64,000 bases of DNA. Source: an uncultured Thermococci archaeon (GTDB lineage: Archaea; CAYQAE01; CAYVLA01). Made by a program: the position numbers and the translations under genes. The notes below the pieces were generated by a model. That model ran no database searches. It was not told where the DNA came from and worked only from the letters and a program-made list of their open reading frames with translations. Within the stretch, counting starts at the first letter, position 1, and each line of letters begins with the position of its first letter. Positions 1 through 64,000 of the stretch are shown piece by piece. The stretch spans positions 11,112 to 75,111 of the forward strand of contig CAZJVP010000030.1 of the NCBI GenBank assembly GCA_964549615.1, given 5' to 3'.

Positions 1-305
1 ACTATCGTGATCAGCCTTATTCCCGACGACCTTTCGAGGTCCTTGAAGAGGTCCAAGTTCGCCTCGTTAACCTCGTTCGGGTAGTGGGCCTCCAAGCCCT
101 TGAGCCCATAGTCGGCCAGCGCCGCCGCCTTCTCTAGGCGCTGCTCCATTGTTAGGTCGTCCACGTATCTCTCGTGGAACCGCCCCCCGCCAGGCGCGAA
201 AAACCAGACGCCTGCCGAGAACTTGAGATCCAGCTTAAACTTCTCCAAGTGCTCTATCATCTCAGCCGGAGTGCGCCTCGTCATCTGATCCCTAAGATCG
301 ATCAT
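1..305 (-). CDS. Xylose isomerase-like TIM-barrel sugar isomerase, N-terminal part (runs off the window edge)
   Basis: My translation from the ATG at 305 gives MIDLRDQMTRR...LKFSAGVWFFAPGGGRFHERY...GLKGLEAHYPNEV, open to the edge. The KFSAGVW and GLEAHYP segments resemble the xylose/rhamnose isomerase family. Confidence 0.65.
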   Translation of the reverse strand, partial: MIDLRDQMTRRTPAEMIEHLEKFKLDLKFSAGVWFFAPGGGRFHERYVDDLTMEQRLEKAAALADYGLKGLEAHYPNEVNEANLDLFKDLERSSGIRLITI

Positions 306-494
306 GCGCGCAACCTCGGGCCGTGAAGCATCGTCTGGACTATTTAGATCTTCCCCGAGGCTGGCTTCCGTTCGCGATCCGGCCTGAGGAGCGGCTACCA
401 AGCTAGATTGGACAAAAGAGTTTTCAAATGCCGGACCGACCGGAGCATGGCCGCCCGCGACTCACGTCTTTCTGGTCGGCAGGTGTTCTGAACG

Positions 495-1940
495 ATGCAC
501 AGGGACCTGAAGAAATTGTCGGAAGAGATCTACGAGGTTCCCCTGGGTTATAAGCCCGGAATGAAGGTGCCCGGAAGGATCTATGCAGATGAGACCCTAT
601 TCAAACAAATCGAGGCTGGCACCATCGATCAGGTGGCCAACGTCGCCTGCCTGCCGGGCATACAGAGGTACTCGATGGCCATGCCCGATGCTCACTTGGG
701 TTACGGCTTCGCCATAGGCGGTGTTGCCGCGTTTGATATGGAGGAGGGGGTATTGAGTCCAGGCGGCATCGGCTACGACATCAACTGCGGGGTCAGGCTG
801 CTCAGGACGAATCTTGATCGCTCGTCGGTGGAGCCGAAGCTGGAGGCCCTCATAGAAGCCGCCTTCAGGAATGTTCCCTCGGGCCTGGGGAGCGAAGGGA
901 AGATCAAGCTCTCCCAAAGGGAGATCGACGAGGTCCTGGAGGAGGGCGCCGCATGGGCAGTGAGGCACGGATTCGGGTGGGAGCGCGACCTAGAATATAT
1001 GGAGGAGAAGGGAAGGCTGCCCGAAGCCGATGCGTCGCAGGTGAGCAGCAAAGCCAAGCAGCGCGGCATACCGCAGCTGGGAAGCCTCGGGTCCGGAAAC
1101 CATTTCCTGGAGATACAGTACGTGGACAAGATCTACGATGAGGATGCAGCGAAAGTGATGGGCATAGACCGCGTCAACCAGGTCACGACGATGATCCACA
1201 CCGGCTCTCGAGGATGCGGCCACCAGATCTGCTCCGACTACCTGCGGGTGATGGAGTCCGCGGCGAGGAAATACGGCATATCCCTGCCGGACAGGGAGCT
1301 TGCATGTGCCCCGGTCGAGTCGCCGGAGGGACGGTCGTACTTCTCGGCGATGTGCGCGGGAGCAAACTTCGCCTGGGGAAACAGGCAGATGATCATGCAC
1401 TGGGTCCGGGAGTCGTTCGAGAAGGTCTTGGGACAGAGCGCGGAGAGCCTCGAGATGGAGCTGATCTACGATGTTGCCCACAACATCGGGAAGAAGGAGA
1501 GGCACGTCGTGGATGGCCGGAAGGTCGAGCTCTGCGTGCATCGAAAGGGTGCGACTAGGAGCTTCGGCCCCGGCAGCGAGGCGATCCCATCCGACTACGC
1601 CAGAATAGGGCAACCGGTGATCATCCCCGGGGACATGGGGACCGCCTCCTACCTCCTGGTAGGCACCGAGAGGGCCATGGACGAGACCTTCGGCTCCACC
1701 TGCCACGGCGCTGGCAGATCGCTCAGCCGGGCCGAGGCAAAGAGGAGGTTCTACGGCGAGAAGGTGAGAAGCGATCTCAGGGCAAGAGGGATAATCGTCA
1801 GGGCGGCGAGCATGCCCGTGGTCGCCGAGGAGGCCCCCGGCGCCTACAAGGACATAGATAGGGTTGTCGAGGTCTGCCACAGGGCGGGCATAAGCAGGAA
1901 GGTAGCTAGGCTGCGGCCTATGGCTGTGGCCAAGGGGTAA
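495..1940 (+). CDS. rtcB: RNA-splicing ligase RtcB
   Basis: Contains [55 protein letters not shown] and EEAPGAYK motifs. No intein at the DINC site. Confidence 0.97.
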
Positions 1941-1959
1941 GCCGCCCGGAATCTTTGAG

Positions 1960-2871
1960 GTGATGGAAGTGTTCAAGTTCGCCGTCGACCAGGTCGAGTA
2001 CGATATCTGCGGGCTTAGGATCGGGGGACAGCCAGGGGTTAACCCCACGGTGGGCATACCCAGCATCTTCTTCACCGGCCACAGCATCGTGACCGACGAT
2101 AGGAAGGGCATCTTTGAGGAGAAGAAGGCCGAGAAGCTCGTCAACGAACTCGAGGTGCTGAAGGATCAGACGGGCATACCCTACATGTTGGACGTCGTCG
2201 GCAACTACCCCGAAGCCCTGCGGAGGTACGTCGATTGGGTGGCCGATAAGACCGAGGTTCCCTTCCTTTTGGATGGGATCACTGCATCCGTCAGGGTTCC
2301 GGTTGCCAAGCACTGCTCGGAAGTTGGCCTGGCGAAGAGGGCCATCTACAACTCCATCTCGCCCGACCACACGGAGGAGGAGGTCAAGGCCCTCAGCGAG
2401 CTGGATCTCGAGGCGTGCGTGCTGCTGACTTTCGATAAGCGGGTCATGTCCGCGGCCGGCAGGCTCGACGTCCTGGAAAAGGATCTGCTTCCCCTAGCGA
2501 AGAGGATCGGCTTCAAGAAGTTCCTGGTCGACACCATGGTTCTGGACGTACCGAGCATTGGGACGGCGAGCAAGGCATGCTACATGGTCAAAGAACGGTT
2601 CGGCCTGCCGGTCGGCTGCGGAGCCAGCAACGCGACCACCCAGTGGGAGAAGGTGAGGTCGGATCGCGATGTCTACAGGTCGGCCCACATTGCCTCAACG
2701 ATCACATCGGTGGTGCTGGGAGCAGACTTCGTCATGTACGGCCCGGTGGGCTACGCACCGTGGGTGACGTGGGCGATCGCCGCGGTGGATGCGTTCGCTG
2801 CCTACCAGAACAGGTGGGAGTATAACACCAGGGCGTCGCCCGGCCATCCTCTGACCAAGATCTTCAGATAG
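1960..2871 (+). CDS. mtrH: MtrH/MtgA-like pterin:corrinoid methyltransferase (stand-alone)
   Basis: Contains FKF..Q....I.G..IGGQPG.NPTV..SIF..GH, AIYNSI, GLPVGCG, GADFVMYGP and a C-terminal HPLTKIF, typical of the MtrH family. Confidence 0.85.
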   Translation: MMEVFKFAVDQVEYDICGLRIGGQPGVNPTVGIPSIFFTGHSIVTDDRKGIFEEKKAEKLVNELEVLKDQTGIPYMLDVVGNYPEALRRYVDWVADKTEVPFLLDGITASVRVPVAKHCSEVGLAKRAIYNSISPDHTEEEVKALSELDLEACVLLTFDKRVMSAAGRLDVLEKDLLPLAKRIGFKKFLVDTMVLDVPSIGTASKACYMVKERFGLPVGCGASNATTQWEKVRSDRDVYRSAHIASTITSVVLGADFVMYGPVGYAPWVTWAIAAVDAFAAYQNRWEYNTRASPGHPLTKIFR

Positions 2872-2885
2872 GAGTTCGCTGGGAG

Positions 2886-3701
2886 GTGGCGAGCTTGGAT
2901 CAAAAGGCGGGGTTCGGAGACAGGGATATTGGCATATACTATTGGGCGAAAGGAAGGAAGCTTGCGCAGATCTCCATGATCCTCAAGGACGTGCCGGGTG
3001 CCCAGAGCAGGGTTCTGTCCATTCTCGCCGAGCACGGGATCGACCTGAAGCTCGGTTGGTTTGACACCACGGAGCGCGGGGTGAAGGGCAGGTACAGCGC
3101 GTTCGTGGACGTCACAGGGTCGGACGCCGACGTCAAGCAGATCCGCGAAGAGATCATGGCGACCAAGCTCGTCTATCAGATGGAAATCCAGACGGCCAAG
3201 GATGTCATCTTCGATGCTCACTTCAGGGGGCTACGCATGACCGATCGCGACATCTTCCCCATCGGCCTGAGCGAGTGGTCGGAGATGAAACGCAACGTCA
3301 ACCCAAAGGTGCTCAGGAACATGGGACGATCGGTTGGCGAGGTCATCGTGGACTACTGGCTCGACGTCATAGGCGACCTGAGCAACAGCCTTTCGCTCTG
3401 GGAGCGAATACTGGAGTCAAGATCGATAGGGGATCGCGTGACGATAGACGTCAGCAAGGGGTTGGTGGTGATCGAGAACTGCTTCGCCTCCCGGGAATAC
3501 CGGGCCGGCCGGCCGTCCTGCTACGAGGTGTGCGGCATACTGGAGGCTATACTCTCCCACATCCTGGTGGAGAAGGTGAAGGTCGAGGAAGTCGAGTGCC
3601 TCGCCAATTACCAGCAGAGATGCGTTTTCAAGATGGATCTAACCTCGACCAAGAAACTGAGGGAATTCGAGAAGATAAGTGAAAGGCTGGATAGCCTGTA
3701 G
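2886..3701 (+). CDS. ACT-domain + V4R-domain ligand-sensing protein
   Basis: N-terminal ACT-like LKDVPGAQSRVLSILAEHGIDL; C-terminal V4R pattern NCF..., SCY.VCGILE..., EEVECLA....C.F. Confidence 0.75.
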   Translation: MASLDQKAGFGDRDIGIYYWAKGRKLAQISMILKDVPGAQSRVLSILAEHGIDLKLGWFDTTERGVKGRYSAFVDVTGSDADVKQIREEIMATKLVYQMEIQTAKDVIFDAHFRGLRMTDRDIFPIGLSEWSEMKRNVNPKVLRNMGRSVGEVIVDYWLDVIGDLSNSLSLWERILESRSIGDRVTIDVSKGLVVIENCFASREYRAGRPSCYEVCGILEAILSHILVEKVKVEEVECLANYQQRCVFKMDLTSTKKLREFEKISERLDSL

Positions 3702-3706
3702 GTGAG

Positions 3707-5005
3707 ATGATGCGCACCATCAACATAGGCATGGTGGGCCTGGGCACGGTGGGGGGCGCCACATACTCGATCCTTCAGGGCCAAAAGAAACGACTGGAGT
3801 CAAGGATAGGGGCAGGCCTTGAGGTCAGGAAGGTGGCGGACAAGAGGCCCGAGACGAGGGCGAAGTTCGACGTCCCGAGAACCGTCTTCACCACGGACGC
3901 GCAGGACGTCCTTGACGATGAACGGATAGACATAGTCGTCGAGCTCATCGGAGGGCTTGAGCCGGCAAGATCCTTCATGATGAAGGCGCTCGAATCCGGC
4001 AAGACGGTGGTGACGGCTAACAAGGAGGTGCTGGCTCGAAGCGGGGCCGAACTCGTCGCCCTTGCCCGCCGGAACGGCGTGGGGCTCTACTTTGAGGCTT
4101 CCGTTTGCGCCGGCGTTCCCCTCCTGCGCGGCATACATCAGGGGCTTGCCGGAAACAATATCTCGGAGATCTACGGGATCGTGAACGGAACCACGAACTA
4201 CATCCTGAGCAAGATGAGCTTGGAGGGCATGGAATTCAGCGAAGCGCTCAGTAAAGCGACCAAGATGGGATACGCAGAGGCCGACCCGTCCTACGACATC
4301 GACGGGCTGGATGCGGCCCACAAGATCGCCATCCTAGCGTCCATAGCATTCGGCAAGTGGGTTACCGTCGACATGGTCTTCAAAGAGGGGATAAGGCACG
4401 TTGCCCAGAGGGACATAGGGTACGCTAGGGAACTGGGCTACGCCATCAAGCTCCTCGCCATCGGGAAGAAGACGGCCAAGGGCCTAGAGGTCAGGGTACA
4501 CCCGACCCTGATACCCAAGGACCATCTGCTCGCCTCGGTCATCGACATATACAACGCAGTCTTCGTCAACACCGATTGCGCCGGGCCGACGGTCTTCTAC
4601 GGCACGGGCGCCGGAGGCCCAAGCGCGGCGAGCGCGGTCGTTGCGGACATACTCGACGCGTCAAGGTCCATCCTCTCCAACTCGAGGATGGGCTTTGAGA
4701 GCGGACTTGGGATCGAGGCCACGAACGACGTCGTCGATATAGGAAGCCTCGTGACGAAGTACTACATCAGGCTCAGGGTCATCGACAGGCCGGGTGCCCT
4801 AGCAAGCATAGCCGGCGTCTTCGGCCAGGAGAAGATAAGCCTTGCAAGCGTGCGGCAGACGGAGGAGCGGAAGAAGGTGGTTGACCTGGTCTTCATGACC
4901 CACGAGGCCCTTGAGAGCAACGTGAGGAAGGCCTTGGCGCGCATAGCCGATCTCGAGGTCGTAAAGGAGGTCAGCTCTTGCATGAGGGTCGAGGACCGGA
5001 TTTGA
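3707..5005 (+). CDS. hom: Homoserine dehydrogenase (with C-terminal ACT domain)
   Basis: GLGTVG NAD-binding motif, [40 protein letters not shown], and [10 protein letters not shown] in the ACT domain. Confidence 0.95.
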
Positions 5006-6096
5006 AGGGGACCTGGGCGGGCGTCATAAGGGCCTACTCTAGCTTCCTTCCCGTCACCGATTCGACCCCAGTGATAACCCTCAACGAGGGCAACACGCCG
5101 CTTGTTCCGTCGGTCTACCTCGGCCCCCGCGCAGGCATCGATCTTTACTTTAAACTGGAGGGGCTCAACCCGACGGGGTCATTCAAGGACCGTGGCATGA
5201 CGGTTGCGGTCTCAAAGGCGGTCGAGCAGGGCTCGGACATGGTCATGTGCGCCTCGACCGGGAATACCTCCGCGTCCGCGGCCGCCTACGCGGCGCGGGC
5301 CGGCATCCGCTGCGCCGTGTGCATCCCGAAGGGTGCGATAGCGAAGGGGAAGCTGGCCCAGGCACTCGTGCACAATGCAACCGTGATCGCGGTCGACGGA
5401 AATTTCGACGATGCGCTCAGGATCGTGCGCGCCATCACGGACCAGTATCCCGTGACGCTGGTCAACTCCTTGAACCCATTCAGGATAGAGGGCCAGAAGA
5501 CGGGGGCCTTCGAGGTGTGCGACCAGCTCGGTCGCAACCCGGATGTGCTGTGCATCCCGGTGGGAAACGCCGGCAACATAACCGCCTACTGGAAGGGCTT
5601 CAAGGAGTACATGGCCGCCGGGAAGGTGCAAGGCCGGCCCAGGATGCTAGGGTTCCAAGCGGCAGGCGCGGCACCGATAGTCCTGGGCAGGATCGTGGAG
5701 AAACCAGAAACGATCGCGACCGCCATAAGGATCGGCAATCCCGCGAGCTGGAAACAGGCCACGGAAGCGGCCCGCGAGTCGAACGGGTCCATCACAGCGG
5801 TGACGGATGAGGAGATAACGAAGGCCTACAAGGCTCTCGCCTCCAAGGAGGGGCTTTTCGTCGAGCCGGCCTCAGCCGCATGCGTCGCAGGGGTGGCAAA
5901 GGCGTTGGAACGAGGCGAGATCGAAAGCGGGGCCACCGTGGTCTGCGTGCTGACGGGGCATGGGCTCAAGGATCCGGACATGGCGATCACCATCATACCG
6001 GAGCCCAAGATCCTTCCTCCGAGCGTCGAGGAAGTCGCCCAATACCTTGGCCTCCGTGATCGGAGAGTCATGCATCGGGCAGCTGATGCAACCTGA
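5002..6096 (+). CDS. thrC: Threonine synthase
   Basis: [24 protein letters not shown] (PLP lysine), [10 protein letters not shown] and PVGNAGN motifs. The TTG start overlaps the hom stop. Confidence 0.95.
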
Positions 6097-7483
6097 ACTC
6101 CCGGTGGATGGACAGAACGACCCTAGCGGAGTCCTGCTTTCTGACCAAGAAGGAGATATTCATCTCCGATGAGCCCTGCGCAATCATGATCACGCTCGCG
6201 CCAGCGTCCGCAACCGCCTTGAAGACTCGGGCTGCGACGCCCGGGGTGCCCTTCATCCCGGAACCGACGACCGACACTATCGAGACATCCTCGTCGAAGG
6301 CGATCTCCCTTACGGCTGCATCGCCCCTGAAGGCGGAAGAGAGAATCCTGCGGCAGGCAGGTATGTCCGACAGCTTGACGGCTATGGTTATGTTGGTCTC
6401 CGAGGAGCTCTGGGAGATCATCATCACGTTCACCTTCCCCCTCGCGAGCGACTTGAAAACCTTGGCCGCGACGCCGGGCAGGCCGACCATGCCGGTGCCC
6501 GAAACCGATATCAGGCCGACGTCGTCCATGCTGGTCACGGCTTTGACAGCGCCCGGGACCTGCGTCGTCCCGTTGCTGATGAGGGTCCCGCTTCGGTCTG
6601 GGGCCGTTGCGTCCTTCACCCTGATCGATATCCCAGCCTGCATCGCAGGCCCCATGGTCCTAGGGTGGAGGACCTTCGCGCCGAAGTAGGCGAGCTCGGC
6701 AGCCTCCGCGTAGGAGATGAAGGGTATCGTCTTTGCCTCGCTCACGACCTTTGGATTGGCGGTCATTATGCCTCCTACGTCCTTCCATATCCAGATCTCG
6801 TCGACCCCAAGGCATGCACCAAGGATGGATGCCGTATAATCCGACCCACCCCTGCCGAGGGTCGTGATCGCGCCGGACTCGTCCTGGGCAGCGAACCCGG
6901 TTACGACCGGGGTGATGCCCTCTGAAATGAGGGACTCCAAGCGGCTCTTGATGGTGGTCCTGCAGACATCCATCTTCGGCATGGCATCCCCGAAGTTGGA
7001 GTCGGTCACTATCCCTGCCTCGCCGCCGGTCAGGTCAACGGCTCGAACGCCCAAAGACGACAATGCGGCGGCAAAGATGGGGGTTGAGAGGCGCTCGCCC
7101 ATCGACGCTATCCTGTCCATCGTCCTAGCCGAAGCATCCTTCCCAGCGATGTGCGCAAGATCCGTCTTCAGGAGCGCAACGAGACTCCTCAGCTTCGACG
7201 AGATCTCCTTCGCACCCGGATCCGCTACCTCCCTTGCCACTGAGATGTGATCCTCCAGAAGGCGATCGCAGAACTGGTCGATCACCGCTCGCGCGTCAGA
7301 TCGCTTGGCCGTTTCGAGATCCTTCGCCACCTTGAGGAGTCGGTCAGTAATGCCCGAGAGGGCCGAGGTGACGACAACGACCTGGTCGCCGCGCTCCACC
7401 TGCCTCTTCACCAGTCGCGCGCACTGCTTGATGCTGTCCGCCGAATTGAGCAACCCGCCACCAAACTTCATGGTCAACTTCAT
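6068..7483 (-). CDS. lysC: Aspartate kinase
   Basis: [37 protein letters not shown] and two C-terminal ACT domains. Confidence 0.95.
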
Positions 7484-8706
7484 TCTTTTCCCTCCAGTTC
7501 ACGCAGCTCTTCCTGGAGCGCTGGCAGGAAGACGCCTACGTCCGATACGACGCCAAGCACCTGGGCCGACCCCCGATCCAGAAGTTTGGTGACGGCCGAC
7601 GTGCTGATGTCCACACAAACCGTCCTGACCGCGGATGGCAGGAGGTTGCCGACGGCGATGGAATGGAGCATCGTAGCGAACATCATCACCATCTCGGCTC
7701 CCCTGAGTGCCTCCCTCATCCTCTTCTGGGCCTCCATCACGTCCGTCACCACATCGGGCAGGGGGCCGTCATCCCTTATGGAGCCCGCCAGTACGAATGG
7801 CACGTTGTTCCTGACGCATTCGTACATTATGCCGCTCTTCAGGACCCCGGCCTCCACGCAGGCTCGAAGGCTTCCATGCTTTCTGACCTCGTTTATGGCC
7901 ATAAGGTGGTGGCTGTGGCCTCCCTTGTGTCTCTCCGCAGTCGAGATGTCGGTGCCAAGCGAGGTCCCGAAAAGCGCACACTCGACATCGTGGGCCGCCA
8001 GCGCATTCCCGGCCAAGAGACAGCCGACGAACCCACGCCTTATCATCCAGGCTAGGGAGGGTGCCGCGCCGGTGTGCACGACCGCCGGTCCGGCAACGAC
8101 GACGACCTTTGCATTACGGCTGCGCAGCTCGTAGATATCCCGGGCTAAGCGCGAGACAACGGTGGCCACGGGCTTCTCCGAACTGGCGGTGCTCGTCATG
8201 AACTCGAATATGCCCGTCGACTGCCTCGGACGCTCGGGCGGTATGACCCTGACCCCCTGGTTCCCGACCACAACCCGATCGCCCTTCTTGACGTCCGACA
8301 TGGGCACGCACATGGCCTTCCCGTCCTTGAGGACTATGGCACAGTCCATCTCTATGTCGGAAGCCTCCACCCACCGGCCGCCGAGGTTGACGAAGGTCGC
8401 GTGGTTGGTCGTCGAGTAGAACCCTGACGGCAAGACACCGTCGCGGGGAGCTGGCTCGGTCCTCACGGGTTCCATCTCCGGCAGCGCGGCACCGAGTTCC
8501 CTCAGCTCGCTCAGCAGTCTGTCAAGATGCTTCCGATCCCTTCCCTTGATCAGCATCCTGACGAATGATCTCTCCGTCTTCTTCTTGCCGACGTTGAACT
8601 CCAGGAACTCGAAGTCCCCGTCAAGGTCCATGATAAGGTCCAATGCCTTGGGAAGGATCCAGCTATCGATTATGTGGCCTTCTAGGACGATCTCCTTGAC
8701 CTCCAT
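7480..8706 (-). CDS. TIGR00300-family protein (LOR/SDH-like, ornithine cyclodeaminase of the AgrE/ArgZ C-terminal type)
   Basis: LEGHIIDS, GFYSTTNH, EMDC, FEFM.S..SSEKP, GPAVVHTG, LAGSIRDDGPLPD and TMLHSIAVGN motifs. Confidence 0.85.
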   Translation of the reverse strand: MEVKEIVLEGHIIDSWILPKALDLIMDLDGDFEFLEFNVGKKKTERSFVRMLIKGRDRKHLDRLLSELRELGAALPEMEPVRTEPAPRDGVLPSGFYSTTNHATFVNLGGRWVEASDIEMDCAIVLKDGKAMCVPMSDVKKGDRVVVGNQGVRVIPPERPRQSTGIFEFMTSTASSEKPVATVVSRLARDIYELRSRNAKVVVVAGPAVVHTGAAPSLAWMIRRGFVGCLLAGNALAAHDVECALFGTSLGTDISTAERHKGGHSHHLMAINEVRKHGSLRACVEAGVLKSGIMYECVRNNVPFVLAGSIRDDGPLPDVVTDVMEAQKRMREALRGAEMVMMFATMLHSIAVGNLLPSAVRTVCVDISTSAVTKLLDRGSAQVLGVVSDVGVFLPALQEELRELEGKE

Positions 8707-8707
8707 T

Positions 8708-9976
8708 CTACTCGCCTCGCAGTCGTTGGGTGAGCATGGCTATCTCCGCATCGGCCATGCCGAGTGATCTGAGCATTGACTCAGCCATCTCCGGACGCTT
8801 GTCGTGGATGACTTTTAGATACGGCATGAAGTCGGAAAGCACGGTCCTCGTGGACATGTGGCATCTCGCCCCTATCGTCCGAAGCGCGTCCATGACAGAG
8901 GCTTCGCCCTCCGTCACCTTCGCCTGGGCAAGAGACGCGAGCACGGACATCCTTGCCCGGTGTTGAACGTACGCCCGGGGCGGAACGTACCGGTACGGCC
9001 CGAGGGATCCCCGCCCCGCCTCCGCGATTGACCCGACGCCCCGGGTCATGATGTCCGTGGCGTATCCCCAGAAGCCCCAATGCATCCTGCGATACACTCG
9101 CGCGAGCTGGATGTCGGCCAACGACGCCATCTCGTAGGCGTAAGCGCGGCTAGCGTCGTCGGCGTAACGCACCGGGATGTTCTCAGCTATCCATTCGAGC
9201 AGCTGCTCGGGCGGAAGGTCAAGGTCCCTCGCGTACTCCGCTGCCTCACGGTAGCCGTCGAAGATCATGTCCAAGGCCCGGAAGATGCTGCCTTCGCCTT
9301 TCCTCTTCTGCGGCACGCGCACGGACTCCCTGGAGACCTTTCCATCAATCGACACCGCCTCCAGGTCATTTATCGCAGACCGGAGGTCTCCCTCTGCCCT
9401 CTCGGCCATCAGGTTGAGGGCTAGGAAGTCCGGCTCAACACCTTCCTTGCGCGAGATCTCGCGCAGCACTGCCGCTATCGCGTCCTTCCTCGTCTTGCCG
9501 AACTGGATCGGCTTAGCCATGCTCCTTAGATACCTGAGCTTGGGTGAGTAGAGATCGTTGCAGATCAGGATGATGGGATTGACCGTGTTCCTCACCATCT
9601 CGCACAATGCCCGAACACCGCCCTTGTCCTCGGTTCCGCTCATGCCGTCGACCTCATCGATGACGTAGAGCTTCAGCGGCTTGCCTGAGAAGCTGTACCT
9701 GGTCCTGCACGACCTGGACACCTCCTCCAGGCTTGACTGCGACCTCTTGTCGCTCGCATTGATCTCCAAGACGTCCCAGTTCATCTCAGCTCCCAGGGCC
9801 AATGCCGCCGTCGTCTTCCCGGTTCCCGCTGGTCCGAAGAGTAGGATCGCCTTCTGTCTGGGAGTCCCCTTTGACCATTCCTTGGCCCACTTCCGCATCT
9901 GGGCGACTGCCTCGTCCTGTCCCCGAACCTCGGAGAGAAGCCTCGGCCGGTGCTTCTCAGCCCACAATTCATTCAC
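8708..9976 (-). CDS. rfcL: Replication factor C large subunit
   Basis: LWAEKHRP, Walker A GPAGTGKT, EINASDKR, IDEVDG, GDLRSAINDL and WIAENIP motifs. Confidence 0.93.
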   Translation of the reverse strand: MNELWAEKHRPRLLSEVRGQDEAVAQMRKWAKEWSKGTPRQKAILLFGPAGTGKTTAALALGAEMNWDVLEINASDKRSQSSLEEVSRSCRTRYSFSGKPLKLYVIDEVDGMSGTEDKGGVRALCEMVRNTVNPIILICNDLYSPKLRYLRSMAKPIQFGKTRKDAIAAVLREISRKEGVEPDFLALNLMAERAEGDLRSAINDLEAVSIDGKVSRESVRVPQKRKGEGSIFRALDMIFDGYREAAEYARDLDLPPEQLLEWIAENIPVRYADDASRAYAYEMASLADIQLARVYRRMHWGFWGYATDIMTRGVGSIAEAGRGSLGPYRYVPPRAYVQHRARMSVLASLAQAKVTEGEASVMDALRTIGARCHMSTRTVLSDFMPYLKVIHDKRPEMAESMLRSLGMADAEIAMLTQRLRGE

Positions 9977-10932
9977 CCGAGCGAGCAGATCTGAGCGACC
10001 AAGCTCTCACACTGCAACAGATCGTTGCTCCCCTCAACGAGCCTGAACTCGTACTCGGCCAACAACTTCAGAAGGTCTGCCAGCTTTTCCCTCTCGATCT
10101 CCATCCGCAGGGCCTCGCGGTGCATCTGGCTCACGAGATCCACCCCCGACAGCCCCTGTTCGATCATGATCGTCCTCAGCTGCTGCCGCGCCTTGTCGAA
10201 ATTGCCCTGCAGGCTCAGGGCGAGGAGGTGCCTTATGTCGCCCGGATTGGCCTCTCCGGATATCTTGTAGATCATCTCGCTAGTGATCCTTTCCCCAAAG
10301 GAATGGGCCGCCTGCAGCAGGTTGGTCGCCTGCCTCATGTCGCCCTGGGAAACGTAGAAGATGGCATCCAGCGCGGCTTCGTCGACATCCAGCCCTTCCG
10401 CCATCGCTATGCGCCTGAGAACCGGGATCAAGTCTTCGCGTTTGAGGGGGGTGAACCTCAGGATGACGCACCGCGACTGGATGGGGGGAATGAGTTTGCT
10501 CGAGTAGTTGCACGAGAGTATGAATCTGCTCGTCGCAGTGTACTGCTCCATTTCCCTCCGAAGGGCGTGTTGGCTGTCGCTCGTGATGTTATCAACCTCG
10601 TCGAGAAACACTATCCTGAACGGAGAACCACCCAGAACCATCGAGCGGCAGAAGGTCTTGATCTTGGTGCGGACGACGTCGATCCCCCTCTCGTCTGACG
10701 CGTTTAACTCAAGGAAGTTGTTTCTCCAGTCATCGCCAAGGATCTTCCGAGCGAGGATCAGGGCGCACGTGGTCTTGCCGACGCCGGCCGGCCCCGCGAA
10801 TATCAGGTGCGACATCCTTTTTTGAGACACGAATGAAGAGAGGATCCGCACGACATCGGCCTGTCCGGCGACCTGCGCGAGCTCTGTAGGTCGGTACTTC
10901 TCGATCCAAGGCAGCTCGCTCTGCAACTGCAT
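9973..10932 (-). CDS. rfcS: Replication factor C small subunit
   Basis: PWIEKYRP, GPAGVGKTT, ELNASDERGIDVVR, LDEVD and IQSRC motifs. Start placed at the ATG at 10932. No intein. Confidence 0.95.
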   Translation of the reverse strand: MQLQSELPWIEKYRPTELAQVAGQADVVRILSSFVSQKRMSHLIFAGPAGVGKTTCALILARKILGDDWRNNFLELNASDERGIDVVRTKIKTFCRSMVLGGSPFRIVFLDEVDNITSDSQHALRREMEQYTATSRFILSCNYSSKLIPPIQSRCVILRFTPLKREDLIPVLRRIAMAEGLDVDEAALDAIFYVSQGDMRQATNLLQAAHSFGERITSEMIYKISGEANPGDIRHLLALSLQGNFDKARQQLRTIMIEQGLSGVDLVSQMHREALRMEIEREKLADLLKLLAEYEFRLVEGSNDLLQCESLVAQICSLG

Positions 10933-11014
10933 CACCCGGGCCGCGGACTCTTGGGCGGCCCAAATAAAAATGGGTCCCGTCATCTTCCAACCGGGTAGCC
11001 GATTTGAGGCCCCT

Positions 11015-11094
11015 GCCGCGGGCGAGGATGTCCCACACCACTCCAAGAACGCATGAGCAGGGCTCTTGGGAAGGGTACACCGTCCTCCCGCGGC
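11015..11094. other. 80-nt imperfect hairpin between divergent rfcS and ahcY
   Basis: Nested pairings GCCGCGG/CCGCGGC, GAGGATG/CGTCCTC, ACC/GGT and CCAAGA/TCTTGG. Confidence 0.5.
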
Positions 11095-11135
11095 GCTGCA
11101 ATATTAAAGAGCCAGCCAATGAGAGCCGTCGCGGT

Positions 11136-12398
11136 GTGAAGTTGCAGTACAAGGTGAAGAACCTTCGTCTCTCGAAGGCGGGCGATCTCTCCGTGGAGTG
11201 GGCCGAGAGGAACATGCCCGTCTTGCGGAGCATATCTTCCGAGCTTCAATCCAAGAAGTCCCTAACCGGGATTCGCATTGCCGCTTGCCTGCACATCACC
11301 AAGGAGACCGGGGCCCTCGTGCTCGCCCTTCAGAGCGGGGGCGCCCAGGTCTCTCTCTGCCCCTCCAACCCGCTCAGCACCCAGGACGATGTGGCAGCCT
11401 CGCTGGCGAGACGAGGCATCATGGTCTATGGCTGGAAGGGACTGAGCACGAGCGAGTACTACCGTTGCATAGACCGAGCATGCAGGATACGCCCACACAT
11501 ACTGCTGGACGACGGAGCCGATCTGATATCGTACGTGCACAGGGTCAGCCCTTCCTGGATGGGGGAGGTGATGGGGGGACAGGAAGAGACGACGACGGGC
11601 GTGATCAGGTTTAGGTCCATGGAGGCGAAGGGAGTGCTGAAGTTCCCGGTCATAGCCGTCAACGACGCGAAGGTCAAGTGGGAGATGGACAACGTTTTCG
11701 GCACAGGGCAGTCGGCCCTGCACGGGATCCTCAACGGAGCGAAGATCCTCATCGCGGGAAAGACCGTGGTCGTCTGCGGCTACGGGCACTGCGGAAGGGG
11801 GATAGCGATGAGGGCGAGGGGGCTGGGAGCCCACGTCGTGGTGACGGAGGTGGATCCACACAGGGCGCTTGCCGCTTCGCTTGAGGGCTACAGGGTCATG
11901 CCGATGGAGGAGGCCGCCGCGCTGGGGGACGTCTTCATCACGGCCACGGGCAACAGGGACGTGATCAGGGCAGCCCACATGGAGAAGATGAAGGACGGGG
12001 CGATCCTGTGCAACGCAGGCCACTTCAACGTCGAGATCTCCCTCCCCGACCTTGAATCGCTCACCGAGGCGCGGCGCGAGATACAGCCGATGGTTGAGGA
12101 GCGGACGCTGGCAAACGGCCGAAGGGTGATCCTCCTAGCGGAAGGTCGATTGGTGAACCTTTCCCTAGCGTATGGGCACCCCAGCGAGGTCATGGACATG
12201 AGCTTCTCGGTCCATGCCTTGACGGCGGTCTGGCTGAAGGAAAAACACTCCGAGCTTGACCGCGGACGCGTCCACAGAGTACCTCAAGAGATCGATGACG
12301 AGGTCGCGCGCCGAAAGCTCCAGACCATGGGGCTGAGGATCGACGAGATGACCGAGCAGCAGAAGGAGTACATGCGTGCCTGGGAGCTGGGGACCTAG
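11136..12398 (+). CDS. ahcY: Adenosylhomocysteinase
   Basis: EWAERNMPVL, ACLHITKET, SNPLSTQDDVA, LDDGADL, EETTTG, GYGHCGRG, NAGHFNVEI and GHPSEVMDMSF motifs. Confidence 0.96.
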   Translation: MKLQYKVKNLRLSKAGDLSVEWAERNMPVLRSISSELQSKKSLTGIRIAACLHITKETGALVLALQSGGAQVSLCPSNPLSTQDDVAASLARRGIMVYGWKGLSTSEYYRCIDRACRIRPHILLDDGADLISYVHRVSPSWMGEVMGGQEETTTGVIRFRSMEAKGVLKFPVIAVNDAKVKWEMDNVFGTGQSALHGILNGAKILIAGKTVVVCGYGHCGRGIAMRARGLGAHVVVTEVDPHRALAASLEGYRVMPMEEAAALGDVFITATGNRDVIRAAHMEKMKDGAILCNAGHFNVEISLPDLESLTEARREIQPMVEERTLANGRRVILLAEGRLVNLSLAYGHPSEVMDMSFSVHALTAVWLKEKHSELDRGRVHRVPQEIDDEVARRKLQTMGLRIDEMTEQQKEYMRAWELGT

Positions 12399-12701
12399 AG
12401 GGACCTGAAATCTCCCGGCCACTTAGGTCCGGACGAGCTCATCAGGCACCCGGCAACCTTCATGGCCTCCCAAACGAGAATCCCTTGCGAACTGGATGCC
12501 AGCCCAAAAGTAGGCCAAAGCCTCGTCCAATTCCCGACACGATTGCCCACGAGACATCGTTGGAGGCCACGGTGAGCGTTCTTGCATCTAGGTTTTGGGA
12601 AACCGTCTCAGCGAGTCGCGGAAGGCAGCTAAACTCTTTATCAATCGGACGGCAATCCGTTGACGCACCATAATCCATGCTTTCGCACCCGTACATCTAG
12701 G

Positions 12702-13505
12702 ATGAAGGGCTACCTGCCGTCCGGCATACCCAAGTTTGATGAGTGGTTCAGGATTCCGTCCCCCGGATACACGGTCTTCTGGGTCATGCCAGAGACCTCC
12801 GCCGACCCCGCATCGTTCATCGCCAACTGGATAATCTCATCCATCCCCAAGGCAAAGTCCTTCCTCGCTCACTGCACGCGTTCCAACATCGACGGATTCA
12901 TGAAGGGGCTGTCGTCCCTTAACCCCCGCTGTGCATCCGGCCTACTGTCCCTTGGACCCAACATGCATTTCTTGGACTCATACTCGGTCAAGCTGGAACT
13001 TTTCGGCGAGCCTTTGAAACACTACAACTCCTTGGACATCCGGTACGTCACGGACGTCTCCAACCTCAGGGGCGCAGGAACCGTTTCCTACGTCCTCAGG
13101 GAGCTGCGGGAGGAGTGCTCGCTCAACAACTTCGTGGGCATCGAGAACAGCCTCACTGACCTCGCAATGGACATGGGCGAATCCCAGCACATCAGGCTTT
13201 TCTCGGAGATTGTGTCGAAGGTCGTATCCAGGCACGGCACCATGATCGGAATCGCGGACTGGTACTCCCATGGGGAGATCTACAAGGCCAACATAATACA
13301 CATAGCGAACGCGTCGATACTCTGGGGGATCACGTCGGGAAGCAGCAAGACGAAGTACCTGCTGCCCATCAAGAGGGACGGCGTTTGCCCGGCTTCCCTC
13401 TACGAGCCACAGCCCTACGATGTGGGCCCATCGGGGCTGCGGATCCTTGAGGTCAAGCCAAATGCTCAGAGGGTACCGGAAGATCCTGGCAGCTGCTACC
13501 TCTGA
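12702..13505 (+). CDS. Divergent KaiC/RAD55-like RecA-fold protein lacking Walker A
   Basis: N-terminus YLPSGIPKFDE..RIP resembles the KaiC/RAD55 start, followed by FLDSYS and a C-terminal YDVGPSGLRI. No GxxGxGKT. Confidence 0.55.
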   Translation: MKGYLPSGIPKFDEWFRIPSPGYTVFWVMPETSADPASFIANWIISSIPKAKSFLAHCTRSNIDGFMKGLSSLNPRCASGLLSLGPNMHFLDSYSVKLELFGEPLKHYNSLDIRYVTDVSNLRGAGTVSYVLRELREECSLNNFVGIENSLTDLAMDMGESQHIRLFSEIVSKVVSRHGTMIGIADWYSHGEIYKANIIHIANASILWGITSGSSKTKYLLPIKRDGVCPASLYEPQPYDVGPSGLRILEVKPNAQRVPEDPGSCYL

Positions 13506-13663
13506 GCTTCCTTCTTGCTTCCAAGGTCCACAAGCCGCACGCTATGGATCGATCCGTTCACGCCACACCACGCATGCGGGAAGCTCACGTGGGCAAGGCT
13601 GCCAGAGGTTAACCGCCATAAGTCCTGAACCATTTATATCCGCCAATCGGCGGTGGCTGCCGA

Positions 13664-14017
13664 ATGCCCGCCCAAGACGGTCATTACATTCGGAACTACA
13701 AGGAAGCCCCTCTCTTCAGGCCGGGCGGCTCGCACAGACAGATGCTGTCCCATGTCTGCCTAGGTCAAAAGACGGGCTGCGAGAGGCTCACGATCGACGT
13801 GCACAGGTATGGGCCGGGCGCGCATTCGGTCACGAACGTCCACACCAACTGCGAGCAGGTCTACTTCGTGATGGGAGGCGAAGGCGAGGCAACCGTAGGG
13901 CAGGAAACACACAGAGTGCGAAAAGGATCCGTGGTCTTCATACCCCGAAACGCACCCCACTCGATCAGGAGGACCCGAGGCGAGCTTACCCTCCTCTTCG
14001 TCTCGGTTTCTCTTTGA
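13664..14017 (+). CDS. Cupin-domain protein
   Basis: VHTNCEQVYFVMGGEG...GSVVFIPRNAPHSI cupin motifs. Confidence 0.85.
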   Translation: MPAQDGHYIRNYKEAPLFRPGGSHRQMLSHVCLGQKTGCERLTIDVHRYGPGAHSVTNVHTNCEQVYFVMGGEGEATVGQETHRVRKGSVVFIPRNAPHSIRRTRGELTLLFVSVSL

Positions 14018-14097
14018 GCACCCGTGGCGTCAACCCCTTTTGCTCCGAGCGCCGGGCGCTTTAGCCGTCAAACGCCCCCGCAAAGCCGACGACCATA

Positions 14098-15741
14098 CTA
14101 CGGTGGCCCGACCTGCCAGATCTCATCGTATCCATGTATCGGTCGCAGCGATGCCCTTGCAACGATCTTGTAGGAGGAAATGCCCTTCCCGAAACTCATC
14201 GTGACGCGGAAAGTCTTGCAGTTCGCAGGCCAGCTGGAAATGTCCTCCAAGATCGAACCATAGCCATAGATGCAGTCCAGAGGCTCAGCCCAGTACTCCA
14301 GGAACATGAACATCGGCGTATCCTTCGTGCTGACGCAGACCTTGACGTCGGCAGAGACGACCGAGGGCTTCCCGCAACTCCTCGAGATCACCGTCACATT
14401 AGCGATCTCCAAGCGAAGGCTTATGTTCGCCAACCCCTGGTAGAGGGCTTTCCAGCGTGCAGCCTCCGCCAACGCATCGTCCAACTCGGATTGGCGAGCC
14501 AGATAAAGGGTCCTCCAATAGTTCACCTCCGACTGGCATTCCGACAGGTGGACGTTCACCGTCTGGTACAGCAGGATCCAGGCATCCCTCTCCGACCGAA
14601 CCCGGGCGAGCACGGCACTGAGGTTTTCGTACATCGATCTCCAGTACCTTGCATCCTCCACCGACGCGTTGTACCTGAGATGGAGGGCTTGGTATGCGGT
14701 CCGCCAGCGGTCCAGGTCCGCTGTCATCGTTTCCAGGTCCGCGGCGAGACGATCGTAGAGGCTTCTCAGTTCCCTGTAGTCCAAGTTGCTCTTGTTCAGT
14801 GCGGCAGCGAGCCTTTCGCACCTTGATCTGCACTCTTCCATCTCCCTCAAGGCTTGCTCCAGCCTACGAACCTCCTCCTCATAGAGACCCTTGTACCTCT
14901 CGACCAAAGCGCGGCTCATCTTCAGCTCGCAGAGGAGGTCATTGTAGGAGGTTTCCAGCTCCCGGAACCGCACCACCCAGGCATCCCTCTCGCTGGTCAT
15001 CTGACGAAGATCCGAGCTTGAGACCTCCAAGAGGCACGTGAGCCTGATGATCTCAATGGTCCTGTTCATGAGTTCCTTTTCCAGAATCTCCCTGTCGGCG
15101 GCTGTCTCGTTGAACCGCCTTTTCAGCTCTTCGAGATCATCCTTGAGACCGGCGTACATTATCTGGAGGCAGTCCAAGCTACTCTTGGTCGCAAAGTACT
15201 TCCACTTCCAGTCCTCGCTTTCATTCCTGGCGTTGTCGAGCTCCATCTCCAACGCCTCCTTCTGCGAAACCGTCAGGTTCAGGACGAACTCCGTCCGCCA
15301 GTACTTGGATTCCCATTCCGCGCTCCTCTTCGCCGAAAGCTCCAGTTCGGAGCTGCACCGGACGAGATCCTCCGAACACGACTCGGCCTTGGCCTTCCAG
15401 GCATCAGCCTCATCCCGCGTCTTGTTCAGAAGCTCGGTTCTATTCCGGTAGAGAGCCCAAAGCCGGTCGTACTGATCGGCCTTGTCCCTGTACGCGCGGC
15501 GCCAAGGGGCCTTCTCGCCTTTCACGGTTCCGAACAGTCCCGACAGGTATGCGAGATAGAGCAGGGCTGCTAGTGATACCAGGGCGACGACCACCACAAG
15601 GCAAGTTCGAAGCCGACTCCGGGCCCGCCTTGGCTTGGAGACGTGAACTGGAACACTTGGAGCCAGATCACCCGGCCGGGCGCGCCTAGCCTCTATTTCG
15701 CGCATGATCTGGAGAAAGTCAAGATCCAGTTCGGAGGCCAT
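14098..15741 (-). CDS. Membrane-anchored long coiled-coil surface protein with small C-terminal beta domain
   Basis: Single hydrophobic segment (CLVVVVALVSLAALLYLAYL), long heptad-rich region, many N-x-S/T sequons, Cys-containing C-terminal domain. Confidence 0.75.
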   Translation of the reverse strand: MASELDLDFLQIMREIEARRARPGDLAPSVPVHVSKPRRARSRLRTCLVVVVALVSLAALLYLAYLSGLFGTVKGEKAPWRRAYRDKADQYDRLWALYRNRTELLNKTRDEADAWKAKAESCSEDLVRCSSELELSAKRSAEWESKYWRTEFVLNLTVSQKEALEMELDNARNESEDWKWKYFATKSSLDCLQIMYAGLKDDLEELKRRFNETAADREILEKELMNRTIEIIRLTCLLEVSSSDLRQMTSERDAWVVRFRELETSYNDLLCELKMSRALVERYKGLYEEEVRRLEQALREMEECRSRCERLAAALNKSNLDYRELRSLYDRLAADLETMTADLDRWRTAYQALHLRYNASVEDARYWRSMYENLSAVLARVRSERDAWILLYQTVNVHLSECQSEVNYWRTLYLARQSELDDALAEAARWKALYQGLANISLRLEIANVTVISRSCGKPSVVSADVKVCVSTKDTPMFMFLEYWAEPLDCIYGYGSILEDISSWPANCKTFRVTMSFGKGISSYKIVARASLRPIHGYDEIWQVGPP

Positions 15742-15846
15742 GGAGAGTTACACCCTCGATCTACTCGGACGCGGCCCTTTTCGTTTAAGTCTATCCCCGG
15801 TTCGCCCAACAAGGATTCCAATGGTTGACCATCGCCGTCCGAAACC

Positions 15847-16206
15847 TCAAACCTGAGACGATCCCGCTGGCCGGGGCAAAGAACGTTCCGATCCTTGGAG
15901 ATTCTCCTCGATCACATATTCCGCGCGGTAGCCCATCGTTCCCGAGGGTTGGAAGGAGTGCAACCTGACCTCGACGCCTAGCAAGTCGGATGCCTCGATC
16001 GCGAAGTCCTCCATGTGGTCGTATGAGCCGCAAGACCTGCATGAGCTTCCCCGGAAGGATACGACGAGCTGCCTGCCGTCGAGCCTTTCCAACCGAGCAA
16101 CGATCTCGGGTCTCCGATAGCGATTGTAGCGCAGAATGGCCGCCCTAACGCGTTCCGACACGGAACCCGCCCTTCGTCTTGTTCGCAACGCCGGCCTCCT
16201 TAGCAT
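15847..16206 (-). CDS. Conserved archaeal hypothetical protein with CxxC (NifU-C-like)
   Basis: YNRYR.PE..A.L......VV.F.G..CRSCG.YD..EDF pattern. Confidence 0.6.
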   Translation of the reverse strand: MLRRPALRTRRRAGSVSERVRAAILRYNRYRRPEIVARLERLDGRQLVVSFRGSSCRSCGSYDHMEDFAIEASDLLGVEVRLHSFQPSGTMGYRAEYVIEENLQGSERSLPRPAGSSQV

Positions 16207-16215
16207 ACTATCGTC

Positions 16216-16569
16216 TCAGATCCGCGGCCGAATCTTGGAAAGGATCTCGCCCAATGGAATCGGTCGCCTCAGGACTTCCCCAAAGCTCTCAAGCTCGGAT
16301 GGAATCTGGCCCCGCGCCCCAGCGATGAAGAATAGGGGACACCTGTCCGACAGATCCTTAATCCAGCCCAAGTTCTCGGGATTCGTGGTGTCCCTGGAGA
16401 TGTCGATGATCGTGGCGGAAGGAACGCGTCCCCCTAGATGGATCCAGTGGCATGCATCCCTGATGGCCTGAAACGAGTGAACTTGATATCCCTCCCGCGC
16501 TAGCCGTGCCTTCAGACTCGACCATGCGGCCGCATCGCGGCTGATCACGACGACTGCCTTTCCCGCCAT
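16216..16569 (-). CDS. Receiver (CheY-like) fold protein, degenerate
   Basis: Alternating beta/alpha pattern (VVVIS, L...L..EGYQV, TIIDI, FFIAG, VLRRPI). Lacks the conserved acidic pair and Lys. Confidence 0.45.
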   Translation of the reverse strand: MAGKAVVVISRDAAAWSSLKARLAREGYQVHSFQAIRDACHWIHLGGRVPSATIIDISRDTTNPENLGWIKDLSDRCPLFFIAGARGQIPSELESFGEVLRRPIPLGEILSKIRPRI

Positions 16570-17379
16570 CTACCCCACCACCACAATTCCACGCCTGCTG
16601 CACTCCCTCTGGATCCTCGTAGCCGCCTCAGAATAGATGCTTGGGTCAGGACTCAAATAGGCTTGCTGAAGCTCGGGGAAGCGGGACAAAAGGAAGGGCC
16701 TCAGCCGGGCCCAGATGCCCGGCTTGGGCCGAAAAGGGTCGAAGCCCACCTTCTTGATCCCCGCTGCAGCGAGCTTCTCGATCAGGATCTCCAGTTCCCC
16801 CGGCCGCGTGGTGATGCCGGGCATGATGGGAGCTATGAAGGCCCACGGTCGAAGGCCGGCGTCGCTGGCTTGGGCCATTGCCCTCAGCCTATCATCGAGG
16901 GACGATGCTCCGGGTTCCATCTCCCTGCGGATGCTCTCGTCTGAGCACGTGATGCTGAAGCCCAGCTCGAACTCCGAGAATCGCTTCATCAGATCATAAT
17001 CCCTGGTCACCAACGCCGATTTGGTGAGAAGCGATACTGGCACGTCGGCCTTCGCCAACTGCTCCAAGCACCTGCGGGTCAGGCAGTATTTTGCCTCAGC
17101 TGGCTGGTAGGCGTCCGTGACGCTCCCCAGCCAGACCGGCCCTTTTTCCTTTCTTGCCAGTTCCCGCGCGAGGACGGTCGGCATATTGACTCTCACGTCC
17201 ACGAAGCTGCCCCAGGTCCTCTCCTCCCTGAGGACGGCGGGCGAGTAACAGTAGACGCACCCGTGCTGGCAGCCTCTGTACGGGTTCACGGAGTACCTGA
17301 AGCCGGCTAGGCCACAGTGCCCAAGTCCGCTCCGACTCGTGACCTCCCGGATGATCGTGCCCGCCAACCTAGTGCTCAT
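16570..17379 (-). CDS. Radical SAM protein, spore photoproduct lyase-like (COG1533)
   Basis: SVNPYRGCQHGCVYCY, GSVTDAYQPAE...LTR, LTKS.LV.RD motifs. Confidence 0.88.
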   Translation of the reverse strand: MSTRLAGTIIREVTSRSGLGHCGLAGFRYSVNPYRGCQHGCVYCYSPAVLREERTWGSFVDVRVNMPTVLARELARKEKGPVWLGSVTDAYQPAEAKYCLTRRCLEQLAKADVPVSLLTKSALVTRDYDLMKRFSEFELGFSITCSDESIRREMEPGASSLDDRLRAMAQASDAGLRPWAFIAPIMPGITTRPGELEILIEKLAAAGIKKVGFDPFRPKPGIWARLRPFLLSRFPELQQAYLSPDPSIYSEAATRIQRECSRRGIVVVG

Positions 17380-17404
17380 CCGTGATCAAGGTTTGGGGCG
17401 ACGC

Positions 17405-17989
17405 TCATTCGAGCAGGAGCGCTTCCCTCAGAGCGGGGGTCAGCGACTTGAGAGGGATTACAGCCTCTCCGGAGATGAGCACGTGCTCGGTGGCCAAGAG
17501 GGGTCCCAGCATGCTGGCGGCCTGGGGCTTCCAGCCCGTGGACATCCAAGTCACGAAACGCTTGGATCCGTATTCTCCCACCTTCGGCACCAGGTCCGGA
17601 AAGTCCTTCAACAGGGTCTCTCCCTGCTTCCGATACGTCTCCAGCACCGGGGGAACCTGTTTCCCGGACTCAACAAGCCCGGCGATCAGGGCACAGCGGT
17701 GAAGCTCGAGTCTCTTGGACAGCTTTCCGACGAGCTCATAGTAGATGTTCTTGCCAACCGGCGAGTCCGTCTCCGTCTTCAGGACGTCCCCCTTGAGAAC
17801 CAGTATCTTGATGTAGATCCTGTATGTGCGGCTTGACAGCACGAGCGGCTCTGCCCTCCATCGGTGCTTTCTGCCGCACACCTCGCCCTCTAGAACATCG
17901 CTCCTCACCCTGCCCCCAAGGCGAAAGAGGGCATCCCTGATCAGCGCGTACTTGTCCTCAGGTTCCAGAATCTCCTCCATTTTCGACAC
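17405..17989 (-). CDS. Hypothetical protein
   Basis: 194-aa ORF co-oriented with the downstream radical SAM gene; no recognisable motif. Confidence 0.6.
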   Translation of the reverse strand: MSKMEEILEPEDKYALIRDALFRLGGRVRSDVLEGEVCGRKHRWRAEPLVLSSRTYRIYIKILVLKGDVLKTETDSPVGKNIYYELVGKLSKRLELHRCALIAGLVESGKQVPPVLETYRKQGETLLKDFPDLVPKVGEYGSKRFVTWMSTGWKPQAASMLGPLLATEHVLISGEAVIPLKSLTPALREALLLE

Positions 17990-18239
17990 CTGGCGCCTTC
18001 CTTTTCCGATCGGCTCCGTGCACCGCTCACCCCTTGCCGCTTATAAATCGCTGTCCCAGGGATCCAGCCCATCGCTTGAGGTCGCGTCGCGTCTCGGGCG
18101 TATTCCGGCCTTGGACTGGGAATTTGGCCCGAGCAAAGGTTGTCGTCGTTCACCAGCTCTTCAGCCCAAGACGGGCAAGCCAACCATGGAGATCGACGAC
18201 CATTTATCTACATCGAACCGACCACATCTGCCGGTCACC

Positions 18240-18830
18240 TTGACGCTGCTAAAGGATCTGGGAATGCCGGCATTCCACGCCGAAGGATGGCCCAAGATCG
18301 ATCCGGCGACCTGGAGGCTGAAGGTTTCGGGGCTCGTAAGGGATCGGCGGGTCTTCACCATCGAGGAGGTCAGAGCAATGCCATCCGTGACCGTGGACGC
18401 GCGGCTGACGTCGGTCAGCGGCTTCTCGGTCAGGGCGCCCTGGGACGGCGTGGCCTTCTCCGAGTTTCTCAAGCGGATCGAGCCCCTCGAATCCGCTTCG
18501 CATGCCACCTTCAGGAGCGTCGGCGGCTACGAATCGACCGTCAGCCTGGAGAACCTCCTGAAGCCGCGGGTAATCCTGTGCTACGGCGTCGAAGGACAGC
18601 CGCTAGAGCTGGAGTACGGAGGGCCCCTTAGGCTGCTGGTGCCGCACCTGTGGGGATACAAGAGCGTCAAGTGGCTATCTGAGATCGAGCTGACAGACCG
18701 GATGAAGGGTGGCTACTGGGAGGACCGCGGGTACAGCCGGGAGGCTGAAATCGAGCCTGGATACACCTTCGACATGAACACCCGAAAAAGGAGGCCGATA
18801 AGGGGCGGCGGGGAGGTCACGGAGTTCTGA
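18240..18830 (+). CDS. Sulfite-oxidase-family molybdopterin-binding oxidoreductase (YuiH/MsrP-like)
   Basis: WRLKVSGLV, WDGV, YGGPLRLLVPHLWGYKSVKWL and GYWEDRGY motifs. Start placed about 30 nt after a TTTATCTA TATA-like box. Confidence 0.85.
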   Translation: MTLLKDLGMPAFHAEGWPKIDPATWRLKVSGLVRDRRVFTIEEVRAMPSVTVDARLTSVSGFSVRAPWDGVAFSEFLKRIEPLESASHATFRSVGGYESTVSLENLLKPRVILCYGVEGQPLELEYGGPLRLLVPHLWGYKSVKWLSEIELTDRMKGGYWEDRGYSREAEIEPGYTFDMNTRKRRPIRGGGEVTEF

Positions 18831-18941
18831 CGCTATGGAGGGTGTCGGCCCGCCCATCACAAGTCATCGAGTAGATCTCCTCCGCTGTAGGCGTCCTCAT
18901 CCACCCAACACACCTGGCGGTTAGCAGCTTATTAATCTCAC

Positions 18942-20111
18942 ATGAAGGGAAGCATTATGACGATTCTTCTCGTGGGGATATCGGTCAGGGCAGCCGCGGA
19001 ATCGGCCGTACGGTCGGGCTACGAGGTGAGCGCCCTCGATGTCTTCGGCGACACCGACCTGCGCGCAACGTGCCCCACCCTTTCCCTGACGGACGAGCTT
19101 CGCCACCTTTACCCCGATGTCAGGTCGCAGACCATGCGCCTTTTCCTGTGCAGCAAGTTGTTGGACTTCGACGAGGTCGTCTACGGGTCCGGGTTCGAGA
19201 ATCACCCGGAGTGCGTTCGCGAATGGGAGTCGATGGGCAAGACCGTCATAGGCAACGAGTCGGAGTCCTTGGCAGCGGTCAGAGACTGGCAGAAGCTCTT
19301 CGATTTTCTCGATTCCCGAGGCATCGACCACCCGGAGACGTATGTCGTGAGAGACGTATCGAAGTTTAACCTTGGATCGATCGACGCTCACAAATTCATA
19401 GTGAAGCCCACGTCAAGCGGAGGAGGGCACGGGATACGGTTTCTCGACGAGATAGCTGCATCGCCGAATGCGTGGGATGAATGGTGTGAAAGATCGGTGC
19501 TTGTTCAAAGGGTCCTTCAGGGCACCCTTGCATCGGCCTCGTTCGTCTCGGGAGATCGGGGCTTCCGCCTGCTTTCCACGACCCGCCAGCTTGCCGGAAC
19601 CGCCTTTTCTGCCTTCCGGTACGTCGGCAACATTGCGCCCCTCGACGCGCCCCCTGCGATCAAGAGAAGGATGGAATACGTTGCTAGGGCAATCGCGACG
19701 GAATTCGGCCTCAAGGGTTCCAACGGCGTTGACTTCATCATAGCCGGTGGGCGCGTCAACGTTTTGGAGGTGAACCCGCGCATCCAGGGAAGCCTGGAGG
19801 TCGTGGAGAGGGCGTCCGGCGTGGGGGTTTTCGATGCGCATGTGAGGTCTTGCAGGGGGCAGGGGCCACCGTCCGTGCGTGCCGCCCCTGGATTTTGGGG
19901 ACGCAGGATAGTCTACGCTCCCCGCGACCTGATATCGGGCGAACTGGGGGCACTTGGCTTCACCAAGGACATCCCCCGACCCGACACCCCCCTGCGAGCC
20001 GGAGCCCCGGTGTGCACCGTTCTGGCCCACTCACGCTCCAGCCGCTGGTGTGCAAGTCTGCTCAAGCAGAGGGAGAAGAGAGTTATTAGCCTTTTGCGGC
20101 CTCCAAGCTGA
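18942..20111 (+). CDS. ATP-grasp protein (type associated with methanopterin/methanofuran C1 metabolism)
   Basis: G.S.RAAAESA..G...ALDVFGD.DL, GSGFEN, VKP...GGG.GI, GSNGVDFI, LEVNPRIQGS, DIP...T....G.PVCTV. Confidence 0.75.
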   Translation: MKGSIMTILLVGISVRAAAESAVRSGYEVSALDVFGDTDLRATCPTLSLTDELRHLYPDVRSQTMRLFLCSKLLDFDEVVYGSGFENHPECVREWESMGKTVIGNESESLAAVRDWQKLFDFLDSRGIDHPETYVVRDVSKFNLGSIDAHKFIVKPTSSGGGHGIRFLDEIAASPNAWDEWCERSVLVQRVLQGTLASASFVSGDRGFRLLSTTRQLAGTAFSAFRYVGNIAPLDAPPAIKRRMEYVARAIATEFGLKGSNGVDFIIAGGRVNVLEVNPRIQGSLEVVERASGVGVFDAHVRSCRGQGPPSVRAAPGFWGRRIVYAPRDLISGELGALGFTKDIPRPDTPLRAGAPVCTVLAHSRSSRWCASLLKQREKRVISLLRPPS

Positions 20112-20777
20112 GTGCAGTCGCTGCCCTTCATCTTCGCATCGGCCTTCGTCATCGGGCTTACGGGCGCGATGATGCCGGGGCCGGTTCTCGTCGCAACGAT
20201 AAATCGATCGGCCAGGATCGGCTTCAGGGCCGGTCCGCTCGTCGTCCTTGGCCATGCGATCATTGAGGCGGCGCTCGTCATAGCCGTGATCCTAGGCTTG
20301 GGCGCGGCCCTCCAGAAGCCGCTGCTGATCAAGCCGATAATGCTGGTGGGGGGGTCCGTGTTGATCGTCCTGGGCGCCAACATCCTGAACGAGGTAAGGA
20401 CGGGCAAGGCCGCCCTTCCTGGGGGGCCGGACCCCTCGTCCCGGCAGGTTCAGGAATCACTACTTAGGCCCGTCGTGGAAGGAATCGTGCTGAGCGCCTC
20501 AAACCCCTATTGGACGCTCTGGTGGGCGACCATAGGCTTGACCTACATCGCGATAGCGAGCCAGTCGGGGCCGCTTGGGATCCCCGCTTTCTACAGCGGA
20601 CACATACTTTCGGATCTTGCCTGGTATAGCGCTGTGGCGGCGGGCGTAGTCGTTGGCACAAGACGCGTTACAGGCCTGGGCTATAGGTTGATACTGGCCG
20701 GGTGCAGCATTTTCCTGATAGCGCTTGGCTTCCTTTTCGCGTGGCGGGGTACCTCGGGTTTGGCCGCGATGCTGTGA
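20112..20777 (+). CDS. LysE-family translocator
   Basis: GLTGAMMPGP, G.LVVLGHAIIE, SASNPYW.LWWATIG and GHILSDL.WY motifs; multiple transmembrane segments. Confidence 0.88.
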   Translation: MQSLPFIFASAFVIGLTGAMMPGPVLVATINRSARIGFRAGPLVVLGHAIIEAALVIAVILGLGAALQKPLLIKPIMLVGGSVLIVLGANILNEVRTGKAALPGGPDPSSRQVQESLLRPVVEGIVLSASNPYWTLWWATIGLTYIAIASQSGPLGIPAFYSGHILSDLAWYSAVAAGVVVGTRRVTGLGYRLILAGCSIFLIALGFLFAWRGTSGLAAML

Positions 20778-20853
20778 TGGGGCCTGTGCACTCAGCCGAG
20801 GTGCAACAACCCGGGGGGGCAATTTTTATGTCTCCTTCCGCTATCAACAACGA

Positions 20854-22158
20854 GTGAACCCGTCCGATCGGAAACTCATAGTCCTCGATCCCTTCAGCCG
20901 CGAGGCCCGCGAGTTGGCCAAGAAAACGCCACCGCTAGATGCCCTTGGGCAGAGGTACATCCAAGCATGCAGAGAGAGGATAGAATGGTTCGCCTCCCCG
21001 TTTCTGGAGAAGGACGGCATCCCGGTGCAGATCGAGAGATCGCCTCCCGATGTCCTGATCGAGCCGCCCGATCTTCAGTTCGACATCTCGGTTTTCTACC
21101 TCCTGATGCAGTCGTGCGCCGCCTGCTTTCCGCCGGGGTCCTTTGAGGCCAGGACCGTCATCTCAGCGAACCGAGAGATATTTCGGAGGAGGCTCAAGGC
21201 CTGCTACGCCGAGACGCAGGAAGCCATCCTCGATCTGCTCCCTGACATCGGAGTTGCCAAAGCCGGCCCCGATGAGATACCGCGGCAGGATCTCTACAAG
21301 ATCATGGCACTGCGAAAGTTCGCTGAGATGCGCAGTGCGTCCGTCACCTCCTCAACGCTCCACGAGATCAAGTTCAAAGCCAACTGGACCCGCATACTTC
21401 CAACCACCTACGATCTGACCGATTTCTACATAAAGGACGGCTGGGCGTACCTGTCCGCAAATGACCTCTTGGAACTATTATCCCAGGATATCGGGCGCAG
21501 AATGGAGCTATACATGTCCCAAGTCAGGCAGAAGATGGACGCAGCCAAGGTCAAGCCCCATCCGACGTTCAGGAGCGTTGGAAAGATCATCTCGGATCTG
21601 TCATCCAAGAGCCATGAGGATCTAGTCGGCATGGGCGGAGAGCTGAGGGAGGAGTTCTACCCGCCCTGCATCAAACAGGCTGAACAGGGCGTGGACGCCG
21701 GAAGTCGGAACTACGCCGTAACGGTTCTCTTGACGTCCTTCCTTTCGCATGCAAGGATCTCCCCCTTTGCGGGCGATGCCAAGATATCAGACTTCATCGA
21801 TGACATGTCAGTTATCACGTCTGAGATCTTGCCTAGGATATACGAGGCAGGGGCGAGATGCAACCCGCCCCTCTTCGATGATCAGCCGGTAGAGAAGGCC
21901 AACATCATGTACCATCTTGGGTTCGGGCTGATCGAAAACCCGCGGCTTGAGGACTCAGGAAACTCGACTTGGTACATACCCCCTAACTGTGAGAAGATAC
22001 AGCGCGAGGTGCCGATGCTCTGCAAGCCGGATGCTCTCTGCCGCAGGATCAAGAACCCGATCATTTACTACGTCATCAAGGCGAGGGGCAGCGAGAGACC
22101 GAGGGAAAGCACCTCTAGCCTGGCGGGAATCGCGCAAGCGCGCGATCGACGAAGCTGA
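20854..22158 (+). CDS. priL: DNA primase large subunit
   Basis: LDPFS..A, FYPPCIK, G.RNYAVTVLLTSFLS, CNPPLF, WYIPPNCEKI and LC.PD..C..IKNPI.YY (Fe-S cluster cysteines). Confidence 0.9.
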   Translation: MNPSDRKLIVLDPFSREARELAKKTPPLDALGQRYIQACRERIEWFASPFLEKDGIPVQIERSPPDVLIEPPDLQFDISVFYLLMQSCAACFPPGSFEARTVISANREIFRRRLKACYAETQEAILDLLPDIGVAKAGPDEIPRQDLYKIMALRKFAEMRSASVTSSTLHEIKFKANWTRILPTTYDLTDFYIKDGWAYLSANDLLELLSQDIGRRMELYMSQVRQKMDAAKVKPHPTFRSVGKIISDLSSKSHEDLVGMGGELREEFYPPCIKQAEQGVDAGSRNYAVTVLLTSFLSHARISPFAGDAKISDFIDDMSVITSEILPRIYEAGARCNPPLFDDQPVEKANIMYHLGFGLIENPRLEDSGNSTWYIPPNCEKIQREVPMLCKPDALCRRIKNPIIYYVIKARGSERPRESTSSLAGIAQARDRRS

Positions 22159-22549
22159 ACCTATCCAGGAGTTCCAGATTCCTTTTCTTTACCAGCGCCA
22201 CGATGCGCCCTTCCTCGTCGACCACGCCGAGGCGGGAGGTTCCGGTTTGCCTGAAAAGCTGAGCAACCTCCGTCAGCGAAGCATCCTTGGGAACGGTATG
22301 GATTGGCTCAAGCTTCAGGTCCCCGACTTTGGCGGAGAGCAGGTCGACGCCGGACTCTATTGCGCGAAAGAGGATCTCATCGGTGACGATGCCGACATGC
22401 CTTTTTCCGTCCATCACTATCAACGACCCTATCCCTCGCTCGCGGAACTCCCGGGCTACCTTCCGGACTGGGTCTTTGACATCGCAGAACACCAGTTCCT
22501 TTCTGCCTATGTCGTAGGCCGTCCCAAGATCGTATGCAGTCTTCACCAT
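22115..22549 (-). CDS. CBS-domain pair protein
   Basis: IGSLIV.DG...GIVT and SRLGVVDEEGRIV CBS repeats. Confidence 0.85.
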   Translation of the reverse strand: MVKTAYDLGTAYDIGRKELVFCDVKDPVRKVAREFRERGIGSLIVMDGKRHVGIVTDEILFRAIESGVDLLSAKVGDLKLEPIHTVPKDASLTEVAQLFRQTGTSRLGVVDEEGRIVALVKKRNLELLDRFSFVDRALARFPPG

Positions 22550-22563
22550 TCAAAAGTCCCCTT

Positions 22564-22917
22564 CTAGGTCAGATACGCGCCCAGGAACAAGAAGAACCCG
22601 ATCCCAAACGGCAGAACGGCCGCCTGGAAATGCCTTGAAAAGCCCAGCAACCTCAGCGCGGGGCGCAACACGCCGTATATCACTAACAATCCGAGCGAGT
22701 ACAGCCCAAACAGCGCTGTGCCGAGGAGCTCGACATCCACCCGTAGGAGAATTAGGACGGCGCCGAGCGCTCCAGACGCAAGGACGAGATTCGCAATCGG
22801 CGCGGCCAATGTCGCGGCGACCGTGAGTTCAGTTCCCAAGCTTCTTCCTGACACCAACCCAACCTCAGCCAGCAGATGCCACGTCGCTGCGCGCGCCATC
22901 CCACCCATCTGGCGCAC
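22564..22917 (-). CDS. Small multi-pass membrane protein
   Basis: Three hydrophobic segments; lies downstream of atpD; start uncertain. Confidence 0.5.
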   Translation of the reverse strand: MRQMGGMARAATWHLLAEVGLVSGRSLGTELTVAATLAAPIANLVLASGALGAVLILLRVDVELLGTALFGLYSLGLLVIYGVLRPALRLLGFSRHFQAAVLPFGIGFFLFLGAYLT

Positions 22918-22959
22918 AAAAATGTTACGAGACCCTTCAAGTGATGCACGGGGCGCTGA

Positions 22960-23607
22960 CTACGCGGACTCGGCAACCAGCATTGCCTTGATCTTCTTCA
23001 GCCTCGAGAAGTTCTCCCTCTCCAGTTCCTCCAACCTATCCTCGATCAAGCGGATGGAGCCTTGGAGCTTGGGCACTACGACGTGGTCAAGCGCGCTCAC
23101 ACGGCGCCTCGTCTTCTCCAGTTCCGCGGCGACCCTCCTCGCACGTTCCTCCACCGAGGCCAGGACCAGAACCGCATCCAGCGCCTTCTCGAACGCCGAG
23201 GCAGCATCGTCAAGCAGGCTCGAACCGCCGACGAAGGAGTACCCGCGTCTGGTTGCATCCCTCTCGGCCGAGGTGAACTCCAGCACCGGCACGACGACCC
23301 CCATGATGTTCCTCGAACTGACCGAAAGGCTTATTTGACCTTTCGTGTAGGTCGATACCTGCCTCGTCTCGGCCGTCCCCATGGCCGCGTAGCAGATCGA
23401 GAGGGCGCGATGAGCTCTCTCCACCGCCCCGTTGGCCGAATCCCTGGCTTCCTTCACCATGCGCATCACCTCGAAGAACTCGTTTACCAGCGCATCCCGC
23501 TTCTGCTTGAGGAGGTCCCGCCCCCTCTCGGCCAATCTGACCCTTTCCTTGAGCTTGATGAGCTCCATCCTCGTGGGCTTCAGGCCCTCGATCAGCTGTT
23601 GAGGCAC
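22960..23607 (-). CDS. atpD: A/V-type ATP synthase subunit D
   Basis: PTRMELIKLK...LAERGRDLLKQKRDAL and KTRRRVSALDHVVVP motifs. Confidence 0.95.
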   Translation of the reverse strand: MPQQLIEGLKPTRMELIKLKERVRLAERGRDLLKQKRDALVNEFFEVMRMVKEARDSANGAVERAHRALSICYAAMGTAETRQVSTYTKGQISLSVSSRNIMGVVVPVLEFTSAERDATRRGYSFVGGSSLLDDAASAFEKALDAVLVLASVEERARRVAAELEKTRRRVSALDHVVVPKLQGSIRLIEDRLEELERENFSRLKKIKAMLVAESA

Positions 23608-23623
23608 GGTGGCCCTCCCTCAC

Positions 23624-25009
23624 CTAGGTTTTCCCGGGCACGTAGTACTTGGCTATGAAACGATCCTCTATCCTCTTGAGCTCGTCGCGGGGCAGCGTGG
23701 AGAGTATCTCCCAGGCCTTCGATAGGGTGGTCTCGATGCTGCGGTTCTCGTACCTGCCCTGGCTCAGCAACTTGGTCTCAAAAAGGTGGGCGAACTCAAG
23801 ATACGTGCGATCCCTAGGCGTGAGAGCCTCCTCGCCAACCACCGCAACTAGGTCGCGCAGATCGCGGCCCTCGGCGTACGAAGCGTAGAGTTGGTTCTGC
23901 ACGTTGGAGTGGTCCTCCCGCGTGTGCCCCTCGCCTATTCCTCGCTTCATCAGCCTGCTCAGCGAGGGAAGCACATCGATCGGCGGGTAGATGCCCCTCC
24001 TGTGCAAGGCCCGGGACAGGACTATCTGGCCCTCGGTGATGTACCCGGTCAGGTCCGGTATGGGATGCGTGATGTCGTCGTCGGGCATGGTCAAGATCGG
24101 TATCTGGGTTATGCTGCCCTTCTTGCCCTTGATCCTGCCCGCCCGCTCGTAGGTCGTCGCAAGGTCCGTGTACATGTAACCCGGATATCCCCTGCGGCCT
24201 GGGACCTCCTCCCTTGCCGCGCTGATCTCGCGGAGGCTTTCGCAGTAGTTCGTCATGTCCGTCCTGATCACCAGGACGTGCATGCCCTGCCGGAAAGCAA
24301 GGTACTCTGCAGCGGTCAGAGCCATCCTGGGCGTGATTATCCTCTCGATGGCTGGGTCGTCTGCCAGGTTGAGGAACATCACGATCCTCTCGATCGCCCC
24401 CGTCCTTTCGAAGTCCCTTCGGAAGAAGCTTGCCTCCTCGTAGGTTATCCCCATGGCAGCAAATACGACGGCGAACTCTTCCTCTTCGCCCAAGACCGTG
24501 GACTGGCGCGCGATCTGGGCCGCGATGTCGTTGTGCGGCAGGCCCGACGCTGATAGGATGGGAAGCTTCTGCCCCCGCACCAGCGTGTTCAACCCGTCTA
24601 TAGCGGATATGCCGGTCTGTATGAACTCCTCGGGGTATTCCCTAGCGACCGGGTTCATCGGAGCACCGTTTATGTCGAGCCTGTCCTCGGCCACGACCTC
24701 CGGGCCGCCGTCCAACGGCCTCCCCATGCCGTCGAAGATGCGCCCGACTAGTTCCATCGACACGGGCAGCATCAGGCTCTCGCCCGCGAACTTCACGCTC
24801 GTGTGCCTCGTGTCCAAGCCCCCGGTGCCCTCGAACACCATTATCACGGCGGCGTCCTTGCTGACCTCGAGGACCTGGCCGCGCCTTTCCTCCCCCGAAG
24901 GCATCCTTATTTCCACAACCTCGTTGTACCCAACGCCCTTGACGGCCTCGACGACGATCAGAGGTCCCGATATCTCCGCCACCGTGTTGTAGATCACGTC
25001 GCTACTCAT
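23624..25009 (-). CDS. atpB: A/V-type ATP synthase subunit B
   Basis: [39 protein letters not shown] and [15 protein letters not shown] motifs. Confidence 0.97.
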
Positions 25010-26760
25010 GTGGCCACCCCCTCCATCACCCGGCCGAACTCATCCTGCATCATCCTCTCGATCCTCCGCGACTCGGCCTCGAACTTGTCCGACGGTATCA
25101 GTTTCATCCTGGCAAGCTCAGCACGGACCTTCATCTCCCTTATGCGGTCCACGCCCACGCCCCTATGCACGGCATCCATTGCGCGATCGTAGAAAGCGAG
25201 CACCAACCTAAGCATCCCCATCTGCTTCTCCAACGGGCAGTAGGTGTCGACCTCGTCGTATGCGAACTGCTGCAGGAAGTCTTCCCGTATGATGCGTGTA
25301 CATTCCAGGAGGAGGCGTTCGTTCTCTGGGAGCGCGTCAGGGCCGACCAGCTGCACTATCTCCTGTAGCTCCTTCTCTCGCTGCAGAAGTTGGAGGCTTC
25401 TCGATCGCATGCCCACCCAGTCTCCGACCCTCTTTGAATACCAGTCTGCCAACTGGTCGACGTACAGAGAATAGCTCGTCAGCCAGTTGATGGCCGGGAA
25501 ATGCCGCCGTTGGGCCAGGTTGGAATCCAAGGCCCAGAAGCACTTCGTGATCCTGAGCGTGTTCTGCGTGACGGGTTCGGAGAAGTCGCCCCCGCCCGGG
25601 GAAACCGCCCCAACGATCGATATCGATCCTTCCTTTCCCGAGAGGGTGATTGCCCTTCCGGCCCGCTCGTAGAACTCGGCGAGCCGGGCTCCCAGATAGG
25701 CCGGGAAACCCCTTTCCCCCGGCATCTCCTCGAGGCGGCTTGAGATCTCCCTCATGGCCTCCGCCCATCTGGAGGTCGAGTCAGCCATCAGTGCAACGCC
25801 ATATCCCATGTCCCTGTAGTACTCCGCGAGCGTGATGCCGGTGTACACGGATGCCTCCCTTGCCGCAACGGGCATGTTCGAGGTGTTTGCGATCAGGATG
25901 GTCCGTTCCATCAGGGGAACCTTGTGCCTAGGGTCCTCAAGCCGGGGGAAGTCCTTGAGGACTTCTGCCATCTCGTTCCCGCGCTCCCCGCAGCCAACGT
26001 AGACCACTATGTCCGCGTCGCTCCACTTGGCGAGCTGATGTTGCGAGACGGTCTTCCCGGTCCCAAACCCTCCTGGGATGGCCGCGGTGCCGCCCTTGGC
26101 TATGGGAAAGAATGTGTCGAAGATCCGTTGTCCGGTCACCAGGGGCACGGTCGGGTCCAACTTCCTTTGGATCGGCCTCGGACGCCTCACCGGCCATGTC
26201 CTCAGCATCGCAACCTTGGACCCGCCGATGGTCGCTATGGCCTCCTCGATTCGATACTCGCCCTCGGGCGCTAGCTCCTCCAACTTGCCCGAGACGCCGA
26301 TGGGAACCAAGACGATGTGTTCCACTATCTTCGATTCCTGAACCTTTCCAAGCTGCTGCCCCTCAGCCAACACGTCGCCCTCCTTGGCCGTGGGGATGAA
26401 ACGCCACTTCCTCTTCCGATCAAGGGAGTCGACCGAGACACCCCGCCTCACGAAGTCGCCTGCATGCGTCCTCAGTGCTTCAAGGGGCCTCTGGACGCCG
26501 TCGTAGATGTTGCCTATCAACCCAGGCCCAAGCTCGACTGATAGGGGCTTCTCGGTACAGAGCACCCTGTCGCCGGGCTTGACGCCCGTGGTCTCCTCGT
26601 AGACCTGTATCACGCAATTGTCGCCGGCAAGCCTTATGATCTCGCCTATCAGCTTGTCTTCCCCGACCATTGCAATATCGTACATCTTGGCTCCGACCAT
26701 GCCGCCCGCCTTCACCACGGGACCGGCCACGCTCACGACACTTCCCTCGATCATCGTCAA
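25006..26760 (-). CDS. atpA: A/V-type ATP synthase subunit A
   Basis: Walker [32 protein letters not shown] and DSTSRWAEA motifs. No intein. Confidence 0.97.
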
Positions 26761-27083
26761 ACCTCCAAAACCATGTCCGTCCCCACCACCCGCCGAATCA
26801 TCTTGCGAAGACCGTCATCGTATTCAAGGGGACCCCCCTTGTCGGGGATCTCCACTATGATGGGCTCGACGCGCCCCTTCTCCCTCCTGAGTCTGTCAAC
26901 GAAGCCCGGGATCTGAGCCGCAACAGCATGCGTTATCACCACGACTCCAACGTTCTTCGTCATCATGTCGCGGATGAATGCTTCCGTTCTCGCGGGGTCG
27001 GAGTGCACGTGCGTTCGGACAACGCCCGCTAGGCGGAATCCTACAACCGTATCCTCATCTGCAATCACGGCGATCTCACTCAA
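26757..27083 (-). CDS. atpF: A/V-type ATP synthase subunit F
   Basis: [18 protein letters not shown] and VEIPDK.G motifs. Confidence 0.93.
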
Positions 27084-28200
27084 GCCTAGCCGACCTCAAC
27101 AGGATGCGTTTCATCTCGACGCTGGGCACCCGATCCGCTATCCCCCTGGCCAATACCCTGATGTTGCGCACCTCAGCGTGCTTGGCATAGAGGTAGGCCA
27201 ACGGCGTGGCGATCGTCAAGGGTTTGAACACCGAGACGCTCTTGCAGAAATCAAGCAGCGACTCATCAAGGAGTTTCTCTGCATATGCGATGTCCTCCCC
27301 TGCGGACGAAAGTATGGGAATCAGGATCGACTTGAGGCGCGTCCCGGACAACGAATTCCTCACGCCTTCAAGCGTCTCTGACCTCGCGCACTCACGCAGG
27401 ACGCTGAGGCTGACCTCGGCTTCGATGGGGATTAAGTTCTTGAGTATGAGATCCGGCTCAACTCCCAGGCGCTTGAGCCTTAGGATCAGCTTGACGTTCG
27501 TCAAGTCCACCTCCCTGCCGAGAATGTTCTTGGCTATCCTGCAGTTCGCTCTGCCCAAATCGCTCGCCCTCTTCCACACTGCGGCGTAGTAGGACTGCTC
27601 GACGGCTCTCATCAGATCAAGCGGGTCATACTCGCCGGGTTCCAGGTATTTCTTCAGCTGCTGGTAGTACTCCGTCTCGCTGAGCTGCTTGATCAAGTCC
27701 TTGATGCTTTCGCTCCGAGCCATCACCTCAAGCCGCGCCTTCGAGAAGATCATGCCGGCACCGAGATGGGCTATGGCTAGGTCACGTTCCACCAGCCCGG
27801 ATGCGGCCCTGATCACCAACTTCAAGTTGGCCAGATCCAGCCTCTCCGCGAACTTCTTCAGAAACGGCACGCATTGCTTGGGTGCTATGCTGAAAAGCTC
27901 CTCGTACGCGCCGAGGAGATGACGATTCAAGGCAGATTCCAGTTGCTCGACGCTTTCGACGGATTCCTTCAGCTCTGACTCGTAATCAGTGCCCCTAAGG
28001 CCAAGCGCAAGGGACTGTAGCGAAGCCGACTCTAGAAGCGTCTCGATCTTCGACTCGTCCAGCATCCTAGCCTCCCAGGCGCGGATCTTGGCCATCGGGT
28101 ACGCGTAGGGCGCAACGCGGCGCGCGTTGTTTGCCACCGCCGCCGCCCCGGCCGCCACGATCCCCAGCACCGTCGCCAAGATCTGGTACTCCGCTATCAC
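27076..28200 (-). CDS. atpC: A/V-type ATP synthase subunit C
   Basis: YAYPMAKIRA, VDLTNVKLILR and KHAEVRNIRVLARG motifs; operon position. Confidence 0.88.
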   Translation of the reverse strand: MIAEYQILATVLGIVAAGAAAVANNARRVAPYAYPMAKIRAWEARMLDESKIETLLESASLQSLALGLRGTDYESELKESVESVEQLESALNRHLLGAYEELFSIAPKQCVPFLKKFAERLDLANLKLVIRAASGLVERDLAIAHLGAGMIFSKARLEVMARSESIKDLIKQLSETEYYQQLKKYLEPGEYDPLDLMRAVEQSYYAAVWKRASDLGRANCRIAKNILGREVDLTNVKLILRLKRLGVEPDLILKNLIPIEAEVSLSVLRECARSETLEGVRNSLSGTRLKSILIPILSSAGEDIAYAEKLLDESLLDFCKSVSVFKPLTIATPLAYLYAKHAEVRNIRVLARGIADRVPSVEMKRILLRSARLE

Positions 28201-28817
28201 TCGGGGATTCCTCCGCTCAGCAGCTGGGCCAGCTTTGGCCTTAGCAGGGGCTTCAGCTTCCGGATCTTGGCCTCGTAGGTTCGATCCAAGACCACCCTCC
28301 GCTCAGGGTCGGAGAGCTCGAAGCCGCCGATGCAGTCCATGCCCCGTCCCAGGATCAGTCTCTTACGGAAGCCATTTGCAGCGAGGGTACTTTCGATCTC
28401 CTCTTTGAACCCCGCTATCGCGTCCAGGTCCCTCGGGTTGGCATCCACCCTGAACTCATCGCTGTCAAGGAGCTTGGCTGTGTCGATGACCAGTTCTTTC
28501 ATACGAACTTTGTATTCATTGGTACGCACGTAGCTCCTCAGCCTCTCCATGGCCTGCGCCCAGGCCTGCTCTATGAGTTCCTCCCTCGCAACCAACATTC
28601 TTCTCCTCAGATCCGTCCGGATGGCGCCGAGCCTCTCCTGGTATCGCAGCTCCGCTTCGGCCTTCGCCTCTTCAAGCATCCGGGAGGCAAGGATGCTTGC
28701 CTCGCGCCGCGCCTCCGTGAGCCTTCGGGCCTTCTCGTCGGAGGCTTCCTTCACAAGCCTCGCCGCTTCGCGCATGGCCTTCTCCAGTATGCTGTTCTGG
28801 ATGGCTTGGAAGCTCAA
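28197..28817 (-). CDS. atpE: A/V-type ATP synthase subunit E
   Basis: Coiled-coil N-terminus, CIGGF.L.......LDRTYE C-terminus; operon position. Confidence 0.88.
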   Translation of the reverse strand: MSFQAIQNSILEKAMREAARLVKEASDEKARRLTEARREASILASRMLEEAKAEAELRYQERLGAIRTDLRRRMLVAREELIEQAWAQAMERLRSYVRTNEYKVRMKELVIDTAKLLDSDEFRVDANPRDLDAIAGFKEEIESTLAANGFRKRLILGRGMDCIGGFELSDPERRVVLDRTYEAKIRKLKPLLRPKLAQLLSGGIPE

Positions 28818-30883
28818 GGTTTACCCCCGCCCATGCTTGCCTTGGTCAGCAACCTTTTGGACTTGAAGGGCGCGAACTCCTCGCCGCCTCCCTCGTAGAA
28901 CTTGCCGAAGTACTCCGCGAAATGCAGCCTCATCGTGTGAACGAACCCGGAAAGGCAACTCAGCCCCATGTTGGCTAGGTGTAGAAACACGAAACCTATC
29001 ACAAGCGCGGTGCAAACCAGCACGACGGTCAGGACCCTCAGGGGCGAGGCCCCCGCTGAGAGGCCGGGCCAGGCCGTCCCGATGATGATGTAGTCGATGA
29101 GCATGGCGTTGACCGAGCTCGCAATTCCCAGAGCCAAGAGCCTTGAGTAGGATATCACATCGGCTGTGTGTGAAAGGATGCTGTAAATGAACTGTACCGG
29201 TGCACCAAGCCGCATCAAACCCTTTCTCTCCCAGACCCCTCCCAAGATTCCCATCGCGATGCCTATTGCCAACCCCCACGTGCTGAGGGTCCGCCAGGCA
29301 GGAGATGTGTTTTTCGTTATCTCTAGGTACCAGAGGACGAATATGGATCCGAACCCCAGGGTAAAGCACCAACCCAAATGGGTCACAGCTCCTTGAGCCA
29401 GCCTTCCTTTGCGTGCGGCAGTGAGTATGGCGGTGATGTGCCCCAGCATCAAGTGCATGACCCCCATGGTGAGCGCGAGGGCAAGAAGGCTTGTCGGGCT
29501 CTCCAGCGGGTTGCTCCAAGCCGCTCGGAAGAAGGCTATCCGGGGCCCATATTCCCGGTTGAAAAGGAAGTCGCCAAACCATCCTCCCATCAGCCAACCC
29601 ATCAGTATCGTTGCGAGGCCGCAAATGGTGAAAGCCCCGCCCAGTTTCTCTCCCCACAACCTACGCAGTAGGAAGAAGCTTATCAGGGTCAGCACGATTC
29701 CATACCCGGCATCGGTTAGGCAGGTACCAAAGAAGACCGCGAACGTGGGGAGGACGAAGGGCGTCGGGTCTACCTCGCCGTAATTTGGCATCCCGAACAT
29801 CTTAACGATCCATTCGAAGTTGCTGAAAGGGCTAGGGTTGGCTAGGCTGACTGGCACCCGGGCCAGATCGTCGTCCGTCGGGTCGCACGTTCTGAGGACG
29901 TAGCGGCCGCGCGTGCAAGACGCGATCGCCTCGTCCAACCTCCCCACGTCCTGCTCCCGAACCCAACCGCTGAGAAAGACGGTGTTCTCCGTTCGGGCAA
30001 ACAGCCTGAACGCCCTGATCCTTTCCAACTCGATCGCGAGGGCCTCATGCATGACCCTGAGCATGCCGAGATGCTTCTCCGCGATCAGCGCGATCCGATC
30101 CCTCGTCTCCCTGATCTCGCCCTCCAGCCGGGCTTTCTCGCTAAGCACGTGCTCCTCAGCCACTCGGGGCACCTGGTCATACGGTGGAAGCTCCACCAGC
30201 TCTCCCTCGAAGCGGTGCACCTGGGTCAAGAGCTTGGTCCTCTGGCCGGCCAAGCACATCGCCATGACAAGCTTCAGGGCTCTGCCCGAGATCACGGACA
30301 CCTGAACTGGGTCTACCTCCTCCTTGCAGGCGCGGGAGAAATCCGCCACGCGGTCCTCCGGGAGATAGAAAAACAGCGTACATGTAAGCTCGGACCTGCG
30401 GAAGCTGCTCAGAGGCACGTTGAGCGGCGAAAGATCCCGCAGTAGCCGCAGGTGCTCCTCCAGCTCGGACATCCTCTCGGTATCCTTGCCAAGGGTCGCC
30501 GCAAGCTGGTCGAGCTCCTTGGACACGGAGTCGACCTCTCCGCTGCACCAAGCCATAAGCTCCTCGCCCCATGCCTCGCCCAGATCGACGGGCTCCGGGG
30601 CAGGCTTCTCCCTCAGGAGGCCGGCAATCCTGCCGACGAGGCTCTTGGCTTCACCGCGTGGCGTTGAGGCCTCCTCTAGGAGTGAGATCATGCTGGCAAG
30701 CCTTGATCCAATTCCTTCCGCCTTCCTCTCGAACTCCTCCAAGGCCTGTCTCTGCAGAGGGAGGGCCGGGGGCGGCTCGGAAAGCTGCATTATTCCCTCC
30801 TCGTGGAGCACTCGGGTTAGCGTCTGGAGGTCCTCGTCCAATACGAGAGCGTTGACCCTCTTCATCCGCACCGGCCTGAACAT
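28814..30883 (-). CDS. atpI: A/V-type ATP synthase subunit I (a)
   Basis: MFRP.RMK, P.Y.EVDPT, FFG..LTDAGYG, SYSRLLALG (conserved Arg) and HTMRLHFAEYFGKFYEGGG motifs. Confidence 0.95.
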   Translation of the reverse strand: MFRPVRMKRVNALVLDEDLQTLTRVLHEEGIMQLSEPPPALPLQRQALEEFERKAEGIGSRLASMISLLEEASTPRGEAKSLVGRIAGLLREKPAPEPVDLGEAWGEELMAWCSGEVDSVSKELDQLAATLGKDTERMSELEEHLRLLRDLSPLNVPLSSFRRSELTCTLFFYLPEDRVADFSRACKEEVDPVQVSVISGRALKLVMAMCLAGQRTKLLTQVHRFEGELVELPPYDQVPRVAEEHVLSEKARLEGEIRETRDRIALIAEKHLGMLRVMHEALAIELERIRAFRLFARTENTVFLSGWVREQDVGRLDEAIASCTRGRYVLRTCDPTDDDLARVPVSLANPSPFSNFEWIVKMFGMPNYGEVDPTPFVLPTFAVFFGTCLTDAGYGIVLTLISFFLLRRLWGEKLGGAFTICGLATILMGWLMGGWFGDFLFNREYGPRIAFFRAAWSNPLESPTSLLALALTMGVMHLMLGHITAILTAARKGRLAQGAVTHLGWCFTLGFGSIFVLWYLEITKNTSPAWRTLSTWGLAIGIAMGILGGVWERKGLMRLGAPVQFIYSILSHTADVISYSRLLALGIASSVNAMLIDYIIIGTAWPGLSAGASPLRVLTVVLVCTALVIGFVFLHLANMGLSCLSGFVHTMRLHFAEYFGKFYEGGGEEFAPFKSKRLLTKASMGGGKP

Positions 30884-30884
30884 C

Positions 30885-31199
30885 CTAGCCCTCCTCGAGG
30901 ATCGAGCGAACGATGAGATCGACGGCCGCCTTCATTCTCGATGCGGCATGCCGCCTCATTTGCTCAATCCGGCCCTCGTACTCTGAGGTCAGCCGTTGAC
31001 CCACCTCGGCCGCCTCGGAGGTCCTGCGCGAAATCAGATCCTCAGACTGCTTCTGGGCTTCCTCCCTTGCATTCTGAATGAGACGCTCCGCCTCGACCAC
31101 GGCTTCGGCTTTGAGACGGCTCGCTTCCCTCTGAGCCCTCGCCAGTATCTGTTTGGATCTTTGCTCTGCTTCAAAGACGAGCTTAAGCTCATCCTCCAA
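30885..31199 (-). CDS. atpH: A/V-type ATP synthase subunit H/G (peripheral stalk)
   Basis: 104-aa Ala/Glu-rich coiled coil ending AVDLIVRSIL; directly upstream of atpI. Confidence 0.8.
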   Translation of the reverse strand: MEDELKLVFEAEQRSKQILARAQREASRLKAEAVVEAERLIQNAREEAQKQSEDLISRRTSEAAEVGQRLTSEYEGRIEQMRRHAASRMKAAVDLIVRSILEEG

Positions 31200-31235
31200 T
31201 CGTTCACCCTCGCCATTGCAGTCACGGGTTGGCGC

Positions 31236-31712
31236 CTATACCCCCCAGATCCCAAGTCCGATCAGCAGCAGGAATGTGCTGAGGAATCCGAGGATGGCGT
31301 AGGTCTCGACCATGATGGCCAACAGCACACAATTACCGAAGGTCTCCTCCTTCTTCGCTATTGACGAAACCCCCGCCGTCGCCACCAGAGCTTGGTAGTA
31401 TGCGGTGAAGCCCTGGAGGATGGCAGGGATCGCGGCAACGATCACGGTGATGCCCATCCCGGCCACCACCGAGGGTTGCTTGGTCAGCATCTTGGTCGCA
31501 ATCATGATGAGCATGCCCGATATGAACCCGTAGAATCCCTGCGTGCCCGGAACGATCTCAAGAATGAAAGCCTTCGAAAACTTCTTGGGATCCTCCGACA
31601 CAAGCCCTGCGGCGGCGACGCCGGTCATCGAGACGCCGATGGCCGCCATTATGCCTGGGACGGCGACCGCAAGAGCTATCGCGAGTCCGACCAAGGCTAT
31701 TTCAGGAATCAA
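31236..31712 (-). CDS. atpK: A/V-type ATP synthase subunit K (four-helix proteolipid)
   Basis: SEDPKKF, PGTQGFYG and MVETYAILG motifs. GGAGGA Shine-Dalgarno 7 nt before a TTG at 31712. Confidence 0.93.
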   Translation of the reverse strand: MIPEIALVGLAIALAVAVPGIMAAIGVSMTGVAAAGLVSEDPKKFSKAFILEIVPGTQGFYGFISGMLIMIATKMLTKQPSVVAGMGITVIVAAIPAILQGFTAYYQALVATAGVSSIAKKEETFGNCVLLAIMVETYAILGFLSTFLLLIGLGIWGV

Positions 31713-31762
31713 TAAGGTGTCCTCCGAACCCACGCAGGGATGTTGCCTTTTTAGTCTTTTCT

Positions 31763-31778
31763 AGACCGAGCCCGCCCT
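31763..31778 (+). repeat. Left target-site duplication AGACCGAGCCCGCCCT
   Basis: Matches AGACCGAGCCGCCCT at 32378-32392 with one C indel. Confidence 0.8.
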
Positions 31779-32377
31779 TGTGTTATGGTAGGGTTTTCGA
31801 AGATCCCCCAGGCGATGACCTTCCTGCAGGCGTCGTCCTGAACCGTTATAAGCCATTCACCAAGCCCTGGATCGATCTTCTTCACCTCGCACCAGTCCAG
31901 ATGCCCCAGCGACATGGAGTGTTTGCGCTCGTACCTGATCCACCCGCGCCTCTTCTGTTTGCGAGGCTCTCGGCATCCGTGTGGTGTTGTGAGGGATCCT
32001 TGGGTTGTGTTCTTTCTGGATGAGGTGTTCCAGTATGACTGCGCAGACATGGTGCTTGTTCCAGGCCTACAAGACCGGCTCTTCCTGTTCTGGGTCGTGC
32101 ATTTTGCAGGGTCTGCCCGGTTTGCGGAGGGTGGGCATCTGTCCGGTGGATCTGTAGAGGACCTGTCATCGGTAGCGGATCCGTAGGGATCTGTAGCGGG
32201 CCCACGGCTGTTGGAGTCTTTTGTGCTGATCTGGTAGACCCCGGCGATATTTCCGTTGGTCATCCTGCTCTTCCCGCCCTCCTCCTAGCGCCGCATCATC
32301 CACCGGATCTTTGAGTCGGTTAGCTTGGCCACCGACACGCCCAAAACAGGGCGGCGAAAGGATTTTCGGATAATACA
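31779..32377 (-). mobile_element. Decayed IS481-family (ISA0963-like) insertion sequence remnant
   Basis: Ends TGTGTTAT...ATAATACA. Frameshifted/stop-broken transposase pieces: MAKLTDSKIRWMMRR*, YRSTGQMPTLRKPGRP, KQKRRGWIRYERKHSMSLGHLDW...ITVQDDACRKVIAWGIF. Flanked by 15/16-bp direct repeats. Confidence 0.85.
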
Positions 32378-32392
32378 AGACCGAGCCGCCCT
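32378..32392 (+). repeat. Right target-site duplication AGACCGAGCCGCCCT
   Basis: Direct repeat of 31763-31778, immediately outside the IS end. Confidence 0.8.
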
Positions 32393-32399
32393 CTCCCCT

Positions 32400-33086
32400 T
32401 TAGGTGGGGCCCAGGAACAACTTCCTAACCTTGTTGGATTCCTCGGTCTTGCAGAAGATCAGAACGGTCATGTTCGGTCTCATGGTGGTGTCGCCGTGCG
32501 GTATCACCGTTTCACCGTCCTCGACCACCGCAAACACCGTCGCGTGAGACATGTCCCCCATCGCCGACACCTGGGCAAGGGTCTTCCCGACAACGGGCGA
32601 CTTCGCATCTATGTGTAGCTCGAGCATCTCGCCCCTGACCCCCGTCAGGCCCGCAACGTCGACGACCCCGGGGCTCCTTATTAGGCGGGAAATGTACTCG
32701 GCAGCCGCCTTCTCCGGACTGATGACCCGGTCGATGCCAAGCTCAAGAAACGGCTTCTCCATCTCCAGGCTGGAGACCCGGGCGATCGTCATCAGGGGCC
32801 TCTCCCTCTTGGCATCTGCAACAAGCCTCTTGGCGACGAGGCAGGACGTCAGATTGACCGCCTCATCACCCGTCACCGCCACGATGGCATCTGCCGTTTC
32901 GACGTTGAGGGACTGCAGCTGGGCTGGGTTTGTGCCTGAGCCATGGAACACGAATGCGTCGAGGGAGCTGACCTCGCGAACCCTCCGCTCGTCCTTTTCG
33001 ACCAGGGTGACATCGTTCCCGGCTTCGATGAGCATCCTCGCGAGATTGTACCCGATCCTGCCCGCCCCTATGATTATGACGTACGT
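32400..33086 (-). CDS. trkA: TrkA/KtrA potassium-transport NAD-binding (RCK) subunit; start apparently ACG
   Basis: The frame extends upstream of the listed ORF as (ACG)YVIIIGAGRIGYNLAR, supplying the GxGxxG motif; RCK_N and RCK_C domains follow. Confidence 0.85.
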   Translation of the reverse strand, partial: TYVIIIGAGRIGYNLARMLIEAGNDVTLVEKDERRVREVSSLDAFVFHGSGTNPAQLQSLNVETADAIVAVTGDEAVNLTSCLVAKRLVADAKRERPLMTIARVSSLEMEKPFLELGIDRVISPEKAAAEYISRLIRSPGVVDVAGLTGVRGEMLELHIDAKSPVVGKTLAQVSAMGDMSHATVFAVVEDGETVIPHGDTTMRPNMTVLIFCKTEESNKVRKLFLGPT

Positions 33087-33091
33087 TCACA

Positions 33092-35224
33092 TCACCTCTC
33101 GATGAGATACCTCACCATTCTGCCATATGCGGGCCTGGTTATCGTAATGCCAGCCAAGACCCCCACGATCGTCATTATCGCAAAGCCGCGTAGCCGGCCG
33201 AGCCCCACGTAGGCCAACGGAACCATGGCGATTATGGTGGTTGCGGCAGCCGTGAAGACTATGAAGAAAGCGCGCGATATTCGCGTGGACATCACGAGCC
33301 TTCTCTTTCCCTGCCCCTGGTATAGGGCTTCGTCCGTTATAACTATCTGCTCGTCCACCCCTGTTCCGATTGCCGCGACGATGCCCGCGACGCTTCCTAG
33401 GTCGAGGTACTGCCGGATCAGCACCGAGAATCCGAGCATTATCAGTACCTCGCTCAAGCTCACTCCCATCACCGCGGCCACCAATTTCGGCCTTCGGTAC
33501 CTTAGATATATCACCGTCAGCACCCCGATCACCGCTGCCGCCCCGGCAGAAGCTACCTGTCTCGCGAAATCCCTGCCCAGGACGGCCGGAATCTGCCCTT
33601 CGCCGGCCGTCCTCAGCTTCGTGGGGAAGGATGCCTCCAAGTTGATGTAGAGTTCCTCAGCCCTCCTCCTGGCCTGGTCGTTATCCCTGGGACCGCCCGT
33701 GATCGCCAGAAAGCTGACCACGGCTTGCTCCCTCATGCTCTCCGCGAGATCGGCGGAGAAAGATGCATTGTACACTTCGATCCCGTTGAAGAACATCCCG
33801 AGGGGGTGTTTCCGCCGAACGCTCTCATCTGGGTCTATCGCGCCGTGAAGTAGGGCGAGGTCGCGCAGCCGCTCCGCCGCTGGTTTCTTAAGCGTCATTG
33901 GAACCGCCCAACCACCCGCCTCGGAAGCATAGTAGTAATGGTCAACCCTAGCGACGTCTTCCGAGGTGAACGCCCTGACCGTGATGTTGCCGGATGTCCA
34001 GAGGCGCGCCTCGAAGTCGAGGGGTTCAAGGACGGAGCTGTTGCCGGCGATCCTTTCCGGGGATTCCACGATTATGTACTCGCCCCCCGCCCTCTTTATC
34101 CTGAGGTCGGACACGCCCATGAAGTCCGCCCTTGACTCGATCATCTTCTCCACCTCGCTCATGGTCTCTGCAGAGACCTTCGTCTCATAGGAGAGGATCT
34201 TCAGATACCTCCCAAAGGCTGCCTCGAGCTCTTCCCTGGTCGCCTCGGAGCCTCTGCCCTCGACTTGGAAGATCCCGGACGATTCGCTGCCCCCTACGAT
34301 GTCGTATCTCGTGGGGAAGCTGAGGTTCAGGACCGCCTCGAGGGCATGGTAGTTGGTGGCATTCAACACGAGCTCGGAGGTTTCGTTTCCGAAGACGAAG
34401 GATATCTTGCTCAGGCTCGAATACGTCGAGAAGAAGTCATCGACGGCAAGCTCCATCAAGTAGGCATTTGCCCCCATGGTCGCGATCTCGACGGTCAGGA
34501 GTCCCGCCTCCCCCTTGTCTTTCAGGGTGACCGTCGTGTTCAGGAACTGCCCCAGAAGGGCCTGCGTGACGTTCCCGGCGTCAACCCTGACCGTGAAGGT
34601 AACCCCGACGGGCTTCACGTTGTAATAGAAGCCGCCCACAAAGTCTATCCCGAACTTGAGGTTCGTCCTAAGGCTCCGCGGGGTGTTGAACTTCACTATC
34701 CTTGCCGAAGTTCCCAAGAACTCCTGCAGCTCAGCCTGGTCGAGCCTCTTATCGACCACCATCGAAATCGAGCTCCCAAGAACCTCAACGTAGGTGACCT
34801 TGCCCTTCGGCCCCAGGGTGCTTTCGATCAGCGTGACGATGCAGTCCCTGTCGGTGACCGTCACGTTCGCGCGAACGAAGGTACCGTTCAAGACGGTGAC
34901 CTCGGGCGGAATGCCCCTGGGTATCATGCCCGCCAACTTGGCCTTCAATTCGCTGACGATCGTCTCGTTTTCCCTTGGCGTCACAACCGAGAAGGAGAAT
35001 CTGTGAACCCACAAACCCTCATCAAACGTCGACGATAGGCGTGACACGTTCTGGTAGCTGGCCTTCAGCATGCGTTCAACGATCTGTGAGGAGTTCACGT
35101 CCTCAACCGTCAGCTCAGTGGTAGACCTAGTGACCATCGGCATGAGCAGAACCAGCGCACCGATATCTATCAAAATGAGGAGTTGGATTCGCCAGTCCCT
35201 GAACAGATCGGTTGGCAGCCTCAT
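33092..35224 (-). CDS. secD: Protein translocase subunit SecD with enlarged ectodomain
   Basis: LKFGIDFVGG, IAAIGTGVDEQIVITDE-like motif (GIVAAIGTGVDEQIVITDE), LRGFAI.TIVG and ITRPAY motifs. The ATG overlaps the secF stop. Confidence 0.9.
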   Translation of the reverse strand: MRLPTDLFRDWRIQLLILIDIGALVLLMPMVTRSTTELTVEDVNSSQIVERMLKASYQNVSRLSSTFDEGLWVHRFSFSVVTPRENETIVSELKAKLAGMIPRGIPPEVTVLNGTFVRANVTVTDRDCIVTLIESTLGPKGKVTYVEVLGSSISMVVDKRLDQAELQEFLGTSARIVKFNTPRSLRTNLKFGIDFVGGFYYNVKPVGVTFTVRVDAGNVTQALLGQFLNTTVTLKDKGEAGLLTVEIATMGANAYLMELAVDDFFSTYSSLSKISFVFGNETSELVLNATNYHALEAVLNLSFPTRYDIVGGSESSGIFQVEGRGSEATREELEAAFGRYLKILSYETKVSAETMSEVEKMIESRADFMGVSDLRIKRAGGEYIIVESPERIAGNSSVLEPLDFEARLWTSGNITVRAFTSEDVARVDHYYYASEAGGWAVPMTLKKPAAERLRDLALLHGAIDPDESVRRKHPLGMFFNGIEVYNASFSADLAESMREQAVVSFLAITGGPRDNDQARRRAEELYINLEASFPTKLRTAGEGQIPAVLGRDFARQVASAGAAAVIGVLTVIYLRYRRPKLVAAVMGVSLSEVLIMLGFSVLIRQYLDLGSVAGIVAAIGTGVDEQIVITDEALYQGQGKRRLVMSTRISRAFFIVFTAAATTIIAMVPLAYVGLGRLRGFAIMTIVGVLAGITITRPAYGRMVRYLIER

Positions 35225-36117
35225 CTTCTCCTCGCCCTCTCCTCCAGGAGCCTGTACTTCTTGCTGAGATAGCCGCGCATGACCCCTGTGTTGAAGAACC
35301 AAGTATTGACGATGTCCGCGCTCATCCCAAGTATGAGGACGATGGAGATGTCCCTCAGGACATCGGATGTCGTGAAGGCGTAAAGGGCGATCAGGGCACA
35401 CAGCGTCGTCATGGTCATTGTGAGTCCGGTTTTCATGCTGTCCCGGATCCGCTCATTCAACTCCTCCCTTCTCTTGAGGAGCCTCGTCGTCAGCATGATG
35501 TTGTCGTCCACAGAATACCCTATGAGCATGAGCAGCGCCGCAACGGTCGCAAGGGAAAGCCTGACGCCCAAGGCCGTCATGAATGCCACAGCCGCAAACA
35601 TGTCCAGAAACGCCGTGGCTCCGACGAGCACCGATGGCAAGAACGACCTGAACACCACGTAGACCACGACGAACATCCCAATGTACGCGGCAACCAGAAC
35701 GGCGGGCGCCTGGCGTTTGAAGGTCACGGCAAGGGGCACATCGAGCGCCGTTGTCGTGCCCTCCTTTCCGTATTCTGCCTTCATATAGGCAAGGATGTCA
35801 TCCGCCTTTCCTTGGGTCTCGACGCTGAGAACCCCGCCGCCCTTCTTCACCGATATCTCCTTGATCGCAAATTTCTCCCTGAGTTTCGCCTCGATCTCTT
35901 GCGCAGACAGGTCGTATGACCCGGGAAAGCTGATCAGGGTGCCGCCCGTGAAGTCGATTCCATAGTTGAACAGGCTGCCCGTCTTGGCGGCGTTCCAGGC
36001 TAGCAGGGTAGCACAGACGAGAAGCAACGCCAAGGGTACGACGAGCATCTGCTTCCAAGATAGACGCGTGACGTCCAGGAAAGAAGGGAGACTGCCCGGG
36101 GTCGTTCCTTGTCGCAA
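35221..36117 (-). CDS. secF: Protein translocase subunit SecF
   Basis: GIDFTGGT, AALLMLIGYSVDDNIML and DIVNTWFFN motifs. Confidence 0.93.
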   Translation of the reverse strand: MRQGTTPGSLPSFLDVTRLSWKQMLVVPLALLLVCATLLAWNAAKTGSLFNYGIDFTGGTLISFPGSYDLSAQEIEAKLREKFAIKEISVKKGGGVLSVETQGKADDILAYMKAEYGKEGTTTALDVPLAVTFKRQAPAVLVAAYIGMFVVVYVVFRSFLPSVLVGATAFLDMFAAVAFMTALGVRLSLATVAALLMLIGYSVDDNIMLTTRLLKRREELNERIRDSMKTGLTMTMTTLCALIALYAFTTSDVLRDISIVLILGMSADIVNTWFFNTGVMRGYLSKKYRLLEERARRR

Positions 36118-36300
36118 GTGTTCACCGCCAGGGTCAAGAGGTACGATGGCTTTGCCTTGCTTGGTTTCGCTGGCCTTCCCTGGCCATTTAGCGCCAGTTC
36201 CATAATTGGCCTCTTAAATACTTTCGTCTCGCCGTCCCGCAGCCCCCGTCCCTTCCGGACCCCGGCTCCAACCCCCTTCCTGGGCCGAAGCGCGTGGATG

Positions 36301-38346
36301 TCACAGATGGAACTTCAGTATGAGCGGAACGAAAAGCAGCGCGGTGATCGACATCAGTTTGATGAATATGTTCAGGCTGGGGCCGGAGGAGTCCTTCATC
36401 GGATCACCCACGGTGTCCCCTATCACGGCTGCGGAATGCGCCAGGCTTCCCTTGCCGCCCAGGTTGCCCGCTTCGATATACTTCTTCGCGTTATCCCAAG
36501 TGTTTCCAACATTGCCTTGGAAGAGCCCAAGAAGCAGGCCGCTCGCGATCGACCCCGCCATCATGCCCACCAGAGCGTCCGGGCCGATGACGAATCCAAC
36601 TAGAAGCGGGGTTGCTATCGCGAGCGTCCCGGGCAAAACCAGATGTCCGAGCGCGTTCGATGTGACCAGGGATACGCACTTGGCGTAGTCGGGCTTTGCT
36701 CGTCCCTCCATCAAGCCTGGAATCTCCCGGAACTGCCTCCTTATCTCATCCACGGTCGCGTAGGCGCCCTTTGTCACAGCTTGTACCACGATGGCTGTGA
36801 AGAGGGGGGGAAGCGCCGAACCGATGAGAAGGCCTGCGAAAGTCCTGGGGTTCAGGAGGCTCAAGACCTTGTCCAGCCCACCCACCTTTCCAGCATATGT
36901 GACGAACGCCGGTATCCGGGTGATAGCGACGAAGAACGCTATCGCCGTGAGCGCGGCCGAGCCTATCGCGAAACCCTTGCATACGGACTTCATGGTGTTC
37001 CCGACCGAGTCCAACCTGTCCGTGATGTCCCTGACCTCCTTCGGCAGCCCGGCCTGCTCGGCTATTCCCGCCGCGTTATCGACTATGGGCCCGTATGCGT
37101 CTGCCGCCACTATTACCCCCGCGATCGAGAGCATGCCGACTGCCGAGATGGCAACGCCGTAGACCCCTGCCGCCTGGAAGGAGATGAGGCCGGCCACGGC
37201 AACGCACACGATGGGCACGAAGGTGCTGTAGAACCCCATCGAGAAACCCGCAAGCAGCCCTAGGGCAGGGCCACCCTGATCTGAGCTAGCCACAGTCCTT
37301 GCGGGGGAAAACCTGCTGGAGGTGAAATAGTCCGATGTCTGGCCGATCACGACCCCCACCGCGAGTCCGCACAGCATGGCCGTGTAGGGCCCGGGCCAGT
37401 CCGGTCCCATGAGCGCGGAGGCAGCGAAGAGACAAGCGATGGCTGCGATCACGGTCCCAATGACGCTTGCTCGCGTGAGGGCTCTTTCCGGCTCGCCCCT
37501 AACGGTGAACGAGGTCGCGATCGATGCCAGTATGCCTATCCCCGAGATGACGAGCGGCAAGAGAACCCAGTTGAGTCCGTCTGCACGCTCGCCGTAGACT
37601 GCAGCCCCCAGTATCATGGTGGAGATCATCGCGCCGACATAGGACTCGAACAGGTCGGCGCCCATGCCCGCCACATCGCCTACGTTGTCCCCGACGTTGT
37701 CGGCTATGACCCCCGGATTCCTTGGGTCGTCCTCAGGTATGTTCCTCTCGACCTTGCCCACGAGGTCTGCCCCGATGTCGGCTGACTTGGTGTATATTCC
37801 GCCTCCAACCCTGGCGAACAACGCTACCGTGCTTGCGCCGAAGCTGAACCCCGCGATGTCGCTGACGACGTCCAAGGCCCTTCCAAGATCCATGCCACCA
37901 TACGCCAGGTAGAGCAGCACGACCCCAGTCAGCCCAACCCCGACGACCCCGAAGCCTAGGACGCTTCCCCCCTTGAATGCGATGTCCAGAGACTTGCCCA
38001 GACCTTCCGTTCTGGCAACGTTCGCGGTCCTTGAGTTGGCCCTTATTGCGATGTGCAGGCCGATGAACCCGGCAATCGCGGAACAGGCAGCTCCTGCCAC
38101 GTACGCTAGAGCAACGCGCGGCCCGAGGAAGACGCCGATTGCAACCGAGACAATGGCAACTATGGCTGCGATCAACCTGTACTGCTTGCTCATGTAAGCC
38201 TTGGAGCCCTCTCTGATGTACGACGAGACCTCCTTCATCCTGTCGGTTCCCTCGCCAACGGCAAGGATTCGCCTAGCGAGGTATCCTAGGTAGGCAATTG
38301 AGAGGAGCCCCGTTGCCAGTGGCAAAGCGATTGAGAGGTCTGACAT
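36301..38346 (-). CDS. hppA: Membrane-bound pyrophosphatase, K+-independent H+-pumping type
   Basis: GGGIYTKSADIGADLVGKVE, DNVGDNVGDVAG, GNTMKS (Lys at the K+-dependence position) and GDTVGDPMKD motifs. Confidence 0.93.
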   Translation of the reverse strand: MSDLSIALPLATGLLSIAYLGYLARRILAVGEGTDRMKEVSSYIREGSKAYMSKQYRLIAAIVAIVSVAIGVFLGPRVALAYVAGAACSAIAGFIGLHIAIRANSRTANVARTEGLGKSLDIAFKGGSVLGFGVVGVGLTGVVLLYLAYGGMDLGRALDVVSDIAGFSFGASTVALFARVGGGIYTKSADIGADLVGKVERNIPEDDPRNPGVIADNVGDNVGDVAGMGADLFESYVGAMISTMILGAAVYGERADGLNWVLLPLVISGIGILASIATSFTVRGEPERALTRASVIGTVIAAIACLFAASALMGPDWPGPYTAMLCGLAVGVVIGQTSDYFTSSRFSPARTVASSDQGGPALGLLAGFSMGFYSTFVPIVCVAVAGLISFQAAGVYGVAISAVGMLSIAGVIVAADAYGPIVDNAAGIAEQAGLPKEVRDITDRLDSVGNTMKSVCKGFAIGSAALTAIAFFVAITRIPAFVTYAGKVGGLDKVLSLLNPRTFAGLLIGSALPPLFTAIVVQAVTKGAYATVDEIRRQFREIPGLMEGRAKPDYAKCVSLVTSNALGHLVLPGTLAIATPLLVGFVIGPDALVGMMAGSIASGLLLGLFQGNVGNTWDNAKKYIEAGNLGGKGSLAHSAAVIGDTVGDPMKDSSGPSLNIFIKLMSITALLFVPLILKFHL

Positions 38347-38517
38347 AACCAACCCAAATCCGCCCGCGCAGGGTGCTTAATTAGCCTTTCCCAGATCGGC
38401 CGGAACGGCGTCCGGACCCAACTGTGGCTGAGCCGTGCTGATCTAGCCCCAGTGGGATAAGCCGGCCGGCACGCTCCTCGGCTCTCTGCCGATCCCTACG
38501 AGAAGGCCGGGTCGGAA

Positions 38518-40503
38518 TCAAACCTCTGGCCGGGATAGAAGTTCCCGGTCGATGATCTTCTTCACCTCGCTGACGACCTCCGGGTTGCCCAGCGTGGTGA
38601 TGTCCCCGGTGGGCTCACCCCTCACCATGTTGGATATGACGCGCCTCATGATCTTGCCGCTTCTAGTCTTGGGCAGATCCGGCACGAAGATGACATAATC
38701 CGGCCGCGCTATCGGGCTGATCTCCTTCGAGACGTGTCTGATGAGCTCCTGTTTCAATGAATCCGTCGGCTCCGTGCCGTGCACGAGTATGACGAAGGCC
38801 GTTATGGAAGAGCCCTTGACGGGGTCGGGCTTTCCGACCACGGCGGCTTCAGCGACCTTGGGGTGCGAGACGAGCGCCGACTCAACCTCGGCCGTGCCTA
38901 TTCGGTGCCCGGCAACCTTGAGCACATCGTCCGCCCTGCCCTGAATCCAGAAGTACCCGTCCTCGTCAACACGCGCAACGTCCCCAGCAAGATATACGCC
39001 AGGGAATCTTGACCAGTAGGTTTGCTCGTACCGCTCCTTCTGCTTGTACAATCCAACGAACATGCCTGGCCACGGTCTGGTGAGTACTAGGTTTCCTCCC
39101 TGGCCGATGACCTGCTTGCCGGTGTCGTCGTAGACGGCCGCCTCAAGGCTCGGGAAGGGGAAGGTTGCGGACCCGGGCTTCAGAGGCGTAACGGGCAGAG
39201 GCGTGATTATGAAATGGCCGGTCTCGGTCTGCCACCATGTGTCCATGATCGGACACCTCTTGCCGCCGATCACCTCATGGTACCAGACCCATGCCTCCGG
39301 GTTTATCGGTTCTCCCACCGATCCGAGGAGGCGCAGAGAACTCAGGTCGTGCTTGGACGGCCATTCCTTGCCGAAGCGCATGAAGAGCCGGATTGCCGTG
39401 GGAGAAGTGTAGAAGACGGAGACCTTATATCTCTCGACTATCTGCCAGAACCTGTCGGGCTCGGGATAGGTCGGCGCGCCCTCGTAAAGAACCGACGTAA
39501 CGCCCAGCATCAGGGGCCCGTAGACTATGTATGTATGGCCCGTGATCCAGCCGATGTCCGCAGCGCACCACCAGACGTCATCGTCCTTGAGGTCGAAGAC
39601 CAGCGAAAGCGTTGACGCGGCCCCGACCTGGTACCCTCCGTGCACGTGCATGACGCCCTTTGGCTTTCCGGTCGTGCCCGAGGTGTACATAATGAAGAGC
39701 AGGTCGTTGGAGTTCATGACCTCGGTCTTGCACTCATCGGGTTGACCCTTCGTGACATCCTCCCACCAGTAGTCCCTGTCCTTGACCATGTTGACCTTGA
39801 TCTTGTCGCCCAGCCTCCTCACCACTACCACCTTCTTCACCGTGGGTGACGCGGCCACGGCCTGGTCTGCCATCGCCTTCAGATTGAGAGGCTCGCCCTT
39901 TCGGTAGTAGCCGTCAGCCGTGATGAGTGCCACACACTCGGCGTCCACCAGACGCTCCTCCAGCGCCTTGGAGCCGAAACCCGAGAAGACCACGGAATGC
40001 ACAGCCCCGATCTTCGCGCACGCGACCATGGCTATGGGAAGCTCGGGTATCATGGGGAGGTAGATGCCAACCCTGTCGCCCTTCTTTATCCCGAGGCTCT
40101 TCAGGGCGTTGGCCAACCGGTTGACCTCCTTGTACATCTCCCGGTAGGTCATCTTGCGAACCTCGCCCAACTCGCCCTCCCAGATGTAGGCGACCTTGTC
40201 CGCCCTACCATCCTCCATGTGTCTATCCAAGGCATTGTAGGCGATGTTCGTTCTTGCGCCTTCAAACCAGACGAAGTAGGGGGCTTTGCCGGAGAGAACC
40301 GTCTTCCACTTTCGGTGCCAGTGGAGATCCTTTGCTAGTTCTCCCCAGAACCATTCCTGGTCCTTTGCCCTCTCGTAGAGCTCCTTCACGGTCCTTATCT
40401 TGTGCTTGTCCATGAACTTCTTGACGTTGCTCTTCTCCACCAGTTCCTTGGGGGGCTCGAACAACCTCTTCTCCTTCATCAGGGCTTCTATAGTGGCAGA
40501 CAT
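38518..40503 (-). CDS. acs: AMP-forming acetyl-CoA synthetase
   Basis: [43 protein letters not shown] and [12 protein letters not shown] motifs. Confidence 0.96.
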
Positions 40504-40519
40504 GATGCTCACCAGAGAT

Positions 40520-41068
40520 CTATACTGGGATCACGGTGCGGCCGTAAAGCTGGTTCCACACGCTGGCGATGGCAACGTAGATCGCCGAGAACCCACACAC
40601 GATGCCCTCGATTCCTGTGATCGTGTGGAAGACCTCGGACTCCACGAACTCCCCCACGGCCAACAGGAAGAACAGGACCGTTAGGGTGCCGAACACGACC
40701 TGGAGCCCGCGGCTGAGCTTGAGGGTCCCGACGAACATCCATCCCGTGAAGAATCCCCACATCGCGAGGTAGGCTGCCATGCCAGCGGCATCGGGGGCAT
40801 CCGCCCACCCGAGCTTTGGGAATACGAGGAGCCCCACGAGCGAGAGCCAGAAAAGTCCGTAGCTCGTGAAGGCGGTCGTCCCAAAGGTGTTGCCGTTCCT
40901 GTACTCCATGATGCCGGCTATGACCTGGGCTAGGCCACCGTAGAACACGCCCATCGCCAGGATCATGCTGCTCAATGGGTACAGCCCCGCGTTGTGAAGA
41001 TTCAGCAGGACGGTGGTCATGCCGAACCCCGTAAGCCCAAGCGGCGCAGGATTTGCCGTGTCTGCCAT
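40520..41068 (-). CDS. satP: Acetate uptake transporter (SatP/GPR1/YaaH family)
   Basis: [24 protein letters not shown] and [12 protein letters not shown] signatures. Confidence 0.93.
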
Positions 41069-41355
41069 ACGCCATCCTTTGGGTCCTTGCCGCAGATGGA
41101 TGGTTGATAAACGTTTCCGGGAGCGGCGCGCGCTGCCGCCGGGTTTCATCACGAGTTCGTCACCAGGCCGCCAAAGGCGTGGCTCGGTGGCACGACTCTT
41201 CCACCCGAAGAAGATCCCCAGACCGTGGTGGATCGGTAACGCAAACCTATTTCTTTAGCGCTATCCTGCCATGGACGAATGCCGAGTCCCCGCGTTCGTT
41301 TGGCCGCCGCACGCCGATTTCAAACGGTGCTGCTAGCATCGGGGAGGGGAGGGCA

Positions 41356-42114
41356 GTGGAACGCAGGCTGGTGATCGTGGACGAGCGAGGCAGAAAACAT
41401 CTCGCCGTCCCGGGCGACAGGTTGGAGACGGACCTCGGCATCTTCAACCTTCCTCGCAGGTACGCCTCCGGAGAGTTGCTCCGAAGCCATCTAGGGCACG
41501 AGGCATTCGCCCTGGAGCCCAACGTGCGCGACTATGTTGAGAAGATGGCACGGCCCACCTCGGTCCCGTACTTTGAGGATATCGGCTTCGTGCTGGCCCT
41601 CGCCGGGCTCCGCAGCGGACAGACCGTGGTCGAGGCGGGAACTGGGAGCGGCGCGTGCGCGCTTTATTTCTCCCAAGCAGTCGGGCCGGCCGGGAAGGTG
41701 TACTCGTTCGAGATTCGCGCCGACATACACGGCATAGCGCTCGCAAACCTCAAAGGCTTCGGATGCCGCAACGTCGAGCTCATCAACGATGACGTCCGCA
41801 ACATCGCCGAAGACATCAAGGCAGATCTTTTCTTCCTCGACCTTGCCTCGCCGTCCAAGTACATCCAGTCTGCCTACTCCTCTATGAAGCCAGGGGGCAT
41901 GATCTGCGCCTTCGTCCCCTTTCTCGAGGAAGGTGCACGCTGCGTGAGGAAGCTCAAGGCGCTCAAGTGCTTCGACGTCCGGATGGTGGAGGTCTCACAC
42001 CGGGACTACGAGGTCTCAAGCCACGGCACGCGTCCAAGGACGACGCAGACCGTCCACACGGGATACATCGCGTTGGGAAGAGCTCTTCCAGCGCGCCCGG
42101 AGAAGGTCGATTAA
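41356..42114 (+). CDS. trmI: tRNA (adenine-N1)-methyltransferase TrmI/Trm61
   Basis: VVEAGTGSG, VYSFEIR, FLDL..P and TRP....HTGY motifs. Confidence 0.88.
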   Translation: MERRLVIVDERGRKHLAVPGDRLETDLGIFNLPRRYASGELLRSHLGHEAFALEPNVRDYVEKMARPTSVPYFEDIGFVLALAGLRSGQTVVEAGTGSGACALYFSQAVGPAGKVYSFEIRADIHGIALANLKGFGCRNVELINDDVRNIAEDIKADLFFLDLASPSKYIQSAYSSMKPGGMICAFVPFLEEGARCVRKLKALKCFDVRMVEVSHRDYEVSSHGTRPRTTQTVHTGYIALGRALPARPEKVD

Positions 42115-42147
42115 CATTTTTGAAGGTTCCCCCGGGGGTGCAGCCTG

Positions 42148-42567
42148 ATGAGAAGTACCCTGGCAGCCGTATGCATATTCCTGTTCCTCGTAACCAGTTT
42201 CCTCTGTATGTACCAGATCGGCGGAGGGGGAGGGTTCCTGAGAGGCGGGTACCTGACCATGTCGGCCTACTATCGATCCGCATACGGGGACAGCCCGACT
42301 GCCTTCATCCTGGCGGACAAGAGCATCCGCAGCGACTACGCAGTAACCCTCCTCATCCAGGACGCAAGGAGCATGCGCTTTTTCAAATCTCGGATAGATT
42401 CGAGCCAGATCACTTCATACGGGCAGAGCGCCTGGATCGTCCGCGGTGTCTCGCAGAGACAGTTCTTTGGCTACCTGCAGGAAATGGAGCTGGGGATCAT
42501 CGCCACCGGATCGGCGATGGTGGCAAGCCTATTCGTGCTCTACTACTACGACTCCAAGACCCCCTAG
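42148..42567 (+). CDS. Hypothetical membrane protein
   Basis: 139-aa ORF with N- and C-terminal hydrophobic segments. Confidence 0.55.
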   Translation: MRSTLAAVCIFLFLVTSFLCMYQIGGGGGFLRGGYLTMSAYYRSAYGDSPTAFILADKSIRSDYAVTLLIQDARSMRFFKSRIDSSQITSYGQSAWIVRGVSQRQFFGYLQEMELGIIATGSAMVASLFVLYYYDSKTP

Positions 42568-42643
42568 AAGGGCGCAGAGCCGAGCCGGGTCCAAAGATTT
42601 TTCTTGTTCGTAAGACCTCCCCTCAATCGGGAAAGGGTTCAGA

Positions 42644-43051
42644 TTGCCACCCGTGGGGACCATGGAGATCCTGGTCATCCTCATCGCGGTGATCCTTTTC
42701 GGCCCAAAGAGGATACCCGAGATAGCTCGCACGCTGGGCGCCGCCCTAAACCAACTCAGGTCAGCAAGCGATGACCTCATGCGAGAGCTGACTAAGGAGG
42801 TCGACCTGGAGAAGCCCCCCCTTCCCAAGAAAGCCCAAGAAACTCAACTGTCACCACAAAGGGGCCATCCGGCCGAGAAGCCCGCCGGGGAGGAGGTCAA
42901 GGCCCTCACCCACGAGCAGTTGGCTGAGGCGGCAAGGAAGCTGGGCCTGAGCGTTGAGGGCAAGACCGAGGACCAGTTGCGCGCCGAGATAGTCTCGAGG
43001 GTGAGCTTGGACGGAGCCCGATCGAGCGCCTCTGGGCAGAAAGCTGGGTGA
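42644..43051 (+). CDS. tatA: Twin-arginine translocase TatA/B subunit
   Basis: G..EILVILIAVILFGPKRIPEIARTLG, plus an archaeal C-terminal A.KLGLSVEGKTE.QLR.EI motif. Confidence 0.9.
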   Translation: MPPVGTMEILVILIAVILFGPKRIPEIARTLGAALNQLRSASDDLMRELTKEVDLEKPPLPKKAQETQLSPQRGHPAEKPAGEEVKALTHEQLAEAARKLGLSVEGKTEDQLRAEIVSRVSLDGARSSASGQKAG

Positions 43052-43179
43052 TGGCCCTCCGCCAGCGGTCTGAGCCGGTCGTGATCCCGCAGTCGGTTGG
43101 GCGGCCGGAAGGCTGGCTGGCGGTGCCTGAACATGCCAGATTTAAGGCCCTTGGGCATCCGATTTCCTTGATCTGGGCC

Positions 43180-43902
43180 TTGGCCAAGGAGATGTCCTTC
43201 TTCGATCACCTCGAGGAGCTTCGCCGTCGGCTGATCGTCTGCATAATCGCCGTGGGCGCGGGGTTCGTTCTCGGGTGGGTTTACCTAGCAGAGAAGATAC
43301 TGCTGGCCATAGAGGCAAACATGCTGGGCGGCATGAAGCTAACGGCGCTGACGCCGCTCGCGGCTGCGCTGGCTCGCATGAAGATTTCCCTTGTCGTCGC
43401 GGTGGCAGTTGCATCCCCCGTGATTGCGTACGAGGCGCTCGCCTTCTTAATCCCAGCTCTCAAGCCTAAGGAAAAGAAGATGGTATTCAAGCTGGCGCTC
43501 CCGGCGGTTGGACTCTTCCTGGTTGGCCTTGCCTTCGGCTACTACGTGATGGTCCCATTCACGATGGACTTCCTCAAAACCGTCGTCAATGAGGACCTCA
43601 TCGTCAACTTGTGGTCCGTCGACCAGACCGTCTCCTTCGTCTTCCTCATGCTTCTGGTCTTCGGGCTGATCTTCGAATACCCGCTTCTGGCGACGCTGCT
43701 CTCCAGCATAGGACTAGTGTCGCCGCAATTCTTCAGAAAGAACCGCGCCTTGGCCTTGATCGCGATACTCATCATAGCGGCAGTGATTACGCCGGACCCC
43801 ACCATGGTGAGCCAGATAATCGTTTCGATCCCGATGTACCTGCTCTACGAGGTAGGGATCATCTGCTCCTCGCTCGTCTACCCGAAGGAGAAGGCTGGAT
43901 GA
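43180..43902 (+). CDS. tatC: Twin-arginine translocase TatC
   Basis: MSFFDHLEELRRRL, FLIPALKPKE, FGLIFEYP and AAVITPDP...Q.IVSIPMYLLYE motifs. Confidence 0.93.
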   Translation: MAKEMSFFDHLEELRRRLIVCIIAVGAGFVLGWVYLAEKILLAIEANMLGGMKLTALTPLAAALARMKISLVVAVAVASPVIAYEALAFLIPALKPKEKKMVFKLALPAVGLFLVGLAFGYYVMVPFTMDFLKTVVNEDLIVNLWSVDQTVSFVFLMLLVFGLIFEYPLLATLLSSIGLVSPQFFRKNRALALIAILIIAAVITPDPTMVSQIIVSIPMYLLYEVGIICSSLVYPKEKAG

Positions 43903-45205
43903 AATCCCTATAGGCCGTTCGGAAATCGCGGCCCGGGTACCTGGCCCTCTCCCCTAGCTCCTCCTGTATCCGCAGCAGCTGGTTATACTTGGCTGTCCTT
44001 TCGGACCTGCAGGGGGCCCCCGTCTTTATCTGGCCAGCGTTCAGCCCAACTGCGATGTCGGCTATGGTCGTGTCCTCCGTCTCACCGCTCCTGTGGCTTA
44101 TCACCACGCCGTAGCCGTTCTCCATGCACATCCTCGCCGACTGGATCGCCTCCGTAAGCGTTCCTATCTGGTTCACCTTCAGCAGCAAAGCGTTGCAAGC
44201 CCCCATCTTGATCCCCGTCTCCAGCCGCGCGCAGTTAGTGACGAAGAGATCGTCCCCAACGATCTGGACCTTCTTCCCCAGCCGCTGCGTGATCTGGACG
44301 AACCCACCCCAGTCATCCTCCGACATGGGGTCCTCTATGGAGGTTATGGGATAGGAGTCCACCAGTCGGGCGTACAGGTCGATTAGCTCCCCGGCGCTGT
44401 GGGGCTTGCCTTCCACCGTGTAGCTACCTGCCGAATAGAACTCGCTCGCCGCCGGATCCAAGGCGATCGAGACCTCCTTTCCCGCAACATAGCCGGCCTT
44501 CTCGATGGCTTGGACCAGCGAATCCAACACATCGGTTACCCTGTCTATCGGACCCGAGAAGCCCCCCTCATCTCCCACATTCCTCATGGAGATCCCATAC
44601 TTTGAGACGAGCACGCTCCTCAGCTGTTGGTAGATTTCGGCTATCCACCTCAGCCCCTCGGAGAAGCTGGGCGCGCCGACCGGGTGAAGCATGAACTCTT
44701 GGAGCTCCAGCTTCCCGCCGCCATGCTTGCCGGCGTTGACGACGTTGGACATGGGCAGCGGCAGGAGATACTCGCGGAAAGATCTCCCGAAAGCGATCTT
44801 GGCGATGTGCTCGTAGAGCGGTACATCCAGCGAATCGGCGGCGGCCCTGCAACAAGCCAGCGACGCCCCGAGCACGGCATTGGCGCCGAGCCTACACTTG
44901 TTTGGAGTAGAATCCAGCTTCAGCAAGAGGGAATCGATCCCGTTCTGGTCCGCCGAATCCTTCCCCACGATTGCGGGCCGGATGATCTGGTTCACGGATT
45001 CAACTGCCTTGAGCACCCCCTTTCCGGCGAAACGCCTCGGATCTCCGTCGCGGAGCTCAAGCGCCTCGTGCCGGCCGGTGCTAGCGCCCGATGGGACGGC
45101 CGCCCGCCCGAACCCTTTCCTCGTGCGAACATCCACCTCGATCGTCGGGTTGCCTCTCGAATCGAGGATCTCCCTAGCCTTAACCTCGGTTATACACGTA
45201 TCCAT
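43859..45205 (-). CDS. eno: Enolase
   Basis: REILDSRGNPTIEV, VPSGASTG, GDEGGF, LLLKVNQIGT and SHRSGETED motifs. Confidence 0.97.
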   Translation of the reverse strand: MDTCITEVKAREILDSRGNPTIEVDVRTRKGFGRAAVPSGASTGRHEALELRDGDPRRFAGKGVLKAVESVNQIIRPAIVGKDSADQNGIDSLLLKLDSTPNKCRLGANAVLGASLACCRAAADSLDVPLYEHIAKIAFGRSFREYLLPLPMSNVVNAGKHGGGKLELQEFMLHPVGAPSFSEGLRWIAEIYQQLRSVLVSKYGISMRNVGDEGGFSGPIDRVTDVLDSLVQAIEKAGYVAGKEVSIALDPAASEFYSAGSYTVEGKPHSAGELIDLYARLVDSYPITSIEDPMSEDDWGGFVQITQRLGKKVQIVGDDLFVTNCARLETGIKMGACNALLLKVNQIGTLTEAIQSARMCMENGYGVVISHRSGETEDTTIADIAVGLNAGQIKTGAPCRSERTAKYNQLLRIQEELGERARYPGRDFRTAYRDFIQPSPSGRRARSR

Positions 45206-46379
45206 CTTCCGCACCTCTAGGCTCCAGACTTAGTTTCCTTTCTTTGAGCGTCCTCAGGACCTTCTTCCGGATCTCGCCCACGGTGGGCAGCCTGGACACC
45301 TCTCCTTTCTGGATCAGCGGCTCAAGGAGGCTGACCATCTGCGTCCCGCACTCACATCTGGACTCGCGAGCAAGGGTCACACTCCTCCTAAAGCATGACG
45401 GACACTCCAGGACGTTCTTGGCTCCCGAGAGCTTCCCGCGTTTGCATATCTTCCTGCCCTCGACCTCAACGATATCCATCGCCAGGTCCACAGTGCGCGC
45501 CGAGCTGATCCACGTTCCGACGCCGAAGGCATCGGCAACGCCCGAGAGCTCGGACAGCGATCGTTCGTCCAGACCGCCGGAAACGAAGATCTTGACATGG
45601 TCATACCCCTCCACGTCGAGCTTCCAACGAACCTCCTGCACGATCCGCTTCATATCGCCCCTGCGGCTTCCCGGGGTGTCCAGCCTGACCGCGTACAGCC
45701 TCTTGCCGAGGGTCCGGGCCGCGGACAGGGATTCCACAACCTCGTCTGAAAACGTGTCGACCAGCATTATCCTCGGCACGCTTTCCTCCACCACCTCGTC
45801 AAAGGCTTTCCACACGGCCTCCCGGTCCCCCACGAGTACGATGAGGGCATGAGGGATCGTGCCCGAGGGCGAGATGCCGATGAGCTTCGCACCCGATATG
45901 CCCGACACGCCATCGCAGCCGCCGAGGTAGGCGGAGCGATCTATCATTGGAGACAAGGCTGGATGCATCCTCCTTATCCCGAAGCTGTAGACAGGCTTGA
46001 GCCCGGCCGCGATCTTGCACCGTGCCGCCGCGGTTGCGATCCCTGAAGCCTGGCAGGTGAGCCCGAGCAAGGGGGTCTCCATTTCACAGAATTCGGAGTA
46101 CATCCCCTCGATCCTGATGACCGGCTCCATCGGGTAGAAGATGCTCCCCTCCGGCATCGACAGCACGTCCAGGTCCCTTCCCCGGAGAAGCTCGGCCACC
46201 TCCTCGATCCCCGAAAGGACCGCCCATCCCCATCCTTTGGGAAAAGATGAAGCCGAAACCTCAGCAACGACCTTCGCATCCCACTTCTTCTTCGTGACTA
46301 TCTCATGGGCGCGCCGGAAGTATATGTCGGTCGTGCCGCCGCTCCTTATCTCCGACTCAGAGGCAATGTGGAACGCCAA
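45180..46379 (-). CDS. pncB: Nicotinate phosphoribosyltransferase
   Basis: TDIYF.R, FGIRRMHP, GTIPHAL, VRLDTPGSRRG, VSGGL and DAFGVGT motifs. Confidence 0.9.
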   Translation of the reverse strand: MAFHIASESEIRSGGTTDIYFRRAHEIVTKKKWDAKVVAEVSASSFPKGWGWAVLSGIEEVAELLRGRDLDVLSMPEGSIFYPMEPVIRIEGMYSEFCEMETPLLGLTCQASGIATAAARCKIAAGLKPVYSFGIRRMHPALSPMIDRSAYLGGCDGVSGISGAKLIGISPSGTIPHALIVLVGDREAVWKAFDEVVEESVPRIMLVDTFSDEVVESLSAARTLGKRLYAVRLDTPGSRRGDMKRIVQEVRWKLDVEGYDHVKIFVSGGLDERSLSELSGVADAFGVGTWISSARTVDLAMDIVEVEGRKICKRGKLSGAKNVLECPSCFRRSVTLARESRCECGTQMVSLLEPLIQKGEVSRLPTVGEIRKKVLRTLKERKLSLEPRGAEDGYVYNRG

Positions 46380-46413
46380 GCCTTGCCCCCTCGGGTCGAC
46401 CTGCTGCCTCCAT

Positions 46414-47127
46414 TCATCGTCTTAAATATCTCGCCAACCATCCCTGCAGATCCAACCGATCGACGATCAAGAGCGTCAAGAGCAGAAGAGGAACGGACGC
46501 GATGCAGTCGATCAAGAGGTGGTTGCCTGACGATGTCACGGCCAGCAGCATCAACGCGGGATAGGCAAGGGCGAGCAATCTGAGGAGCCTGGCACGGGAT
46601 CTAAGGTAGATGAAGCCGCCAACTATGAGGGAATAGCCCATGTGGACGCTCGGCATGGCTGCATACGGGTTCACCAACCTACTGAGGAATCCGGTCTCGT
46701 AGTCCATTCCGGGACTCTGATCCCCGGTGTCAACGAAGCCATACTCGCGCATGATCCGCGGAGGTGCAAGGGGATATAGCCAGTATATTAGAAAGGAGAT
46801 GAGCGAAAAGCACACCAAGATATTGCGCACGCGCGCGTACTCCCCCCTCCCTCTGAGGAAAAGCACCAAGACGAAGCCCAGCACTATCATCGAATGGAGG
46901 AGAAAATAGAAGACGTTTACCAGTGCAACGAACGGCGTCCTCAAGAGCATTCTCTGGAGATCCAGCTCGACGAAGATGCCGAGTCGCCTCTCCAGCGAGG
47001 CGAGATCGTGAAAATGAGCGATCGCCGCCTCCCGGCGGTCTGAGCTTCCAAGGGCGGCGGAAAAGTAGGCCATGAGGAGGACAAGCGCGACGACCGACTC
47101 CTTTCTCCATGCTTCCCTCGGATTCAC
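46414..47127 (-). CDS. PAP2-superfamily membrane phosphatase/phosphotransferase
   Basis: PLAPPR, NPYAAMPSVHMGYS and GNHLLID motifs. Confidence 0.85.
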   Translation of the reverse strand: MNPREAWRKESVVALVLLMAYFSAALGSSDRREAAIAHFHDLASLERRLGIFVELDLQRMLLRTPFVALVNVFYFLLHSMIVLGFVLVLFLRGRGEYARVRNILVCFSLISFLIYWLYPLAPPRIMREYGFVDTGDQSPGMDYETGFLSRLVNPYAAMPSVHMGYSLIVGGFIYLRSRARLLRLLALAYPALMLLAVTSSGNHLLIDCIASVPLLLLTLLIVDRLDLQGWLARYLRR

Positions 47128-47508
47128 GGGTAGTCCCTTGGGGATCGCCTTTGGAGGTAAACGAGAAAGGCATGCTGATAAGTATAATCAGGCCCTTGCT
47201 CCAATCCGGCGTTCTCCTAGAGCCAAGGGGCATCGGGTCCTCCTGTCTCCCCCTAGACTTCGGCCCATTTCGGTTTCCCGGCGAAGAAGCTCGCATCCAT
47301 GCGAAGATGCACCGCAGGCACGCATGGTGCGACTCCATGCTGGGGTTGTTCAAACCAAAGGAGCATGCTGCACTCCGACGAGAACGTCCAACCGCGCGGC
47401 TTCCCCTCAGGCGGCAACCCTATCTGGGTCGCGCAATCAGACCAATTTTTATTCTCATTTTCTAGCGCACCGCCAGAACGACCGAGATCCCACGGAGGAG
47501 CAACAGCC

Positions 47509-50500
47509 TTGCCCAAGAGAGAGGATATCCACAAGATCCTCGTCATCGGATCCGGGCCGATTGTGATCGGACAAGCCGCCGAATAGGGATTTCCCTCGGA
47601 ATCGACTACTCCGGTTCACAGGCCTGCAGATCACTGCGCGAGGAGGGATACCATGTAGTCCTAGTGAACTCGAACCCAGCGACGATAATGACGGACACCG
47701 ACATGGCCGACGTTGTGTACATGGAACCGCTGGTGCCGGATATCGTCACGAAGATAATCGAAAAAGAGAGGCCCGACGGACTGCTGCCGACGATGGGCGG
47801 CCAGACCGGGCTAAACCTTGCGGCCCAGCTCGGGATGCTGGGCGTGCTGGAGAAGTACGACGTCGAGCTTCTGGGAACGCCGCTTGAGACGATCCAAGCA
47901 GCGGAGGACCGAGACAAGTTCAGGGCGTTGATGCTGGAGATAAACGAGGCGATACCGAGGAGCCGCGCGGTGGCCACCGTGGAGGAGGCCGTCTTCACGG
48001 CACAAGAGATCGGGTACCCTGTGATCGTGCGTCCCGCCTACACGCTCGGCGGAACCGGAGGGGGCATGGCCTATAATGAGACCGAGCTGCGGAAGATAGT
48101 GGATCGCGGCCTGCGCTCAAGCATAGTCAACCAGGTTCTCGTCGAACAGTCGGTGATCGGCTGGCAGGAGATAGAGTACGAAGTCATGCGCGACGCCGCC
48201 GACAACTGCAACATAGTGTGCTCCATGGAGAACGTCGATCCCATGGGCATACACACCGGCGACAGCATCGTCGTCGCGCCCGTTCAGACGCTGAGCGACC
48301 CGGATCATCAGAAGCTTAGGACGGCCTCCATCAAGATAATCCGGGCGCTGAAGATCCAGGGCGGTTGCAACATACAATTCGCAATGAACAAGGACACCGG
48401 GGAGTACTACGTCATCGAGGTCAACCCCAGGGTCTCCAGAAGTTCCGCCCTGGCCTCCAAGGCAACAGGTTACCCGATAGCAAGGATCGCCGCGAAGATT
48501 GCGGTGGGGATGACCCTTGACGAGATACCAAACAGGGTCACTCGCACGACGCCGGCCAGTTTCGAGCCGGCACTGGACTACATAGCGGTGAAGATCCCCA
48601 GGTGGCCGTTCGACAAGTTCCGCACCGCCGAGCGCCAGATCGGGACCCAAATGAAGGGAACGGGCGAGGTCATGAGCCTGGCGCGGACCTTCGAGGAGGC
48701 CTTCCAGAAAGCGATAAGAAGTCTGGACATCGGCAGGGCCGGCTTCGGCTGCGAGGCAAAGCAGGCCAACTTCGCCAAGGCGACGGAAGAGGAGCTTCTT
48801 GAGGAGCTGGCACGGCCGACGGATCAGAGGATCTTCTACATCCACGAGGCACTGCGGAGGGGATACTCGCCTGAGAGGATCTACCAGCTGACCAAGATCG
48901 ACAGGTGGTTCCTGTACAAGCTCAAGAACCTTCTGCAGATCGAAAGGAGCTTGGTCCGACAGTCAGGAAAGAACACGATCTCACGGTCTCTGCTTCTCCG
49001 ATCCAAACGGGCTGGCTTCTCAGACGCGCAGATTGCCTATGCCTTGGGCAAACGCGAGGACGAGGTCAGGAAGATGAGGAAGGAGAAGGGCGTACTACCA
49101 TCCTACAAGATGGTTGATACCTGTGCGGCCGAGTTCGAGGCCAAGACGCCCTACTACTACTCGACGTACGAACCGAACTCAGACAAGGCCCTGATGACGA
49201 CCGAAAGCCCCAAGAAGAAGGTCCTCATCATCGGCGGCGGACCGATAAGGATAGGCCAGGGCATAGAGTTCGACTACTGCACCGTCCACGCCGTGACCAC
49301 GCTGAAGGAGGAGGGACTGGAGGCAATAGTCATCAACAACAATCCTGAAACGGTCTCCACCGATTTCGACATCTCGGACAAGCTCTTCTTCGAGCCGCTC
49401 ACATTTGAGGACGTCATGAACGTAGTTGACCTGGAGAAGCCCTGGGGGGTGATCGTCCAGTTCGGCGGCCAGACCCCCATAAACCTCGCCTCAAGGCTCG
49501 CGAAGGCGGGAGTCAACATCCTAGGCACGCCGGCCGAAAGCATTGACAGGGCCGAGGACCGCAGGTCGTTCACGAAGCTCCTAAGCAAGCTGAAGATCCC
49601 TCAAGCACCGTACGGCACGGCCATGGATCGCAAGGGCGCTCTCAGGGTCGCCCGGAGGATCGGGTTCCCCGTCCTGGTCAGGCCAAGCTTCGTCTTGGGC
49701 GGACGAGCGATGGAAATAGTCCACGACGAAGCGGAACTCAAAGAGTATGTGGACATAGCAGTATCCGTGTCGCCCGAGCACCCCATACTCATTGACAGAT
49801 TCCTAGACAACGCGATCGAGCTGGACGTAGACGCCGTTGCCGACGGACGGGATGTCTTCATAGGCGCGATCATGGAGCACATAGAACAGGCAGGCGTCCA
49901 CTCGGGCGACGCGGCAATGGTCATCCCAACGTGCTCGTTGGACAAGGAGACCATCGCCACGGTCGAGGAGTACACGAAGGCAATTGCCCTGGAGCTAAAG
50001 GTCGTCGGCCTGATTAACGTACAATACGCGGTGAGGAACGGGGTGGTCTATGTGCTGGAAGCAAACCCCAGGGCGTCCAGAACGATACCCTACGTGGCAA
50101 AGACGATGGGGATCCCGCTCGCCAAGATCGCGACCAAGTTGATGGTGGGCCATACGCTGAGGGAGCTTGGCCTAGTCGGCCGCCGGGAGATCAAACACTT
50201 CTCTATCAAGGAATCTGTCTTCCCCTTCATCAAGCTCCCGGGAGTGGATCCCAAGTTAGGGCCCGAGATGAAGTCGACCGGCGAGGTCATGGGGATCGAT
50301 GATGACTTCGGCCTGGCGTTCTTCAAATCGCAGGTCGCGGCCGGCATGGCTCTTCCGACGTCGGGCAGGGTGCTGATCTCGGTCAAGAAGGAGGACTTCG
50401 CCGAGATCCCGGAGATCGCCAAGAAGTTCCACGAGCTTGGATTCGAGCTTTTGGCGACCGACGGCACGGCCGCAGCGATCCAGGCGAAGTACCCCAACAT

Positions 50501-50786
50501 ACCAATCAGGGTCGTTCGCAAGATATCCGAAGGGAGCACCGAGATACTAGAGATGATGTGGAGGCGCGAGATCGACATGATCATAAACACGCCGACCAAG
50601 GGCGGCAGTGCCTTCAGGGATGGCTACAAAATCAGACGCCAAAGCGTCGACCTGTGCATCCCGTACGTGACCACCCTGGCCGGAGCTCGCGCCTCGGTTA
50701 GTGCCATCGAGAAGACCAAGAAAGGGGCTATCCATGTCGAGTCTCTGGCATCCTACCTGAAGGGGGTCCAGACCGTAGCGACCTAG
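47509..50786 (+). CDS. carB: Carbamoyl-phosphate synthase large subunit, two exons (47509-47584 and 47602-50786; 1086 aa after splicing)
   Basis: GGAGG Shine-Dalgarno, then [27 protein letters not shown]. After removing 17 nt it continues [32 protein letters not shown] into the 47664-50786 ORF, with both ATP-grasp halves and the MGS domain. Confidence 0.93.
47585..47601 (+). other. Predicted 17-nt bulge-helix-bulge (BHB) mRNA intron AGGGATTTCCCTCGGAA
   Basis: Central helix CCGA/TCGG, 3-nt bulges AT^A and AA^T, intron stem GGG/CCC with ATTT loop, outer helix GCCG/CGAC (one mismatch). Excision gives GAA TTC GAC TAC. Confidence 0.85.
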
Positions 50787-52465
50787 CTGTGAGCGTACCT
50801 GAAAACCGGCGTGCCTGCGCGGCGGGAGTCGAGCCTGCAGAAGCCAAAGCGCACGAACTGCACGAGCGCCCCGATCTCAAGGCCCTCTACCCCGGGGTCG
50901 GCAATTCCCATCACCCTGGATCCATCCGGCATGATCACCTCAACCTTGACGTTGGGAACGGAAACCCACTGGACCTTGGGGATCGAGGGCGAAAGATCGG
51001 GTTCCAGATGCTGAGCCGTCTCGCCCAAGAGCACGTTGCCCAGTTCCTTTAGCCTGACCTCCTGACCCTTGAAACGCCGAAAGTCTTCCCCGTCCACGAA
51101 TATCGAATCCATCGAGACAGGTACTGGTCGCGATCCACGGTCCTCAAAGTCCGGGTGGAGCTTCAGCTTGACGGAATCGATCTTAGGTCCTCCTGCGACC
51201 GCCACCCTGACGGGATCCCTGACGAAGTTGTAGCGATTGGCGATGGGATCTATGAGACGACGGTTCTCGGCGTAGAGGCTTTCCACCGGGACTTGCACAT
51301 CCGTAAGGGTCAGGCCACACGAAACGATGAAAGACCTGATCGCCTGGGGCTGGATCCCGCGTGCCCTCAACGACCCGATCGTCCAGGTCCTGGGGTCGTC
51401 CCAGCCCTCGTACTCGCCGGACTGTATCCTCCTCCTGCACTCCGAGCTGCTGATCTTGGCCCCTGCGATGCTGAGCATGCCGTGGTGGACGATGACCGGC
51501 TCCGGCCAGCCGAGGAGCTTCCACATAAAGCGCTCCATCTTGTCCTCCATCATGAGGTCCTTGCCACGCAGGATGTGCGTGACCCCCAGCAGATGATCAT
51601 CCACCGCCCACGAGAACTCAAGCATCGGCCACACCCTGTATTTGGTCCCGACCCTCGGATGGGGCCTTTCGCTGATCCTCAGAAGGACCCGGTCCCTGAA
51701 GGCCAGATCCGGATCCTTCATGTCCGTCTTCAGCCGCACGGTCGCCTCTCCCTCGGAGTAGTGCCCGGAGAGCATCCTGTTCCATTCTTCCAAGTTCGAC
51801 CCGGGCGACCTTCCCCGACATGCACACTCCTTGCCGGCAGACCTATTTCTCCTCAGGTCCTCCGCCTTGCACGTACATACGTATGCCCAACCCCTCTCGA
51901 TGAACTGCCTAGCGTAGGAGTAGAAGAGCTCAAGCCTGTCCGATTTGTACACGGTCTGGTGGACCCGGATGCCCAGCCACTCCATGTCCCTAGGAAAGCT
52001 CTCGTACGCCTCCGCTATCGGTATCTTGTCAGCGGACCCTGCGGTATCATCCACCACCAAGATGAGTTTTCCCGAATATCGCTTCACATACTCGTCGTTG
52101 AGGATAGCCATCCGGGCCCTTCCAAGGTGTAGAGGGCCTGAGGGATAGGGCGCCAGCCGCATGACCACGCCTCCCTTCACGGCCCCGGGAAGGTCCGGCA
52201 ACGTGTATCTGCCCTCCTCCCTGCGAAGCGTTGGCAGCTCGAGGGTGCTCAGTTCCTTCCTCTGTTCCTCCGGGCCCATCGCGTTGACCTGATCGACGAT
52301 TTCGTTGACAAGCCTCGCCACCTCGCCAACGTTCGCCCGGGCCTCCGGCCTTGCCGAGAAGACGGCCCCTAGAACCGAGGATGGCCTTGCCTGCCCGCCG
52401 TGATCGAGCGCGTTCCGGAGCGCGAGCCCCCTAACAAGCTCCTGGAGCGATATCTCTCTCGCCAT
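50783..52465 (-). CDS. gltX: Glutamyl-tRNA synthetase (archaeal type)
   Basis: VMRLAPYPSGPLHLG, AYVCTC, WAVDDHLLGVTHILRGKD, GWDDPR and QFVRFGFCR motifs. Confidence 0.95.
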   Translation of the reverse strand: MAREISLQELVRGLALRNALDHGGQARPSSVLGAVFSARPEARANVGEVARLVNEIVDQVNAMGPEEQRKELSTLELPTLRREEGRYTLPDLPGAVKGGVVMRLAPYPSGPLHLGRARMAILNDEYVKRYSGKLILVVDDTAGSADKIPIAEAYESFPRDMEWLGIRVHQTVYKSDRLELFYSYARQFIERGWAYVCTCKAEDLRRNRSAGKECACRGRSPGSNLEEWNRMLSGHYSEGEATVRLKTDMKDPDLAFRDRVLLRISERPHPRVGTKYRVWPMLEFSWAVDDHLLGVTHILRGKDLMMEDKMERFMWKLLGWPEPVIVHHGMLSIAGAKISSSECRRRIQSGEYEGWDDPRTWTIGSLRARGIQPQAIRSFIVSCGLTLTDVQVPVESLYAENRRLIDPIANRYNFVRDPVRVAVAGGPKIDSVKLKLHPDFEDRGSRPVPVSMDSIFVDGEDFRRFKGQEVRLKELGNVLLGETAQHLEPDLSPSIPKVQWVSVPNVKVEVIMPDGSRVMGIADPGVEGLEIGALVQFVRFGFCRLDSRRAGTPVFRYAHS

Positions 52466-52618
52466 TTCACCCATCAGCTCCGGGATGCGCTATATATGTT
52501 GCTCCGCGGCCGGACGACTGCATTATTGCGCCGTGGCAAGGACCCTCGCATAACAGCACCTCACGGCCCTACATCGCGAAGAAACTTTTTTATCCATCAG
52601 GGGCCGGAAGGATCGCTG

Positions 52619-53029
52619 ATGCCGCTGGGGTTGGGCCGAAAGAAGGCGGAGGAAACCGAGCTCCGAGAGCTGACCGCGGGCGACATCTTGGCCAAGCTTG
52701 CCGATGTGACCGAACAGCTGCTCAAGGCCCGACAGGACTACCAAACGCTGCAGAGCATCTTCCTGAGGCTGGACGAACGAACGACGGCCGTGGACCAGAT
52801 GACGTCTGAGATGAAGGCCCAGCTCGAGGAAATGAGGAATAGGGTTGCCGCGATGGAGATCGCGGTGAATGAGATGGGTTCCAAGCTCGCCGATATGCCA
52901 GCGATCAAGACCAAGCTCCACTCCGCCCACGGCGACATACACGAGATTCAGGCTACTGTGGAAAGGATGAACGCCATTCTTGGCGACATAGACAAGATCT
53001 TCAAGTATCTAAAGAGCCCCGGCTTCTAG
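52619..53029 (+). CDS. Small coiled-coil hypothetical protein
   Basis: Heptad-rich 136-aa frame; TTTTTTAT TATA-like box about 30 nt upstream of the ATG at 52619. Confidence 0.65.
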   Translation: MPLGLGRKKAEETELRELTAGDILAKLADVTEQLLKARQDYQTLQSIFLRLDERTTAVDQMTSEMKAQLEEMRNRVAAMEIAVNEMGSKLADMPAIKTKLHSAHGDIHEIQATVERMNAILGDIDKIFKYLKSPGF

Positions 53030-53048
53030 GGCCCGACTGGGGGAAGTC

Positions 53049-53564
53049 CTGACGAGATCAAACGTCGAAGTGAAAGCTCGTCTGCCAACCCTGAGGGAAG
53101 CCAGACAGGCCCTTGACGATCTTGGGGCGACCTTCGGAGGATTGGAGGATCAGGTCGATACATACTTCAAGGTGCCTCTGGGGAGGCTGAAGATGCGCGA
53201 GATCACGGGGGCCAGAGCGCAACTGATCTACTACCGCAGAGATGAGTCCCGATCGAGAATGGACTGCGCCTACCAGATCGCAACAGTCTCGGACCCATCG
53301 GGGCTCCGAGCGGTCCTGACCTCCGCCCTCGGCCTTGACGTGCGCGTAGCCAAGAGGCGGGAGGTATACTGGCTCGAAGGCATCAAGATCAACCTAGACG
53401 AGGTCGAAAGGCTGGGTTGCTTCATCGAGTTCGAGGCGCGAGTCAGAGAAGGCGAACATCGGAGCGCCGTTCGCAGGGTCAAGGACCTCATGAGGCATTT
53501 CGGCATCGAGGATGAGGACGCGCTCAAGTGCTCGTATGCGGACATGATCAGGAAGCTTGGCTAG
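53049..53564 (+). CDS. cyaB: CYTH-family class IV adenylate cyclase / triphosphatase; start upstream of listed GTG
   Basis: NVEVKAR N-terminal motif, QVDTYF, RLKMRE, V.KRREVY, LDEVERLG.FIEFE and SYADM. Confidence 0.85.
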   Translation: MTRSNVEVKARLPTLREARQALDDLGATFGGLEDQVDTYFKVPLGRLKMREITGARAQLIYYRRDESRSRMDCAYQIATVSDPSGLRAVLTSALGLDVRVAKRREVYWLEGIKINLDEVERLGCFIEFEARVREGEHRSAVRRVKDLMRHFGIEDEDALKCSYADMIRKLG

Positions 53565-54559
53565 CCCTGCAGCTGGTTTATGGCGACCTCCGCTATGTCC
53601 GTGCCGTAGTCGGCGATCCTTTCCATGCTATCCAGCATGGCGTTGACCCTGATGTTCACAACCACGGAGGCCTTCGACAGGTGCCTGCCAAGCCCGCCCC
53701 TCTTCTGCGTTATGCCATCCCTAAGATCTATGACCTCGTTTGCAAGCTCCACGTTCCCGTTGAAGAGGGCTTCCATCGCGCCCGTATGGATGTGGAGCGA
53801 GTCGTTGTTCACGTCAACGAGGGCTTCGACGATGCCGTCGTTCACCTCCACATCCGAAAGCTCGAGCACGTGCCCGGCGATCCGCTCCGCGTGATCGGCG
53901 ATGTGCTCGATTCGCTTGATGACTGACTCGAAGTCGAGGCAGTTGACCGGCTCTAGGTCGAGCCTGTTGGCTACGTCCGGGTTGAGGCAGGCAAGCCTGA
54001 GCTGCCTAAGGGTTAGAAAGTACAGCCTATCCACGTCGCTATCCCTCTGTATGGTGCTCCGGGCAAGCTCCGGGTCGGACTCCCGGAGGGCCTTTATGGC
54101 ATCGCTCTGCATCGAGGAGGCTATGGCATGGGCCCGACGGATGCCCTTCATGATCTCAAGCTCCTGAAGGTTCAGCAGGCTGTGGAGGGCTATCTCGTTT
54201 GAGCTTTCCTCGATCGTCTCCAAGCCTATCAACTTGCGGGACGTCGACTTGATCTCCTCGATCTGGGCGACGGTCAAGCGCTTGTCGGAGACCACCCTGA
54301 TCACGTCGCACCCGTTGAGGTACCTGGCGATGATCGACCTCGATATGAACTTGTCATCGTCCCCATCCCTGACCCTGACCACTCCATCCTTCTGACTCTC
54401 AAGGGCGTTCGGTTCGGGAACGACGACGAGATAACCGTTCTTCTGGGAGATCAGCCCTACCTCAGACTTCTTGGCGATCTTGGATTCGCGGACCCACCGC
54501 TTGGGAAGGGACACGACATAGGTCGAACCGCCGATGAGCTGAACGCGCCTGGTCTCCAC
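53561..54559 (-). CDS. phoU: Archaeal AbrB-PhoU phosphate uptake regulator
   Basis: METRRVQLIGGSTYVVSLPKRW AbrB domain; D.DVDRLY, IEHIADHA and ERIADYGTDIAE PhoU repeats. Confidence 0.92.
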   Translation of the reverse strand: METRRVQLIGGSTYVVSLPKRWVRESKIAKKSEVGLISQKNGYLVVVPEPNALESQKDGVVRVRDGDDDKFISRSIIARYLNGCDVIRVVSDKRLTVAQIEEIKSTSRKLIGLETIEESSNEIALHSLLNLQELEIMKGIRRAHAIASSMQSDAIKALRESDPELARSTIQRDSDVDRLYFLTLRQLRLACLNPDVANRLDLEPVNCLDFESVIKRIEHIADHAERIAGHVLELSDVEVNDGIVEALVDVNNDSLHIHTGAMEALFNGNVELANEVIDLRDGITQKRGGLGRHLSKASVVVNIRVNAMLDSMERIADYGTDIAEVAINQLQG

Positions 54560-54593
54560 GGTAACTACCGGTGGCGTCCACGCCTCGGCCCCT

Positions 54594-54620
54594 GTATATA
54601 AAAATGTGACTTGATATAAA
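54594..54620 (-). promoter_or_regulatory. AT-rich phoU promoter with two TTTATAT TATA-like boxes
   Basis: Minus strand reads TTTATATCAAGTCACATTTTTATATA, 35-60 nt upstream of the phoU start, in a GC-rich background. Confidence 0.55.
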
Positions 54621-54679
54621 GGCGACTCGTAATCTATAGGCGGTATTGGCGCTCTCTAAATCACCCTGCTACGGGGGAG

Positions 54680-55171
54680 CTAGCTATGCCGATTGGTGCC
54701 CAGATCTGAAAAGCCGCCCCTCCCCACCTTGAGCGCATCACCTATGGAATGCGCTGGCCCGCGGAACTCTGCGCGCTCCATGCCCTTTCCCTTGGCGACG
54801 AAGAACTGAAGCTCAATCACTCTCTCCCTCGAGTGCCCGCGCGCCACCCAGTGATTGACCGCCGACTGAACCCCGTTCAGGACCCTCTGGAGGTTGGCCT
54901 GATCGAAAATGATCAACGAACCAGTGGCGTTGAGCGCCGTCGCCCCCGCAGGCTTGGGCATCTCGTCGCAGTTCAGCCCAGCTCTTGCGATCTCCGACTT
55001 CAGAAGCCCCCAGAAATCTTCGTCGAGCCCCGGACTTGTCTCGACCACGACGTCCAGGCCCAGGACGGCCTCGACCATCTGGTCGCGGAGGCCCCTCCTC
55101 CTGAGTAGAACGTCCGGGCCGTAGTCAAGCGTCTCAACCCTCATCTCAGTTTTCGGCAAGCTACGTCCCAC
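54680..55171 (-). CDS. Hypothetical protein
   Basis: 163-aa ORF, no recognised motif. Confidence 0.5.
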   Translation of the reverse strand: MGRSLPKTEMRVETLDYGPDVLLRRRGLRDQMVEAVLGLDVVVETSPGLDEDFWGLLKSEIARAGLNCDEMPKPAGATALNATGSLIIFDQANLQRVLNGVQSAVNHWVARGHSRERVIELQFFVAKGKGMERAEFRGPAHSIGDALKVGRGGFSDLGTNRHS

Positions 55172-55345
55172 CTAGAGATCTGGACGCTGCTAATATCTCT
55201 AATCGTGAGCGAGACGGTCGGCGTGCCAGTTGGCAGGCCGCCCAACCAGGTTTGCAAAAAGCCGTCCGGCAGCGCTCAGCGATCCCGCCGATGTCCGGCC
55301 CAGATATGCGAGGTGCTCTATGGATCCATCTGGCACCCGCCGGGG

Positions 55346-56593
55346 TCACCCGGGACCGAGCATTCGGGTTGACCGCGCCTCCCTATACAGCCTTCGCCTG
55401 ACCATCAGAAGCCACAGCACGGAACCTCCAATCATAAGCGTCGCGGTTACCGTGAGCCACTCGAAAAGATAGATCCAGGCTAAGGTGACATCTTTGATGC
55501 GCAGCGCCTGGCTTTGGCCCTCCTTCAGCATCTGAAAGGCTTGCATCATGAGCTCATGCGATCGGTCAAATTCCCATGACGTGTACGCCGCGTAGGATTC
55601 GCTCCTGACGCTCTCGATCTTGGCCAGTTCATCCTCAAGCTGCGCCGTGTTTGCGCCGAACCTGTCCACGAACTCGACCATCGACAGATATAGAAGCCGC
55701 TGATCATGGTAGTCCCGAAAGAGACGCCTGAGTTCATGGACTTGAACCGGATCCGTGGGAAGCTCGGCCTGGGATGCGAAGTAGACCATGTTCGCGCACA
55801 TGTCGTCGAAGAATCCCCATTCGAGGAGGTTCTGGTTGTCGTAGGTGTTAAGCGGGGTCATGAACGCAAGCGACCTGCCTCTTCCGAACTCCCCACTTGC
55901 CAAGATGGGCCACCTTTCCCCCAGATCGGATTCCGCAAGAAGACGTCCTGCCTGGCGCATCACGACGGGGTTGATGGTGTATGTGAACGGCCTCAACTGG
56001 CCCCATGGGAGGCTCTTCATCAAGGCGTTGTCCGGGTCGTGCACGACAAGCCTGTAGGCCACCTTCAGGTAGATGCCGTCAACGACATCGACCGGCAGTA
56101 TCTCATCGATGGACGTCCCCTTCCATGTTGGGTAGCTGCCGGCCGTCCCGCCGAAGCTGGTGTGCCCCCCTGACATCATGTAGCCGAGACCATCATTCAC
56201 AACTGCCTCGCTCACCATCTGGATCTGCCTGGGAGTGAACGCCGGGAGCTGGACGTTAGAGAAGGCCACGACGTCGTAGTTTTCCCTCAGGAACTGGGAA
56301 GTCCTCGGATACCTGATGTTCATGTATCGACGGATCTGCTCAAGCTGGGCCCCGAATTCGTAGTAGGGCACGACGGAGGTTGAGAGGAGCGGATCCTCCA
56401 CGAGGTACTGGGGCCGACCTGAATACGGCCACTGTCCAACGAAGAGCAGCCTTATCCTGCCCGTAGCCGGATCGATCCTGGCATCCCCCGTCCGAATCAG
56501 GAGAATGGACGTTGCTGCTGCGGCAAGGCAGAGCCCAACGACCATCCCTGCGCACCATCTATCCGCCCCCCCTGGAGTCGTCAGGCCTTCCAT
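55346..56593 (-). CDS. Membrane-anchored class I glutamine amidotransferase-like domain protein
   Basis: N-terminal hydrophobic segment, YDVVAFSN, GLGYMMSGGHTSFGG, W..T.I.EILPV, G.GRSLAF, and a C-terminal transmembrane helix. Confidence 0.65.
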   Translation of the reverse strand: MEGLTTPGGADRWCAGMVVGLCLAAAATSILLIRTGDARIDPATGRIRLLFVGQWPYSGRPQYLVEDPLLSTSVVPYYEFGAQLEQIRRYMNIRYPRTSQFLRENYDVVAFSNVQLPAFTPRQIQMVSEAVVNDGLGYMMSGGHTSFGGTAGSYPTWKGTSIDEILPVDVVDGIYLKVAYRLVVHDPDNALMKSLPWGQLRPFTYTINPVVMRQAGRLLAESDLGERWPILASGEFGRGRSLAFMTPLNTYDNQNLLEWGFFDDMCANMVYFASQAELPTDPVQVHELRRLFRDYHDQRLLYLSMVEFVDRFGANTAQLEDELAKIESVRSESYAAYTSWEFDRSHELMMQAFQMLKEGQSQALRIKDVTLAWIYLFEWLTVTATLMIGGSVLWLLMVRRRLYREARSTRMLGPG

Positions 56594-56599
56594 CCCCCT

Positions 56600-57691
56600 C
56601 TAGTTCAACGGCCTCTTCTCGGTCTGTAGGCGATCCCACGTCGGGTATTCCTCAGTCAGCGCGACCTCGATCTCTCTTGCGTCCACGAGGCGGGCAATCC
56701 TCTTGCCGAGCTCGGGCAGGGTCTCTATCCGGTTCAGGCGCCGATTGTAGACAAGGAGCTCGGGATCGATGCGAAGATCGTTTCTGAGACGCTCGGCAAG
56801 CTCCTCCATCTGCCGCGCCGACATGGGAACACGTGGGGTCAGCGTGGTCTTGACGAGGAGGTTGTCCTCGTCGATGCACTCGTAGGGCCTTCTCACGCCG
56901 CGGGCCATGCGGCCAAGTCTGTTCTTCAGCTGCACAGCATCCTTCAGCCTCGATGGGCATACGTGAACGTTCAGAGAGGTGTTCTCCTCGCAGAACTCGG
57001 CAACCTCGAGGGCGGCCTCGATGCTTCCGGCCACGGCCATGGACACATCGCTGACGAGCCTGAGGCCTCTTTTTCGGAATGCCTCGCTCGTGCTCTGGCA
57101 CATCTCCAACTCGTTTAGGTTCATGAAGCGGCAACCGGCCGAATCGGCCATCGTTGCGATCGCCTTCATCTGCTCGACCCTCTCCGGCAGGGCCGGTATC
57201 TCCACCCCAGTCGTGATGCCCGTTCCGGCTGCCCTCTGGATCGAAGCCCGATGGGCCCTCGTTGCATGGAACCGCAGTTCGTCCAAACCACGCCTCCTCA
57301 GCGAGGCGAGGAGGGCCCGGCTTATCCTAGACTGGGCGGTGTAGAGGTGGACGTGGTGTTCAGGTCCGAACTCCGACTTCATGAGGGCGAGGAACCTGAG
57401 CGTCCGGGCGGGCTTCGTCAAGGGATCACCCCCCGTCATCCCGGTTCCCAAGGCGTCCATGAGATGTGCCTCCTCCAAGATGTCGGATCGTAGGCGGACC
57501 GGCCTCTCGTTCGCATAGACCACGTCCCTTCCCTTCCTCTCCGGAGAAAGCGGACAGTAGAAACATCTGCGCCCGCAGAGCCCGGTGACGAAGAGCACGA
57601 GCTTTGCACCCATCGTGCAGAGGCGGCAGCCCTCGGGCAGATCGCCAACGAGGTACGACCCGTAGCGCGTCCGCTTGACCAGCGTGTCCAC
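56600..57691 (-). CDS. Radical SAM protein (archaeal COG2108-like)
   Basis: LPEGCRLC..GAKLVLFVTGLCGRRCFYCPLS, TGGDPL, GLDELRFH, NLNELE and KDAVQL motifs. Confidence 0.88.
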   Translation of the reverse strand: MDTLVKRTRYGSYLVGDLPEGCRLCTMGAKLVLFVTGLCGRRCFYCPLSPERKGRDVVYANERPVRLRSDILEEAHLMDALGTGMTGGDPLTKPARTLRFLALMKSEFGPEHHVHLYTAQSRISRALLASLRRRGLDELRFHATRAHRASIQRAAGTGITTGVEIPALPERVEQMKAIATMADSAGCRFMNLNELEMCQSTSEAFRKRGLRLVSDVSMAVAGSIEAALEVAEFCEENTSLNVHVCPSRLKDAVQLKNRLGRMARGVRRPYECIDEDNLLVKTTLTPRVPMSARQMEELAERLRNDLRIDPELLVYNRRLNRIETLPELGKRIARLVDAREIEVALTEEYPTWDRLQTEKRPLN

Positions 57692-57722
57692 CTCACTTCT
57701 GCCCTGCTTGGAACGTCGGGCC

Positions 57723-57824
57723 TCACCTGTGCTTGATGACCTTGAAGAGCATAATCCCCAAGACGATGAGAATGATGACCAACAGGATGTCCGTCAGCCC
57801 TTGCGCCCGTCCCAGGATCAACAA
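57723..57824 (-). CDS. 33-aa single-pass membrane microprotein with class III signal-peptide-like motif
   Basis: AGGAAGGAG Shine-Dalgarno then TTG; MLILGRAQGLTDILLVIILIVLGIMLFKVIKHR*. Confidence 0.5.
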   Translation of the reverse strand: MLILGRAQGLTDILLVIILIVLGIMLFKVIKHR

Positions 57825-57931
57825 GCACTCCTTCCTCTGTCGAGCTGGGGGCCTTGGACAGATAAAGCTCTTTGCCGTGGGCTCGGCTCGTTGTAACAGT
57901 TTTCAGCCCGCGGGACACTTCGATACAGGCT

Positions 57932-58015
57932 GCGGGGGTACCTGAGCCGGTCAAAAGGGCTGGACTTAAGATCCAGTGGCAAAGGCCTGCGTGGGTTCGA
58001 ACCCCACCCCCCGCA
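57932..58015 (+). tRNA. tRNA-Leu (anticodon TAA), intron-less
   Basis: Acceptor stem GCGGGGG/CCCCCGC plus discriminator A, anticodon arm CTGGA-CTTAAGA-TCCAG, long variable arm, GTGGG-TTCGAAC-CCCAC T arm. Confidence 0.96.
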
Positions 58016-58055
58016 CCTCTTTGGAACCCGCGCATCTGGATCTGCGTCGAGCGGG

Positions 58056-58210
58056 TTGGTCGAGTTTTCCCTCTGGTTGATCAGGAAGGGAAATAGGGAG
58101 AGCACCGTTGAGAGAAAGCTGCGATACCTAAGGGGGCCTTCAGGTTCTCTTGCCGATATGATTCAACAGATCTTGGAGAAACCTTGGGTCGACAAGGCGA
58201 AGTCGAATCC
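58056..58210 (+). pseudogene. Fragment resembling the N-terminal (SAM-like) domain of a tyrosine integrase
   Basis: VEFSLWLIRKGNRESTVERKLRYL...ILEKPWVDKAKSN directly downstream of the tRNA; no catalytic domain follows. Confidence 0.5.
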
Positions 58211-58249
58211 CCCAAATTGTGCAACGACTCTTGGTCATCGTTTCGGAGG

Positions 58250-58375
58250 GCAACAGGCGCCGCCATCCCGGCTACAAAGATTCTTGCTTTGAAGGATCGC
58301 AGGCCTGAGGAAAAAGTCGAGGAAGCACCAAGGAAGAAGGACACAGAAGTTGAAGTTGCGGATGAATTTATCTAG
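58250..58375 (+). pseudogene. Possible 3' remnant of purE
   Basis: GAAIPATKILALKDRRPEEKVEE...EVEVAD resembles the PurE C-terminal helix; ends 30 nt before purC. Confidence 0.4.
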
Positions 58376-58405
58376 GGTAGGGAATAGTCAGGGGCGGAAC
58401 GCGAT

Positions 58406-59464
58406 ATGGGAAGCGTGAAGGATTTAGAGGTTCGAAAGAGACCAACGAGAGACGAGATGGGCATAGGGCGGTTCCATTTCTCCGATCGCTACTCTGTCTT
58501 CGACTGGGGAAAGATGCCAGACTCAATCAAGCAAAAGGGGGCTGCTCTTTGTCTTATGGGAGCGTACTGCTTTGAAAGGCTAGAAGACAAAGGCATGCTA
58601 ACGCACTATCGGGGCTTGGTGAACTCTGAGGGTAGGCTTGTCCATCTCGACGAGCTTGAACAACCCACAAACATCATGGAAATCCAACTGGTAAATGTTT
58701 ACAGGCCGAAAGCCTACGTGGAACGCGGCATGCTAAAATACGATTATGGCGTTTATACGCCCAACCTAACAAACTACCTAATTCCACTGGAAATCATTTA
58801 CCGCAATGGGCTTCCTGAAGGCTCATCCATATTCAAGAGGCTTGAGAAGGGTCTCGTAACCCTCGAGGACCTGGGTCTAGACCACATGCCTGAACCAGGC
58901 GAGAAGCTTGCCAAGCCGATTTTCGACGTGAGCACCAAACTCGAGGAAGGCGACCGATACATAACATGGGAAGAAGCCAGAAAGATCGCAGGCCTCAGGG
59001 ATGAGGAGCTCGAAGAAATCAACAAGGTCCTTCTAAGGGTCGATGAAACCATAACGGAGGTCGCCTCAAGAGCCGGCCTGGAAAACGAGGACGGGAAAAT
59101 AGAGCTGGCTTTCGACCCTCAAAGGCGTTTGATGGTGGTGGATGTTGTCGGCACATTGGACGAGTGCCGGTTCACCTATGAGGGCTTTCACGTTAGCAAG
59201 GAGGTCGCCCGAATCTACTACCGGCGGACGGAATGGTACCGGGCCGTTGAGGAAGCCAAAAAGGAAGCGGCGCAAAAAGGGATTAAGGACTGGAAGAGCC
59301 TATGCAGGATGGAGCCGCCGAACCTTGACGCTGAGCTTAAGAGGATTATGGACGAGATGTATATGGCAGCGGCCAATGCACTAACAAACCGCAAGCTATT
59401 TGATGTCCCAAGCCTTGCGGAAACCCTCAAGAAGTATGAGGAATACGTGGGTAGAAACTCATGA
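58406..59464 (+). CDS. purC: SAICAR synthetase
   Basis: MGSVKDL, FSDRYSVFDWG.MPD.I..KG, IPLEIIYRN, STKLE..DRY, DGKIE and DVVGTLDECRF motifs. Confidence 0.93.
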   Translation: MGSVKDLEVRKRPTRDEMGIGRFHFSDRYSVFDWGKMPDSIKQKGAALCLMGAYCFERLEDKGMLTHYRGLVNSEGRLVHLDELEQPTNIMEIQLVNVYRPKAYVERGMLKYDYGVYTPNLTNYLIPLEIIYRNGLPEGSSIFKRLEKGLVTLEDLGLDHMPEPGEKLAKPIFDVSTKLEEGDRYITWEEARKIAGLRDEELEEINKVLLRVDETITEVASRAGLENEDGKIELAFDPQRRLMVVDVVGTLDECRFTYEGFHVSKEVARIYYRRTEWYRAVEEAKKEAAQKGIKDWKSLCRMEPPNLDAELKRIMDEMYMAAANALTNRKLFDVPSLAETLKKYEEYVGRNS

Positions 59465-60561
59465 CAGATCGGAACATATTCCGCAGCATCGCGAGTGAGT
59501 ATGATGAACGTAACCTGCGCATTGGAGTTTTGGGCTCCCACTCAGCCTTAGAAATCGCCTATGGTGCCAAGCAGGAAGGCTTCGAAACCGTTGTGGCATG
59601 TCAGAAGGGTCGCGAAAAGACCTACACGAAGTACTGCCGCACACTCTTTGATCACGTCCTGCTATTGGACAGGTTCGTTGACGTCATTAAAGAGGAGAAC
59701 CTCGAAAAGCTTAGAGTCCTCAATGTTGTTTTCGTGCCCAACCGCTCCTTCTCGGTTTACGTGGGGTACGATAACATTGAAAACCGCTTCACGGTGCCAA
59801 TTTTTGGAAACCGCTTCATACTGAGAGCAGAGGAGCGGGACGCACCCCGAAACCAGTACTACCTACTCCAGCAGGCAGGCATCCCCACGCCCAAGATTTT
59901 CCAAAGCCCCGACGAAATAGACCGCCTCGTCATAGTGAAGGTTCCAGAGAAAGAACGTGCCATAGAAAGGGCTTTTTTCTATGCTTCGTCGCCCAAGGAG
60001 TTCAGGAAAAAAGCTGAGCAGCGTATCCGAAAGAACATGATAACTCCTGAGGCCCTTGAGAAGGCAGTGATAGAAGAATACGTCATAGGAGCGAAGTTTA
60101 ATGCTAACTTCTTCTGGTCACCTTTGACCGGGGAGCTTGATCTTCTAGGCTTTGACAGACGCATCCAAACAGACCTGGACGGCGTGCTTGACTTACCTGC
60201 CGCGGAGCAGCTAGAGCTTGGAATCGCAACCCAGAACATTGAGATAGGGCACATGGGCGCCACCATCCGGGAAAGCCAACTGGAGAAGATCTTTGAAGCA
60301 GGAGAGCGCTTCGCGGAAACTTGCAGGGATGAGTACCCACCCGGCATGATAGGACTTTTCGCCCTTCAAGGCGCCATAAACAAGAAGTTGGAATTCTACG
60401 TTTTCGATGTCAGCCCAAGGGTGCCTGGCTGCCCATGCGTCGAGCCCACTTCGCCCTACATGAAGTACAAGTACGGAATGGAAGTCGGCCCCGGAAGAAG
60501 GGTTGCCATGGAGATCAAACGCGCCCTTAAGGAAGGTAGGCTTGAGGACATCGTGACATGA
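59461..60561 (+). CDS. PurP-like ATP-grasp formate ligase (paralog)
   Basis: GSHSALEI..GAK.EGF, PNRSF.VY, ERAFF, DRRIQTDLDG and FDVSPRVPG motifs. Confidence 0.88.
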   Translation: MTDRNIFRSIASEYDERNLRIGVLGSHSALEIAYGAKQEGFETVVACQKGREKTYTKYCRTLFDHVLLLDRFVDVIKEENLEKLRVLNVVFVPNRSFSVYVGYDNIENRFTVPIFGNRFILRAEERDAPRNQYYLLQQAGIPTPKIFQSPDEIDRLVIVKVPEKERAIERAFFYASSPKEFRKKAEQRIRKNMITPEALEKAVIEEYVIGAKFNANFFWSPLTGELDLLGFDRRIQTDLDGVLDLPAAEQLELGIATQNIEIGHMGATIRESQLEKIFEAGERFAETCRDEYPPGMIGLFALQGAINKKLEFYVFDVSPRVPGCPCVEPTSPYMKYKYGMEVGPGRRVAMEIKRALKEGRLEDIVT

Positions 60562-61643
60562 TAACTCGGGAGGAAATAGCTGAACTCGTGGCCAAGTATG
60601 ATCTTGATAGGTTGGCGATAGGCACTATAGGTTCCCATTCAGCTCTAAACATCTTCAAAGGAGCTAAGGAAGAGGGCTTCCGCACCGTGTGCATCTGCAA
60701 GGAAAAGGACCTTATAGTTTACAAGAAGTTCCCCTTGACCGACGAGATCATCGTGGTGGACGATTTCACGGAAATATTGGGGAACCGTGTGCAGGAGAAC
60801 CTGAGAGCTGCAAACACAGTTGTAGTGGCTCACGGCTCCTTCACAGCTTACCTGAGCACGGAGCAGCTGACTGACAGCTTTTACGTACCCATTTTAGGAA
60901 ACCGGCTGCTTCTCCATTGGGAAGCCAGCCGCGAACGCCAGGAACAATGGCTCAGAAAGGCCGGGCTTCGACTCCCTGAAACCTTCAAAAGCCCTGAAGA
61001 AATCGACAGGCTGGTCATTGCTAAGCTGCCAGGAGCCAAAGGTGGTAGAGGTTACTTTCTAGCCAACTCTCCCCAAGGCTTCCAGAAAAAGGTGCGCGAG
61101 ATGATAGGCCGGGGTCTCCTAAGCGTCGAGGATGTTGAGAGAATTCACCTGCAAGAGTATGTTCTGGGGGTTAACGTTTACCCTCACTACTTCTCCTCCA
61201 TAATTAGAGATGATGTGGAGTTCCTAGGCGTGGATAAGCGCTATGAATCGACGGCGGACGGAATAGGCAGAGTTCCTGCAGACGAGCAAATAGAAGCAGG
61301 AATGGGCTCAACGTATACTGTTGTCGGTAACATCCCCCTAACTCTCAGGGAATCGCTGCTTCCAGAGCTCTTGAACATGGGCGATAACGTACAGAAAGCT
61401 GCCGCAGAGATAGCCCCCCCAGGCATCATCGGACCGTTTTGCCTTGAAACTGTGATAAGTGATCAGCTAGAAATCTACACTTTTGAGATTTCAGCCCGGA
61501 TCGTAGCTGGCACAAACGCTGGGATAGGCACTTCGCCCTACGCTTATCTGAGATACGGCGAGAACATGTACGCGGGAAGACGTATCGCACGGGAAATAAG
61601 GGAGGCTTTGAGCCGGAAACGGCTGCAAGAAGTGGTTACGTAA
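60558..61643 (+). CDS. purP: Formate--AICAR ligase (FAICAR synthetase)
   Basis: TIGSHSALNI.KGAKEEGF, HGSF.AY, GAKGGRGYF, GPFCLE and FEISARIVAGTN motifs. Confidence 0.9.
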   Translation: MITREEIAELVAKYDLDRLAIGTIGSHSALNIFKGAKEEGFRTVCICKEKDLIVYKKFPLTDEIIVVDDFTEILGNRVQENLRAANTVVVAHGSFTAYLSTEQLTDSFYVPILGNRLLLHWEASRERQEQWLRKAGLRLPETFKSPEEIDRLVIAKLPGAKGGRGYFLANSPQGFQKKVREMIGRGLLSVEDVERIHLQEYVLGVNVYPHYFSSIIRDDVEFLGVDKRYESTADGIGRVPADEQIEAGMGSTYTVVGNIPLTLRESLLPELLNMGDNVQKAAAEIAPPGIIGPFCLETVISDQLEIYTFEISARIVAGTNAGIGTSPYAYLRYGENMYAGRRIAREIREALSRKRLQEVVT

Positions 61644-61938
61644 ACCTAAATCATCACAGAGATATAGGCACACCACTAGGCCACTAGGCGAAGCATGTTG
61701 AAAAGGAATCTCAATTGCTGCTTTGCTCATGGCGGTCTTTGGAGTTTCTGGAGCAGCGATAAATCTGGCGTCTCAAAATCCTTTCGGAGCAACTCTTTTC
61801 GCGCTCATGATTCTCATTGGCGTCATACTAATAATCCAACAAAGATGCTTCTAGATTCTACCCGACCTCACTAGAAGTGGTTCGACGATCTGATTTATGA
61901 AGATGCGAATGCGGAACGGATCGCGTGAGGACTGAGCA

Positions 61939-62733
61939 ATGAAGAGACACCCCGTCTTCTGGTTTTATGTCTTGGCTTTTGGGATTTCGTGGCTTGGCTG
62001 GTGGCCCGTGGTGGCTGGATCGCGGGGAATTTCGCCATTTGACAATCCGCTATTCCAGACCTTGGTCCTCCTGCCAGCCATAGGTCCTGCGTTGGCGGCC
62101 GTCGTTGTGACTGCGGCTAGCGATGGAAGAGCAGCCATCAACCCGTTGTTCAAACCGCTTTTGCAATGGCGGGTTGGAAAGGTCTGGCTGATCATTGCCA
62201 TTTCGTCTCCTGCGGTGCTTCTTGTTGCAGGGAAAATAGTAACCCAAGCGCTGGGCCTAGCCCCGACAGCCCCACCACAAGGTAGGAACATCATTGGAGT
62301 GGCAATCGGGGCTCTCGTGATAGCACTATTCTCCAACACATGGGAAGAAGTCGGGTGGCGCGGATTTGCTCTGCCGCGATTGCAGAAGCATCATAGTGCA
62401 CTTGTGGCAACGCTGGCCGTAGGCGTCTTGTGGTGCTTGTGGCACCTCCCGCTTTTCTTCTGGAAGGAAAACCCGATGTCCGCTTATCCGTTCCTCCCAT
62501 GGTCCATTGGCACGGTTGCGCTCTGCTTCATCTATACGTGGTTGTACAACAGTACCCAGGGCAGCCTGCTCGTTGTGACGCTGTTTCACGTTCTCGGGAA
62601 CACGCTTGGCGCTGTAATCTCAGGCGTGTCCATCGTTGCACTGACGACGATCTATGTCTTGGTGGCAGGGTTGCTCGTGGCGGTTTTTGGAAGGGACGAT
62701 CTTGCAAGCCGGGGAAGGGTGCAAGCCGGGTAA
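61939..62733 (+). CDS. CPBP/CAAX (Abi) family intramembrane metalloprotease
   Basis: WEEVGWRGFALPRLQ, W.LWHLPLF and WLYNST.GSLL...LFH...N motifs. Confidence 0.92.
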   Translation: MKRHPVFWFYVLAFGISWLGWWPVVAGSRGISPFDNPLFQTLVLLPAIGPALAAVVVTAASDGRAAINPLFKPLLQWRVGKVWLIIAISSPAVLLVAGKIVTQALGLAPTAPPQGRNIIGVAIGALVIALFSNTWEEVGWRGFALPRLQKHHSALVATLAVGVLWCLWHLPLFFWKENPMSAYPFLPWSIGTVALCFIYTWLYNSTQGSLLVVTLFHVLGNTLGAVISGVSIVALTTIYVLVAGLLVAVFGRDDLASRGRVQAG

Positions 62734-62970
62734 CACGCACGTCCAGTCGATGCTGCCTTCTGTAGTCCGGATACCGCCAAGGTCATGAGGCACTCCCACC
62801 GCCGCCAAGCTCACCTTAGCGTCGAGAAGCCGAGCGACCCCCCCGCGTGAAGCAAACAAGCCGCAGCCCGAAACCGCCATAACGCTCATATCGGATGAAG
62901 GCAATGAAGACGTCTGAAATGATCCTGTTATTCGGTCCGGCCGCGCTCCCAAGCATTTTCCTTTCCTATC

Positions 62971-64000
62971 TCACGAACTTATACTGCGGTAACCGTTTCT
63001 CATCTTTTTGCTTAGGAATGCAATTACCAGCGCGACAAGATTTATCGGAGGCTGATCAAATATCGAGAATGACCGGTCTGAAATGTCTTCTGCCACGTTG
63101 ATGCCGTCGCTAGCCAGAATCCTTATTCGGTACTCTGTGCCTTTACCCAAGCCAGTAGTATCCCAGGAATACCCGGTCCCCTCGATATTAAGGTCTATCG
63201 GTATCCAAGTTTCTCCATCGTCTTTGCTGTACATTACTCCGTACGTTAACTTATCCCCATCAGGATCTGAGCCTTGCCACTCAATGGTGCATACTGAGCC
63301 AACTGAAATCGTTTCTCCACCGTTCGGGTACACGAGCCTTAACCTTGGTGAGTTGGCGCTTACAACCCTGCTGGCCAAAATCGCGCCCGCAGCGTTTCTG
63401 ATCTCTATTCTCGATGTTCCAGCAAGGTAGGGTACGTTGAAAACAAACGGCACTGCGTCCGTGGTTGATTTGATCAAGGATCCATTAACATCGATCAAGT
63501 ATTCGAAGCTGGCGCTGAACCAGAAGGACTCCAACGTCTGATTCTGACCGTCAACCATCGCTATGGAGTACTCTCCAGTTTGACCTAGAGTTGAATCAAC
63601 CGTTCCCTGTTTCACGTAATACCATGGGTAGTCGGATCTAACTGTCTGGTTGCGGAACAATATGCCGCTGATGACTATTACTTCTGGGTCTTCCGCGGTT
63701 TTAAACTGGTCTAACAAGTTCCAACGCGTAGTTGACTGGTATCCTGTGAGCGTTATAAGAGACCTAGGGTCGGTGCAATATCGTCCAGGGTCTATCCAGT
63801 TAGGTGGACCTACGTAGCTCATGAACGTATTCATCTCCGTTTCATATATCCTTGAACTCACGCAGTAACAGATACTTCGCCAGACCGGTGGACCTATATC
63901 GTGTGGATGCCACAGGTAAAACGTGTGTCCAATCTCATGCGCAACGACGCCTAGTTCCATCCATCCTTTTGTCGCGTTGAACACGCCGTAATCCACGAAT
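62971..64000 (-). CDS. C-terminal part of a secreted zinc metalloprotease-like surface protein (runs off the window edge)
   Basis: AHEIGHTFYLWHPHD (HExxHxxxxxH) with downstream FMSY Met-turn-like segment; PNGGE...I.W...DPDGD..Y...YS.D.G.TW Ig-like domain. Confidence 0.7.
   Translation of the reverse strand, partial: FVDYGVFNATKGWMELGVVAHEIGHTFYLWHPHDIGPPVWRSICYCVSSRIYETEMNTFMSYVGPPNWIDPGRYCTDPRSLITLTGYQSTTRWNLLDQFKTAEDPEVIVISGILFRNQTVRSDYPWYYVKQGTVDSTLGQTGEYSIAMVDGQNQTLESFWFSASFEYLIDVNGSLIKSTTDAVPFVFNVPYLAGTSRIEIRNAAGAILASRVVSANSPRLRLVYPNGGETISVGSVCTIEWQGSDPDGDKLTYGVMYSKDDGETWIPIDLNIEGTGYSWDTTGLGKGTEYRIRILASDGINVAEDISDRSFSIFDQPPINLVALVIAFLSKKMRNGYRSISS

Follow-up and report, generated by a model that had tools for sequence, protein, structure and literature searches.

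A cbf5 pre-mRNA intron was reportedly described by Watanabe in 2002. According to the part of PMC2738675 (Yokobori 2009) available to us, the cbf5 pre-mRNA carries a tRNA-type (BHB) intron in Desulfurococcales and Sulfolobales, most of the cbf5 BHB structures are unconventional or relaxed, and pre-mRNA splicing beyond cbf5 is unconfirmed, with other cases predicted only. The accessible part of a later study (Schwarz 2020; PMC7714728) names cbf5 as the single reported case and adds a BHB intron in the 5′ UTR of the HVO_1309 mRNA of Haloferax volcanii. As far as these portions go, both sources agree with the first-pass annotation of the DNA analyzed here, which had named cbf5 as the documented mRNA case. 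Only rRNA or tRNA introns are mentioned in the available portions of PMC3082918 and PMC4839502. No paper on a carB intron was found in the literature search (subscription journals lay outside its scope).

Here, we describe a 17-nt insert in carB, located in a stretch of 64,000 nt of archaeal DNA (the window). Judging from the sequence and its conservation, a conserved tRNA-type (BHB) intron very probably interrupts the sole carB gene of the host genome, the mRNA of which would be spliced. Like the cbf5 intron, that of carB is short, lies within the coding frame, and carries a BHB-type motif at its junctions. The cbf5 intron is cut by EndA and patchy among relatives, with lineage-specific loss, according to the available part of PMC2738675. 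The carB intron differs from it in the host gene, which belongs to core metabolism, in the lineages concerned, and in its strict canonical motif; furthermore, cbf5 splicing has been shown experimentally, whereas we infer carB splicing from sequence. With the HVO_1309 intron it shares an mRNA as substrate of the tRNA splicing endonuclease (a predicted one for carB), outside tRNA and rRNA. However, the HVO_1309 intron lies in an untranslated leader and leaves the frame unbroken, whereas the carB intron breaks it. Archaeal tRNA introns have the same size class, motif, cut rule, and enzymes; in the host genome, ARAGORN flagged introns in 28 of the 47 tRNA genes, 12 of them predicted to be 15-23 nt long, while the very long ones are doubtful. 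Unlike in tRNA introns, the host RNA of the carB intron is a messenger, the helices are formed from coding sequence, and synonymous sites appear to be under structural constraint.

The interrupted carB gene and its host genome

The gene and its upstream region comprise the following elements:

47446..47453, + strand: possible archaeal TATA element for carB, AT-rich TTTTTATT, roughly 56 nt before the start codon
47494..47499, + strand: ribosome-binding-like motif GGAGGA, 9 nt upstream of the TTG start, read from the sequence
47509..47584, + strand: carB exon 1, with the TTG start, 25 codons, and the first base of a Phe codon
47585..47601, + strand: candidate BHB intron AGGGAUUUCCCUCGGAA, 17 nt (sequence, cut analysis, MFE fold, DNA contigs of runs X1, X2, and X3)
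47602..50786, + strand: carB exon 2, beginning with the two remaining bases of the Phe codon, followed by 1060 codons and the stop

The frame opened by TTG at 47509 contains 25 codons followed by TAG (47584-86), and the frame from 47604 encodes 1060 residues, ending at the stop at 50786. Translation from TTG 47509 thus gives the same result as the first-pass annotation, according to which the insert creates an in-frame TAG and a frameshift and the unspliced message encodes 25 aa only. Exon 2 matches all CarB domains in Pfam (CPSase_L_D2, CPSase_L_D1, CPSase_L_D3, and MGS). The paralogous motif in the second half of CarB, which had been put forward as an uninterrupted internal control, was seen intact in the exon-2 frame. 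Excision of 47585-47601 (17 nt) would create GAA-UUC-GAC, i.e. GQAAEFDYSGSQ, and full-length CarB.

The host is a hot-spring archaeon, represented by a metagenome-assembled genome (MAG) of 104 contigs with a completeness of 99.5% and a G+C content of 60%. carB is single-copy in this genome, the sole other match being a 25%-identical ATP-grasp protein; an intact second carB, for which the first-pass annotation had advised checking, is not present. carA is intact and located on another contig. carB is flanked by PAP2, a QPRTase-like gene, enolase, and GluRS, and its surroundings are alike in the relatives G001 and G002. No homing endonuclease gene was found beside carB here or in four further genomes with an interrupted carB, i.e. 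G001 and G002 and the ammonia oxidizers G007 and G053, in the last two of which carA lies upstream of carB. A genome-wide search of the host for PF14528 (one LAGLIDADG family) returned no match. In this genome, the carB intron stands alone, without an adjacent endonuclease gene.

Both enzymes of tRNA-type splicing are encoded in the host genome. Two EndA paralogs of 393 and 403 aa were detected (PF01974 at 99, 66.9, and 43.4 bits), and the ligase gene lies in the window itself:

630..1937, + strand: rtcB (RNA-splicing ligase), intact, at C30:11741-13048, with position 1 of the window at C30:11112; PF01139 positions 1-426, 607 bits, no stops

The cbf5 gene of the host genome is uninterrupted, with TIGR00425 positions 7-322 matched in one piece and no stops.

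Geometry, folding, and DNA support of the insert

The structural elements at the insert are:

47579..47599, + strand: BHB core (MFE folds; covariation in 13 distinct relatives)
47579-82 / 47596-99: central helix CCGA/UCGG, 4 bp
47583-85: 5′ bulge AUA
47600-02: 3′ bulge AAU
47586-95: intron hairpin GGG-AUUU-CCC, with inner helix 47586-88 / 47593-95 and loop 47589-92
47575-78 / 47603-06: outer helix GCCG/CGAC, 3 of 4 pairs, one C.A mismatch
47562..47578, + strand: exon-exon outer stem, 5′ strand (distal 47562-71; proximal 47574-75 and 47577-78; MFE fold of 47560-47620)
47603..47620, + strand: exon-exon outer stem, 3′ strand (47603-04, 47606-07, 47610-14, and 47616-20; MFE fold)

Two 3-nt bulges on opposite strands, a 4-bp helix between them, and flanking inner and outer helices (hBHBh′) together make up a BHB. 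The canonical layout claimed in the first-pass annotation, with 3 of 4 outer pairs, 4 central bp, two 3-nt bulges, and a hairpin, was confirmed from the sequence and the fold. Cleavage behind the second bulge base on either strand would fall at 47584/85 and 47601/02, the sole cut pair at the insert that restores GQAAEFDYSGSQ. The intron is in phase 1, splitting the Phe codon of GQAAE-F-DYSG behind its first base. Our cut analysis also bore out the claims that the EndA rule (cut after the second bulge base) restores GAA TTC GAC and that shifting the cut by one nucleotide gives EID or EYD instead.

The 32-nt core alone folded no better than its shuffles (z = -0.41; 62 of 200 shuffles were as good). 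For the 61 nt of 47560-47620, the MFE was -20.8 kcal/mol (z = -2.25; reached by 6 of 200 shuffles), and the MFE structure was exactly the BHB atop a longer exon-exon stem in which GUGAUCGGA pairs with UCCGGUUCAC. The corresponding fold of G001, a genome of the same genus, was unremarkable (z = -0.42).

The 3.2-Mb genome was scanned for BHB motifs, requiring a central helix of 4 bp (no more than one G.U), at least 3 inner pairs, 2 outer pairs, and a length of 11-80. There were 44,703 matches versus 45,720 in a reversed control. Since the motif is equally common in the control, a BHB-like shape alone proves nothing and cannot serve to find introns. For any single pair of cut sites, the probability of matching the motif is approximately 1e-4. 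Screening the motif matches for joined open frames retained 1230 versus 1280 in a shifted-position control. However, the filter would miss carB itself, since the frame of exon 2 continues upstream without a stop for 46 codons, and the screen is therefore uninformative about introns in other genes.

The insert was present in DNA contigs from three studies (runs X1, X2, and X3): (i) a 35-kb contig of X1 with zero differences, which is likely the source of the window; (ii) a 151-nt contig of X2 (record 10) spanning 47575-47725 with zero differences and only 10 nt left of the insert; and (iii) a 239-nt contig of X3 (record 16) spanning 47532-47770 with no gaps and 6 differences, one of which, T>C at 47592, lies in the loop of the hairpin. 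In the one RNA run examined, a contig from a 97%-similar relative covered 47739-47984 and stopped short of the junction; hence, this run says nothing on splicing, and its small share (0.05) was not counted as a sign of expression or habitat.

Interrupted carB genes in relatives, metagenomes, and ammonia oxidizers

The phylum of the host is represented by only five genomes in the collection examined. G001 (same genus) carries an 18-nt insert at the same base, in frame but with one TAG; its central helix contains an A.G mismatch. The insert of G002 (same family) is 20 nt long and begins at the same base, but its loops differ and its inner helix is longer. No interruption is seen in carB of G004, which belongs to another family of the same class, and in G003 the N-terminus of carB lies beyond the contig end. 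The N-terminus was readable in 28 archaeal carB loci; 5 of these were interrupted and 23 were not. A CarB protein search of genome contigs yielded 80 loci from unrelated bacteria and archaea, with the lineage of the window absent among the matches listed.

A degenerate pattern for an interrupted IGQAAE...DYSG was used to search metagenome contigs and retrieved 41 interrupted stretches, of which 32 were distinct. Ten of the 32 are in phase 1 like the window, with inserts of 18-21 nt and an exon-2 identity to the window of 66-92%, while 21 are cut one base upstream (phase 0). The BHB cut restores the motif in 31 of the 32; in the remaining variant, L189 (found at two loci), it is restored by none of the possible cuts. 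In three divergent phase-1 variants the inner helix is offset by one base. A 25-codon exon 1 with the start codon at the same place was found in all 13 distinct phase-1 sequences.

These 13 sequences were aligned (alignment A2). In total, 94.5% of the cells were paired, versus 26-50% when the partner was slid by 1-3 columns. Twelve cells had changed on both sides, a number reached by none of 500 shuffles, although shared ancestry of the sequences means that the shuffle counts overstate independence. Three of the four inner-helix pairs showed compensatory changes, and the outer-stem pairs were invariant or nearly so. The second central pair is C-G in 10 sequences and U-A in 3, combining a synonymous change of an Ala codon on the exon side with a change in the intron; as the three U-A sequences are related, this may reflect one event. 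For the relatives, which the first-pass annotation had suggested scanning for BHB motifs, the structure is thus kept, and both the inner and the central helix show changes that compensate each other.

Pairwise among the three family genomes, exon 1 differs at 7-8 synonymous versus 1-4 non-synonymous codons of 25 (the latter including the start codon), and the final six codons of exon 1 do not vary among them. In exon 2, which remains open for 1054-1060 codons, the codon differences number 356-405 (synonymous) and 212-247 (non-synonymous). By these counts, both carB exons are under purifying selection and the gene is not decaying. A check for decay of this copy, also advised by the first-pass annotation, found none, given the stop-free exon 2 of 1060 codons and the constraint seen in the codon changes.

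A pattern that allows inserts of 7-37 nt, and misses longer ones and other codon choices, was run archaea-wide on 401 genomes representing 192 families; it matched just the two groups described here (3 and 6 genomes) and nothing in the reversed control. The second lineage belongs to another phylum (401 genomes sampled) and consists of ammonia-oxidizing archaea, a group with cultured members. Archaeal AmoA was present in all four genomes tested (three of a first family and one of a second), and close protein matches bear the database names Nitrosotenuis, Nitrosarchaeum, Nitrosopumilus, and Nitrososphaeraceae. In the first family, carB was found in 57 of 57 genomes and was interrupted in 33 and uninterrupted in 24; two genomes of the second family have an interrupted carB. 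The inserts are 20-26 nt long (21 nt, n = 19; 22 nt, n = 9; 20 nt, n = 5; 23 nt, n = 1; 26 nt, n = 1), and those that are in frame carry stops (1-2 TAA). By the BHB rule, the ammonia-oxidizer genes are cut at GAR|...|UUY (phase 0), one base upstream of the cut in the window, and their central helix is GGCG/CGYY, with a G.A mismatch in 3 of 35 sequences.

Across 23 distinct ammonia-oxidizer sequences (alignment A1), 94.5% of the cells were paired and 4 of 5 inner pairs showed compensatory changes. Of the 38 interrupted loci, 34 were parsed strictly with the cut that restores the frame; the other four (G001 and three ammonia oxidizers) have one central-helix mismatch each. Four flanking motifs with synonymous sites separate interrupted from uninterrupted genes, namely (i) ATCGGA (35/35 vs 1/24); (ii) GGCG (35/35 vs 1/24); (iii) TCCGG (34/35 vs 0/24); and (iv) GACTAC (35/35 vs 0/24). 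Because the fixed synonymous bases form the exon-exon stem in the folds, this looks like selection on pre-mRNA structure. With the first 150 exon-2 residues of G007 as query, a protein database search returned no fragment of more than 91% identity. The matches with a contiguous junction resemble intron-less relatives and provide no evidence of spliced transcripts.

Predicted splicing, rival explanations, and significance

In the proposed mechanism, the carB pre-mRNA would fold such that the exon-exon stem presents a canonical helix-bulge-helix-bulge-helix. EndA would cleave after the second base of each 3-nt bulge, RtcB would ligate the exons to GAA-UUC-GAC, giving a CarB of about 1086 residues, and the intron would be freed, probably as a small circle. 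Unspliced transcripts would yield the 25-residue peptide only. Insert lengths of 17, 18, and 20 nt (20-26 nt in ammonia oxidizers) span all three frame classes, such that only excision yields one product. A point against this mechanism is the position of the intron 76 nt into the ORF, as splicing would have to outrun the ribosomes. In archaea, transcription and translation are coupled.

Possibly, CarB is made without splicing from an internal GTG at 47664, the first start codon in the exon-2 frame, with the 25-codon piece as an upstream ORF or a mere remnant. In public annotations, interrupted carB genes of ammonia oxidizers indeed start downstream or in the wrong frame (P0012, P0015, P0009, and P0023). 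However, the resulting protein of 1040 aa would lose the conserved glycine loop, the start codon and peptide of exon 1 are kept in 13 of 13 distinct sequences with mostly synonymous change, and neither the BHB shape nor its covariation is accounted for, which makes this explanation very unlikely. Translational recoding, either by ribosomal bypass of the phage T4 gene 60 type or by a frameshift across the insert, would be in line with a stop directly after the Glu codon and a hairpin behind it; at the take-off site of T4 gene 60, a stop codon is likewise followed by a hairpin. No landing codon here matches the take-off codon in a frame that restores the protein, though: the only downstream GAA (47599-601) would be a landing in the wrong frame with loss of Phe. 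Moreover, no single shift works for inserts of all three frame classes, the in-frame ones of which contain stops (TAG in G001, TAA in ammonia oxidizers), and the features that are conserved are those of a BHB rather than matched codons. We regard recoding as highly improbable.

The broken frame at the DNA level could also mark carB as a decaying pseudogene, with carbamoyl phosphate or its products obtained elsewhere. We give this explanation scarcely any weight: the gene is the sole copy, carA is intact, the 1060 codons contain no further stops under a constraint shared by three genomes, and the gene has stayed interrupted in different genera as well as in at least 10 other distinct variants. 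Finally, an assembly or sequencing artefact might be suspected in a MAG of 104 contigs and had been raised in the first-pass annotation. As the insert recurs in the contigs of the three studies, one of them with a loop substitution, and related genomes (18 and 20 nt) and metagenome contigs carry length variants at the same base, such an artefact has practically no chance of being the cause.

Under the preferred reading, a BHB intron that would be spliced out of the carB mRNA, gene callers make truncated or mis-framed proteins of the interrupted genes. Metabolic reconstructions may consequently infer a loss of pyrimidine or arginine synthesis where there is none. A further-reaching proposal is that BHB introns have landed repeatedly at the GQAxE/FDYSG site of carB across archaeal phyla (phase 1 here, phase 0 in ammonia oxidizers and others) and that the intron has been retained as a splicing control point for CarB output. 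We consider this rather doubtful. If the intron did act as a control point, pyrimidine and arginine synthesis would hinge on how active EndA/RtcB are or on how the exon-exon stem folds, and the fixed synonymous junction sites would mark a regulatory RNA structure, not a merely tolerated parasite. Protein genes beyond cbf5 probably need tRNA-type splicing, and a second such gene, from core metabolism and in several phyla, would make tRNA-type splicing of messengers more than a one-off.

Exon sequence bordering the carB intron

In the three family genomes (that of the window, one of the same genus and one of the same family), the 18 nt on the 5′ side of the window's carB intron (47566-47583) are identical; farther upstream, exon 1 carries many synonymous differences among them. 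The carB exon segments beside the intron (window 47566-47583 and 47602-47614) are apparently under RNA-level constraint.

Phase-0 carB introns in other lineages

A BHB intron of 20-26 nt interrupts carB in 33 of the 57 genomes of one AmoA-bearing family (carB N-termini L031, L032 and L035-L067; genomes G007, G053, G429 and others) and, within the same locus set, in two genomes of a second such family. Compared with the intron of the window, it is inserted one base farther upstream. Within genera the distribution is patchy, one genus (g30) having it in 5 of 24 genomes by a tally of the listed rows. Metagenome contigs (L187-L227) yielded 21 distinct phase-0 carB introns of 17-33 nt, hosted by carB genes with a GQAAE motif from other lineages. 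For one 35-nt insert, in L189 and in one identical locus, no cut restores the motif.

Splicing endonucleases and predicted tRNA introns

The window's genome encodes two EndA paralogs, both unusually long; in the 393-aa protein the catalytic domain was matched in two stretches.

Contig C88, L001:1456-2637, minus strand: EndA paralog, 393 aa
Contig C90, L002:1195-2406, minus strand: EndA paralog, 403 aa
Window 57932-58017: tRNA-Leu(UAA) gene, no predicted intron

Genome-wide, ARAGORN marked 28 of the 47 tRNA genes as intron-containing. Several of these predicted introns occupy non-canonical positions, and some exceed 1 kb; the latter may be false or contain genes.

Public CarB records

Interrupted carB genes are represented by public protein records P0009, P0023, P0102, P0012 and P0015. 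Public gene calls read through the insert in the wrong frame (e.g. ...DRYFDYSGSQ) or adopt a downstream start (MKSVLINPN). Because these calls misread the interrupted gene, the annotated CarB N-termini in these lineages are wrong.
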